This document shows, one piece after another, positions 1 to 64,000 of a DNA stretch of 64,000 bases (positions are counted from its first letter, which is position 1; each line of letters begins with the position of its first letter). This DNA is from Raillietiella orientalis (Eukaryota), in the NCBI GenBank assembly GCA_036172245.1, contig JAYWIR010000029.1, forward strand, positions 2,232,001 to 2,296,000, read 5' to 3'. The translations under genes were made by a program, and so were the position numbers. Below the pieces are notes generated by a model. It made no database searches, had not been told where the DNA came from, and saw only the letters and a program-made list of their open reading frames with translations.

Positions 1-3000
1 ACTCGTGGTGAATAGTCGAAGATGTCCTTTGAGATGACTGAAGTTGCTGAGAGAAGGGAAGATAGACGGACTCCTTTCCCGCACTCTGAACCGCATCGTC
101 TCCATTTTTTTTTTTTTTCTGAAAAGAAATGCACCTTGATGAAAAATCTCCCCACGCACTGTGAAGTGAAGTGGGTAACTGGACCCGGAGGAGTGGCCTG
201 GATGTATCCTAGGTGATACCTGGGAGGAGGAGTTGCTAGGATGCAGTGTTGCTTTTCCTCATCGATGAATCTTCCGCCATCTGAGGAAGATCCTGTCGTT
301 CAGAAACTGGAATAGACCGTGCCCTACCAAGAGAGTGAAAGAACGCTCCTCAAGCATCGTCTTTTTCCAAGTTTGTTGCCAGGAAGGATAGCCTTCGAAA
401 CGGCTCGTTAGAAAACCAGGAACATATCCTGCTCCCGAGCAGACAGATTTAGCCAGCTGCTAAATGCGGAAGATTATCTAATCGTATCCAGCCATCGCAA
501 ACCTTGCCGTAGCACGGTATCGCGCAGCCAAAAAATGATCAGCTATTATAAGCCCGCTTTTCCTCTCCATCAGGGAGACTCATGCATCGAACGATCACGC
601 CGGAATATTTTTGACACTCATCTTATCGACTTCATGATTTTAACAAGTTTTCAAGTTTTCCATCTTGAATGCCTCGGATGCATTCTTCTGCCTCTCCATT
701 CCCTCAGATTTCGACTGCTGCACTCAGATATTGCAGAGATAAGAAGGACTCTGAGAAGCCATTGAGCTCTTCCAGCCCAAACTGGCGCGTGCAGGGAGTC
801 GAGCTTAATTTGTTTAGCTGCTGATGCTCATCCCTCTGAAAGCGAGGTCGTGAGAATTCCTCACTCATCGCATGGGTGCTGTTGAGTGTAAAGAAGGTGT
901 CCTCCATCCCAGAGTGCGACTGCAGCACAAGTCACGCCAGCAGCTCCCACAGTGATGGTTCCAATCTCACCGCGTGTTCTCTCGTCGTTCTCGAATCTTC
1001 GACAACACGTGCAGACTGACTAGCTGTGTTCTTTCCCGATAAAAGAGATCGATGCCACCAAGACACGCCCTCGCGAAACATCAGGGCATCAACGTCCAGT
1101 GTTCGTGTAGTTGATGGATGAAAAGTAATCTGAAGGAAATTCCGTGTACAATCTGGTTCGGTTGCTTTGTACCACAAGAATTCTGTATCCTTATATGCCA
1201 TTTTGTTGCTATCACATTCGTCGTATTCGAGATTCGTTTGATTTCTAAACTTTATTTCCAGCATCGAGGCATCATCTCCATCCATCGTTGAGACGAGTGA
1301 ATCTGTTATCTCAGCACAAAGAGCATTCCCTGATTCACATAGTGAGAAAACACCCTTTTATAAATGGCGAGAATGTACAGAATTTTATAAATAAAATCAG
1401 CTTTTCTTTCTTTCTTTCCTCCATGTTCATGAAGCTCTTGAAACTGTTATCATCTTCCAGATTTCGGGATACGTTAAAGGTTTTGAGCCAGCAGCTTCTT
1501 AAGTCCGTGAGAAATCCCCTCTCACCTTGCGGATAACGGATTTTCTCGAACTATTCATCGATGGACTCCTTTCCCGCACTCTAAACCGCATCGTCTCCAT
1601 TTTTTTTTTTTTTTTTTTTGAAAAAAAAAAAAGAAAAAAAAAGGTAGGAATATCCCCAGCAGCCCTCATTGAATTCCATAATTTCTTAATTCGATTTACG
1701 TTTCTTCTGGGAATCCATCCCTCTTTTACAGTGGAGAGAACTTGATGTTCCGAACCAGTCGTTTCCCTTTTGAGCCGCACTTCCAAGAGATTGTCTCTAC
1801 CCCTTCGAGAACAGACCATGCAACCAGAGTAATGCGTTCTTCGAACGAGCTGCTTCTTCTTGGAAACGGATTTCGATAGCCACTCTGAGCAAAAAGTTCG
1901 AGAATCATCCGTCATCCAATTTCCGATGATAGCAATTGATTTTTTTTTTTTTCCGCCTGCTTCATTATGGTGCATTCTGCAATTCTTTGTAAAGTCGGAT
2001 TGCTGATTCCAAGGATTCAGATTAAAAGATTGGCATTACAGCTACAATTGAGAGATTACAATTTGTCCTCCCTAGCCGACAAAAAATTCTCAGTCATCAA
2101 GAAAGCTGCAGCTGCAATTGGTCTCTAGAATTACCGTCATTTTGGCGCCCGCAGCCATCATAATCGTGTAATCATTATCATCTTAAGGACCCGAGGAACC
2201 CAACTTCGACGCTCCATGACCACGAAACGAAGACGATCAAACTGTTCGTGCAAAATCATGTCTCATTAAGTCTTCGGTGTGTGCCTCGAAAACTCCAGGA
2301 AGGTGTCCGTGACAGAGAACTGGGATAGAAGATCGTGAAGAGAGGGAAAGCAATCAGAGAAGAGCTAGGCGGAGAATGAGGCGTTTCGATGAGACCTTTT
2401 TTTTTTTTTTTTTCATGGTTTTTGTTCGAATCCTTTCCCACTTCATATCCTCCTCGCTGTAGATGCGGAAGAGATGCCTGCTGTGGAGCCCGAACTTCGA
2501 CATGGAAAAGTGCCTCACCTTCTGGAAGGCAGCGGGAAATCGACACTCACCAATTCGGCTGCAGTTTGATTACTTTCGGTATCTTCTGTTCCTTACGTGT
2601 CTTCATTCATGGAGGCAGCCCAACGGTTCAAAAAAGCATTCAGGTGCGATGCCTCCTGCATTGGTGATTGTGCAATCACTCAGTGCAAAGTCTTGAACGA
2701 GTGCTGGTGCATGCCTTGGGGGCGTAACGAAGAATTGAAGAAAAAGAAAGAAAGAAACGTCGCAGTTGCACAGGATAAACCCCAAGTGACATTTTCCGTG
2801 GAAGCTGATGCTCAAAAAGTATCAGCATTTTTGCAAGTGAGGATGGATGGAAGAAAGACTCTCCCGTGAAGAAGTCTTCCTTGATTTCCCTTATCAGCCA
2901 CTCGAAAACATCTTCCCTACACTTTTCCGCTAGATGTATTCCAACCCACCTACTGTTATCGAATGATTTCTGAAGCAATGCGAGTTCATGGAAGGAAGGA

Positions 3001-4050
3001 CTTTATTTACTCAGCAAGCCGTACCTGACCACCTGGCCACAGCAATAAGTCTGCTTTCTGAAAATTACCAAAAAGGGCTTCTGAACTCGAAAAAGGTGAT
3101 TCCAGAGATGACCCATCCTTCAGATAGGAGGCACTATTTGTGATTCTGCACAGGAGATCGTTACGAATACTCGTGATGCTGAAAATATATGAATTTCATT
3201 CGTTTGATCTCAGATCTACACGACTTCACGATAATGACGGAAATCGCCGAAGTTGGGCCACGGTAGACCCTTGGCGTTGAGATCAGCAATCCAATCAATC
3301 AATGTGTTAAGAGCCTTGCAATCTTCTGCTTTCCATTTTCGGTAACCATGAGCACCCATAGAGCACTACAGAAGAATTTGGTCTTTTTCCTGGAAGAGAA
3401 AGAGAGCGTCAGCACCGACCGCGCTTTGCAAATGGATTGATGACAGGAGAAAAAAAAAAATACTTGCATCCCCAAGGTGACCAAGAAGCCTGGAACTATC
3501 TCCTCCTGCACTAGGAGATAGTAGGCCTCCGCTGCATTCTTTCAGAGCTCAATGTTTGCTTCCATTGAACCATCAGAAGACACAGAGACACAGAGTCTTA
3601 GATCGCTACACCAAACCAGTTTCTAGAAACACTGGAACTCCTAGAAAGGAGCTCAATAGCGTTCTCCTCAATCTCATTGTGGGATGGATCTAGAGACCTG
3701 AACACAAGCAGCCTGACAGGAACAGGTGACCTTTTGCATCTGACAAAGTCAGCTGGTGGTTGAAGGGTCCTTTAATAAGGATCCCCATTTCATTGTTCCC
3801 CTTTGCTGACACCACACATTAGATCTTCGTGTCATGACCACTTTCTCCAGAGAGTTTTCCAGTTTAGGATTTTCCCGAATTCCCGAGTTGGTCTTAGAAA
3901 TCAGAAACGAATCCGTTCGCCGGTTTGCTTTTCCTGCTTTCAAATGCTCCCGACGCACCAGTGTGGCCACATCCTTCTGGGTACAGATGCCGCAGGGTTT
4001 TCTGACCAGCCGCTTGAAATGCGTGGTGGGCGCCGTACGTGAACGCTGTA
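1..4050 (-). mobile_element. Tandem decayed RLE-type LINE fragments
   Basis: LGVYPV and C....KTLH*VIAQSP (ETLxHVLxxCP-like) at ~2670-2790, thumb-like remnants at ~1060 and ~3290, and a duplicated ~45-nt segment at ~67-118 and ~1563-1612. Confidence 0.45.
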
Positions 4051-6469
4051 CAAACGACACCCGTTAAAGATTCTGACTTCGTAGATTTCGAGATTTTGAC
4101 TTCCATCGCTGCTGATTCTGTTTTCCTTATTATGAACCCTTTTTTTTTTTTTTCCTGTTCTTTCTTGGCGGTTAGTATCTCTTTGAAGGATTCCTACTCG
4201 AGCTAATGTCATTAAGTTTTCGATTCTCATTAGCATCTCTACTTCTTTCACGGTTTGCAGTTTCTAAACAGTTGGACCACTAAAATCGTGGTCATTGATG
4301 TGCGTGTTATCATTGTGCTCATCATTCTTGTTGTTGCTGTTTTTTTTTTTTTTCATTTCATGATGAGTTTTCCACCTACAATTCTGTAGGGATTGAATTC
4401 TTCTCCTCATTGTTTTTTTTTTTTTTTTCATGACTTCAAGAACTCTCCAGCATTCAGTGCTCCTGGCTGACGTAATGACTACAGCATTATAGGTAGAGTA
4501 TCATACCGGAGTTCTGGATTCGTTACTAGGGTCACTGCTTCTCTGTTTCTTTGCATTTATGTGCTCGCATTCGTTTTTATCGATTCCCGATTGCCAAAAA
4601 CGAATCCAGATTCCTATCCTTTTTTTTTCCTGTCTTGCCATCATTTTTTAAAGTCGAGGTCAATCGAAGATACTTTTTGCACGATTCGTTGCCACATTCA
4701 ACGAGGATGCTGCGTAACTAGACACTACAGGAAAGGTGTTGCGGCACTCCAGCGACAACAGATTCAGAATAGAAGGACACAGAAACACAAACAGACTTCA
4801 TGACATCATATACTGAAAAGTTGGAAGGCGATGGAACCTCTGAAATTCCAAGAGAATCTGCGTTCCCAGAGGAAGCTCGAGGCAGCTTGCCATTTCCTTT
4901 TCAGATCTCAAGCTTGAGGAGGGAGCCAAAGATCCTCCAGAGATCAGAGCATTTTGCTAGGGCGACCGCACTCTTAGATATGCCTTAGATAAACACGCGG
5001 GAGAATCCGAACGGAACGCGATCATTCCTGTAGCTTGGATTTCCGTTCAAGAGGGCCAACCAACTTTCATTCCAATCTGCCTCCGCCGTCGCATGGGAAT
5101 TTTCATCGGAACAGGGAGGGCGGGAGGAGGGGGAAGGAATTCTTTCATGGACTCTTCCTCTTTCCTCGCCGAATCTGCTTATCCGAAACAACTCGAAGAA
5201 GCTTCCAGAACCTCTGCGAACCAAATGTAGGGATTGGCAGCGCTAAAAATACTTGAGTCTCTAGGACACGAGGCGGCCAAATCGACAGCCTTTCTACCAA
5301 AGTTCAGAAAAGGAACTTTCATCGGAAAAATAACAAGATTACGCGTTCAAAGGGCATCACTCGTGGTACATTTCCTCACTCGAGATTCCCAGAGACTGCA
5401 GGAAAATCAAGCCTGACTCATGCAGCCAGTCCCTGTTTCCAGCTGCTTATCTTCGGGCTTCCTCATTGGAATTTTGACCTGCTGGATGGGGAAGATGACT
5501 TGCATGCAGGCAGGCATCGCCACGGTCGAACTGGTGCAGCAGCAGGAATATCCCATTTTGCGCCATTCATGAGTCTCATTTCCTGATTCTGTAAAGAACT
5601 TCAGGCAGCGAGAAGAAAATGCAAGTCCACTATGTGTGTCAAACGGTCAACGTCTTGTCAGCAGTTTCCATAGACTTCTCTCAAGCGCCATCATTAAGTT
5701 GCGGAAATTGCATTGGCCACATTTCTCTCTTTGTCTGTGTCCAAGGATCGCTGGAGATTTATTATGTGCTTGTTTGATTACCGCAGCCTTTTACTTGTTT
5801 GATGACCGCAGTCCTCCGGTTCTTCTTCTCCAGGCCGCTCCTGCCCGATAGGTAGCAAAATGATTGATCAAAGTTGTGTTGCCCACTCGGCTAGCGAGCG
5901 CACTGTTCCTTCCTCGATGCGGAGATTGGAAGAATGGCTTCCAAAGGGAGCCAAAGTCATGGCAAATACCTCTGGATAATTGACGTCACTGTCTTATGGA
6001 GCCCAAAGGGCAGTGAGGTAGCCAGATAAAGGGATACTGAAATGGGAGCTTTGTCTTTGAGCCTGCTGGAGCGGAAAACGACTGTTGGTCGGAAACCGCA
6101 AGGGGTATCACGGATGCACTAATAATGATAATAACGGTTATTTACTCGCCCTGGCTCTCTGTTGAAATGTATCGAGGCATAGCTCAGAAGAATGGCACGT
6201 TGCCACGCTGGAACAGGGAATTTCAGAATTGGGAACTGGTTTCCTCAGGGGAAGACGGTGCGGAGAGAAATTGTCATCCGGAAGGCGGTCCAACAGAGTG
6301 CCAGAAAGAAAAAAAAACGCTCTATTGTTCGACTTTCTTTCGAAAGACAAGTGTGGGAGGGACACCTTAGAAGAAGATTTAGTTAAACCGAGGTGACATG
6401 GAGCACCAGCGACAGAGGATCAGCATTAAAAATCACGTAAAAAAGGAAGCTGAGACTGCCTACTGAACT

Positions 6470-7290
6470 TCTGTTTCACTGTTTTCCTTCCAGCTTTCTT
6501 TTTTTCTTTTCTTTAAAGTTTTCTTTTTAGTTCGGGAAGTACTGAAGAACCGTTCGCCCAGGGGTTCACAAAGCTCTTTGACTCTGTCCACGCCACCCGA
6601 GGGTGCGTGTTAATTCTTCAAGTTAAGGGGAGCCTCGGGAGGGAGGGACCACCCTATGAATCCAAGGCGCCAGACGTTCTTCTCACGCTTGAGAGAGACG
6701 CTGAACGGAACCCCTTCGCCCTGGTTGTCTACGAAGGAGCCCGAAGGGAACCTCTTTCTTGTTCTCTCCGGAGGGACCCTCAGGAAGGGGCCGCCCCTCG
6801 TTTCTTTTCCGAAGGGAGCCCGGAAAGGATCCTCTCCTCCTGAATTTCCTCTCCAGAGGGAGCTCACAAGGGAACCGCTCCCCGTTTCCTCCTCTGAAGA
6901 GAACCCCGAAGGGAGCAGCGCGCTTCTGCAGTCCAGAGAAGTACGAACCAGTTCCATGTATGGCTCCATTCTGACAACCGGAAGGGGACCGGCTGCGCGA
7001 TTCCTGGAAGGGCGTCGGACGGTCAGTTTTCAATCCCGGCCGCTCAGCGGGGGCATCCGGGGGTTTCCGACTTCCATCAATGCAGCATCCGAAGCCCGGA
7101 GCTCCCCCGCAAGATGACGCTGGTTGGCATTCGGTCAACCAGCGTCATCTTGCGGGGAGGACCTGAAACTCACGACGCACCCACCCATTTCTCGGCATCG
7201 CCCACTCTCCAGATGGGATTCGAACCCTCAGCGCTTGGTAACAGGACATTAGTGTGGGCGTGGCCAGCGCCGACACACCGTTTCCACGGG
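6470..7290 (-). mobile_element. Family A SINE-like repeat with tRNA-like head
   Basis: B box GGTTCGAATCCC on - strand (7215-7226), internal ~36-nt repeats, shared TTCTTCAAG/CCACGCCAC block and A-rich end, homologous to four other copies. Confidence 0.6.
7105..7157. repeat. Perfect 22-bp inverted repeat (hairpin), 9-nt loop
   Basis: ccccgcaagatgacgctggttg (7105-7126) pairs with caaccagcgtcatcttgcgggg (7136-7157). Confidence 0.95.
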
Positions 7291-8249
7291 GATGTCGTCC
7301 ACGAACCGGTCCGGGTGCTGGGCGATCGAATGGTTCCCTCATCTGCTTCTGTACCGCGGTGTCCTTCCGGGGGAACCGCTGGAAGAGGTCGACTTCCGCA
7401 TCCGCAAGACGTGCTTGTTTGATTCATGAGAGACAACCGTGGAGCAATTGACCTGCGGCAAGCTCAACGCCGGGTCGCGCCGTCTCGGGGACAGCCTTTC
7501 GTTGGAGCCACCACGCTCGCAAGGGGAAATCATCCTCCTGGAAACAGCAGCAACAGCCGCCTCCGTGGTGACCGCAGCGAGGTGGCCTCGTTTTACCCGA
7601 AGTCGCCAGGCGACTCTCCTGCATTCTGCGGAGGCTATAGACAAGAAAGCACGGCTTCTACCAAAGACCCCGTTCCCTACCTCCCCACCTTTCTCTTTCA
7701 TTTATTTATTTGTTGTCCCCCTCCCTTCCTTTCGTTTGGAACTCCCTGCTTGCTCGACCTGCGTGTCGGTGAACCCTCCACGAGGGCTTTCGCTCGTTTC
7801 CCTTGGCAACTGGTCTCCCAAGCGCCCGCACTTTTATTTAAAGAAAGAAAAGAAAGTGACCTGGTGAAAAGAGGCGTCCAGGCGTGATCCAGCGAACGGT
7901 CGCTTCGTTCGCTCGACCAAGATCGCCTCACCAAATGTCCAAGCCTGCGGTTCCCTCTCGTGCTGGGCAGACTCCGCGTCGCGCGACCACCCAACGGTGG
8001 GTCGAAGCGGACCCATTCTGCTTCCTAAAACACCCACGCCTCCGCGCATCTTTCCCAACGCGTTCGGTGATGGCCCTATCTAGTCATCGCGACTGGAAAA
8101 AAAAAAAAAAAATTCCTTCTTTCAGTCGAGAAACAAATCGACAAGAAAATTTCGTAGTTTCTGTTCAAGAACAAGTACAATCAGTGGCATTTGTCATTGT
8201 CTCTCATCGAACCTTAAATGTAGCCAGAAAGGCTTTTTGCCCTTCCCCC

Positions 8250-8920
8250 ATCACTTGGTGTTCGAAACGGTCTGGTTCACGGTCGACGGGCGAAGTTTCG
8301 AGGACGCCATTACGCCGACTGCTCCCCCCGTTCATCTTGAACTCCTCATTTGCGGTGCTCCCAGAGAATGTCCGGGACAAGCCTGGATGGCCCGAGCTCA
8401 GTGATCGCCCGCATCGGCGGCCATGTCAAACGGGTTCCTCACGAAGGGGGTGGCGTGCAAGAAGCCCACTGCTCTCTTTGGGCAGCGCTCATCAGGGAAA
8501 TCGGGAAGCGTCCCTTCGGGGTTCTCTTCAGAGGAGGAAACGAGGAACGGTTCCCTTGCGGAGATTCCCTCCGGAGAAGACATTCCAGGAGCGAATCCTT
8601 TCCATGTTTCCTGAGGAGAAGAACTGGGGAGAGGCTCGCTCCGGGGGTCCCTCCAGAGAGAACAGGGAAGAGGTTCCCTCCGAAGTTTTGTCTCCTAAGC
8701 GTGAGAGAGGAACGGATTTCTTCCTCCAGAGCTCTCCTGGATTCGTAGGGTGGCCTACAACTTGAAGAGTTGACACGCATCCTCGAATGACGTGGAACAG
8801 TGTCAAAGAGTTTCGTGAGCCACTCGGCGAACGGTTCTTCAGCCCTTGGCGAAGCAGGAAAAAAAAACCCAGAAAACAAGGAAGCAGAAACAAAAAAGAA
8901 AGAGAAAGCAGAAGAACCAA
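8250..8920 (+). mobile_element. Family A copy (opposite orientation), directly upstream of family B
   Basis: Reverse-complement homology to 6480-6930 (e.g. cccttcggggttctcttcagaggaggaaacg) and an A-rich end at 8858-8922. The head is degenerate (gttcgaaac near 8260). Confidence 0.6.
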
Positions 8921-8959
8921 AAGGTATTTTCATCGTCCCAGCGTCCCTCCCCCTTGCCC

Positions 8960-10443
8960 CAGTGCTGCCCTCCCTAAGGGACGCAAGGGAAAGCGCAATC
9001 CCAGCAAGGTAGGAAGTGGCTCGCTGCATAGCAGCAAACAAGAAACTGTTGGGGGCGGGGACCACTCGGGAAGTGACGGACGCTGCGAACCCGAGTGTCC
9101 CTCCCCACGGACTTGCACGCATAAGAGAGATGCTCGGCATCCTTGCGGAGGAGGTGAATTGTCCCCCTGCGTGCTGAACAGCGGCGCCCTCCCCTCCCTC
9201 AAGTGGCAGGAGTCGGCGGTGCTTCCACACCCGGGTGCGCCGGGGCGTTTATTTTTGTAAAAAAAAAAAAAAACAAACAAACATGTGCAGGGCCATTGCC
9301 CCTACAGCTTCCGATAAAAACTCTGAACTTGCCGAGTAGCCAGCGCGCAGGCTGGCGAGTTCGACTCGGCAGCGGAGGGGAAAGGGACAAATAAAAACAA
9401 AAAAAGAAAACACTATTGACAAAAGCAGGGAGGGGTCGTGGAAGGGATCACGTTCCGCTGGGGTCGTCCTCTACATCCTTTCCAGGATACCGGCAAGTTC
9501 AGTCCGCATACGTCCCAGATGGGACCATCCGGCTGCCGTCCTCAGGAAGCGCAGGGCGGATCGGATGGCGTCCCTATCTCTCTGTCGACCAGTGGCGTTG
9601 CTCCAGGCCGCCATAATCCCTCGTAGGAGGCAGCAGAGGGCTGCAAGGGCTACGGCAGGCGAAAGGGCGTCACGCACAAAGAGGCGCTTAAATACGTCTC
9701 TGGGGTTGTTCATGGATGCTCCAAGGGCCGTTGCGAAACGCAACCACAGGGGCCGGAGGGCAACACAGTCTACTGTGCTGCATGGGAATCCCGTGCGACG
9801 TGCGCCTTTTCCACTGGACACGGAGGAGCGTGGACGCTCAGAGGCAGACGCGGGAAGAAGGAGACCCTCCCACACCTGCTGTTGCACTGTGCTGCCCTCC
9901 GACCCCTCTGGTATCGCCTCGCGACGATCCTAGGGACCCCGGCAGGCGGCCCTAGGGACATTTGGAAATGCAACTTCGTGTGTGGTGCCGCACTGCCTCC
10001 AGCCGCGTCCTTCTCAGTCCTCTGCTGCGACCGCGGAATCGTGGCAGCTTGGAACGCTGGAAGAAGAGGCCAGAATGGCAGGGACGCCATCCACTGGGCC
10101 CAAATCTTCCTGAGGACCGCATCGGGGTGACCCCACCTGGGCGGGACACGGACAGAACTTGCCGGCATCCCGAGCAGCATGCAGAGGACACCTGGCAATG
10201 TACCGCGAGATCCCTTCCTAAATCCTTTCCCCCCCCTCCGCGTGTTTAAATTCTCCTCCCCCATTTTGCTTATCTTTTTTGTCTTCCCTTCCCCCTACGC
10301 TGCCGAAGCGGACCTCGCCGGTCTGCTCACCACTCTTCGGCAGGTTCGTTGCGCGTGGTAGAGCCAACGGTTCTACCAAGGAAATGCACTTTTATTACTT
10401 AACGTAATAAATGCCCCAGCATAACCGGGCGATAATCATCATC
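8960..10443 (+). mobile_element. 3' end of Tx1/L1-like non-LTR retrotransposon (family B), interrupted by a nested insertion
   Basis: Remnant ORF2 end LPSLKWQESAVL(M)LHG...RGKKETLPHLLLHCAALRPLWYRLATILG...IVAAWNAGRR (zf-RVT/CCHC pattern), then a 3' UTR ending in hairpins, AATAAA and ATAATCATCATC. Confidence 0.75.
9228..9772 (-). mobile_element. Diverged 5'-truncated family B' copy nested in reverse inside family B
   Basis: Minus-strand translation CVALRPLWLRFATALG...RGIMAAWSNATGR...RTELAGI is homologous to 9885-10340. Its tail 9228-9253 is the exact reverse complement of 37907-37932. Confidence 0.75.
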
Positions 10444-11619
10444 TCAGAGCAGAAAGGGCATCGCCTCGTGCTCCCACTCCGGAGGGACGTACAGCTGCGC
10501 CCTGTCCAGCAGCCAAAATGGTCAGAGTTGTTGGGAGCGAGCAGGAGAACCAGCAGATTCCAAATTCGTTCCCGACTTGGAGTTCTTGAAGGAAGCGTGC
10601 AGGCTGTGTAGCGCGCCACATCCAGCGACCAACCATGCCATCATTACTACCATTGCCTGCTTTTGATCCTCCAAGCACCTCCAAGCACCAGTCGCTCTCC
10701 TACCCGCACAAGATGCCAGCTCTCTTTGTCAAATTGGATCCTTCAGGCATCCACGAATGCCAGCATCTCAGAACAGACTGACCAGCGGGTCAGAATCCTC
10801 TCCACAGACAGATATCGGAGCTCTTGCCATGAGATATAACTGTAATTACCTTCACTTCATTATACTACGTCATACCTGGCTTTTAATTAACAAGTCGACC
10901 GACTCGTTGGTCAGCTGCGATCGGTGATTGTTTTTTCCATGGGCCACGGTGGTCACCAGTGGCCGGAGTACCTCGAATGTTTAGAATAATTAAAATAACA
11001 TGAATATCGTCAACTAAAACATTTGAAATCATAGCTAACTGGACAATATCATGAAATAAAAAAAATGCACCATTCAGTACAATTAAAGATTTTAATTAAA
11101 ACACTATGTAGTTGTATTACAAAAATTATGTACGGTGTACTGTATGAAAGCATCTTAAGCATAAATGAGACTGGACATCGTTTGTATCCATATCTTTGAG
11201 GGCTAATCTGTGGACATTATTATAAACAGACTTCACGTAATAATCGTAAAAATATCTCTCTATAATCTTAAAATCTAAGGTGGAAGTATGCACATCCTCT
11301 ATTATTATAGAAACGAACAAACGAACGAACATTTTTCTTATACTTGTGAGAAACTATTCGAAAAAAGTGACCAACAGTAACTGGGTGCACCAGGGGGCCA
11401 CGGAGGCCGCCCAGGACCACCAGCAAGATAAACGCACTATGGATAAGGGTATGATCTTATATAACCATATTTCTTATTGTTTTGTCATCATATGCTTAGA
11501 ATAACGAAAATTCTCTTTTGGCCACCCTGAGAGCACCATACAAATCTTGCGTGGAAGTCAACATGTTATTTTATTTATATATTTTTTTGAAACAATGTAT
11601 ACAGTTTGTACTTCCGTAA

Positions 11620-13100
11620 GGAACAGCGATTTAGCGAGTGCAGATGGTCTACCTGTACGAAGGTCTCCTGGGAGAACTCGCACATGAGACTCGTGACGGG
11701 ATCATGCATCCGACGGAATCTGAAGCGTGATTGAATCACGGCCGTGAAAAGGGGGTGAACGTCCCGATGCGAGTCCACCCTTTCGAGGGATGCAGCAAGG
11801 GATAGGATTCAGGACCGTGCGTTCCCTTGGATGCTGCTGTCTTCTGTGATGCTGCATGCGAGGTTCGCGTATCACGGTTCACTTGCTGGGGCTTCCCAGG
11901 TGCATAGCTCGGCAAGATCCCATTCGCTCCCCCATCAGCGCCCAAGTGCGGATCCACTTTGAGGGTCTCTTCCACGCACGTTCCTCGCGTCATCGGGAAA
12001 ATGGGATTCCGAGCACCGGGACCTATTGCGATCCGGCAATCGATCAAACTTTGCGCAGACATGACCATCGCCGGGACCGATCAGAGTGATGCGAGATGAT
12101 TGAGCCTCAGCTGGAGATCTCAGTTGAGCAGAGCTTCGAGGATGCCCTGCCCCAGGATTTTGCCAGGGGTCCGTGATTGGCGGGACCCTCCCCGGAGTGA
12201 CGAAAGCGCAGTCGTCCCACATTGGCCTCCGTGAGGCAGCGTCTCACTGTCTCCGGAGAGCCGCTCTTGAGATGCTGTCTTTGGCACGGATGATGTCAAG
12301 TCTTCTAGTTCACGTGGCTGGAAGGACAGAACGGAATAAAGGGAATTTTGCCAATCCATTCTACAGGGATCATATTCGACTGAATGCATCTATCCCATCC
12401 TACGGAAACGCGTTTGCTTGTGTACATCTGGAGACTGACCATGCTTCGTTCAAAACCCTTTCGAGGAGAAGAAAACAAAAGGGATGGCACTCGCGTCCTG
12501 AGACTCGATTTTTCGGGACGGCTCTCCGTGACGTTTAAGTCGGGAAGATCATGGTGGCACAAAATGAACAAACATCCAGTGGGACTTGTGCAGTTTATGC
12601 AGTTGCACAATTTAGTCATCGACCTTTGTGCACCAGTCCATTGCGTTCGTAAATCCACTGTCCCACCGGTACTGCTAACATCTGAGCCATCCTTGGCACC
12701 TGTTCTGAAATGATTACATCCCGCAGCGGCCTCTCTTGGAAGTTTGGTTGGGCATCACTAGAAAGTTGTATCAATGAGCGATTACGTAATGATTGCCATT
12801 TATTGGCACGCACCACGTTGCCATGGCTAAACTCATCTGGAGCGTCCTTCCAGTGAACGGAATCGAGGACTTGTAGAGTGATACTTGATGGCGCTTCGTA
12901 CAATCCGAGGACATCACCTACCAACTGCCTCAAGGCTCTTTCTCTCGAGGGGGCGGCATGATGTTCCTTTTTTGTTTTCCAAGTAGATCATCTTTAGATT
13001 CCGAGCTGTAAGCAATGACAGCTTCGTGATTGTGATGCCACCTCTTCTCAGGATTTTTACCAGTGCTGTTGCCTCACTTTTGATAGTCACCTTTAAAAAA
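11620..13100 (-). mobile_element. Decayed RLE-type LINE fragment
   Basis: PVEWIGKIPF (~12350, thumb-like), GTCVEETL..HLG (~11960) and RRMHDPV (~11705), the CCHC plus RHD/N motif of RLE elements. Confidence 0.55.
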
Positions 13101-13144
13101 GGCCAACAGGGACCTCACAGGGGTATTGTCATCATTAGCTTGGG

Positions 13145-13265
13145 ATGATTATCACCCGGTCATGTTGGGGCGTTTATTACGTAACGTCACAAAAGTGCAT
13201 TTGTGTGGTGGAACCGTTGGTTCTATCACGCGCGACGATCCTGTCGAAGAGCGGTGAGCAGAACT
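13145..13265 (-). mobile_element. Severely 5'-truncated family B tail (~120 bp)
   Basis: Reverse complement reads ctgctcaccgctcttcgacagg...aaatgcacttttgtgacgttacgtaataaacgcccc...gggtgataatcatc, matching 10322-10443. Confidence 0.75.
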
Positions 13266-13269
13266 GGAG

Positions 13270-13930
13270 ATGTGTGCTTGTGTCCTCCTGGTTTCCTGTC
13301 GGCGTCTTCAAACCATGTTGCTGCTCTTCGAGCCTCTCTTCGTGCCGAGCATTTACTAGAGCAGATGTCACCGACCAGCTGGAAGTTGCTTCGGGAGCAC
13401 AGACAGCTCCCCACATGGCCACTGTTCTGTTTTCGGCCGCCTGGACAAAGGCTCTGTTCTCGGTCCAGTCCACGAGGGCTTCCGGTCTCGATGGTTTAAG
13501 GACTGCTGCTCCTGCCTATCTGGCTTAACTGTACTGAGCCAAGGGATCTTTGGCTTTCGCTCCTTCAGACCTGGAGCTGGGGAAAGGTAAAGAGGTCATT
13601 CCTGTCGACAACGATGGACGCATGAATCTCCTCTTTCGAATGCATTCCCGTCCCCGACGAAGGAGCACAGCGGAAAAACAAATGCCGGAAGTGGGAAATG
13701 CTCCGGGAATCGACTCTTCCCCTTTCTTCAAATCACAGACTTGCTCTTGTTCGGATCTTAACCGGCCTTTGCTAAAGCGCCCTCCAAAGTGGAATGCCCA
13801 AGTCGTCCGACGAGGAAGAATGGGATGCTTATGGATGTGCTTGGTTGAGTTTGAAGATTGCTCGCCCTTTCATTTTGTGGGAGCGGTACGCTATAGAAGG
13901 AATTCACGTCTCCTTTCGACGAAGAGGGAA
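13270..13930 (-). mobile_element. Decayed RLE-type LINE fragment
   Basis: SDDLGIPL (~13800, GGLGIP-like) followed by a degenerate CxxKC region; bounded on both sides by family B tails. Confidence 0.4.
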
Positions 13931-13938
13931 GTGCACAA

Positions 13939-14650
13939 GGATGATTCTCATCCGGTTATGCCGAGATTTATCACGTTAAGTAATAAAAATGCATTTCCTT
14001 GGTAGAACCGTTGGCTCTACCACGCGCAACGAACCTGCCGAAGAGTGGTGAGCAGACGGGCGAGGTCCGCTTCGGCAGCGTAGGGGGAAGGGAAGACAAA
14101 AAAGATAAGCAAAATGGGGGAGGAGAATTTAAGCACGCGGAGGGGAGGGAGAGGATTTAGGAAGGGATCTCGCGGTACGTTGCCAGGTGTCCTCTGCATG
14201 CTTCTCGGGATGCCGGCAAGTTCTGTCCGTGTCCCGCCCAGGTGGGGCCATCTCGAGGCGGTTCTCGGAAAGATTCGTATCCAGTGGATGGCATCCCTAC
14301 CATTCCGTCCTCTTCCCGCGTTCCGGACTGCCACGATTCCACGGGAAAAGATTCGCTCCTCTATGTTCAGTGGCGAAGGCGCACGTTGCACAGGATTCCC
14401 CAACGCAGCACCAGCACCGCCGACTCCAGCCAATGAGGGCTGAGGGAAGGGAGAGCGCCGCTGTTCCAGCACTCTGGGGGACAATTCACCTCCTCCGTAA
14501 GGATGCCGAGCATCTCTCTTCAGCGTGCAAGTCCGTGGGGGTGGTACACTCGGGGTCGCAGCGTCCTTCACTTCCCGAGTTGTCCACGCCCCCAACAGTT
14601 TCTTGTTTGCCGCTATGCAGCGAGTCACTTCCCTCCTTGCCAGGATAACG
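13939..14650 (-). mobile_element. Family B copy with internal deletion
   Basis: Near-identical reverse complement of ~10040-10440 and clearly homologous to ~9000-9225; lacks the zinc-knuckle segment. Confidence 0.8.
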
Positions 14651-14659
14651 CCATCCTAG

Positions 14660-15230
14660 GTTGACGGAAATCGTTTTGGTTTCTGTTCTCCTTCCAGCTT
14701 TTCTTTTCTTTTCTTTTTGGTTTTCTTCTTTTTCGGTTCGCAAGGTGCTGAAGAACCATTTGCCTCCGTGGGGCCTCAGGACGCTCCTTAACACCGTCCA
14801 CGCCACGCAAGGGTGCATGATGTGGGCAGTATGGGAGGAAGCGCAAATTCTTCTTCAAGCTATAGCGGGTACCCCGGGAGTAAACCACCATATGAATTTA
14901 GGACGGGCTCTGGAGGAAGGAGTCCGTTTCTCTTACTCTTGGGAGGAAATCCTCGTCCAGGTTGTCTTCGAAAGGAACCGATTCCTTGGTTCCTGGAAGA
15001 ATCCCGGAGTCAGCTTCCAATTCCAGCCAACCAACGGAAGCACCGGGAGTTTTTCCCGGCTTCCACCATCACCGCACCTGAAGTCTGATGCCAACCAGCG
15101 CCATCCTGCGGAAGAAACTCGAAACCCACGGCACCCCCATTCCTCGGCGTCGATCGTTCTCCGGTGGGATTCGAACCTGCAACTCCTGGCGACGCGAGCA
15201 AAGAGCTTTGTGCCACGGCCCCCGCGCGTT
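14660..15230 (-). mobile_element. Family A copy, internally shortened, joined to family B
   Basis: B box GGTTCGAATCCC (15166-15177, - strand) with a weak A-box-like gtggcac upstream; 14690-14900 is homologous to 6480-6660. Confidence 0.6.
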
Positions 15231-18200
15231 GTTATCATATCACTCTTCCCCTATTTTTCGCATTCCTCTGTTCTTCCCTGCTTTAGCAGATCCCGAATGC
15301 ATTGAATTTTCATAAGCTTCTCGAGTTGAAACGCACTGGATCAAGAGGCAGCACTCTGGCTGTTTGAAATCCTCCCCGCTGCTTGCAAGTGAATTCGGGG
15401 AACGCTTGGGCGAATTTCCACTTCATTCAAACGTGTACGGTCCAGTCAAGGACGTTCGAATTTTTTTTCCTTTGCTTTGGGGACGGTATTCGGTGTGGAC
15501 CTCCAGAATTAGCTAACTCAAGATACCCTGAGGTTCGACATTTTTTCCTTCTGGCACCTATTTAAGAAAAAAACACCAAACTGAACGCTACTGAGGTGCA
15601 CTACTGCATGTCCTGCCACTGCGGTTCATTGAATTGTTCCCTTAAATGAGATGAAGGCAGCAATCGAAGTTTCCGGTATGTTCGATGTAAGGACTTTGCT
15701 TAGTTCAGACAGGTCAGTGAAGACTTCACTGAATTCCTCAGTCTGGTCCTTGATGGGTAGTCGCGATGTAAAGGATTCAAGCAGATGCACATCTTTGTTT
15801 GCATGAATTGCTCACTCGTCTAAAGGGTAACTGCATCCTGCAGATTTCCATTGACCGCTGACCAATTGTGCCATTTGTTACGAGCGGCTCGTTCATGGAA
15901 ACAAACGGCGAGGCAGAATGCCCGTACCAGTGCCATCTGTGCATTGATTTCAGAACCAAACTCGATGAACGTTTAGTTTTTGTGGAATCTTTAGTAATGA
16001 GAAAAATACCGGCAGTCAATTCATTTTTATTGGCCACAGACACTGCAGAAATCTTTTTTCTTTGTAGTCATCTTCAAAAACGCCTTCACGAAGAAAAACT
16101 GACTCCATGCTCTGGCATGAAGGTCTTAGCTGTTTAGTCCTCAACGTGTTTGAAATGTTGGCATTTGTTTTCTGAGACTTTCATCCCTAGCTCTTCCTTC
16201 AGCTTAAGAAGTCCCGAAATTCCCACTTTCTTCACAATCGACTCTCCTTTTGTCTTTCATAAGGCGATCTCATGTTAAAGGAAATCCATTTATCGTAAAT
16301 TTTCTTGTAATCAGCAAGCATAAGATGTAAGCTGGACAAAATTCTGCATCGCACTTCCTTTTCATTTTGCTACGCTGATTGATGCCGAATCGGATGGCCT
16401 ACTTTTTTTCGTTACTACGCGGGACGTCACCCACAAAATATGTGGGGATAACAGGTTGTTTTCTGATGGGTAGGGACGTACAACACAATGGCAATGTCAT
16501 CCATGTCACTCTGCTTGGGAAATCTCAACCGAAGTCACGTTGACTTTAGTGTACACAAGTTGTTCAAAATGACGAAACTACATGTGATGCTCTTGTTTAG
16601 TTTCCATTTTTATTGTAGTGTGGGAAGAGTGTTCCAGAGGTGATCAAGTTTTGCTTTCAGCCAAAACGACGAAAAGAGATGGGGCTTACTCTCCAGGAAG
16701 TCATTATCCTGAAGCATGACCCTCAGAACTACAGTGCTCTGAAATCACAAATAATCGGAAAACAAAACGATACTACTGGAGGAGGAAACTGGGACATGTT
16801 ATCTGGACTTGAGACTTTCCACTCACTGTGACTTTTCTTTTGTTTCTTTAATGCACAGGAAAACACGAAAAAGTGAGGCTTCCAAGTGTTGGCTATTAAG
16901 TGCCCATCCTTGTTGCTCCCTTAAGCACGAACTTCTTAGAAGATGGAATATCCTTACCGTTAGCAAGCTGCTCGGCAAAAGGCTACATGGAAACTGGAAA
17001 TATATTTTCCCCGTGCTCTCCCTTCAAGGATCGATCGTTGTGCAACCTTTGAGAGGTTTCATCTTCAGTTACAGTGACGATTCTTTGCACACGTCCCGAA
17101 AAAAAAAAAAAAAAACATTGGAAACCATCTTTCAGGCGTCAAGGACCTGGTCGTCTTTTTTATTATTATAACTAACTCGTTACTCCTCCCTGAATCAAGT
17201 TTCTGGTTAACTTAATGTCTGGAAGAGGAACGGAGCAAGAAAACCGGCATTCTCCGTCTCTTCGGTCAGTTGACCTCCGAGGGATGCGCGCGCGGGAGGC
17301 GTTCAGAACGCTTTCCCTACGTGCGAGCAGGTTCCTACTTACGTCCTAATGGATGCACTCAGGGATGGAGGGCTAAGCATCACTCCCCACCAGAGAAAAG
17401 TGACGATTCGATGTTTCCGTTTCCTACCCATATCAAATCTCGCCAAAAAGAGCATTAGGAATTTCGCTTTAGGTAAACCACAGTTCCAGGACTGACCATC
17501 AACACGAATTTGTTCCGTGCTCTGAGGCCGTTGGTCGTCGGGATGATCCTTACCGACTAAAGGTTCATGATTTTCTGTTCTGTGATTAATTCGTATTGCC
17601 TTCAGCTGAACCTTAGAAGCTCTGCGTTCCCAACCCTCGACGGAGCGGAAGAATTTTTGGCTGCCTTCAGTCTGGCTACACGATTCGTCCTTCGAACGAC
17701 CAATCCGAAATGTATTCTTCGTAGGACTGTTCTGGCTCTGCGGAGACCTGAATGCTTGTTTCAAAGTACAGAAAAGACTCCAGCGAAAAAGGAGGAAAAA
17801 AAACAACTCACCAGTGCTTCCCTGTTGGCTGACAGATACACACGGCTTTTGCATTTCCCTCAATGAGATCCTGAAAGCAGCTAAACCTCTCTTTTCGTTC
17901 CTCTCTTTTTTTGAAAACGATTCGAGACAACGTCTTCGTTCCAAGTGGTGTTTCTTGCCGGGACCTTACATGTCAGTAATACATAAAATTACATGTTGGC
18001 ATGAGGGATAATTAACATGAACAAATAATGGCAGCAAACAAAAGAAAAGCGCCAGTCAAGTGGAATGGAGGCTGCAAGCTGCTGCATTCTACACCTCATT
18101 GACTTGACTTGTTGAATTTGTACCACTTGGACAAGAATTCAGATGGATGGTCGTGGGACTTTTGCTTCGTCTCAAAGGTGCTGCAGACGTCGCCACTGCA

Positions 18201-18599
18201 CACGGTCTTTGCGGCTTGTTATCAATGGATGGATCAGATGCTTCATTGCTTGTATTTCCGGTTGCCAACACGAATGTAAACTATCAAGAGTAAACATAGG
18301 CGCGAAGTGCGCACAGTCGGCCATCATCTGTCGATGCATCTTGGAAGCAGCATTGACAAAAAATCCTCTAGCGTGTTCTTCTTTTGGAAACCTTCCAGGA
18401 AGCACTTCGTTTCCGAATTGCTTCGAATCAACTCTTAAAAGCCGTATGAAAAGTTTGAAAAATCAGAGAACTTCTAAAGTGTCGTTTACCTCATTGGCTC
18501 CAAAATTTGCATATGAATCTTCATTGCTTACCATTCTTGTACTCTCCTCATCCTTGAAAAGATTCCTCTAGTTCATTAGACGATCCACCCGAGAATTGT

Positions 18600-19260
18600 T
18601 ATCTGAAAGATCCCTTAGATCTTCAGATCACAATTCTACAAATGCGTTCTCAAGCTAAGAACAATCGACGTTGCAGATCAGACAAAGGTCCCTTTGAGTC
18701 TTCGGATGGCACTGTGGATTTCTAAATTGTCGTCTCGCTTTTTGCCCTAGAAACCTCCCATCCTGGATAGTCGTGTGTGGCTCAGCACATCATTTCTTCA
18801 TTGCTGCTACTGTGCTCTTCTTCCACGAAGTGTAAAAAGCATTTTCTTGCGTCCCCTTCGCCCCACATTCCCTGGGATTCAGCTCGGATGGTTTGAGAGC
18901 GATCTTTCCTTTGCAACAGCTGGTATCCCTCAAAAAATACTTCAATCAGTCCACCCCTTTTCTAGCGTGGAGGCCTAAAGGCACGTTCCAACTGCGGACT
19001 AGCAAATGCCTGGGTGACTTGTTTACTGCTTGTCTCAGTCACTTCCTGCTGCTGCATCTCTAGCCGACACCCTCGTAAGATGAAGAATTTCGAAAAATTC
19101 CATCCCATTCCATCCATCCCGAACTCCTCGATGTTATTCCTCCCTGAGATGCCTCAAGATATTCCTCCAGCCATCGAAACCGCACCGGCAGTCGTTCCGA
19201 TCTCCTACGCCTTCGTGTCGTTCCGAAGTGTTTCTTCTTGTTTGCTGCTGTCTCGATAGA
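18600..19260 (-). mobile_element. Decayed RLE-type LINE 3' fragment
   Basis: GNGMEFF (~19100, QGxGxxxF-like) followed by a degenerate zinc-knuckle region (~19000-19055). Confidence 0.35.
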
Positions 19261-21349
19261 GGAACCGGACCAAGAACGCAGTTTCTCGCTTTATTCGCTC
19301 TGGGTTCGATCTGTTTATCACCCAGATATGATTTAGTAACTCCGTAGGATTACTGACTAGATAACATGTTACGTCTGGAGATTCATAGATTCTCGGTCTC
19401 CTTATCTTTAAAGTGTCTACTGCTTACAGATACATTCGTATTCTTAATGATTTTGTCCAGTGTGTCGCACTAGAATTCCCAGGAAGCTCGTCTCCTAATC
19501 ATTCAAACAATCTCGAACATTCTAATCAGAAATCATAGGAGACTCGGTTTGCTACGCGCTGTTGGTTATTATCGTGAGCATCATGAGAGACGTCGACTCT
19601 GAGTGTCCCTTTTTTTTGTTTTGGTTTTTTTTTGTTTTGTCTTGGGGATGAGCTTCTTGTCACTTGCCACTGGGTGTTCTCACCGGTTTCCGTGATTCCT
19701 GAAGTGTCCCCGTCCGCCTGTGCTTTTTGAGAACTTTCGAAGGGTCTATTTCCTAATCGGGAACAACATGGCTCTTTCACAATAACTTGGACTTCGTATT
19801 GCTAACTGGAGCGGCCTGAAACTGATGGAACTTTCTCGACACATCGTTGAAATTGTGAATTTTTCGCATTCGGTTGAAGCACTGGGGAGCTTTTCCGGGA
19901 AAACTTTTATTTGCAGGAGAAACTTCCACAAAGCTTCAGTGTGGGTGTTTGCTTGAAATTGCTTGAGGCCTCCTCGTTCACATCTGTGTTGAGTTCTCGT
20001 AATCCTCTTCCTTAGATCGTCACATCTCCTGGGTCGGTTGCTGTTCAGTGTCTCATGCAAGAAGGTGATGAAAGTGCGCCAAGGCTGAAGCTCAACTTCA
20101 ATCGTCGATTCACGAATCTCGTTGAATCTTCTGAATCCCCCGCATGATGGAACATTTGATGGAACATTTTTCATTCTATGAAATGCTCAGCCGGTCCCAG
20201 GGAAACTTCTCGTTCCAACTACTTTGTCCTTGGTAGGCTTCCTATGAGGTCCTTTTGCAAAGGCTCGCAGAAGCATTTTTCCTTCCTTGATGCTTGCGAG
20301 ATTTTTCTGGATCCACAGCAAAGGATGGCTGTCAAGTTCCAAGGTCCGTTTCCCATAATCGGCCAGAATAATTGCACTGTTCTTCTTGTTCGCAGGTTCC
20401 GCCATATCTAGAACTCCCTCGAGAGTTGTGTTTATGCAGCAAGAGCTCGCGGATTACGGGGCAAGGCAAAAAGCAACAGGAGCTTTCTGCTGCAACAGGG
20501 AAGAACTGTGACATTTCAGGTGCCACTAGCGAATCATCCAAGATTCCGAGTTCCTCGAAGGATTCTCAGCTCTGATGTGGCACCCGAAAGTTCCTTTAGA
20601 AAGAGAGGGTTTCGCAAAATATGAAAAGGCAAATGATGGCTTCAATGAAACCTCATCGACCTCTCTTCTCCCCTTTGGCACAACCTACAACGCAGATGTA
20701 TTATCCAATGGTGGAACCGAGCTGTAGCCACCGAGGTTTAAATGGCCTCATGGCCCTTCCTTACGGATTCATTTGCGTGCATCCTCCTGAGCTCAGTGAA
20801 GCTTTTTAGTGTCCTCGATTTGCACCTGTTACCTACGAAGAAAGCTAGTTTTTTCACGCTCTCAGGGTTGTCCGGAAATTTCCTGAAATCTGAAGATTCC
20901 TGAAATCTGCCAAATGACGTTGAAGAAAAAAAAAACCGAGAGAAAGTGAAACGAAGGTTCATGCTGACGAAAGTTCCCTTGGTGCAATAAAAAACGATCA
21001 AAGAACAGAACTTTGCTTCCCTCGTGAAGGGGAGAGCAGCACCTGTCAATGCTCAACCGCGTCTCCTCTGAGAACCGATGGAAGGATTCCTTCCAGCCAA
21101 GAGCGCAGCTAAGGGAAGAACCGAAGTGGAAGTCTGCGCCCTCTCGAAGGGGAGGCCTCCGAGTTTCTTTGCGGGAAACTCCTAAGCGGAAAGAAACCCG
21201 TTGTCCTCATAGGGCGGTGGTGACGAGGGGGAAAAACAGAGCGCGCGCGCTCCCCCGTGGAGGAGCGCTCGAAAACTTTTAAGGAGACTTCTTCCATTCT
21301 CAGAAAACCCAGTCAGTCGACCACCCCGAATCGGAGACCATGCCGAATT

Positions 21350-24260
21350 CTGCAGAAGTCTGAGAGAACTGAACGATTCATCCCCCATAAACTGCTAGAT
21401 AAGATAAGAAGGCACAGAAAGATTGCGAACGTGGAAGGCGTGATAATTTCGAGTGCAGCTCGGGATCGACAGAGCCATGCAGTTCGCATGGAACCCTTCT
21501 CCACGTCAGACCCTGAGGATCCATCTCCCTGGGTGTTTCTTACCATCACCAAGACCTGAGCCGGAGGCAGCTCCAGGCGAGCTCCCACTCGAACCATCCT
21601 GTGGCTGCTGCCCCAACGTTACTCTCCCTTCCGGCGAGCGGGAGTCGTCTTCCTCCGACAGAACTCTCCAAAGGGCAGGAACGTCTCGGTCCAGGAGGCG
21701 CGCACTAGACTCTTGAGCGCTCCCCAACTCCAGAGCCGATTGCTTTGGCAGGCGAGTGGGCTACGCACTCCTCAGCAGATTCTGACTTCCGTGGTCACCA
21801 TTTGGCTTTCCATGGCAATCGACACCTTTCGTGGGATCTGCCCAACGCTTGGTTTATCCTGCTAACCAAAACAGATCTCCCGGAGAGGAGATAATCGTTT
21901 CTACAGCGCGAGCTCCAGCGTCCAAGAAAGTCGGACTTCTCACCCATTTAAAGTTTGTGAATAGGTTGAGGTCCCAACTATTCTCCTTACCAGATGAAGC
22001 CCTGCTCTTTCCTGCCCCTTCAACAAGCATCAGCTGCCTGAGGGAACCAGCTACCAAATGTTTCCGTCCTTCTTTCGTCCATACACCCTGCTCTTACAAC
22101 CAGTCTCAGGTACCAGGATCTTCTGCACCTTAGTCAGAGCTGCCTCGGGTCTGTTGTATCCAGTCACTACCCACCATCTTCGAGTTGGGTTGGATGAAAC
22201 ACGCAGCTGGGGAGCACGCAGTCGCTGGTTTGGTTGCTCGAAGGGCATCGTAGAAACGAAGCTGGTACTGCCGCACGGAGTCTGCGATCTTCTAGCCGCA
22301 AATCCCCGACTTTTCGTTGGTCTGTACTTGCAGCGAAACTCGGGTCCTCCCAAACCGCAAGAGATTAACCGGATCATGAAAAAATTGGGTTCTTCTCTTG
22401 TCGTTACAGGAAGCAAGAAGAAGGTTCCACTGCCACCGGCGCTGAAAAGAGCCAACAAGGGTCGATCGGCGGGGCACCTGAAGAACACGCACATGGAGAT
22501 TGCAATGCAAAGAACAAACGTGGAATCACGTGACGCAGCAGGGGTTGCGGTCAGCAAGCGCTACCCGTAGAATCATAAAGAGGCAGTCAAAGGAAAGCTT
22601 TGAGTCACCAGGGGTGCTGTTTTGAGACTCCTGGCGCACAAGCCAGAGTTAAAATAAAATTGATCACCGAAGAATGCGAGATGTTGGGCTGGTTGCAAGA
22701 GTAGCCAAAATCACGTCCGAACTGTTAGCGGAATGCATGTGCGTGTGTTTTGTTTTCTGCTCTTCTTTAGGTTTCGGTCGCGTGGCGGACATTTTTCTGG
22801 ACCACATCTCAAGCATCTGCAAAACAAAAACAAAATCAAGCTGGACTCATCTGAGAAACAGAGTTCATACAGGAAGTTTTTGTTTCCGGGTTCTGATTCT
22901 CATGGAACAAAGAAAATCTTCAGTAAGGAAAGGTTAGTTTTTTTTTTTTTTCGACTCCGTCTTTTTATTCCGCTGGAATTTCCACCGTCTGCAGCATTTA
23001 AAACGTAGCCTTAGGGGATTTCGGTTTCAGGGGATTTGGTGTTTTGGCCGCTCTGCTGCGGCGCTTCTGGCTCGGACTCGTGTTTTCTGGTGAGGATCTG
23101 GTGAGAGTTGGAATGACGTACTGCTCGATCCCTGTGGAGCTGCCTTTCTCTTCCGCGGATGGATGCTGGAAGGCAAATTTGCTCCTATGGTCATCCGGAT
23201 GAGACACGAGAGGGACATGTGGCTGCAGTTTTGCAGCGCCACGAACGAGAGTACCCTCTTGGAGTCACGAAAACGGTCCTCGACGTAAGTCGAACTCTGC
23301 ATTTCAGCCTAATAAGGAGCTGGAGTGGCGCAAAGAAAATGGCGGTAGGTTGCAGAGGGTTCATGTCAAAGAGATCCTGAAAACAAGAAGCTGATGGGCC
23401 AAGCCATTTGTCTCTTTATGTTCCTAGAGGGAGTGCTTGCTGACCTTACGTTTTTTAATCACCGTGTGCATACTCTTTAGGTGCCCAGCAAAAGCAAGTC
23501 ACTTCCCCTGGGGGGATTTTTCGCATCCATAACAAGTCGACTTTGCTCATGGTGGAATAATTGAATAAATGGCCAGCTATGATGAATGCTTGACTCGTGT
23601 AGGCGATGACATAGGGGGATTTCCGTATACAGTGCTGTAGCATTCATGTACAACAAGCACCTTGGCAGCCGGTGGATACGAACACATCTGGAACCATCCT
23701 CATTCCAAATTTTTGGAGATCTTTGAAGAAGGCTAATTTTTAGAAGGGCCGATTCCAAAAAACGCGTAACGATCCGTCGGCCGTGGGTGTGTCTGCCAGG
23801 AACCCCATCGAGACAGATCTCGTGCGTATCCAAAGAACAAACAGCAGATATTGAGAATGGCGGAGGTCCTTCATGATGGGGACAAAATCCGGACTTTTGC
23901 GATCCGTTGTCGTGTCCTTCCCTGCTTCCGCTCGTGAGCATGTGGTCTCAGGTGCACCCACAGACTCCCTCCTGCACGGGCCCTTTTTTTTTTCCTTTCG
24001 AGGGGGTTTGCTGAGTACTGAAGGACCCTTCCTCGTTTCCAGGGACGCCCCAGTGCACTGGCAAGGCAGCGGCCTGCTGGCGGCGGGATGAAAGTGCATC
24101 GGCGTCCGCCAGGAAGCCAGGATCTAGAAGTTCCCACGGAGGACGCCGAGGAACTTCGCCTGCAGACTGTGCAGGCGAACATCCGGATGTTGGAACCGAC
24201 TTGGCGCTTGCACAAAGAGACGGTTCGCCAAGTACCACGAGAGCTGTTGCGCGCCCGGCG
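21350..24260 (-). mobile_element. Decayed R2/NeSL-like (RLE) non-LTR retrotransposon, RT through endonuclease
   Basis: Colinear degenerate motifs on - strand: LDTHEICLDGVP (~23820, LDxxKAFDSV), MNPL (~23360), TYVED (~23285, YADD), CGLGGPEF (~22350, thumb GGLG), AVETI (~21900, zinc knuckle), VGAR (~21580, RLE end). Many frameshifts. Confidence 0.65.
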
Positions 24261-24264
24261 GCTC

Positions 24265-24720
24265 AAGGGGCTCAACACGGTTCCACGTCACCCGAGGGTG
24301 AGTGTAGTAACTCTTCAAGTTATAGGGTGCAGCCCCGGAGGGACCACTTTATGAATCCAGGAAGGCTCCGGAGGAAGGAGTCCATTCCACTTACGCTTGG
24401 GAAAGAACCCCGAAGGGAACTCCCTGGTTGTGTCTCCGAAAAGAACCCGAAGGGAAAGTCCCTCTTCCTTATTCTCTCCAGAGGCACCCACCGGAGGGAG
24501 CCACTCCTCGTTTCTTCTCCGAAAAGGAACCGGAAAGGATCCGACCCTTCTTTCCTCTTCCTCTGAAGGGAACCCGGAGGGACGTTTCCCAGTTTCTCTG
24601 AAGGGCACTCCCCGAAGGGAACAGCATTCTTTCCGCACTCCAGAGAGGCGGCCTACGGGATTTCCTTCCGGTTGTCTCTGGACCATCGGAAGGACTAAAC
24701 CACAGAGGGAGCCGACTTTT
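24265..24720 (-). mobile_element. Family A copy (partial)
   Basis: ccacgtcacccgagggtg...ctcttcaagttatagg...tatgaatccagg followed by the ~36-nt repeat array, as in 6587-6910. Confidence 0.65.
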
Positions 24721-25231
24721 CGATTCCCCTTCAGTAGCTCCGCCCTTGCACTCGTTTAGCTCCCGTCGCCACGTAGAGGAGGAAGCGGGAATTTTCAAGC
24801 GCCCCGAATTCCCCGGAACTCGACGTCGTCTCTTTGGAAGGGCGGGAGCTTCCCGTCCTCCCTCCGCATGTGGGACCAATGAAAGCGTTGGCTGGCAACC
24901 TTCTTGATGCCTTTCGCCGTGTCGCGCGTCCTCGCGCGTGAGAGAGAACAACACGAACGTGCGAAAACCCACAGGTGCACGCACACTCCGCAACGCAAAG
25001 TTGGACCCCAGCAGAGGTGCAGAAAGCAGTGATCCGACTTCCCGCGCAACGAGCACGGCGAGCCATGTTTCCTAGGCAACGCAGCTGCCGATTCGGATTT
25101 CCCATCCGACGCGGACGTGCGCGCCGATCCACGCGTAGGTCGATGATGCGCCGTGTACACACGCAAGGGAAGGGAGGAAGCAACGCTTGTGCCGCCTCGC
25201 TACGTGCTGATGGGATATCATGGAGGACCCG

Positions 25232-25387
25232 AATCTGTACACACCGACGTACAGATTGCCTGCACCTGAACACCTGTATGAAGTGAGTGCGCGTAATCTG
25301 TAAACACTGCCGTGCTCGTGAAATCTGTAATCTCGTAAATGTGTAAACACTGCCGTAATCTGTAAACACTGCCGTAAACACTGCCGT
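25232..25387. repeat. Minisatellite of (AATCT)GTAAACACTGCC units
   Basis: GTAAACACTGCC occurs at 25300, 25343, 25362 and 25374, with degenerate units nearby. Confidence 0.85.
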
Positions 25388-25449
25388 GCGCACGAGCGGC
25401 ATTCACGCGTGTCGGAATCTGTGCGGAACTCGGGCATTGGCGCGGAATG

Positions 25450-25900
25450 TACGGTCAGGCTGCACACTCGCGGCCGGCCACGTATGCAAAAGCCTGATGA
25501 CCTGCTGATGGTCACCGGGATGCCGTTGGGATGATCATCGGGATGTCGGGAAGAAGGCGTTTCGAAAATCGAGGTCTGGAGGAACCTTTGCGAGAAGACA
25601 AGGAACATTTCCTACACCCATCGTCCTCCTTCCGCAGGCAACGAGCTGGACAATCGCTCCCGGGGTTCCCGGAAAAAAAATGACTCGCCTTTGCTGAGCT
25701 TTCGGTATGCAGAGTGACGATAAGACTTTCGTGTTGGGAAAAAAGGGGCAAGCAGGTTTGCCTGGAGACGCCCACAGGATCCGGCGTTCTCCTTCCGGGT
25801 GAGCGGCTCCGGGGGTTTCCTGGCTATCCGCCCCAAGGCGATTTCTCGTCCGCGGATCAGGCGGGGCCGCCTGCGGCACTCGCCTTTCCCCAGTCGGGCT
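25450..25900 (-). mobile_element. Decayed RLE-type LINE 3' fragment
   Basis: RCLRKEDDGCRKC (~25605-25645) resembles the start of the CCHC knuckle. Confidence 0.35.
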
Positions 25901-26031
25901 CTCGTCCCGTGGCGCCGGAAAGGCAGACCTGACGCGGCAAAAAATTAAGTCCGAAATTTCGAAGGGATGTATTTTGAGGGAGCGATTTTTAAGGTGGTCC
26001 GAGACTTCCGGGCGAGCAGCGTCGAACCAGA

Positions 26032-26448
26032 TCAGATCCTTTTCCCTCTCATGCCGAGGAATCCTGGAGCCTTCGCCTTCAGCAGGGATTCCGCGTCCCT
26101 GCTCCTCCGCACGCTAAACGGCCAAGAGCGTGCAAAGCTCCTCTCCCGCGGCGCGAACTTCCCCTGCGGCGTCTCGTCGTCCCGGCTGCCCGTCAGCGCC
26201 TCGCCGGCCGCCATCCCGTCCGGCTGTTGCAGCACCCGTTCCAGGTAGAGGGTCAGCATCCGAATGAGCTCCCGGGACGGGTCGTTCGCCGCGAGCCCGT
26301 CTCGGACGTGGCTCATCAGCTGCAGGTCGTCATAGAGGCGGGAAGAAGGATCGCGCGCGTCCACCTCCGCGGTCGAGCCGTCGCCCGAGTGGTAGAAGAG
26401 GACGCAGACGAAGACGGTCCTCCAGACCACGCGCACTAGGGTCCTCAT
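26032..26448 (-). CDS. Tk: Tachykinin-related neuropeptide precursor (138 aa)
   Basis: Signal-peptide-like N-terminus (MRTLVRVVWRTVFVCVLFY), an RRSR basic site, and C-terminal KAPGFLGMR-G-KR matching the protostome FxGxRamide consensus with amidation Gly and dibasic site. A tctttgcag acceptor lies one base before the ATG. Confidence 0.85.
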   Translation of the reverse strand: MRTLVRVVWRTVFVCVLFYHSGDGSTAEVDARDPSSRLYDDLQLMSHVRDGLAANDPSRELIRMLTLYLERVLQQPDGMAAGEALTGSRDDETPQGKFAPRERSFARSWPFSVRRSRDAESLLKAKAPGFLGMRGKRI

Positions 26449-28699
26449 CCTGCAAAGACACGCATCATGGCGTTACCCCTTTCGCGGCATGATCTCGCGA
26501 CCCCTGCCCGTGACCCTGGCTGGCCAGCGCGATGAGAGTGCGCTTTGACCGCCCCCTTCCTTGCAGGTCCTTCCTTTCCCTCCCTGGTGGTCGGACTAGC
26601 TTCGCCCCTCCGAGCACGTGGTGCGGTGCTCACCCTTGCCTTCCGCCGGAGGCTCCCTTCCTCAGAGCGCAAGCCGAAAGACTCCTGGAGGCGGACAGGA
26701 GGGCGACGGCGAGGCAGCGAGGAAGCGCTACCGATGGCGCAAGCAACAACCACTCTACTCGGCGGTAACCCCACAGGCGTTCCGCCGCGTCCCGTTCGTC
26801 CGATGCTCCGAAGAGATCGTCGTCGGAACGCTCCACCTCCGGGAGCTACTAAGGAGACCCGTAGAGGAGGAGCGAGGAAGGTCCTTTCTCGCGTCCCTTG
26901 GCAGCGACGCAAGGGAGCGTCGCCATGGAACCCTTCCCTTCCTTCTTCCGCCCCAAAGTCGCTTAACTCGGCTTGTTTTTTTTTTCTTCTTCTACTTATC
27001 CTTCCCGTACTGCAATCTCAGCGATCAGAGGCGTCGTGACCACCACCATCATCGTGATCGGAATGGATGGAGGATGTTTCAGACAACGGGGTATTCTTCG
27101 CCCAGGGCTTGGGCAGCGCGATGTGCCTCTTCCGATTGCCAGAGGCAACGGAGAACACGGCACATGTGGAGGGGGGGAGCGGGAACTTCCTGAAAGCATG
27201 AACGCGAAGATCAGCAGCCAGGGATGGTGGAAGTCCGTGAGGAAAACGGTGCTGAAGGTCACTTCATGCCTCCTCTGATCAGCCGCAGCGCTAGACCGCG
27301 TATGAGCGCACCCCCAGGACATAGCGCGCTGCGGATGTCCTGCCATCTTCCGCCGCGAGATCGAAGGGTGCTTCCCAACTGCCGGAGGTCTTGCGGAGAA
27401 GTTCCTCCCTTGTGGAGAGCACTCCAAGGAAGAGGGAAAAGGACATCTCCGGGATTCGAGCCCGGGAGGAATATGCCTTCTTCTTGGGAGCGTCCTAAGT
27501 AGTCCGGGAACTCCTAGGCGTCCTTCATCTCTTGAGGAGGGTTGTGCTCGTGAGGAGGGGGGGGGGGGCCTTAGAGAGGCGATCTGTCGAGGTGACTCGG
27601 AAAAGGAGGTCCCACGAGGAGACGGACGCTGCTGCAGCAGTGCACCCCAAGCTTTCTCTAATGGTAAGCCCTGGAGCTTTCCCTTTGCGCCCTGCAGGCA
27701 TCCCATTCCCGCCCAGTTGGATCCTAGAATCCATAGAGGGGGACGTCGGAGTCTCCTAATGCCACAAGGGAGGGAAGGGTCTGAACTTTCGAGAGGCCGT
27801 TTCTGCTCCAATATCCCTCCTCTGACGTCCAGCTGGTTACCCCCAGCGCCAGAGACTCTCTCCCCCGGCCGGGCTCTTCCTTGCTTCGTTTCCCGCAAGG
27901 GTGGAGACTCTGGAAACTGGGATCCTGGAATCTCAGAGAAGGAGAGAATAGGAGAGCGGAGGGGAGAAGGGGGACGCGGAAGTGCGTGGTTTCGTGAGCC
28001 TCCAGCGGCACATTTCCTCTATCCACAGGCCATCCCTCAAGAGGGAGAGGCTCTCTGGCTCCCTCACTAGATTCTTGAGCTCTTTCGAGACGTCTGGGAG
28101 GAACAGCTCCAGATAAGAAATGCTCGGAAAACCGGTCTCTGGGATGATACCTCTCCGGGGAAGGAGGACTCGTCTTCCGTAGGGAATTCCCACTTTGGTT
28201 CGGGAGTGTCCTCCAGCGTCTCTCCCGGCGAAGCCAGGAAAAGAGTAGGGATGCAGACGGCTGGAGTGCCACGCGACTGCTCCCTCAAGCAAAGAGGAAG
28301 ATGCCGATGCCTCCGGGAGTGCATCTTGGGTCTTCCCGATCCAAGATCTCGGAGGAGGCCCAAGTGGTTCCCAAGAGCACAAGAAAAGAGGGTGAGATTG
28401 CTTCCAGTGGCTCCCAGGCAGGGTCAAGATCCCCACGGCTCGTGGCATCCCCCTGGTCCAGCAAGCGCCGCAGCGCTTCAACTACGATGGCGACGGCGGT
28501 GTCGGCGGCCACTCGAGTTGCGAGATTGGAGGAGGAGGAGGCCATGGTGGCTCCACCCGAGGTCTGCTGTCAGCTGCTTCCAGCGGCCCCGAGAGCCACT
28601 TCTGGCTCTCGGAACCGCTTCCGGAGACAGTTCGGACCTTCTTCATCACCAGCTGGCTCCCTCGGAACACGCCTCTCTGTGAGGTGTGTCTCGGATGGG

Positions 28700-29640
28700 T
28701 CTGTCTTCGCTGTTTATTCCCTTCCAGAATTTTTTTCAGGTTTTCTTTTTTTTTTGGTACGCCAAGTACCTGAAGAGCCGTCTCGTGCCTCGTGGCGCAC
28801 GTGGCTCTTTAACACGTTTCCACGCCACCCCCAAAGGGTGCGTGCTATTCTTCAAGATAGGGAAGGCATCAGGAGGAAGGGGGTCCCGCCTTATTAATCA
28901 GAAAGGCTCGGAGTGAGCTCCTCTCGCGTTTGGCGAGGGGGGATCGCACCTCCCACCCTGGTTATCTCCGAAGGGGAACCCCGAAGGGAATCTCCTTCCT
29001 CATTCTCTCCGGAGGGAGCACCTCGGAAGGGTGGTGGTCCTCTCCATTTCAACTTCTCTGAAGGGAACTCGGAAAGGATCCGCTGGTAGGAATTTCTTCT
29101 CCGGAGGGAACCCGCAAGGGAACCACTTCTGTTCACTCCTCTGAAGAGAACCCCGAAGGGACGCTTCCGAAACTCAGAAGGGGTGCTGCAGCTTCCCGCA
29201 GGAGAATCGTTCTTGCTTGCTTCCTTGCACTCTGTGAAGAGGCGACGACTCGGAGGGTCCCCCCCGCAACAGGGGGTATCCGCTCCTTTGAACAACTGGA
29301 GAGGTGCCCGTGAGGGCTCCTGCTCCATCTTGAAACCGGAGGGGTCCCCCGGTGAGGGGGTTCCACTCTCCGTTGCACGACCGGAGGGGAAACTCCCCAC
29401 TTCTTTATTCATGGGAAGACCCGAAGGTCAATCCCCATTGTTCCAGCCTTCATCGGGGGCCTCCGGCTTAATCCACCGCCGGCGCCACGCCCGAATGATT
29501 AGGCCGACCAACGCCATTGCAGGAGAAACTCGGAACCCAAGAACGCAGTGGCGTCAGTTTCTGCCGGAACATTCGAACCCGCGACGCATGCCTCGGATGG
29601 GAGCCGCGACGACGCGCCCCTCCATCGGGGCACGGAGATC
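28700..29640 (-). mobile_element. Family A copy
   Basis: Same body and repeat array (ctcctctgaagagaaccccgaaggga shared with 6888-6913) and a degenerate B box ggttcgaat at ~29571-29579. Confidence 0.65.
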
Positions 29641-29849
29641 CCGAGGCGCTCGAGGCATCGCCATGCCAGCGAGATGCGCTGCTTGTGATCTTCTGCGCCT
29701 GCTGATCCCGAGCTTCCGGTCCCTAGTTCGACTGACCCCCGCAGTTGTCTCGCTGTGCCTCAGCCCGTTGCGAAACCACCCCGAGGAAATCGGGCACCAG
29801 GAAAGGGGGTAGTTCCTCTGCCACAGGAACACCTTTCCCACCTTCTGTT

Positions 29850-32450
29850 CAACATTCGAGCCATCATGAACAGCAGCATCCTCTGGTGGTCCAGGGGATT
29901 GCCTGGACGTCTACGGAACACTTAGATCTACCCGCGACTTCAAGCGAGACCACGAGGGAAGGTTCCGTGAGAGGCACGTGCCTATCCAGGATGTTCGCAT
30001 TCTGCGATGCTGTGGTGAACTCCGAACGGATCCCAACCGTGCTGCGTCGGAGTTCCCGACGAGTCTTCCCGTTCGGACGCCTTCAACGAAGGACGCGGAC
30101 CAAGCAAAGCCCGCAGAGCCCTCTGAAGGGCATGATGGGGGCGGAAACGTTCTCAGGACGCGACCGAAAGTCTCAGCATTCTCGGGAAGGAGCGCGCCAA
30201 AGGATCACCGCCTGAAAACTGGAGGGTGTGCAAACCCCAGAGTGCCCAGAAGAGACATTGGGTTTCGGGGAGTAGGGAGCCCAGGGAAAGACGTCTGAGG
30301 CACAAGAAACGAACGACCAAGGGCGGTCGCCAAAAGGTGCGCCATTGGGACACCCTTCAACGGAGGACTTGCCTCACGTCTGCTGCTTGATCGGCCGGGC
30401 GGAGACGGGTCGAGGGAAGTCCATCGAGAGGTCCAGCCAGTGCGCTCCTCGACTGCACAACCTACTCTCCTTCCCCCCTTCTTCCCTGGGATGCTCCCTA
30501 GCAGCCAACGTTTCTGATGGATGGCGGAAGACGTCTCGCGAGTAAACCAAGGATTTTCCTCCTGGCCGGAATGGCGGTTCCAACGCGGGGACTTGGCAGA
30601 GAGGCGCTTCCTATAGAGTCCCGCAAATGGGGAAGCGGCGACAACCAGCAGCGATTCAGGAGGCGAGCGAGGAGCGCGGAGGGATGGTCATCCTGGAGAG
30701 GCAGCAAAGAGAGAGATGGACCCTGACACGGAGGCAGTGGATCTCCCGCCGGGGGTTGGCATCCGTGCCAGCAGGAAGAAGTCGCAGCTTTCCAGGTGGG
30801 ATCGGGGCTCATCCGTCGTGGCTGAGCACGGAAGGAAAGGTGGGGGGAGGGACGCCTCTTTGGCGCTCGTTGAGGAGATGGCGGAGACGGCCGAGTCGGA
30901 TAACCTTCATCCCTCCGTTCCCTGCTGTTGTTCCGAAAACGGACCGCCGCTCCACCCTTACCCCCGTTCCCCAGCTTTTGGTCCTTCACATTCCGTCTGC
31001 TTCCTGCCCGCCCTACCCCTTGAAGAACTCTCGGGGAGGAGCGCGTCCGGCCGTGGAGCAGGAAGTTCGGGCGGCCGGGTGCGGATCGAGCCGGTCTCTC
31101 TCCCCCTTCCGGATGCCGCCTGCGGCATGCCTGCTCTGCTCGCGGTCCCTGCAGGAGCCTTCGAGATCCGTGAGCCTGGAAGTCGCTCCCGCCGGAGACC
31201 CCTGCGTCTAGGGAGGAGCGCACACGGCGGTCTGTCGAGCACGTGCGGGCGTTTCGACAGGTTCAACAAAGACTTCCCTAAGTGGCCTTCGTGACTCCAG
31301 TTGCCTCAGGAATTCCATGGCGAATGCTCTCTGCTCCTGGAGGCCACGCTCTTTGGGAGCCGGTGCTTGCAGGTGGAACATTGCAGATCCTCTTTTCGGC
31401 GGCAGTGCGCTCGATGCCTCCGCGGGGAGGACGTGGGGCGTCCCCGGGGCGCAGCACAGGCACGCGGAGTCTTCAGGTAGAGACGCGGAGGTTGGAATCC
31501 CTTCCTCACTCCGATTGGGGGCACGCCCCGATTCCCGGGGTCGCAGACCGATCCACTCTGCTCAGCGGTGCCCAGGGATGGGTATTGCGAATGACGAGGT
31601 CGCGGATGCAGGGGATGCCGCCTCCTGAGGCAGCCTCCGTTGCCCACGCAGCGACCCGACTCGCCTCTTCTCCGCTGAAGGGACTTTGGGACGTGAGAGG
31701 GTTCCCTTGGATCTGACCCCGGCCACCGTCTGGATCGAATACTCGCGCAAGTGAAATTCACCTGATCCCTGACGCGGCCGAAGGTGCTACCGAGAGGAAG
31801 ACTGCGTCAAAACCTCGCTATCTGCATGTCAACGAAGGGCATCCACTCCATCCATTCGTCCGAGCCATGCTCTCGAGAGATCCGGGGATCGGGATCCAAA
31901 GCGGGGAGGTGATCCTACGGGCTAGGACGAGGCACCTTTCGGTTGCCCCCAGCATCCAGTATCGCCTCGATGCTCATCGGGCTGTTAGGCTCGAACATGC
32001 TCCGGAAGAAGGAATCGCCCAGGACTCTACTGCCCGGGGAGAGCAGCACCGACCGATGCGGATGTGGTTGGAAGATTCTCGGGAGCCACTCCCTGACCCC
32101 ACAAGAGCGGAACGAGAAGGCACGTGAAGACGGGGAAGGTGGTAGACACCCCGGATCCTCCATCTTATGTGATACCTCTGCTTTCCTAGCAGGAAGAACC
32201 GGGTTTCCGCGGGAACCTACCGGAACGAGATGCTGCGCAGACGGGGCACAGGGCACTCCGCGCTGCGCGAAGAGGTTTCGGCTCTTACGCGTTCACGAGA
32301 CGCAGAGCTGCCGCGTCCACTACAGACCCCCCCCCGGGGGAATTAACAAGAGGTATCCCGCGCGTTTGCCTCCTGACCACGGGTGGTTCCGAGGAGACCG
32401 AGAGCATGCGACCTCGTGCGGCACCACTTCCACCCCAGGGCTGCAGCGCA
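29850..32450 (+). mobile_element. Decayed non-LTR retrotransposon (RT region)
   Basis: Frameshifted DFPK-AF-DS-V-PQEF-MANAL at ~31270-31330 and a GVxQxDPL-like sequence at ~31535-31560. GC-rich with no intact ORF. Confidence 0.55.
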
Positions 32451-35400
32451 GCCCTGGGGTGGGGAACTCACCCACCCCCGCATCCCCAGGAACGTCTCTC
32501 GTGCACTTGCGATTCGAAGCACAGAAAACAGGCGGTGATGCGAGCGGCAGTCACCGTCGACTGCAATGAGCGTCAGCACGGCAAACATTAGGGGAAGGAG
32601 GGGGGTCGGGAGAGGGGGGACGAAACCGTGCCGCGGGCCATCGAGCGAGACGAGGACGAAACGCGTGGCATTTCGCGCTCCGGATTCCTGACGCTCCGGA
32701 CGAAACCTGTGCGGACAGCAAGAAACTGGACACCCGTCGCTCTCATCTCCACCTCGGTACTACTTACCTCCTATCCTCACAGCTGATGGTAGGTAGCAGG
32801 CCCGAGTAGAGTGCACAGACGCTCCGGAAAGCTTCTAAGGCAGCATCCACATTTTCGACTCCTTTTCCCTTTTATCCGAATCTTGGTAACCAATCAACGA
32901 TTCAAGATCCTGCGCCACAGTGAGGCGGCAAACTTGTGTACAAACCGAATACACCATCTTGATGGAAAAAGCCAGGGACAACGTGCAATAAATTTACAGG
33001 AATATCCCAAGGATGGAGGCGGACAGATCGTGAGAGGAAAAAGAAAAGAAGGAGAGGGACAGACAGGCAAACAGGCAGAGGGGAATCTAGTTTTCTAGGA
33101 ATGGTCTGCATTTCCCGTCTGTAAGCGCTGCAACGAATTGAGCTGCTAAGCGGCCGCTGGGCAGCAACTGTGGTGTCCGCAAATGCCGTGCTGTGAGAAC
33201 CGCGAAGGACGCGCGGCCACCACCACGCTCTTCCCACGGGAGCACCCGCCGCGTATCCAGTCGACGGCGAGTCTCGAAAGCGAGCGCCAGCCCTCCGAGG
33301 TAGCTCGTGCAGGGCGTGGCCCCCCCGGCTCCACTCGCGCCTTCTCGACGGACAAGCAAAGAGCGCCGGGTTTGCGCTGCTTGTCTTCCCGTTCACCAAA
33401 GAGGGCGTTGCTCCTCTATTCGGAGACGTCGGATGAGTTTGTCTGCCCTGCCTGCTCCCGACCGAGCGAACAAGAGACACGAAAAAGAGGAAGAAAAAAA
33501 ACTGCATAAGCTGCGTACAGACAAGGTTTCCACCTGTTCCTGACCGAAGTAGCTGCGCAAGAACGCCGTGTTTCCTTGACCGTTGCAGGACATCAAAGTG
33601 CTCTCTCCCAGAGAATCACCCACTGAGAGGAAAGAAACCGACATCGTTCGAATCTGGTCACCGGAATCTTTGAATCGAAAAGATTCTCGAAAAGATTACT
33701 GTTGACCTCCGACCAGAAAGAGTGAAGCGGAATTTTGTTTCTTTGGGAGAAGGGGAAAGCCTCGTTCCGGCGTTGGACTGACGCTCTTGGACCACGGCGT
33801 CCGCCGAATCCTTTCCAAGCCTGCTGAGGAAACGCAGCAAGCTTGGGTGCCTTGAGACTGATTCGGCTCCACTGCCGGAGTCGTGGTTCCTTCTTGCAGG
33901 CTTGAAAAAGCGGAAAGGAAAGTCCTTTCTTCTCTCAAAACACGGACCAAAAAAAGGAAGGCATCCGTCTGCGCCGTAGAATGTTCCAGCACGAGCATGT
34001 GCTCCTGCGAGATCTTCGTCCAAGTGAGAAAACTCGGTATTACTCGCTAAGCATGCAGACTCCTCAAGAGAGAACACATTACACCCAGTGTACGTATTTT
34101 TAGCTCAAAGAGAAGTGCGAGCGCCTCAGAGATTTAGAGAGAGAGTCCGGCACGGCTTACGGAATCTTTTTTTTTTTTTTTTTTTTCCAGTAATAAATTT
34201 TCATAATCCGGGATCTAAAAAGGGGAAAAAAAAACTTTTAAGCACCTGAATTGCAGCTGCACCGTGCGAAAGCTTCCCCGTTTTTCTCCTGTTCGCCTAC
34301 TTAGGAAAGATGGCGGCTCAAATCTGCGAGCGTTGCAAGGTGCACGTAGGGATTTGTCTGCAAGGAAGAATTTAGCACCTCGTGCTTCTCCCGAAACGAA
34401 CGACGACGGGCGGCTGGAAGGGAATCTCATAGTCTTCTTATGCATGCACGTATTTCAAAGTTTCAAGAAGCCTCCTTGATCTCCTTCTTCGATTGGAAAC
34501 ATCTTCTGTGCATGCACGACTACACTCTCCGAAGGGAAGTGAATGCCCGCACCAGTTCGTAAGGTATGAATTCTCACCAAAGGGATGCCGTCTGATGCGT
34601 GCAACTCTTGAAGCAAAAGTCTAGATCTTGCGTCGGACGCGACCTCGCAAAAGGTCAACTTTTCCTCAACTGAGAAGTCCTTTTCTTTCCTCTTTCAGGG
34701 ACTTTGGATAAGTATGTGAAACGGACTAGGGATTACCGAACTCTGGGTTCCGCTTGCTCCGAATGGCTCCTGCTGCCCTCTCGAGCAGCGCTGCCTCCCT
34801 GGAAGTTCCCCTTTCAAAGTTCTGTCATGGCGCGGTTCGAGGCGAAAGAATCGGCTGCGAAATGCTGCCCAATACGTTAAGGCAATCCGTCAGCGTTTCG
34901 CAGCAAATGATGACGGGAGATGGACCAAAACAGCTTTTTGTGAGTGTCTTTTGTATGTGACCTTGGAAGAAGACTCTCTGCTCAGTAACACAGAAAACGT
35001 ACTCACGGAACCATCAGCGGAATAGACAAGACGTTCAGTCAACCTTACGAGCTGGTCACCTTCGAGCTATGGAAAGCGTTTACGCTCTTCCCGAATGTAT
35101 CGTGCGGGTACACTCACATCCCATGCAACAGTAAACACTACCGCCTCTGCTTCTGAAGGTTTTCGTATTCTTATAATGACAGTAAGTTTGATCAATTGAG
35201 TGATGAATTCGTGATTACTGTTTGAAAGTCGGGCCATTCATCTCTCGATGGGAGAAGCAGAAAGAAACGATTTCTCGAGGATGGCATCTGCTTCATGGAG
35301 ATATGTTCAATGAATGCACACACATGTACATGCACCAACGTGTGTGTATTCGTTGGAACGAGTGTCTTTCTAGGACCAGAAAACGAAAGAGCAATTTTGC

Positions 35401-38400
35401 TCAATCTCATTCTTCTCTTCTTTAGATGATTCTGGACTTTGAGCCTGGAACCTTCAGCTCAGTTTCCTCTTACAAGTCGGAGAGACCGGCCGCCAAACAC
35501 GCCACTCCACAGGCATCTCTCCTGCAAAGAACGTGCTGTTCCCGAAAAAACTTGTGAGGTGAGGTCGAGGAAGTTTTTCGTGATGCTTTTGCAGCTCCAC
35601 GCACTTCGTAGCATTACGAAGTCGGCTTCCTGCTGCTTCATCCGTGCAGTTCAGCTGCTCCAGACCTTTCCCTTGGCTTACAAGCCCGAAATTTTAATCA
35701 TTCCAGTATGAAGGAGGATGGGAAACTGAGTTCTTTCTCCTGATCTGTCCACTCTTTTCATGCGATTTGCCATTATGGAAAGGAATGGATCACAACCTGC
35801 ATAGTAGTGTCCTCTTTATTCAGAAGCATGGACCAATCCCCTTGTGAGGAATATGCGAGACAATACATCTCCTCTAATCAGCTGTAAAAGAGAACATTTC
35901 TTCGCTTCCCGATGGATGCCCTAGCGACCTGCATGTTTCCCTGAATTGGACATCCTTTCTTATCATCACCGCGACTTCACGAGTTACATGGTAAGACGTG
36001 TTTGCAAATGACAAGTTTTCAATATGACTTCTCTCCATTATTCATGTTCCTTGAACGTCTACAGACTGCATATTGCCTCCACCTACTGGCGCATATCTCA
36101 GGTGGGCATCGCCACTAGCATTATCTGGACCAAGAATCGGAGCTGTCCGATCTGCAGCTGCTAGAAAAGGAATTCTGGAATTTGCTCTTACACAGGGAGG
36201 CGTAAATTCTTGCGAAAACGAAGAATGGTGTTTGAAAACTGTGCAGCCGAGATAAACGTCCGGTGGTTGAAAGAAAAAAAATTGGAGCAAGCACTTGTAC
36301 CAGTTCTTGGTGAATCAAAAGATCGAAACTTCTGTAGAAACCTAAAAGGGAATGAAGCGTTTTGACGAAACTGAGGAAGCATCCCCGTTTCAAACCTTGC
36401 TCGTTTTCCATGAGAGCCAAGGACATCTTTTTGCATGTCACCAGATAGCAAAAGAAGAACTCTAGAGGGGATGAGACCAACAGATTGACAAGCTTTCAAA
36501 TAACAGCTGCTAACGAAGAAGCCATTCGGTAACGCGAATGCTGCTGAACGCTTCCTCTAAGTTTCTCGAGTCTCTTCACTCTTCAAACCAACTGGAAACT
36601 CATATGAGGCTGTTAATTTTGCGTGCTCCACCGAGAAAGTCCTGAGAGCTCCACAAGGTGGTTCCCCATGCCGGGAAACGAAGATGAGCGAACAAGGAAC
36701 CACAAGTTGAGGCATTGGTTGCATTGATTGCACCATGACTGTGGCGCTTGATCCCATAAAGCCACAGACTCGAACCACGAATCAAGCGGCAAAATCGGGC
36801 AACTCTTTCCTCCAAATGGAGCTGTCCTTGGAGGAGGGAGAGCAGCTGCTTTTCCGTCTCGAAGACCCTTTCTGGAAGCAAACAGACGAACGCAATCGTT
36901 CAGAGAATGGTTGCTTGTGCAAGGGCAACACTGGAGCGGACAGAAATCCGTGAAAGCTATTCCGTGGCAGTGCGACTTTCCTCATTTCCATTCGTGAATC
37001 TCGAGGATATGGGATTTCCCTGGACTCTCTTTTCGCGTGATGCCTACGTTGAAATTCTAGTAAAATTTCGGTCTGGATAATAAGGGAGATGAGTGCATCG
37101 CCTTTCTTTCCTTGGATCGCTCTCGAGGGGAACACACGAGTTCCATCGCTGCAAGTAATTTTCCAAAAATGGATGCTGAGATCGTTGAGAAAACTTGAGA
37201 CCATCTTCCGAAAGCACAACTTTCTTTGATTGAGACTTCATGTGTCCTCCAGCTTTAAGAATAGACCAAACGGAACGAATGGGACGAGCTGCCACTGTCC
37301 TATTCACTTCTGTTCTACCACGCTTTCGGCAGTTTTCTTATGACCATTTCACACCATTTCCTTGCTGGCCAACGAAAGGCATTCCTCATGACCGCAGCAG
37401 AGTGAGCTGCTCTGATACGTGAAGTTTCCAGGAGATTCGCTTCTTTCTGCTTTTCCTCTTCCGTTCGTTTCTTTTTAGCCATAAAGATACTCTCCCCAGT
37501 ATCCCTACAGCTACTACATCTGCGTGGCTGCCTCCCTCCTTGCTCACCCCTCTCGGTACTGTACGTGAAATTTCTTCGCATTTTCTTCTTCCGTTCATGA
37601 TCCACAGTCTGCTTCCTGATTGACACCGAGGAGGCAACTCGACTGTACAGAAAGGCATCGCCTGGAAGCAGAGAGTTCAAACAACACAAAGGAAGGTAGC
37701 TAAACGATGCGGATGCCGAATAGTTGCGCTGAAGGCATGGACGGCGTGCGAAGGAGGTCTTTGGCTTAAGGCTACTGAGCTGCGTGTTCCCCTTCACTTT
37801 TCCTGGGTAACGTCGCTCGGCTACTTGCGGTTGAGTGCACTCTGGGAGGAAGGGAAACTTCCTGACAGTCAACACGCCAGGGAACTCTGTTTCAGGATAG
37901 TTTTTCAATAAACGCCCCGGCGCACCCGGGTGATAACCAACACGTCAGGGACTAAATTCGAAAACGCTAGTCATACACGACAAGACAGACAAGTTTCGGA
38001 GATTAGAGACCAAATGCACACGCTATGGGACAGCTGGGGTTTTCCCATCCACAGCAACAAGAGACGGCTACCTGATACAGCACCTTTTGTCAAAGGAAAT
38101 ACAGGTTCCTCTTAGAAATTTGCAAGACTTCTCTGTGATAGTCTGCACACACCGTAGATGGTCTGCTCTTTGCTTGAAGATTGGTATCTTTTGTTTGTCA
38201 TGAACTTATCTACAGGTTCATGGAGAGGTTGTGCAGAAGCAACTCTTCGTCATCGACGGCAGATGCCCATTGGGACTTACTTAACTAATGCAATACTTTC
38301 TCTCACTGATGCATGTCAAAGTGGCGAGGAATGTAACTTTTAACATCCCTAACATCAGTAATTTTAACAGAGAATTTTCCATTTCCACAAAACAATACAT

Positions 38401-40084
38401 CCGGATAAATGAAAATGGAATGTTATGGAGCAGCAGTCTGATTCGCCTCAGACTGAAAAGGATTGCCGTACTATGATTCAGTAGATTCCATCTGAATGCC
38501 CTTGGCTGCATTAACGGCAGCATCGAATTGAAGTGCGAAACTGGTTTCAAGAGCATCTTCCGGCGTCGCATCCAAATTGGCAAAGCAGCTCCATGACAAA
38601 GTTGAGCGTTTGAGCTGGAGGTTTGAGCCAGACTCGACGTTCGATGCTTGAGCTTTTGACCAACTCGCACTCGCAACCACTTTCCAAACTTGGTGACTCC
38701 ACAGAGCAGGATTCACTTGATAGGCGCGAAAGAGATAGTTGCCGTTGGCGTGCCCCCCCCCCCCTCCCCGAGAACGACGCACTCGCTTTTAGATCGCGTC
38801 GATTAGGAATCCCAAATCGAGTCGGCCCGAACCATCCTCTGTAATTTTTAGCTGCCCTGCATTTTCAAAATGGAATGGTTTCTTCTGGAGAGTGCAGAAA
38901 ACACTTCCGAGCCACTGTGGCAAAGCGACCGGATGAACTTGCGAGACTTGGTGCTTGTTTTCAGTTTGCAAAAAAAATAATAAGGAAAATACAAACCGAA
39001 GGTTTCTACTCGAAGTGTCAAACAGTGGCCATTCTGCAGAGGGCTGGTGCGCAACATCCCTCGGGGTGTTGCAGCAACGCCGGGTGTGTTATGACGGCAT
39101 CAGCCCCATCTCCAAACCTGGAAATTCTGTCGGTCAAGTGCCAAAGTTTTGCAAGATTGTTAGCAGGCGATAAGTTGACTGACAGAGAATCAGGAGATTC
39201 CCGAAAAGCTGCGCATTCCATCTCAAATCGCAGCCTCATGTTTCCATATTTGAATCTTGCCACCTGCTGCAAAAGTTCCAGAAGCCAAGTTGCATCTCGA
39301 GGGAACTTTCAATCGGAGTCTTGCATTCTGGGCAGAATGCTGAGACTTTTGCTCTGAAGTTCTGATGACTTCTGATGGCTGCCCGAGAAAATGCTGGCTG
39401 GAGACTCCATGGCTGAAAATGGACTTCTTTCCGCCTGCTTCGATTCTTTTTCTTCCCGATGCTAGATGCGCAGATGGCTGAAGACTCCACCCTTCCGAAT
39501 GGAAACGACTGCAAGGTACCAAGACTCCCAAGATTAGTCCATGAAATTCATCAGCTTTCAAAGAATGGGTTTTGGGAATAAAAAACGAATAAAGCATTAA
39601 ATAAAATGAACAGCAAGCAAAGTTTCAGATTGTGTTGAGATAATATTTTATCTCGATGAGCAAAATGTGACTTGCTTATGATTTGCATGTGATTTATTAT
39701 TTGGCTGCACAATTATACTCACTCAAGTAAGTGGATGTATGCATCTGAAAACACTTGCGTGCATATGTGCTTCCATTCCTGTTCATTCATTCCCTTACAC
39801 ATCGCAAAGAAACAGAAGTTTTCATTATCTCATATTATACAATTCACAATACTCTTTATTATCTCATGTTATCCATGATGTGACATCTCCTTTCTACCGA
39901 AACTTCCAGGATAAAAGACTGATCTTTTTTTTTTTTTTTTACAAAACCGAGGATCATCTCTCACAATCCATAACTTTAGGGAGGAAATTTTGCATGGAAA
40001 GTAGGCTGAAAGCATCCAACACAGCATCCTCATACGTTCAGATGAGACATTACCTGAAATTCCTTGACGGAAACATTCGTCGGA

Positions 40085-40779
40085 TGTTGCTAAGCAGCGA
40101 GTTTGGAGCAGTGGCACCCTCACCCTCAAGTGGCAGGAGTCGGCGGTGCTGATGCTGCATGGGGGAATCCTGTGCAAAGTGCTCCTTCGCCACTGGACAC
40201 GGAGGAGCGTGGACGCTCAGAGTGAAGCAGGTGCGGGAAGAAGGAGACCCTCCCACACCTGCTGTTGCACTGTGCTGCCCTCCGACCCCTCTGGGATCGC
40301 CTCGCGACGATCCTAGGGACCCCGGCGGGTGGCTCTAAAGACATTTGGAAACGCCTCTTCGTGTGTGGTGCCGCACTGCCTCCAGCCGCGTCCCTCGCAG
40401 TCCTCTGCTGCGACCACGGAATCCTGGCAGCCTGGAACGCGGGAAGAAGAGGCCGGAATGGCAGGGTTGCCATCCACCGGGCCCGAATCTTCCTGAGGAC
40501 CGCATCGGGGTGACCCTACCCTGGAGAGACGCGAACGGAACTTGCCGGCCTCCTGAACAAGATGCAGAGGACGCCTTCCCCCTCCCCTGTTTTGCTTGTT
40601 TATGTTTTTGGGTGCTTTTGTCTTCCCTTCCCCCACGCTGCCGAAGCGGACCTCGACGGTCTGCTCACTGCTCCTCGGCATGTTCGTTGCGCGTGGTAGA
40701 ACCAAAGGTTCCACCACATAAATGCACTTTTATTACGTTATGTAATAAATGCCCCGGAAAAATCGGGTGATAATCATCC
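40085..40779 (+). mobile_element. 5'-truncated family B (Tx1/L1-like) copy
   Basis: TLKWQESAVLMLHGGILCKVLLRHW / SRCGKKETLPHLLLHCAALRPLWDRLATILG and the same structured tail as 10355-10443. Confidence 0.8.
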
Positions 40780-41999
40780 TTTTCTAACTACCTCCTTGAA
40801 GCTAGAGGCGTTCCATGCTAGCGAAGAATCATGACACAGAGACTTGGTCTCCTCTCTATGGTGAACCTGACGGCCACTGGAAACAACTGGCCGTGTTCCA
40901 CAAGTCGACATCCTATGTGTTTCTATTGCTCAGGGCTCCTGACGAAGCTGGTCACTGCAACTTGACAATCGTATTCGTTCCAGCGTCCCGAAATTCGTCT
41001 CTTCTGGTGTTTGTTCTCTTCTGAACTCACGAAACGAAAGGTAGAAGATGAGTTCTATGAAGTTGGGTTCGAGATGAAAGATGAAAGCCAAGCTCCGCAG
41101 CGAACAAACTGCGGATGTGATCTTGGATGAAAGATGGCGAAACATGAGCACGGGTAAAAAAAGAAGGCTTCCGTTTTGGTATGTACTGTAAAAGCGAGGT
41201 CGATCCAGATCATGTAAACCTTGCGCCGCTGCTGTAGTAATTAAACTGCATTCTGCTTACTGGCCTACTAATACGGCGACCCCTTTGCAAAACTGGACGA
41301 CGAGGACATGGAGCGCCACTGGCTTTCAATTCATCTGTAGCTGCAACATACCTTGCAAGTAGCACAAGACGTATTTGCTTGAGTGCTGCCACTAAAAAGC
41401 TAGGGATATCACGCAATGCAACTGTTTTCCCAGATTGATTTTGGCATCACAAGGTGGATTACAAGGCATAAATAATTCAGGAGTGAAGCGAACAGAATCT
41501 CCTTGCTTCATTCATCCGATTCCTCCATAGAACAAAAAGTTGGCTCTCTATTCAGCGAGGTGCAGGCAAGGATGAATGAAGAAGGGAGGTTAGGATGAAA
41601 AGAAATCGAATTCCTGTTCGAGTGATCTTTCAGATACCAAATTGGGATCTTTTGAGCCGAATTCCCATCGTGAAAGGAACTCATTTGCCCGCTTCTGGGC
41701 ATCACTGCAAGCCGTGCGAAGTTACAGTTCCGCAAGAATGGGATGAGTTCCGGGGTAGACGCTCCACGTTTATCGCACCTATTGTCATCCCATGCGAGGA
41801 GTAATGGGATCAAAGAAACCCTTCGCAACGAGGGTGGATAATGGAAACAGGAAGCACGTATCCGAGGAAAGCAAGGTGCGCAGATTGTTCCCGTTTTCTT
41901 CATGTCAATCAGAAACACGAGGAGCAGACGAAAGTTCCCGGTACGCGGCCGCGCTTCTTCCTGCGACTTTTTTCCGAAGCCACGGGAATGGCGAAACAA

Positions 42000-42930
42000 A
42001 TGCTACTCGTTACGTCATCGGAACCGATGAATGAGTCCCGGAGGATTCTCTAACTCTCGGGAACGGAAAAAGCTCCAGCCTGGATGTGTCCCTACTTAGC
42101 AAATGCTCCAGAGATGCTCTCATATATGGTCCAACCAATGTGAATGCTCTCTCATCCTTGCTGACCCTTCTGCGGCTGCGCCACGCAGCGATTGTCAGCC
42201 AGATGGCCAACTCATATTGGCTGGCCGGCGCTCGCCGGTCAGGCACGCTGATTTTAAAACGTGGCAAGTGGCTTCTCCGGAAAGAAATTCCTCCTGGGAA
42301 CTCTCCGAGAAGGAGAGAGGGGCGAGGAAATGACTGTACCTTCTCCTCCGCGACGCACTCTGCCCGTGAAGCGAGAGGAACCGATTCCTTCCAGAGTCCA
42401 ATCGGCGGGGGGTGCGAACGCCCATCAGGTGAGAAAGTGCAACACTCCAGAAAGAAAGCGACATCCGCCGCCCGCTCCTGGTTTCCAGAACGCTTGCGGG
42501 GAACGTCCTGCTTTCCGTTTTCCCTTTCGCAGAAGTTCCAAAGTGCTTCCCAACCAACTGAAAGCCCGGGAAAACGAAGATGTGTCCAGAATGGATAATT
42601 TTTGGGAGGCTGCTTCCTTCCTCCCTCAGAGATTCATACCTTCATACGAATAATTCCCGTCCAGACCGCAAGAACTTTCAGAGATGCGTGCCCTCTGATT
42701 CTCGTGACGTTGACACTTTGCCAGAGTCGGTTTACTCGTGGGTCGTGAAGACCCACTTTCTCTGCAATGCCAGCAGACAGAAAACCAAGGAATTCCCTGT
42801 TTTCTTGTTTCTCCGCAGCTTTCGCTCCACCTCCTCCAACTTTTGGCTCCGCTGGTTTCAATTCGACGCCGCGCCGATTCAACCACTCCGCCCTCTATAC
42901 CGGATACGAAATTCGATCATGGATTTGCCA
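42000..42930 (-). mobile_element. Decayed RLE-type LINE 3' fragment
   Basis: WRRWSE....KQGIPWF resembles the post-thumb W...QGxG..F motif; no intact ORF. Confidence 0.3.
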
Positions 42931-43290
42931 CCACTGATCTCGCATTCGCACATAAACACGCGCGCTCGTGGCTAACGTTGCTGATGCTAATTTCTTGGAG
43001 ACGGCCAAGAGGCAGGCTCGGTAAGCTTGGCTTTGGAGGAATCAAGGACGAATCAAGGTGGTAAATCAGCAGACTCGGCTATGGCAGCAAAGCAAACAAA
43101 ATTACCACGGCAAGAAATGTTTTACTTCATTTCATTTGTAAATGAAAACGAAGAGAATGGAAATGAATCGCCTCGCTGCATTGGAACCGAACATTAATGA
43201 GTAAAACAAGAGAACGTTTAATGCAGCTTTCTTGCATCTTGCAGCGTGGTGTAAAACTGCCAACGCATGTTGGGGGATCCGTCGCTTTAG

Positions 43291-43858
43291 CCACCTACAA
43301 TATCCATACCTCGTTCTGCCCTTAATTTGATTGCATACGCTGCCTACACCGATGACGGGAGTAAGTAAAACAACAGGAGGTCTGTTATTTCCTCTAGGAT
43401 TTATAGGATTTATCCTTCGAACCACTCTAGAAACAGGAAGCCGTTTGCACCAAAATGGTGGTTTGTTCCAAACCACCAAGTCAGCCACTGCCACACGCGC
43501 CTATCTCGGCACCGCTGCTGCACCAAGCGTTGACCAAGAGCCGTTGGACGAATGCCCTTCGTGCTGTGTGTTTCAAGCAATAGGAAAATTCACGAAACGG
43601 AACTTGTCCATCACTGTTGCTCTCTGCCATCCGTGGTGCCTGACCGAACCTCAGGTCAATTCCCACCTTATCGACGAGCAGCTTGTTCTCCGAACGCGCA
43701 CGAAGACAAAGGTACCTCCCAGTTTAATGCTCTGGAAAGCAGCGCCAACGCTCAGACTCGAGCGAATTCAGTCACCATGGATGGGGCTACTCCGCTATGG
43801 AGCCAAGCGCCCTCGCTTCCAGGAAATTTCCGAATCGGTGCCCAAACGAACCTTTTGA
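43291..43858 (+). CDS. Possible two exons of an unidentified gene (weak Reeler-domain resemblance)
   Basis: tttag acceptor at 43290, GTAAGT donor at 43361 and ctctag acceptor at 43397 (37-nt intron) join in phase into an open frame ending at 43858. Confidence 0.3.
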
Positions 43859-46800
43859 TATCTCTGAGGTCAGCAGGGAGCAATCCCTTCTGTTTCAAAT
43901 ACGCCAGACACTTGCAGAGAGATTAGAAATTGAATGGCCGGTGCTGGAGAAATCCCGTTCGCTTTTTGCCGTTTCCTTTTAGTTTTTTTTTTTTTTTAGA
44001 CAGGGTGACTTGGAAAGAACCTTTGAGCTGTCTCTTCCAGGCGTCCTATTTATTCCCAATGAAATTGCAGGAAAAAACTTAAACTTTCCAAACTCCACTC
44101 AGCCCCTGGTTCCATGAAACCATGCTGAACCTCTCCAAGGTTTTCAGTGTAGGGATAATAACGGCACTCCCGTGTGATTCCGTTATAAAAAATAACTCTC
44201 CAGCTTCTTCATATAGTAATTTCGGCGGTAATTCTTTGAGTACGTGGATAGAATAATCACTGGCTGACCATCTGCCGCCAACGTGTTCACATTTGTTCAA
44301 AATTCCTATTCTGGTGTTTGTCATCTAGTATAAAAGGTTGAGAATGAATAAAAAATAAAACATAGAATAATTTTGAGTAATTTCTGCACAACAAAGCATC
44401 TGTACAACCGTCCGTCATTTTTCCGGGGAAAAGCCCTTACGGCTAACCTGGATGAATCCTTTTTCGATGTGCCGCTTCAGCAAACGCTTTCTAAATATAA
44501 GGGAAAAACATCTCGGAGTAAGGATAACATACTTCCTTGCAGGCTCTGCCTTGACCAGCTCTTTTTCGATCCATGCTCACTTGCATCCACTGCAACCACT
44601 GCAGCTACTTCCGAAAAGGCAACCAAGTCGTGGACCTCACGCGGAAATCTGCTGGTGTGGAGTGTTCACCCCTACATCATCCGTGCTGCGATGACAGCAA
44701 ACGAGCGGCCATCGAGGACCCGTTCGATTCTGCACTCTCTTTCACATGGTGGAAACGGTGTGCAAGACGGCAGCCGTATAAACACCTGCAGCAATCTTTG
44801 GCAAGAAGGTTTCCCTAAAGAGTGCACTTTCGGAAACAATTGCGATGTGTAATTTCGCCGTAAGGCACCTGGTTCTAAGGATCTGCTTGATTTTAGGTGA
44901 CGCCCCCTGTTCGAAAATAATTACAGCCGGGATGCCTAACTACGAGCTCGCGGTTCCTCCAAGAGAATCTTGGAAATTAGCTACGGATGTCGTGATGCTT
45001 GATGTCGGAAGTTGATACCAACAAAATGTCTTGGTGTGTAGCTCGCAGAGGGAGCTTACCGGATTGCATAAAGCTTTTAGGAATTTCGGCTGCACTTAAG
45101 GCAAAATATTTTACAAGGTCCCGGAGTATTAATCAAGGGAGTTGCAGTAATGACTAATCTGGAGTCCTACGCGCTGCCTTGGCACCCCAACGGGTAAGCG
45201 ACACAAGACGAGGCTTGGAAGTGCAAAAGTGCGAGCAGCGAAGAGTCGGAAAGAAAGGGGGGGGAAATCCTGGCAATGGAGCGGAAAAGACGTGTCCCCT
45301 GGACAAGAGGAATTTTTTTTTCCTTTTTTTCTCGGGGAATGCAAATCGAACTTGGAATTGAAATCAAAGTTCCCAAGACTAAGAGGAGGAGAATTGTACC
45401 CCAAGTCGGAATATTCAGTTTGGGAGCTGACCGCAGCAGTCAAGCTGCGTAAGATCATTTTTCCGATGTCCATGAGGAATAACACTGTCCCCCCAAGCAT
45501 TAATCTGCCTGGAAGGAACCATTCGATCTCAAAATGCGCCGCCATCTAACACGTTCAGCCCCTAATATTAAGCACTCACAACATGCAGCCCACAGGATTC
45601 GCGGAATCCATAGAGTTCAAGTAAAGAGAAAAGGAAACTTGTGAAACAGCTGATCGGTCTTCCAGCAGGAATTCCACCTGTGGAAGAAGAGACCTACGAA
45701 AAACAGATTCCACATTGCTCAAACATTTTCCATTCCAGAAGCATCGACTGGCTACTGAAACTTGCGATTTGCAGTCAGCGCATGCCCTGCTTTTCTTTAA
45801 CTGTAAATTAACTGCCTCCTTAATTCTCCGATACAAGAGTCCTATTTGCATCCATCTTGGTAGCCAACGGACTGATGAGCCCACGAGAAAAAAGGGGTCT
45901 CCTCGAAAGGGCGATAATCGGAAAGCGGTCCGAAATGGAAAAGAGAAACGATCGTGAATCGGCGCCTGAAACTTTCATTTCCACCTATTCATTATTTGAT
46001 TCGTGCAAGGAAACGCATTATGGCGACCTCATTTCTTCGCCCATCTCCATCCAAGATCGAATCAGCCCGAAAACTCTTCTACGACCAAAGAGTGTCCCCC
46101 ACTCGATGATGAGTGAGCCTTTCTAGAATGAAAAGCTTTTCACTCTCACAGAATGAAGGTTCCACTTTGGTCCCCGTTTCCGAGGAAGACATTTTGATCG
46201 GAAAATCTAGGAGAGCAGGGATGCTGACCGTGCAAACTCATCATCACTGTGCTGCATCATCCACCTTAGAAGGTTGAATGTTCTTTGTGTTCTTCAATCT
46301 TTTTGAAGCTTTCCCTCTGCTTTTCTTCTTCAAACTCTTCCGCTGCCAGCGACTCTGGGCGGTAGCTGTTTGAAAACTGAGGAAGCGGTCTTTGAAAACA
46401 GCGCTGAAATATGACTGTTCGCCGATTTCTTACTCGTCAGTGAATGAAGCAGCAGGGGTCATCTAACCCTTTCGGGATGATCGTGGAGCAAACTAAGGAA
46501 AGCAGAGAGATCCAGGAGAAAAAAAAATGAACTGAACCGCGTCTGTAGTCGCGTGGTCACTTGAATTCTGGGCATCCTCATGGATCCCTCGTTTTGGTAT
46601 TTTTTATTTTCGAAATAACCGGAAGTAGTCGTGCAAACAGTAAAGGCAACAAGCATCCTCTCGCAGATTAAGGGAGCAAAACGTAGCCTCTGGATGAGTT
46701 CTCTTTAATGAGGAATAAGAACTGGACACAATGCTGGACACAGAAGAGATCTGATCAAATTCCTCCCTGAATGACGTGAACTCTTCGTGTAAACCAATTG

Positions 46801-48448
46801 CTGTCGCTGTTGCTTGAGAGAGTGCCTCAGCTGTTTCTTGCAGGTTTCTTGGAAAATTCTCGTTGAAATGGAAAGCTTCGATATACCGAGAAAGTGATCT
46901 CTCTTCGTTGATTCAGATCATGCCTACTTGGGCACATCGGCAGAATTTGGGGAGAGCATTTCTGCTGAACTGTCTGGTGAATAGGACGCGGATGCAGAAA
47001 TTGCATCATGCGCAGTAGTCACTTGCTTGGAACCGTCCATTGCTCTCGAAAAAGGTGCTGTTCTGCGATAGGCATGAGCTTCATAGAGGCATTCGCTCAA
47101 GAGATGTGGTGCTTGGCATCAAAGATTTCTTCATCTTCTGCCAAAGCACGCATTCCTCTGCGCACCATGGGACGACCGAGAAAAAAAAAGGTGCGCGGTG
47201 GCCTCAGATTGGGCCTCATTTCTTTTTCCAAGGTGAGGCATTACCTTAGGATTTATGTTGAAGATACCGCAGAATTGGTTGATCCCAAAGCTCGAATTAG
47301 TAACGTTGTGTCCATGACCGGTTCCTCCTTCCTCCAACATTTCCAAAGAACTCAGGTAGAAAGATGCTCTTTATTTTGGACTTTTCGCCTGCATTTTGAA
47401 CGCACAGTTGAGCAAAACACGGCTTTATCTCTGAAGCTAACATCGACGCCAATCTTTTGATTCAGAAATTCCTCCTGACAACTACAGGCAAAGATTTTTG
47501 AAGGCACTGTCTTTCTCCATTCCTTCCATTGATGCAACTTTCTTTCATTCTCCTTCTTTCACGAAGCTGTCCCTCTATGCCATGCCTGCAAGAATGCTCG
47601 AAAAGACAACCTGAGGATGAATGAAAAGGTCTACGTTGGTGTCCAAACAGGACTGTTCTTCGAAATGGCTCCTCTACGCTTCGATGCGAGCTCTTTTCGC
47701 AAATACACGAGTGCCTTGGAATACTTGCCATGTTCTAAGGGCAGCTCAAGTACCCGTGGCGACGGAAAAAGATATGGAAACGAGATTTTTTATTCCCCAT
47801 TAAATTTACAGCTTCCCCTCCCCCCTCTCTCAGGTGACATGTCGCGCGTGAATTTCGATGCACGCGGTGAGGATGTGGAGGGCACCTCATTGTGGGTACC
47901 GCCATAACGGCGATCGCATGCGTTGCAGTGCGCTCACATGGCTTTCATCTGTTCTATGATTCATCTTGTTGATAAACGAGACATCGCGTGCAGATCAGAG
48001 TTCTACATGATCGAGTTGCGGAGTTGATGTTCACAAAACATGCGATCCAATTGCATGCCTTATATGAGTTATAATCCGTGTCTTCTTTGCTCGCTTCTTT
48101 GCTTCTTTGCCGCCTCTTGCTTTTTTTATTTGATACCTACGTACTCATTGTGGAGTGACTGATATGCCGATACCAACCTGTCATTCAATGTGCTCAACCT
48201 TATTCGTGAAATAATCTCGAAACACAGATTACGCAAGCCAAGCTTTTTCCAAAAGGAAAAAAAAAAATGCAACAAGTCTTCAGCTTATGTTTATTACTTA
48301 AAGGAGAAGAGGGAACAAGGGCAGATTTCACTATGATCGAAAGATGAATGACACTGGACGAGGTGTGTCGAAGAAGGAAACGAAAATTTGTTGGCAACAG
48401 AGATCATTGAAAGAAAAACAATTTCCGTGAATGACAACGGCAGATAAA

Positions 48449-50209
48449 CTACGTTATCAAATTCTGTAACTCGGGTTCTAATAAGGCAATGGTCAACATG
48501 ATTCCAATCCCCAGGAGCATTCCGACTATTTGTAGACCAAGTCTTTGAAAAAAAGAACTGCAAAACTTCCGGTCCCTCAACTCTGGAATCTACAACACAA
48601 CTGTTTGAGATCCAGAACGAAATTGGAATTTGCTTTCAGACTTACCATGTCTACCAAAGAGATGTAAAGGAATGTACCTGCCACCAACGCCATGAGCCAG
48701 GGAGAAAAATGCTCGATCCGACCAAGCAACATGCCTAAGGCCATGCCTATAAAACTCAACACGGAAACAAGCATGTTGTAGATGATGGCATGACGAACGG
48801 ACATACCCGTCTTTAGCAACATCGCAAAATCACCTGGATATTCATAAATGAGGAAATCTATAAAAACGTACGAACCGATCTCATGAGGCAACTCGTGACA
48901 AAAGACTGCTATGGACGTGGAAAATCCGCCAGGAATGCTAACTACAAAAGCAGCTCCAATGGCGAGACCGTCACACAAATTGTGCAAGCCATCTCCTGCA
49001 ATCACCATCCAGGCTACTGCAGACACTGTCACAGGAGCGTGCACATGCCCATGATAATGCGTATGCCCTTGATGCGCTAAACATGAGCTCTCCAACTCCG
49101 GTTTCAGGAGTTTATCTTGAGGAAACTCTCTTTCTTCTTCCGCTTCGTTTATATCACCTTGTGCCTTTCGTCTCCCTATGTCTTCTATCGAATCTGTCGA
49201 ACGATACTTCGGTTTTTCAACCCCTGCGCATTCTGAAGACTCCGATACAGATCTCTGAAACTGCTGCGGAGAGTTCTGCTCCAGTTGCTCGCAAGCGCTG
49301 TGCATAATCTCGCTGTTTTGGCATTGTTTGGGAAGCATCCTGTTGTCTGCCCAACGGAGGAATTCTATCACCTTTCGCTAGCAGAGATAATAACTAACTG
49401 GCTGCTATACACTCTGCATCCTGGGATCTGTACAGCACTGCTCCGTTGTGAGAACTTCTGTCCTGACAGCTATCACTTAGAGCCATTATTTTCATCTTGT
49501 ATGTTTTCTGGAAGCAGAACTCCATAAATCAAACACATATGTACGCATTAAGGTACAAAATCGTACCTTCTGTTGTCGTTTCCAGCCCAAGCAGCTGATG
49601 ATTTGCTCTGTGACGAAAAACGCAATGATTCCTAAACTTGCGACTAGACCTTTGAGAATATGGGACTGCTCCTCTTCCCTAGATGATGAGTGTTCCTCCA
49701 GGAAATGTGAATGCTCTCTTACCATGGCCTAAAACAACACTTGCATACCTTACTGGAAGATTGCAACATTGCAGATTTTACATGAGGGATAAGATGCAAC
49801 AAAGCATCACCCAGCAGACTTCCCACAGCCAATGCAATGAGGAAATGCAGCAAATGCTTGTAAATTTTCGTTTTCATCAGAGGAATGGCAGCTGCTCCTA
49901 TAAGGCCACACACTGAGACCAAGACGATGCTCAAGGAAGCATAGATCCATGCTGAAAAGCTCCTGCGTTACCAAACTTATTTGACTCGAGTTCTACGTAC
50001 TGTGGGTTAAAGACGTCACAGGTTTGAAGGAATCGTCGTCCCCATCATCATGTTGGTGAGCATGCAGGCAATGCTGATCCATTTCATACAGAAGCAGGGG
50101 GCAAAGAGCTGCAAACATGGTACTATTTACCCCGGTGGTCTGATTGTATCCTAATTTCTTCCACAGTTTCTGAAAATTTTCCACGTTATTGCTGTGTACT
50201 ACATTAAGG
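48449..50209 (-). CDS. SLC39A10: LIV-1 subfamily ZIP zinc importer (SLC39A6/A10, foi-like), 3' exons with all TM helices
   Basis: GT-AG exons join in frame: 50209-50001 (FAALCPLLLYEMDQHC, LIV-1 CPALL-like motif), 49951-49782 (WIYASLSIVLVSVCGLIG...LIALAVGSLLGDALLHLIPH), 49728-49567, 49507-~49400, ~49350-48876 (His-rich loop, VAWMVIAGDGLHNLCDGLAIGAAF, CHELPHEIG = HEXPHEXGD), 48833-48646 (GTFLYISLVDM), 48589-48449 (LQIVGMLLGIGIMLTIALLE, TAG). The junction near 49400 is uncertain, and A6 versus A10 orthology is not resolved. Confidence 0.95.
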
Positions 50210-53200
50210 CTAGCATGACGTTCAAGATGGAATGCCCCGCGCAATTAATAACAAGAAACGTACGTGTATACTGATTCTATCGTGTATTCTGATTAGGGCT
50301 TTTTGGGGAGGAAAAAAAAAATTTGATCTGCTACAAAAGATGGATTCTTCACCACAGTTCCTCCTTGCAATGGACCTTTTCGGATTTTGATGCAGCTCGT
50401 ATTATACACACCTAAATATCCGATTTCAAAAGCAACACCTAAAACGGCTCGGGGTAAACACCGAGTTCATGCAAAATACACAGCATTAAACAGCCTGCTG
50501 TTTAAATGAGAAAAGAAATTGCCAAGGCAATACTTTCCTTTCCTGTCTTGGATGCAATTTTACTATTTTTTACTTTTGCTTTCAGGTTCTCCCTCAAAGG
50601 ATCCATTTATTGGATGCTATTCTAATGATTCGAGTTAGAAAAAGCATTGAGGAATCCAATCGTTCAAAACAACGAAGAGCACAGGTTGGTGGAACGATGA
50701 TAACGGATGACAAGACGTATGATCTTATGGTGGAAATTCAGATTACTGCATAATTAAACGTTCTTGCTCCTGATTTATCTGAAGGCTACCAAAAGTTTCG
50801 GCAAAGATTCTCCGTTCAGTTCTGCACACAGCATGGTGCCATTTTCTGTACTTGGACTTCCTTCCATACACTCCTTTTTTTTTTTTTTTTTTTTACACCT
50901 TGAATGATGAGAGTTCCTACAGCGATAGCGCTTTGATTTACAGTTCGACTGACGTCTCCATTCTGCTCTTCAAAGATTGGGGAGGAATACGTTAATTCAG
51001 GAAACCATCACGTCCTCTCAGATCGGAAGGAACAGATCCCTCGCATGCGACCCTGAAAGTCGCACTGAACTGAATCGCCCATCGGTTCCAAGACTTGCCC
51101 TGGGTGGAACCCGGATAAGTAGGCAGGTTCCCACCGTCAGGAACAAATTCCGCGACAGTTCGGTTCAACTCTCCAGAGAACAGCACGAAGAGAAACAGAA
51201 TGTTTCACCGCCACTGCAGCAGCAGAGCACAAGCGGCTACAAGTCGGGTTCCTCGCCGCTACGCGCCACGCAATCGTTTAAATCTTAGCTGGACCACATC
51301 GAGCTAAACATCTTGTGCTCTTCGCGTCAGAAACAAGGCATTGTGCATTGTGGCCACCGAACTGCGCCATGTCGAAAACGCGGTCTACTGGGTAGATTCC
51401 ATCTTGACTCAATGTTTATTATAGATGGTCACGGTACCCAAATGAAGGAATTTTTAGATTGACAAGCTTTCCATGCTGGTCCTTGTTTCCGAGAAGTTTC
51501 GTTCCAGGCGACCTAATTTACTGTTAAAAGTTGTTCTTTCCCCATGCCTATCTTCGCCTTGATGATAACACATCGCCCGTTTCCTTAAACTCTTCAAATA
51601 GAAAATCAAATGAACCCATCGGAGTATACGATCTCCATTCGCAACAGATTTGTCGGTTCTCATTCATTGCTCCCCTTCCGAGTTTGAATTCAATCTGTGC
51701 GAGCAGCGAGTACATAACTTGCAAGAACAAATAAAAACACTGCAGCACTCAAGGATCGCAAAATACACACCATAATTACGAAATGAGAGATAATAATTGA
51801 TCTCATCTGAGAGAGTTGTTTCCGGTATCTCTTGAGTATGCTTACTCAAGGAATGCACGGATGAGATACCGCTACTAATAAGCTCTGACATGTTTGTTAC
51901 AAGATGTTGGCTCACTTTAACTTATATGCGTCAATGACAGATCGCAATGCCCGAGTCAAACACCTTGAAACAGTTTCTCAATCTGATCTCTAGAAGGAAA
52001 TTCGTACGAGGGCTTCATCTCTTGGGAAATGGACTTTCAAGAAGTCGAACATAAAACCTGACTTCGGATAAGGCATGATGAAATTAATCGCTACAGCATC
52101 ACTTGGTCATCTGAAAATGACTGACAACGAATTAAGGTAATGACGACGTCAAACGTTTTCGGATGCCAGGAGTCTGACAATCCATGACATCTGGAAACGA
52201 ATTAACCCTCCATGACTCTGTATGCTCCAAGGAGTGCACACTATATCTCAAAAATAATCACGTACTTGAATGACCCCATCGTGTTTCCTTTCTTTATTAA
52301 AAAAGAATTATTCGAGATTTAATACAGAGTAGAAAGAACCGATTACTTTTGCACTGTCTTTTTTCTTTTTACGCAAAGAATCTTTTTTCTTTTTGGAAAA
52401 AAAAAAAAAACACATGAATCTTTTCGTTCCAAGTTTGTACAGCTTGAGCATGAAATATGTCCAAAAAATGACTGCAATGACTTTTGACAACCCTGAACGG
52501 CAAAACAGCATGAAAATGCGTTTGTAAATAACTAAATAGCGTTTCGCAGGAGAAGGAAAAAAAACACCTTCGGGTTTACTTTTTAAAATTTTGATTGAAG
52601 GCAAAGAGCTGAGAAGAACTGCCTTCCCTGATCACGGAGCGAGCACACATCTGAATGCTGCAACATTCACCCTGTCTGGGAGATCACTCTTCAAGGTATG
52701 GGATTCTTCACATTACTCAAAGATTCAGCTATTACCGACCGTATGTTCCCCAATAGCATATTTACCCTGGAGATTTACATAATTCACGATCCCTTACAAA
52801 AATTTTCGACGTTACAGTCAAGTAGGTTACAGTGCTCTCTTATTTTACTTGATTTCCGTTTCGTCGTCAAGCACGATCGGCACAGAACGACTGGATGGAA
52901 CACGGATGTGTTTGCAGAAAACACAGCATCCTTTCAATCAAGGAAAAATCCCCTTTACTGCCTCCAACGATTACAGTGAATGGCGAATCGGTACGGGAAT
53001 CACCTATCAGCACAGTCGACCATATCATATTCAATCAAATTCAAGCGATCGAGGTCACTGCCTCTGGTGTTTGCGTAATGTGTACTGTTAATGGAGGATC
53101 TAAATAACATTGAAAGATTAACATCACGTGCGATAAACAGCTATAACTGACATTCAAATGTACACATAAAAAAGAACTTTCCTCAGCTTCCACCAAGGAA

Positions 53201-54555
53201 AGTTCACAGAAACAACCGCATGGGTAAAAAAATTAAAAAAAAAAAAAAAAAAAAAAAAACTGTGAAGGATACATACAGAGAATTAAAGAGAAAAGTTGTA
53301 AACAAACTGTCCCTCCTGAGATGACTTCATCGAGAGTGCGGAAACTCGTATACTGCACAGTGCTCAGCGAGGCAGATTTCAAACACTCAGAATGTTTGGG
53401 ACTTTGGAGATAACATTGGAAACACTGTGCACCAGTTGAAATCCCCATGAATTTTTGCCAACTTTGCGCAATCAAAACTTTTTCGGATTACTACGATTCA
53501 AATTGCAATTTTCCGTTACCCTGTGGGATTGTAAGTGTCGAGTAGGATGCACTGCTGACCCTTTGATGGCACGTAAACGGAACACTTTTCCTTTTTAATC
53601 GATTTTCCGTGTTTATCTTTCCCTGTGGACACTCGCCACGAATATCTGTTTAACGAAGTTCTTATTTGAAATCCACAGAATCAGTATTTTGCCGCTTTGT
53701 CGTATGCAAAGACACCGGATACACCCGGCGGGCACAAAAGACAATTTTGAGAAACAAGCTATCAACGTAAAACAAACTTCGGGGTAAAAAGGATTATACG
53801 GTGCTTACAGCTATCAGAGAATCAGCGATTCGTTAGAAGTTTTGATCAAATTTGAGAAAAACAGCTATTGTAATCAGCTGCTCTAAATCTAAACATGTAC
53901 TCTAGAGCTGCATGAACGTTATTGACTGATAAGATAATACCATTTGATCATTGAAGTAGTGTTTACATTTTTATGATATGAATGAGATTGCAAACATTTA
54001 CAATGTCGGTACAAATAAAATGCTTACTAAGAATCCTTACCAGATCTTTGCTTGCTGAAAGATCAGCACCTAAAAAACAAATGATGATCAGCAAGAAACT
54101 CATTGCCAAAAACCGTGAAAACAATTAATTAATTACTTCAATATGAACAGAAGCTGTATTCGCGCAATGAATGGAATGGCATTCCATCAAATCGTTTATG
54201 ACTAAGAAATTGCACTGCTGGGAATGCAGCTGAGAATGCGAGCATGTGAGTTGGAATTTCCAGAAAGGTTAAAGATTAATCCTATTCATGCTGGCAGCTA
54301 CCATTATGGCAGCAAACACTACGAATAACACAGAAGAAACTGCTCCTAGAGACACGGACGTCATCAGGATCAAAATGCAATCCAGGATACACCGCGAATG
54401 CCCGCAATTGCAAAACAGACCAAAGGATGCAACAGTCATCGTAAAAAAATTGGAATGCTGAGTGGCAACTTGCACACAGAAAGGCTTAAAAACATGTTTG
54501 TACTTGTCAAAAACTTTCGTGGCAACTTGAATATTTTCTCTCTCGATTCCAACAG

Positions 54556-54834
54556 CAGATAAGGCAAGGCACACTGAATATCAATGACTCTCTGACATCA
54601 ACCATTCAAACTAACACTGCTGCAGTGACATCGAGATACTCGCCATGGAAACGAACCGAAAAACTATTAGAAATCATAGGAACCACCATAATCGCGCTTG
54701 CGTTGGAATGCAAAAGACTACTAAAACGAATGCCTCCTGATGGCACGCCGAGAGATGCGTGCACGATGAGGGCGTTCAGAAAAGCCCACGACTTGGAAGA
54801 CTTTTCGAAACACGGCAGCATCCTTCTTGAATGA
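54556..54834 (+). CDS. Possible terminal exon of a gene nested antisense within the ZIP gene
   Basis: Pyrimidine tract plus CAG at 54555, ~92 open codons to TGA, and AATAAA at 54841. No recognisable domain. Confidence 0.25.
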   Translation, partial: QIRQGTLNINDSLTSTIQTNTAAVTSRYSPWKRTEKLLEIIGTTIIALALECKRLLKRMPPDGTPRDACTMRAFRKAHDLEDFSKHGSILLE

Positions 54835-57800
54835 TTCGAAAATAAAATGAATTCCGAGTTGGACAAGATTTTGCCGCACAACCGGAAAACATCTCGACTC
54901 GCTTAACACGAAGACGCTCCGAGGAGATTCCAGTACTATACAATTTCCGCTAATGATTTACGGCTCTGTACCGTTTCCTCAACTATTGAGCCAACGCATC
55001 TCTCAGAAGAAGAAGAAGAAGAAAAAAAACAGCTCAACAGCTGTGGAACCTCATCGCAGCAAAGTCGTGATGCGCCAAAAAGGAACACAGGAGATCTTGA
55101 ATCCCTAGCATCTTCTCTTCATTTGCAATTGTGAAAACCTGGGAACTCGACTTTCCAAAGGAATAGAATGAAGGCTGTTGCAACAGCATCACTTTACTCA
55201 GTTGGAAAGTCTTCACGCATTAATGAAGCTTCGACTGCTCTTTCTTTTCACGCTGATCGGAATTGCAGTCTTTGAAGCTACCTTTGTAATCTAATAGAAA
55301 AGGAAGGAAAAAAATATATATATATATCTGATAAATGTACTTCAGGGGATTTGCAACGTGTTATCAGTTCTCCCTTGATTACCGAGATTGCTTTTGGAAT
55401 ATTAGGAGATTATCTTTCTTGCATTCTTTGCAATTACCCAAAATAGCTGCTCCTATTTCTAAAGGACTATCTAACACAGATTACAAACTCGGAACAATTC
55501 CCATTAGCTAGACGTTGAATTTTTTGTGTATTCCACAAACGCTATTATTAACTCGCAAACATGTGTGGAGTTTAGCTTTTTTTTTTTTTTTTTTCCATCT
55601 TTTTCTTTTCCTTCAACAGCTCGCTCCAGTGATTTGTCTGCATATCTCCCCCCCCCCCCCCCCCTTTCTTTTGGAACAGTTGCTTTTGAAAGTTACTGGT
55701 ATCGGCAGAGAAGCTATTTGCTCTCAAGTACTTCACTTATGACCCAAAAACATTCAGTTTGTGCCTGCAGTGATAGTGTACGAACATTTCTATCCCGTTT
55801 AAGTAGATGAATTTGGTCTCTGCTTAGACTATTTTCCTCATTCTTGCAACGATCCCCATTTTCTGTAAAGAAAAAAAAAAAAAAAAACATAATAATTGGG
55901 TGACGCGTACTGACAAACCTTCGGTGAATAGCTACGGCAAGGTGGGAAATTACACTGATCCATTATGACTATGAGATGTCATTAAGTTTTTGCTTCCTTG
56001 TGCATTTATGAGAACTTGAAATACGAAGCACATGAATTCATCAATACAGGATGCACTTCATCAACTGCTAACTATGCGAACATGATTTCCAGAGTTACCG
56101 ATTAGAAAAATGACTAAATAATAAGATATACTTTGTATTATAGTTCATCCACCAGAACGACTGTTTAGACTACAAATACTGAGCTTCTTTGTACTGATAG
56201 AGCATAAATAGATACTCCTCATGTCCACTGTCTCTTGTGTCATTTAAAAGATTTACTAAAGCAGCATGAAGAGTCTCAATAATTTTCTCTATGCTGCTAA
56301 CTTTTTCCGATCTCAGTGTACGGTTTTCGTGTACCAATGGATTTGAAACAAATTGAAATGCCTGTAAAGAGCGAAACTCATGACAACCAATGCAATACAT
56401 TGTACTTCATTGAAACACCGAGCAGACACACCACTGCGAATCAAAACTGACAGCACATGTGTTTGGTCCGCTCCCGAATAGACATACCGCTGCCTTCTGA
56501 GAATGTTTGTTCACGCAAATCAACACCTTCTTCATTCTCCCCTCTCTTCAGCCTCGTGCCGTCATAATGAACGAGCCGTTAGCAGCTCGCACATGATTAG
56601 GAAATGTAAATGATTAATGATAATTAACAATCTTCGACATGTCCCAATCAAAACGGTGATGCGAGCCCAGCACTGACTGCCAGTTAATCTTCCTAAACAG
56701 AAACAGCAGGGAAAACCCATCTCCGACTGCCTAGGAAATCCTGTTCATCCCGAGAGCACCAGCGTACGAGCACATGGAACTGGACCCGTCCATTTGTGTA
56801 AATATGTCGCAGTTAATCATCCAGTTCATCTCTCCTCGTATAGATGTGTACGCAGATGGGGAGAGGGTAACGAGAAAACCCAAAACATCGGGAGGTGAAG
56901 TGTTAATCCTTACTTTCGACAAGTAAAGGAAACCAAGTCCGGGTTCTCATGTGAAACCACAAACTCTTAAGTCTGTGTCGATTCGTGATGCTGCCTCAAA
57001 CACGCAGTTTTCGTAAAATTAACCACAGCCTTCCGATGAGTCCTAATGAGACTTCTGAAGATGAAAAAAAAAAGCTAAGAAGGAACCTTCTAAGTAATAA
57101 TCACTAAAAAAGGATCACGCTACTTCTCCTGGAGGCGCACTTGGAAACAGCGTAATCCGTTCTTTGGGACAAACAAAAAAGTCGCTCAAGCCAAACTTGT
57201 TCAGATGAATCCCATTTGATTCAGCTTTAAATCATCGCCGTCCTACAACTCGTCAACATGAAATGTTCTGACTGCATAGTTTGATACGCCTCTTTACGCA
57301 TAATGTGAGCTTATTTAGTGATGGAACTAAGAGGCTATATTCAGGGAGTCCTTCCACGGGCAGCAGAGTTGACTCGAGAAACGTGAGTGCTGGATTGAAA
57401 AGAAAAAAACACGTCACACGACCTTGTGTGCAGGGAATCATTGCCACCGACGAACCGTGCATGTAATTTGTTCATGAGACGAAACACGAAATATGACGTC
57501 AAATATGACCACCGAAGAGGATTTCGGTTCATGTGTGGCAACAGTGTTACGGATGAGAACGTCAGTAGTGCACACGGTGCAATGCCGCAGACAGCATTAC
57601 ATCACGTGCACAATACTTAATACTCAGCAGACATAAACATGAGAAAAAAGAAAAAAAGGGTAGGGAGGGGGGGGGAAGGAAAGAAAAATTCGAACTTTCT
57701 GTACACATTGAAATGATGCGCAGAATCGGGAGAACGACTACAAAAGTTGAAGCTCGTCTTGACTGATGTGAAAACAACGGAAGGTGATTCCTGCTTCGGA

Positions 57801-58380
57801 GAAGATCGAAATGGAAAATCGAAAGGTGCTTTACGGCTTGTTGATCCAACGACCCCGTCACGAGAAACCCGAAAGCGCAGCGCGAACCCGAAGCAGAAAC
57901 ACCCCGAACAGCAGCAGCCGAACTGAGGTAGCTAAAAGGGAGTTTCGGTAATGACTACATGGAAGGTATGGATGCACCCCGAACACGGAATACAACCACA
58001 TCTCGTTCGATCAACCAGCTGGAGAAACACCGGGGTAATTTCGTAATTGCTTGAAGGACCGACTTTTTGCCGTCTCCCACTCCTGTGAATATCACCCGCA
58101 AGAGGGTCGTGGGGATGAAAGAATACTTGATCACTGGGAAAAGCGTTAACAACGAACCTAAAATTAAAGGCAGGAATATTCCTGGACTAGTCTTATGGTG
58201 ACAACTTGAAAGCCACACGAACAGACAACATGACGGCGCACCGATTTAGACCGCGGGAGCTGCACTGCGTAGAGCCCAGACTACTGGAAAAGCAAAGTGG
58301 TGGTCCCTGGATTCACTTTGACTGATCGCAAAAGAGAAATAGGAAATGAAGGCAATATTCGAAAGGTCGGCGCTACTTAC

Positions 58381-58773
58381 TTTTGTCGTTCGATTCTGGG
58401 AGTGCGTTAGGGCTCTTCACAGAACTGGATTTGTGATCGGGCTCCAGAAAATCTATAAAGAAAAGGTCATCCTGGCTCGCTTTGCAGGCTCTCCCCTGTG
58501 CTACTTGCCGTGAACGTGGTGGGATTCGGGATGGTGGTGCGTCGACTTGAAACAAAACTGCAGGGTACGAACCAAGTTCGCGAAAGACATCATATTCATA
58601 GTGCCATTGATGCCATATCTTGCAACCAAGAACTCGGAATAGACAACGGGATTTTCAGGCAAACTCGGACTACGTGAGTTGTTGATAACATTCTGTTTCG
58701 TTTGATAGAGAAGTTGACAGTTGTCCACAAGCAGAATTCCAATACAGATACTGAAAATAAGGCACGACGTCAT
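58381..58773 (-). CDS. SLC39A10: 5' exons of the same ZIP6/ZIP10-like gene (signal peptide and N-terminal ectodomain)
   Basis: ATG at 58773, hydrophobic signal (CLIFSICIGILLV), YSEFLVARYGINGTMNMMSFANLVRTL resembling the ZIP6/10 N-terminal LFxRYGxNxSLSxEGFxKLL motif, then His-rich HHHPESHHVH. Exons 58773-58509 and 58452-58381 (GTAAGT donor). Exons between 58380 and 50210 are not resolved. Confidence 0.8.
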
Positions 58774-61550
58774 ATCAAGCTTTTTACTAAGCTCTGGTGC
58801 TCTGTATCAGAAGTGTTGGCTTCATGCTGAACGCATTGATACGAAATACTTTTAGGGCTGGATTTGAAACGAGAATTCTTCATATGGTAAAATGAGCTGC
58901 ACAACTGAGACATAACGTGAAAAAAAACGAATGTGTCACACAAGCTTCATTACGCTGAGCTCCGCTTCTCAAACGACCAACCATGTGCTAAAATATATAC
59001 ATACATATACATTAGATGTTGTATACAACATAAATCGCATGACAACAAAGACGAATAACCGGAAGAGCGAGCGAGCAAAGAACAGTCGATATGCAAATTT
59101 TTGGAATCGCTTGCTTGAAACTTTTATAGGTTTTATGAGGAGATTCGGAAGTATTTTGAGTTTAGCACAATTAGCACAGTGACAACATAAAGTCGATTCA
59201 CAAGAGAGGCTTAGCAAATGGTAGGAAGGAAGGACATTCTTCTGCTTTACCATGAAGGAACAATGCAACAAGATGCGACGGAGACGCAGCAACCACATTC
59301 TTACAAGACGTATTTCCTCTCCAGAAGAAGAAAAAAACCCAGTTGCGTTGATTCCGTGCACACAAGGTAAAAGCATGTACAACAGGTGTACGAATAACGT
59401 GGAAACTTTCAATCAAACAACCTCACTCGGAGCTTGGAAAGCATTTTTTTTCTGGAGTGTAACAACTTGGTTACTGCCATTGGAATAACCAAGTTGCAAA
59501 CTTTTGCTAATCGAAGTGAAATTACGCCCTGAATTAAAGGATTTAAAAATCAAAAAAACAAACAAACAAAGGAAAGGAAGAAACGCTGAAGCGTTTCCTT
59601 TCTTGAGGTTTAGATTCTTTACCTGACTACCAGTGATGTTCAAAGACCATGTTCCTTGCCGTCATTCACAATTTAAGTAAAACCCGATCTGCTGAACTCT
59701 AAATCGAGGCTGATGAGACAAGAATTATGAGATACCCTTTCCTGTTCTTCAGCACAAGGAAGGAAACTGCACGTGATCCTTCCATGCAAAATAACGGTAT
59801 TTACAACGCGCTCGCCAGCACTGTGAATTCCTGGAATTTAAAGTGGAACTGAGGGTCCCCATGTGCACATTGATGAAGGCTGTCGTTTTAAAGGTGCACG
59901 AAACGACAAAGCATAACGTGTTGCAAGCATAAGGCGTGGCAACAAGTAGGCAACCACATGCAACCACCTTGAAGAGGAAAACCACTCGAAGAAAAAAAAA
60001 AAAAAAAAACGGGAAAAAAGGGAAGGAAATGAACGTGAAAAACGCGATACATTTACAGAAAGAGGAAGATTAAGCATTAAAAGCTGAAATTTGGGAAATC
60101 GAAGACAATTCAGATCAACACGCAGGCTTCATTACCATGGTCCACGCCCACAAATAAACACACTGAACCGGTTAATGGAAGTTGGGCTCGCCATTTCGAG
60201 TGGACGAAAACTTCAACCGGTGCACACAACGTGCAAGATCGTCCGAGAAAACCTGCGCCATGTTTACTTGTTTAAAATTCGGAAGACCATTGCAAACTGA
60301 ATCGAAAGACATATTCCCTAAAAACAGGTGGCAGAAATGACTTTATAATGAGCACAATACGAGCACCTCTGATCGTTCTTGCCGGTGTGTTCGGAACGCA
60401 CAGAAGTCCCTATTCATATGAAGAAGATGCCACAGAAGAACCTGCTGATTATTCCCAGCTGAAAATACCGAATCGAATGCTAACACGAAAAAGGGGAAAT
60501 CTCCTGCCTCACTAAAGAAACAACTACGATGGAATGTGTAGAGATGTTCTTACCAGTAGTTCGTGACCGTGTTAAATTTGCTCGTGCCCACGCGAAACGA
60601 AAAGTAATAATAATAACAACATTCGCAACCAATCCCATCATTAATATCTCGAGGAATTAATAACATAAATAATCAACAGTTTGCGAACCACAAGCGCAAT
60701 TAGCCCATATGCAATCCGAAAATACCCCATGATCATACTGGACCAAAATTATTGATAAAGGGGGGTCTTCAGACCCATAATGATGAGGATTCAAATGCAC
60801 TTTTTCCTCTGTGTTATTCTTGTGTATTTCACGAACCTCTCTGACCATATTTCGGGGTCGTCACTTCGACGATTCGCCTTCGAATCTTTCATTGGTAAAA
60901 AATCCCGAAGTTGGTCCAAAAGTTTCTTACAAGTTTTTAAAACAGCAGAAACAAAAAACCCGATTATTTATTATATTTTACGCTAAAGTTGTAAGTTGAT
61001 ACGATAAGTATTAGCAACAACTCCAAACGAAAGAAGCACATGTTTAAAACAATTTCAGAGAGATGGTATGTACGAGCATTCCCTCTTTCCAACGATAAGA
61101 ACTTTTTCTCAAATTCTTTGCGATTCGCCATTTCGACAATCCTCAGATCGGTAGAGCACACTTTTATGATCTAAACGATTCTTTCCTGCATACCCCTTTC
61201 CTGTTCTAACCAAAAAAGTGGTGCAGGTGTTAATTCTGGCACTACTCGCCCTGGCAAGCAACCATTCCATGATCAAAGGCGCTCTGCATCAATCTGTATC
61301 CATCCCACCTGCAAATCACATTTCTTTCCTGCCCAGGTGTAGGATCTACTAATAATTCCCTAACTTTTGTGATTTGCATCTCTGACCACTGCAACAAGCC
61401 TCATGCTTTGGAGTCATTACAAGGTATGGCATTATTAAGTTCATTTTTTTTCACCATTGCAATTTATGCTTTTGCTTGCACATTGCATCTGTTGGAATAT
61501 GTTTCGTATGAACAGCAGCATTCCGTTGACTGATTTCTAAGGAATGGGCC

Positions 61551-61668
61551 CATCCGTTTGACGTCTACCAAGACCGTCTTCCGAAGTCAGTGCTCAAGAC
61601 TTGACGGCAACGGAGGCTCATCCGTTTGACGTCTACCAAGACCGTCTTCCGAAGTCAGTGCTCAAGAC
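61551..61668. repeat. Perfect 50-nt direct duplication with 18-nt spacer
   Basis: 61551-61600 is identical to 61619-61668. Confidence 0.95.
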
Positions 61669-62777
61669 CGATAGGTGCATCGTATGAAAAAAACTTTATA
61701 AAATTTATACACAGCACGTCCTTCACATGTGTTAGTCTGGGATGAAGTCTACGAGCATGGGATTGGGCATTTTTCGGATCAAGGTCAATGGGGAGTCCCA
61801 CAGAGTTGCGCATTTGTCCAAATACGAAAGAAGTTGGCCAATTAATTGAAACCGTGCTGCATACTATTTAATGCCGTACTCTGCTGAGTCAATCTTCTAC
61901 GGCTGCAGCAGCTACATTATATGAAATAAAAATGTTTCACTTTGGTTAGATAGCAAAGGGACAGTAATCAGCCACACGTAAAGCGTAACCGTAAGGCTGG
62001 TTCGTGACGATGTCTTTGCCGGTACGTGACGACATCGCACAGAGGGATCATCGGAAAAGCATCCGAGATTCCCTTGGAACCGAAGATCATCGACTTCCCG
62101 GAACAACGGGAACCGCAAAGAAATCCAAAAAGTACGCGTTCACTATGGAAACTGCAAGAGGATGTTTGCCTACGTGAAGTACGAAACGTACGTGGTGCAC
62201 AAGGGGAAACTCCTCGTGCGCACCTCCTGAGGGTCGACCTATTTGCAAAAAAGTGGGTACCTTACCAGCTCATGACTGCAAATCGTTAGGCCCGCATCCT
62301 CGGATGGTACACTTGGCGCACGCTGGAAGCACGAATGAAAGACGAGAGCGATGCTCTTTGCAAAGAGTTGAGCTGCCTGCAAACGATTTCCTCCGAATTT
62401 TGCGACACGGAAATCGGAAACTGGAATATTTCTTTTGCGATAAGGTGAAGCATTAACTTGGAAGTACTTGAACCGACATGCCATTTTTTTTTTTTTTTTG
62501 AGGGGGGGGGGAATGCATACCCAATACATAGGACACTTTCGTTAATGCAGTACATAGTAAGCTTCAAAGATTCAGTATAAATAACTCTGTGCCCAATTAG
62601 GCTCGAAGAAAAAATTTCTGCAAGAATCCATAGTCATTTTGCAAAAGTACATTAGCTTAAAGATTTATCCGATTTTTTTTTTCTCCCTCTCTCTCTCCTC
62701 CCCCCGACCAGATGCATTAAGATACACCGTTTCATGCCCTGAAAGAATTTTGGAGAAGACGAGTTGTTCTGAAGGAT

Positions 62778-62818
62778 TTCTTCTTCTTCTTCTTCTTCTT
62801 CTTCTTCTTCTTCTTCTT
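62778..62818. repeat. (TTC)n microsatellite, ~13 units
   Basis: Read directly; lies ~290 nt upstream of the ZnT ATG. Confidence 0.95.
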
Positions 62819-63103
62819 GTCCCCCCCCCTCTCCATTCGAAAGTCAATTTCCGTAAATAAAGATTACCGTAAATGCATTACGTACTTACGCTTTTGCTCG
62901 AACCGATGCTTACGTATTCATTAAAACGAAGCACCATCCATTAAACAGTCCGATTTTGCACTCAAAGCGTTTCCGTTAGCTCACGGTAAAAAACTGCAAC
63001 GCGTGCAAGATAATGCAAATGGCGTCCGAGATAGAGCCGAATCCAAATAACGACACCTACGCCGACTTGTGTAGCATCCAATTGGTAGGAATTACTAGTA
63101 GTC

Positions 63104-64000
63104 ATGGCTGCACGTGAAAGCTTCGAGAATAATTTTGCCGGTTCGTTGGATGATGATGACGAGCCATTATTGAATTTCGGCTCCCCCAAACTGGTTCCTC
63201 TCGACGACAGCGATGCCCAAAAGTTCAGGCCAAACAGCTCAGGGTCCCGAAGAAAAGAATGCTTCACCTCGCCCGGTTACAGAGATTTCAAAACCCATGC
63301 AACAAATCGTATTAACTGCCGGTTATGTAGTGCAAATCACAAGTTCGAACCAATCGCTGTAGGTCTTTTTGCATATATTTTCTTATTGTCTTATGTCATT
63401 TTCATAATGTGGAATAAAGTTACCAGATAGACATATACTGAGCAAGATGCTTGTGAAATGTTGACGATTGTTCTAAATTTAGGATGATGAAATGGAGCCA
63501 CTCGGGCAAAAACAAGTGGATGTCTTGTCTGTTGTGCAAGGAAACTGTCATACCTGGGATAGGTCACAAAAACCTATTCCCATGGGCCAATTACAGTTGA
63601 AGATTGCCACTACACTGTGCATATTGTTTATGGTTGGTTTTGATTGTGTTTGCAGAATTTTAACGCTACATTATGTGCTTTGAGGTTGGGGAAGCAGTGG
63701 GGGGCTATCTGGCCAACAGCTTGGCCATCATGACAGATGCTGCACACCTCTTTTCAGATTTGGCCACTTTCGTGGTAGCTCTGTTTGCATTCTGGATAGC
63801 AGCACGTCCAGCAAACAAAAGGCTAACATTTGGCTACCATAGAGCTGGTAATAAATAATCCATCATTTTTTATTTATACCTTTGCCACCAGAAGTGCTGA
63901 GTGCCCTCTTTGGAGTTCTTCTCATTTGGATTTTAACAGGCATCTTGTTTTATTTAGCAGTGGTGCGTTTGATATATTTTAATTTCGAGGTAGAAGGAGA
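63104..64000 (+). CDS. SLC30A2: Cation diffusion facilitator, ZnT2/3/4/8-like zinc exporter (5' part, truncated by window end)
   Basis: Exons 63104-63358, 63483-63632, 63685-63847 and 63892->64000 give LKIATTLCILFM/VGEAVGGYLANSLAIMTDAAHLFSDLATF...LTFGYHRA/EVLSALFGVLLIWILTG, the CDF signature with the TM2 HxxxD metal site. Exact paralog is uncertain. Confidence 0.95.

Follow-up and report, generated by a model that had tools for sequence, protein, structure and literature searches.

The window analysed here, a stretch of 64,000 nucleotides, carries on its minus strand an open reading frame (ORF) of 138 codons that very probably codes for a protein and that seems, on balance, to be a functional single-exon, single-copy precursor of a tachykinin-related peptide (TRP). 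The frame runs from an ATG at 26448-26446 to a TGA stop at 26034-26032; an in-frame TAA at 26475-26473 makes the ATG at 26448 the first of the open frame. The protein starts with MRTLVRVVWRTVFVCVLFYHSGDGSTAEV and terminates in ...RRSRDAESLLKAKAPGFLGMRGKRI, immediately followed by the stop codon (also written ...VRRSRDAESLLKAKAPGFLGMRGKRI). The elements of the candidate gene, all on the minus strand, are:

26032-26448, minus: candidate precursor coding sequence (P0001), 138 aa, stop codon included
26449-26460, minus: acceptor-like site tgtctttgcag/g, with its AG at 26451-26450, 1 base 5' of the ATG
26377-26448, minus: signal-peptide-like N-terminus, residues 1-24 (MRTLVR, hydrophobic core TVFVCVLFY, HSGDG)
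26098-26109, minus: RRSR, residues 114-117, a furin/prohormone-convertase-type RxxR sequence
26047-26097, minus: predicted mature peptide DAESLLKAKAPGFLGMR, 17 aa, amidated [M+H]+ 1802.995
26047-26070, minus: APGFLGMR, the last 8 residues of the predicted peptide, with the FxGxR core, amidated [M+H]+ 847.461
26038-26046, minus: Gly-Lys-Arg, amidation donor and dibasic site, followed by Ile and the stop codon

Coding signal of the open reading frame

The GC contents of the three codon positions, counted from ATG to stop, were 0.64, 0.49 and 0.86, a composition that is the signature of translated sequence. The excess at the third position (GC3) was 0.271, compared with a mean of −0.002 (SD 0.053, maximum 0.131) in the 181 other ORFs of at least 100 aa, which corresponds to z = 5.12. 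Among the stop-to-stop ORFs of at least 40 aa in the window the candidate ranked first by periodicity (3.26, against 2.31 for the next), and analysis in 30-nt bins showed that the periodicity spans ~26071-26460 and fades at both ends of the ORF. The 60 neighbouring ORFs in the surrounding GC-rich block have flat codon-position GC, with GC3 values of 0.43-0.68, and the amino-acid composition of the candidate is more protein-like than that of these neighbours (rank 3 of 61). The length of the ORF is unremarkable; of the 182 stop-to-stop ORFs of at least 100 aa in the window, 61 lie in 23.5-34.5 kb. A point against the candidate is that its GC3 (0.86) is much higher than that of an exon of a zinc transporter gene in the same window (ZIP, see below), which is 0.48 overall and 0.60-0.68 in the ZIP core; the two appear to stand above the local GC by a similar margin. 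In view of the codon-position values of 0.64/0.49/0.86 an origin from a high-GC bacterium was considered, and it was rejected on the flat composition of the flanking ORFs and the lack of a prokaryotic homologue.

The frequency at which the C-terminal motif would arise by chance was estimated from 4000 shuffled windows (500-nt blocks) and from the observed trinucleotide frequencies. The generic pattern FxGxRG[KR][KR] has a single occurrence in the real sequence; it was present in 107 of the 4000 shuffles (~3%) and its trinucleotide-based expectation is 0.045 per window. The exact strings are far rarer; the expectation per window is 9e-7 for GFLGMRGKR and 3e-9 for APGFLGMRGKR.

The ORF is apparently a single coding exon. 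The acceptor-like site at 26449 probably joins a 5' UTR to it, by putative cis- or trans-splicing, and three upstream ATGs (at −42, −20 and −17) would be lost if this site is used. The start context is favourable, with an A at −3. There is no GT donor before the stop of the ORF, so the FLGMR motif cannot be removed by splicing. No direct, inverted or tandem repeat and no repeat family overlaps the ORF, and tblastn found no paralogue of it in the window. Small overlapping tandem repeats with periods of 12-19 nt were seen at 25315-25387, ~650 nt downstream of the ORF stop on the coding strand.

Architecture of the predicted precursor

An earlier sequence-only reading of this DNA had described a signal-like N-terminus, a single APGFLGMR-G-KR at the extreme C-terminus, an RRSR site upstream of it and a splice acceptor just before the ATG, and each of these was found again at the positions listed above. 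Signal-like starts were scored with a crude rule of our own, which asks for a basic residue within the first 8 positions, an uncharged 9-mer with a mean Kyte-Doolittle value of at least 2.2, and small residues at −1 and −3. Seven of the 204 ATG-ORFs of at least 60 aa pass this rule, the candidate among them; its hydrophobic 9-mer ranks 14th of the 204, and the hydrophobic stretch is broken by an Arg. By the −3/−1 rule, the signal would be cleaved after G24 or A27. At the other end, APGFLGMR-G-KR-I-stop (26038-70) combines the FX1GX2R sequence, the Gly and the basic site by which tachykinin (TK) and TRP precursors are recognized. An ending of G[KR][KR] plus 0-3 residues is found in 5 of the 204 ATG-ORFs, and only the candidate also passes the signal rule.

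The ORF contains one copy of FxGxRG, without the several paracopies that are usual in TK precursors, and no second F...R-Gly-basic site is present in it. The 85-residue pro-region has no internal dibasic site. In decapod TRP precursors KR stands directly before the peptide, whereas the candidate has KAK there; neither KR nor RR directly precedes AP, and RRSR lies 9 residues upstream of AP. The KAK does not fit the usual monobasic rules, so the canonical short peptide APGFLGMRamide may not be released.

The route from precursor to peptide that these elements suggest is as follows. The N-terminal signal peptide would be removed at about G24 or A27, and in the secretory pathway a prohormone convertase would cut after RRSR and after the C-terminal Lys-Arg; the established specificity of convertases makes RRSR a plausible cleavage site, at which the N-terminus of the extended peptide would be freed. 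The basic residues would then be trimmed by a carboxypeptidase, and the exposed Gly converted to a C-terminal amide by peptidylglycine alpha-amidating monooxygenase. The product would be DAESLLKAKAPGFLGMRamide, or APGFLGMRamide if a further, unusual cut were made after KAK. For a form extended by SR the calculated amidated [M+H]+ is 2046.128. The peptide would be expected to act on a tachykinin-type G-protein-coupled receptor of the host.

Comparison with known tachykinins

PMC6880623 gives FX1GX2Ramide as the consensus of protostome tachykinins; the sequence-only reading had based its assignment on the FxGxRamide type. Known peptides with the same ending as the candidate are listed there from several arthropods. 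The Drosophila peptide DTK-5 is APNGFLGMRa; the decapod CabTRP-I, which the sequence-only reading had named as the crustacean form, is APSGFLGMRa and occurs in 7 copies in Procambarus; and CamTRP-2 also ends in -FLGMRa. TPNSRAFLGMRa and KMHGEKFLGMRa stand in the two rows after the Daphnia pulex head row, and further -FLGMRa rows are TKRP-3 (APSGFLGMRa) and TK-1 (IPQGFLGMRa). The candidate has in common with pancrustacean TRP precursors the unchanged core -GFLGMR with Gly and Lys-Arg after it, the AP with which the short peptide begins, and a layout of putative signal and pro-region. It differs in being one residue short (APGFLGMR, as against APSGFLGMR in decapods and APNGFLGMR in the fly) and in showing no detectable similarity to these precursors outside the motif. 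The string APGFLGMR was absent from all 25 papers that came up in a full-text literature search.

The number of copies is another difference; the candidate has one, and PMC6880623 gives 7 for Procambarus, 6 for Drosophila and 3 for Daphnia. The sequence-only reading had noted that arthropod precursors usually carry several. The number of peptides per TK precursor given there ranges from 1 (tardigrades) to 15, with most protostome precursors multi-copy, and a single copy is therefore not disqualifying. The TK precursors of the tardigrades Hypsibius and Ramazzottius (Koziol 2018, cited in PMC6880623) likewise hold a single tachykinin-type peptide; by description they also hold one predicted natalisin-like peptide, which the candidate does not.

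Natalisins (FxxxRamide), the panarthropod sister family of the tachykinins, were considered as well, because FLGMR formally fits FxxxR and would share the amidated Arg. The candidate, however, has Gly at the third position of the motif (FLGMR), as in the FX1GX2R consensus given in PMC6880623, and it holds a single peptide whereas natalisin precursors are multi-copy; on both counts it does not fit a natalisin precursor.

Homology searches

No relative of the 138-aa protein was found at E ≤1 in a word-indexed search of ~15 billion proteins. An exhaustive HMMER search gave two weak matches, one of them repetitive and neither reaching the C-terminus, and both were read as spurious. The C-terminal 50 residues (89-138) gave no match at E ≤10, the protein had no match in metagenome contigs, and no Pfam family covers it. 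Homology to known TK precursors was accordingly not seen beyond the peptide, with no match that covers the C-terminus or the whole protein. As TK precursors are known to be poorly conserved, this is a weak test. The nearest neighbours in a protein language model were almost all neuropeptide precursors (NPFF, DH31-type, NMU/NMS, 26RFa, CCK, nematode FARP and UTS2B), with scores of 0.89-0.91; the recognition value was 1970, below the mark of 2300, so these neighbours lend weak support.

The sequence-only reading had looked to conservation in related species, which did not come to its aid in these searches, either for the whole protein or for its C-terminal 50 residues. Its central proposal, a single-copy TRP precursor, holds as far as the coding signal, the neuropeptide architecture, the known -FLGMRamide ending and the tardigrade precedent of a single copy are concerned, and lacks the relatives.

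Genomic surroundings

The Pfam scan covered 446 ORFs, namely 146 of at least 108 aa from the whole window, 150 of 55-107 aa from 18-35 kb, and, from the remainder of the window as far as 51.9 kb, 150 out of 200 with a length of 68-107 aa. Among the scanned ORFs the only Pfam-recognizable gene in the window is a ZIP10/foi-type zinc transporter. The features found around the candidate are:

about 48452-50130, minus: ZIP10/foi-type zinc transporter gene (tblastn)
48580-49377, minus: ZIP exon (Pfam, E 1e-34)
49722-49967, minus: ZIP exon (Pfam, E 6e-12)
21414-22229, minus: degenerate eukaryotic large-subunit (LSU) rRNA fragment, 75.6 bits, model positions 665-1888 in 816 nt
9784-10440, 13966-14446 (inverted) and 40117-40778: three copies of a dispersed repeat family, 84-93% alike

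The sequence-only reading had placed the candidate in a "retroelement graveyard". This description was not borne out, as no reverse transcriptase (RT), integrase, gag, protease or transposase domain was detected in the 446 ORFs, in which Pfam returned nothing beyond the ZIP transporter and some chance matches below threshold. An origin of the candidate ORF from a retroelement is likewise unsupported, with no RT, integrase, gag or protease domain among these ORFs and no overlap with a repeat family. No protein domain is recognizable in the dispersed repeat family, and neither this family nor the LSU fragment overlaps the candidate ORF. A further inverted pair of repeats is found at 8988-9176 and 14467-14656.

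The candidate lies in a GC-rich block (24000-34000) with 57-63% GC and a CpG observed/expected ratio of mostly 0.7-1.2. The block has long open frames in all six frames, with flat codon-position GC and no Pfam match. An rDNA origin of the block was rejected, because a single degenerate LSU fragment is all that was found and no SSU or 5.8S match was obtained at E ≤0.1 in 16-38 kb; the LSU fragment is an orphan rDNA relic.

The ZIP gene has very short introns, one of ~57 nt (read directly) and another seemingly of ~30 nt. Its stop is followed, at a distance of ~150 nt, by an AATAAA. The best named relatives of the ZIP exon are ZIP10/foi proteins with 53-61% identity from Hemiptera, a copepod, a barnacle, spiders, an ostracod and molluscs. 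When 20 sequences were placed in a tree, the ZIP of the window had a long branch (1.89) and fell into a polytomy. These relatives and the long branch point to a divergent bilaterian host, most simply a poorly sampled arthropod-like protostome, and the affinities of the ZIP exon also speak for a TRP precursor. The earlier hint at a nematode gained nothing from the window, in which the neighbouring ZIP is nearest to arthropod and mollusc proteins.

Alternative explanations

The alternative to a functional TRP precursor that we take most seriously, and still regard as unlikely, is a TRP-derived relic that no longer works: a young pseudogene, a stranded duplicate or a retrocopy, which would have kept its frame and periodicity and be unexpressed or unprocessed. 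Genes are scarce around the candidate, no other one being recognizable by Pfam in 1-48 kb, and canonical poly(A) signals are missing, as neither AATAAA nor ATTAAA is present on the coding strand from the ORF stop to 23459 (~2.6 kb) and only an AATACA is seen, at +59. The KAK before AP, where known precursors have KR, and the single peptide copy would fit a relic too, as would an isolated second FLGMRG 6.4 kb upstream in a non-periodic frame, which could be the decayed remnant of another copy. A decaying gene would, however, have to have kept all 138 codons open and very strongly periodic, together with an intact signal-like start, RRSR and GKR. There is also no remnant of a poly(A) tail 3' of the ORF stop, and thus no sign of retroposition.

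It is rather improbable that the ORF encodes a small secreted protein of another function, the C-terminal FLGMRGKR of which is not processed to a tachykinin-type peptide. The motif is placed exactly at the C-terminus and is followed by an amidation and cleavage signal, and the 11-residue match to APSGFLGMRGKR-type sequences, one residue short, has the very low expectation of 3e-9 per window given above. Such a protein would explain why, in spite of the strong coding signal, only the last 12 residues resemble known TRP precursors; neuropeptide precursors are, however, generally unalignable outside their peptides. The absence of dibasic sites from the 85-residue pro-region would also suit it. 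A further point in its favour is that the codon bias of the last 12 codons departs from that of the rest. In the 12 peptide-end codons, APGFLGMRGKRI (26035-26070, minus), 7 have G or C at the third position, as against 112 of the 126 preceding codons (binomial p = 0.007 for a split made post hoc); A/T-ending codons thus number 5 of 12 in this stretch and 14 of 126 before it.

We would give little credence to a more unusual reading, in which the candidate is not the ordinary multi-copy tachykinin gene of its host but a lineage-specific single-exon, single-copy gene for an N-terminally extended -GFLGMRamide peptide. It would then be either the TK signal of a deeply divergent, unsampled animal lineage outside the pancrustacean range known for this ending or a secreted mimic that acts at the tachykinin receptor of another animal, comparable to venom and salivary peptides. 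Exogenous tachykinins, which mimic those of prey in venom or saliva (for instance the FQGMRamide type of Ampulex venom, PMC6880623), provide cases of TK-type peptides outside the normal context of a neuropeptide gene, but nothing at the candidate locus indicates that it is expressed in a gland or that its host is a predator or parasite.

There is, finally, only a slight chance that the ORF is an open frame of GC-rich non-coding DNA with a tachykinin-like end, for although ORFs of at least 100 aa are abundant (61 in 23.5-34.5 kb), the generic motif turned up in 107 of the 4000 shuffles and will turn up when very many windows are scanned, as they were, and homologues were not found, the GC3 periodicity (z = 5.12) is confined to the ORF and free of tandem repeats, the exact GFLGMRGKR is expected only ~1e-6 times per window, and the candidate alone among the 204 ATG-ORFs combines a signal-like start with a G[KR][KR] end.

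Significance of the candidate if functional

Tachykinin-related peptides are textbook neuropeptides of protostomes, and the biological surprise is therefore small, unless the host is outside the arthropods; the candidate would join a well-known family, and genes of this kind are already known. If expressed, it would be an unannotated neuropeptide gene, would bring to a mostly multi-copy family a precursor that has one peptide copy with an N-terminal extension, and would offer a ready ligand for de-orphanizing the tachykinin receptor of the host. With no Pfam family and no relative among ~15 billion proteins, the candidate is invisible to homology-based annotation, and it would probably be lost as well if repeats or low-complexity sequence were masked in this GC-rich block of few genes. 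The periodicity of GC over codon positions can set a small real gene apart from dozens of chance frames in GC-rich DNA.

A second FLGMRG sequence

The hexapeptide FLGMRG is encoded once more in the window, upstream of the candidate:

32475-32492, minus: second FLGMRG (…SARETFLGMRGW), 6.4 kb upstream of the candidate, followed by gtgggtgagt

A Met with a hydrophobic start (MFAVLTLIAV, ATG at 32588-32586) lies 33 codons upstream of it. The synonymous codons differ from those of the first site, and the flanks show no DNA or protein similarity to it. It was considered as an upstream exon, since a GG/GT donor here and the AG/G acceptor at 26449 would be joined in frame. This was rejected: the hydrophobic segment would be buried inside the protein, the join puts Met-Arg and not a dibasic site after the Gly, and the upstream frame is non-periodic. 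It is doubtful that the second FLGMRG belongs to the candidate gene, and it may be a product of chance or a decayed relic. The GC contents of the three codon positions in its ORF are flat (0.67/0.59/0.64, no periodicity), and FLGMRG occurred in 11 of the 4000 shuffles.
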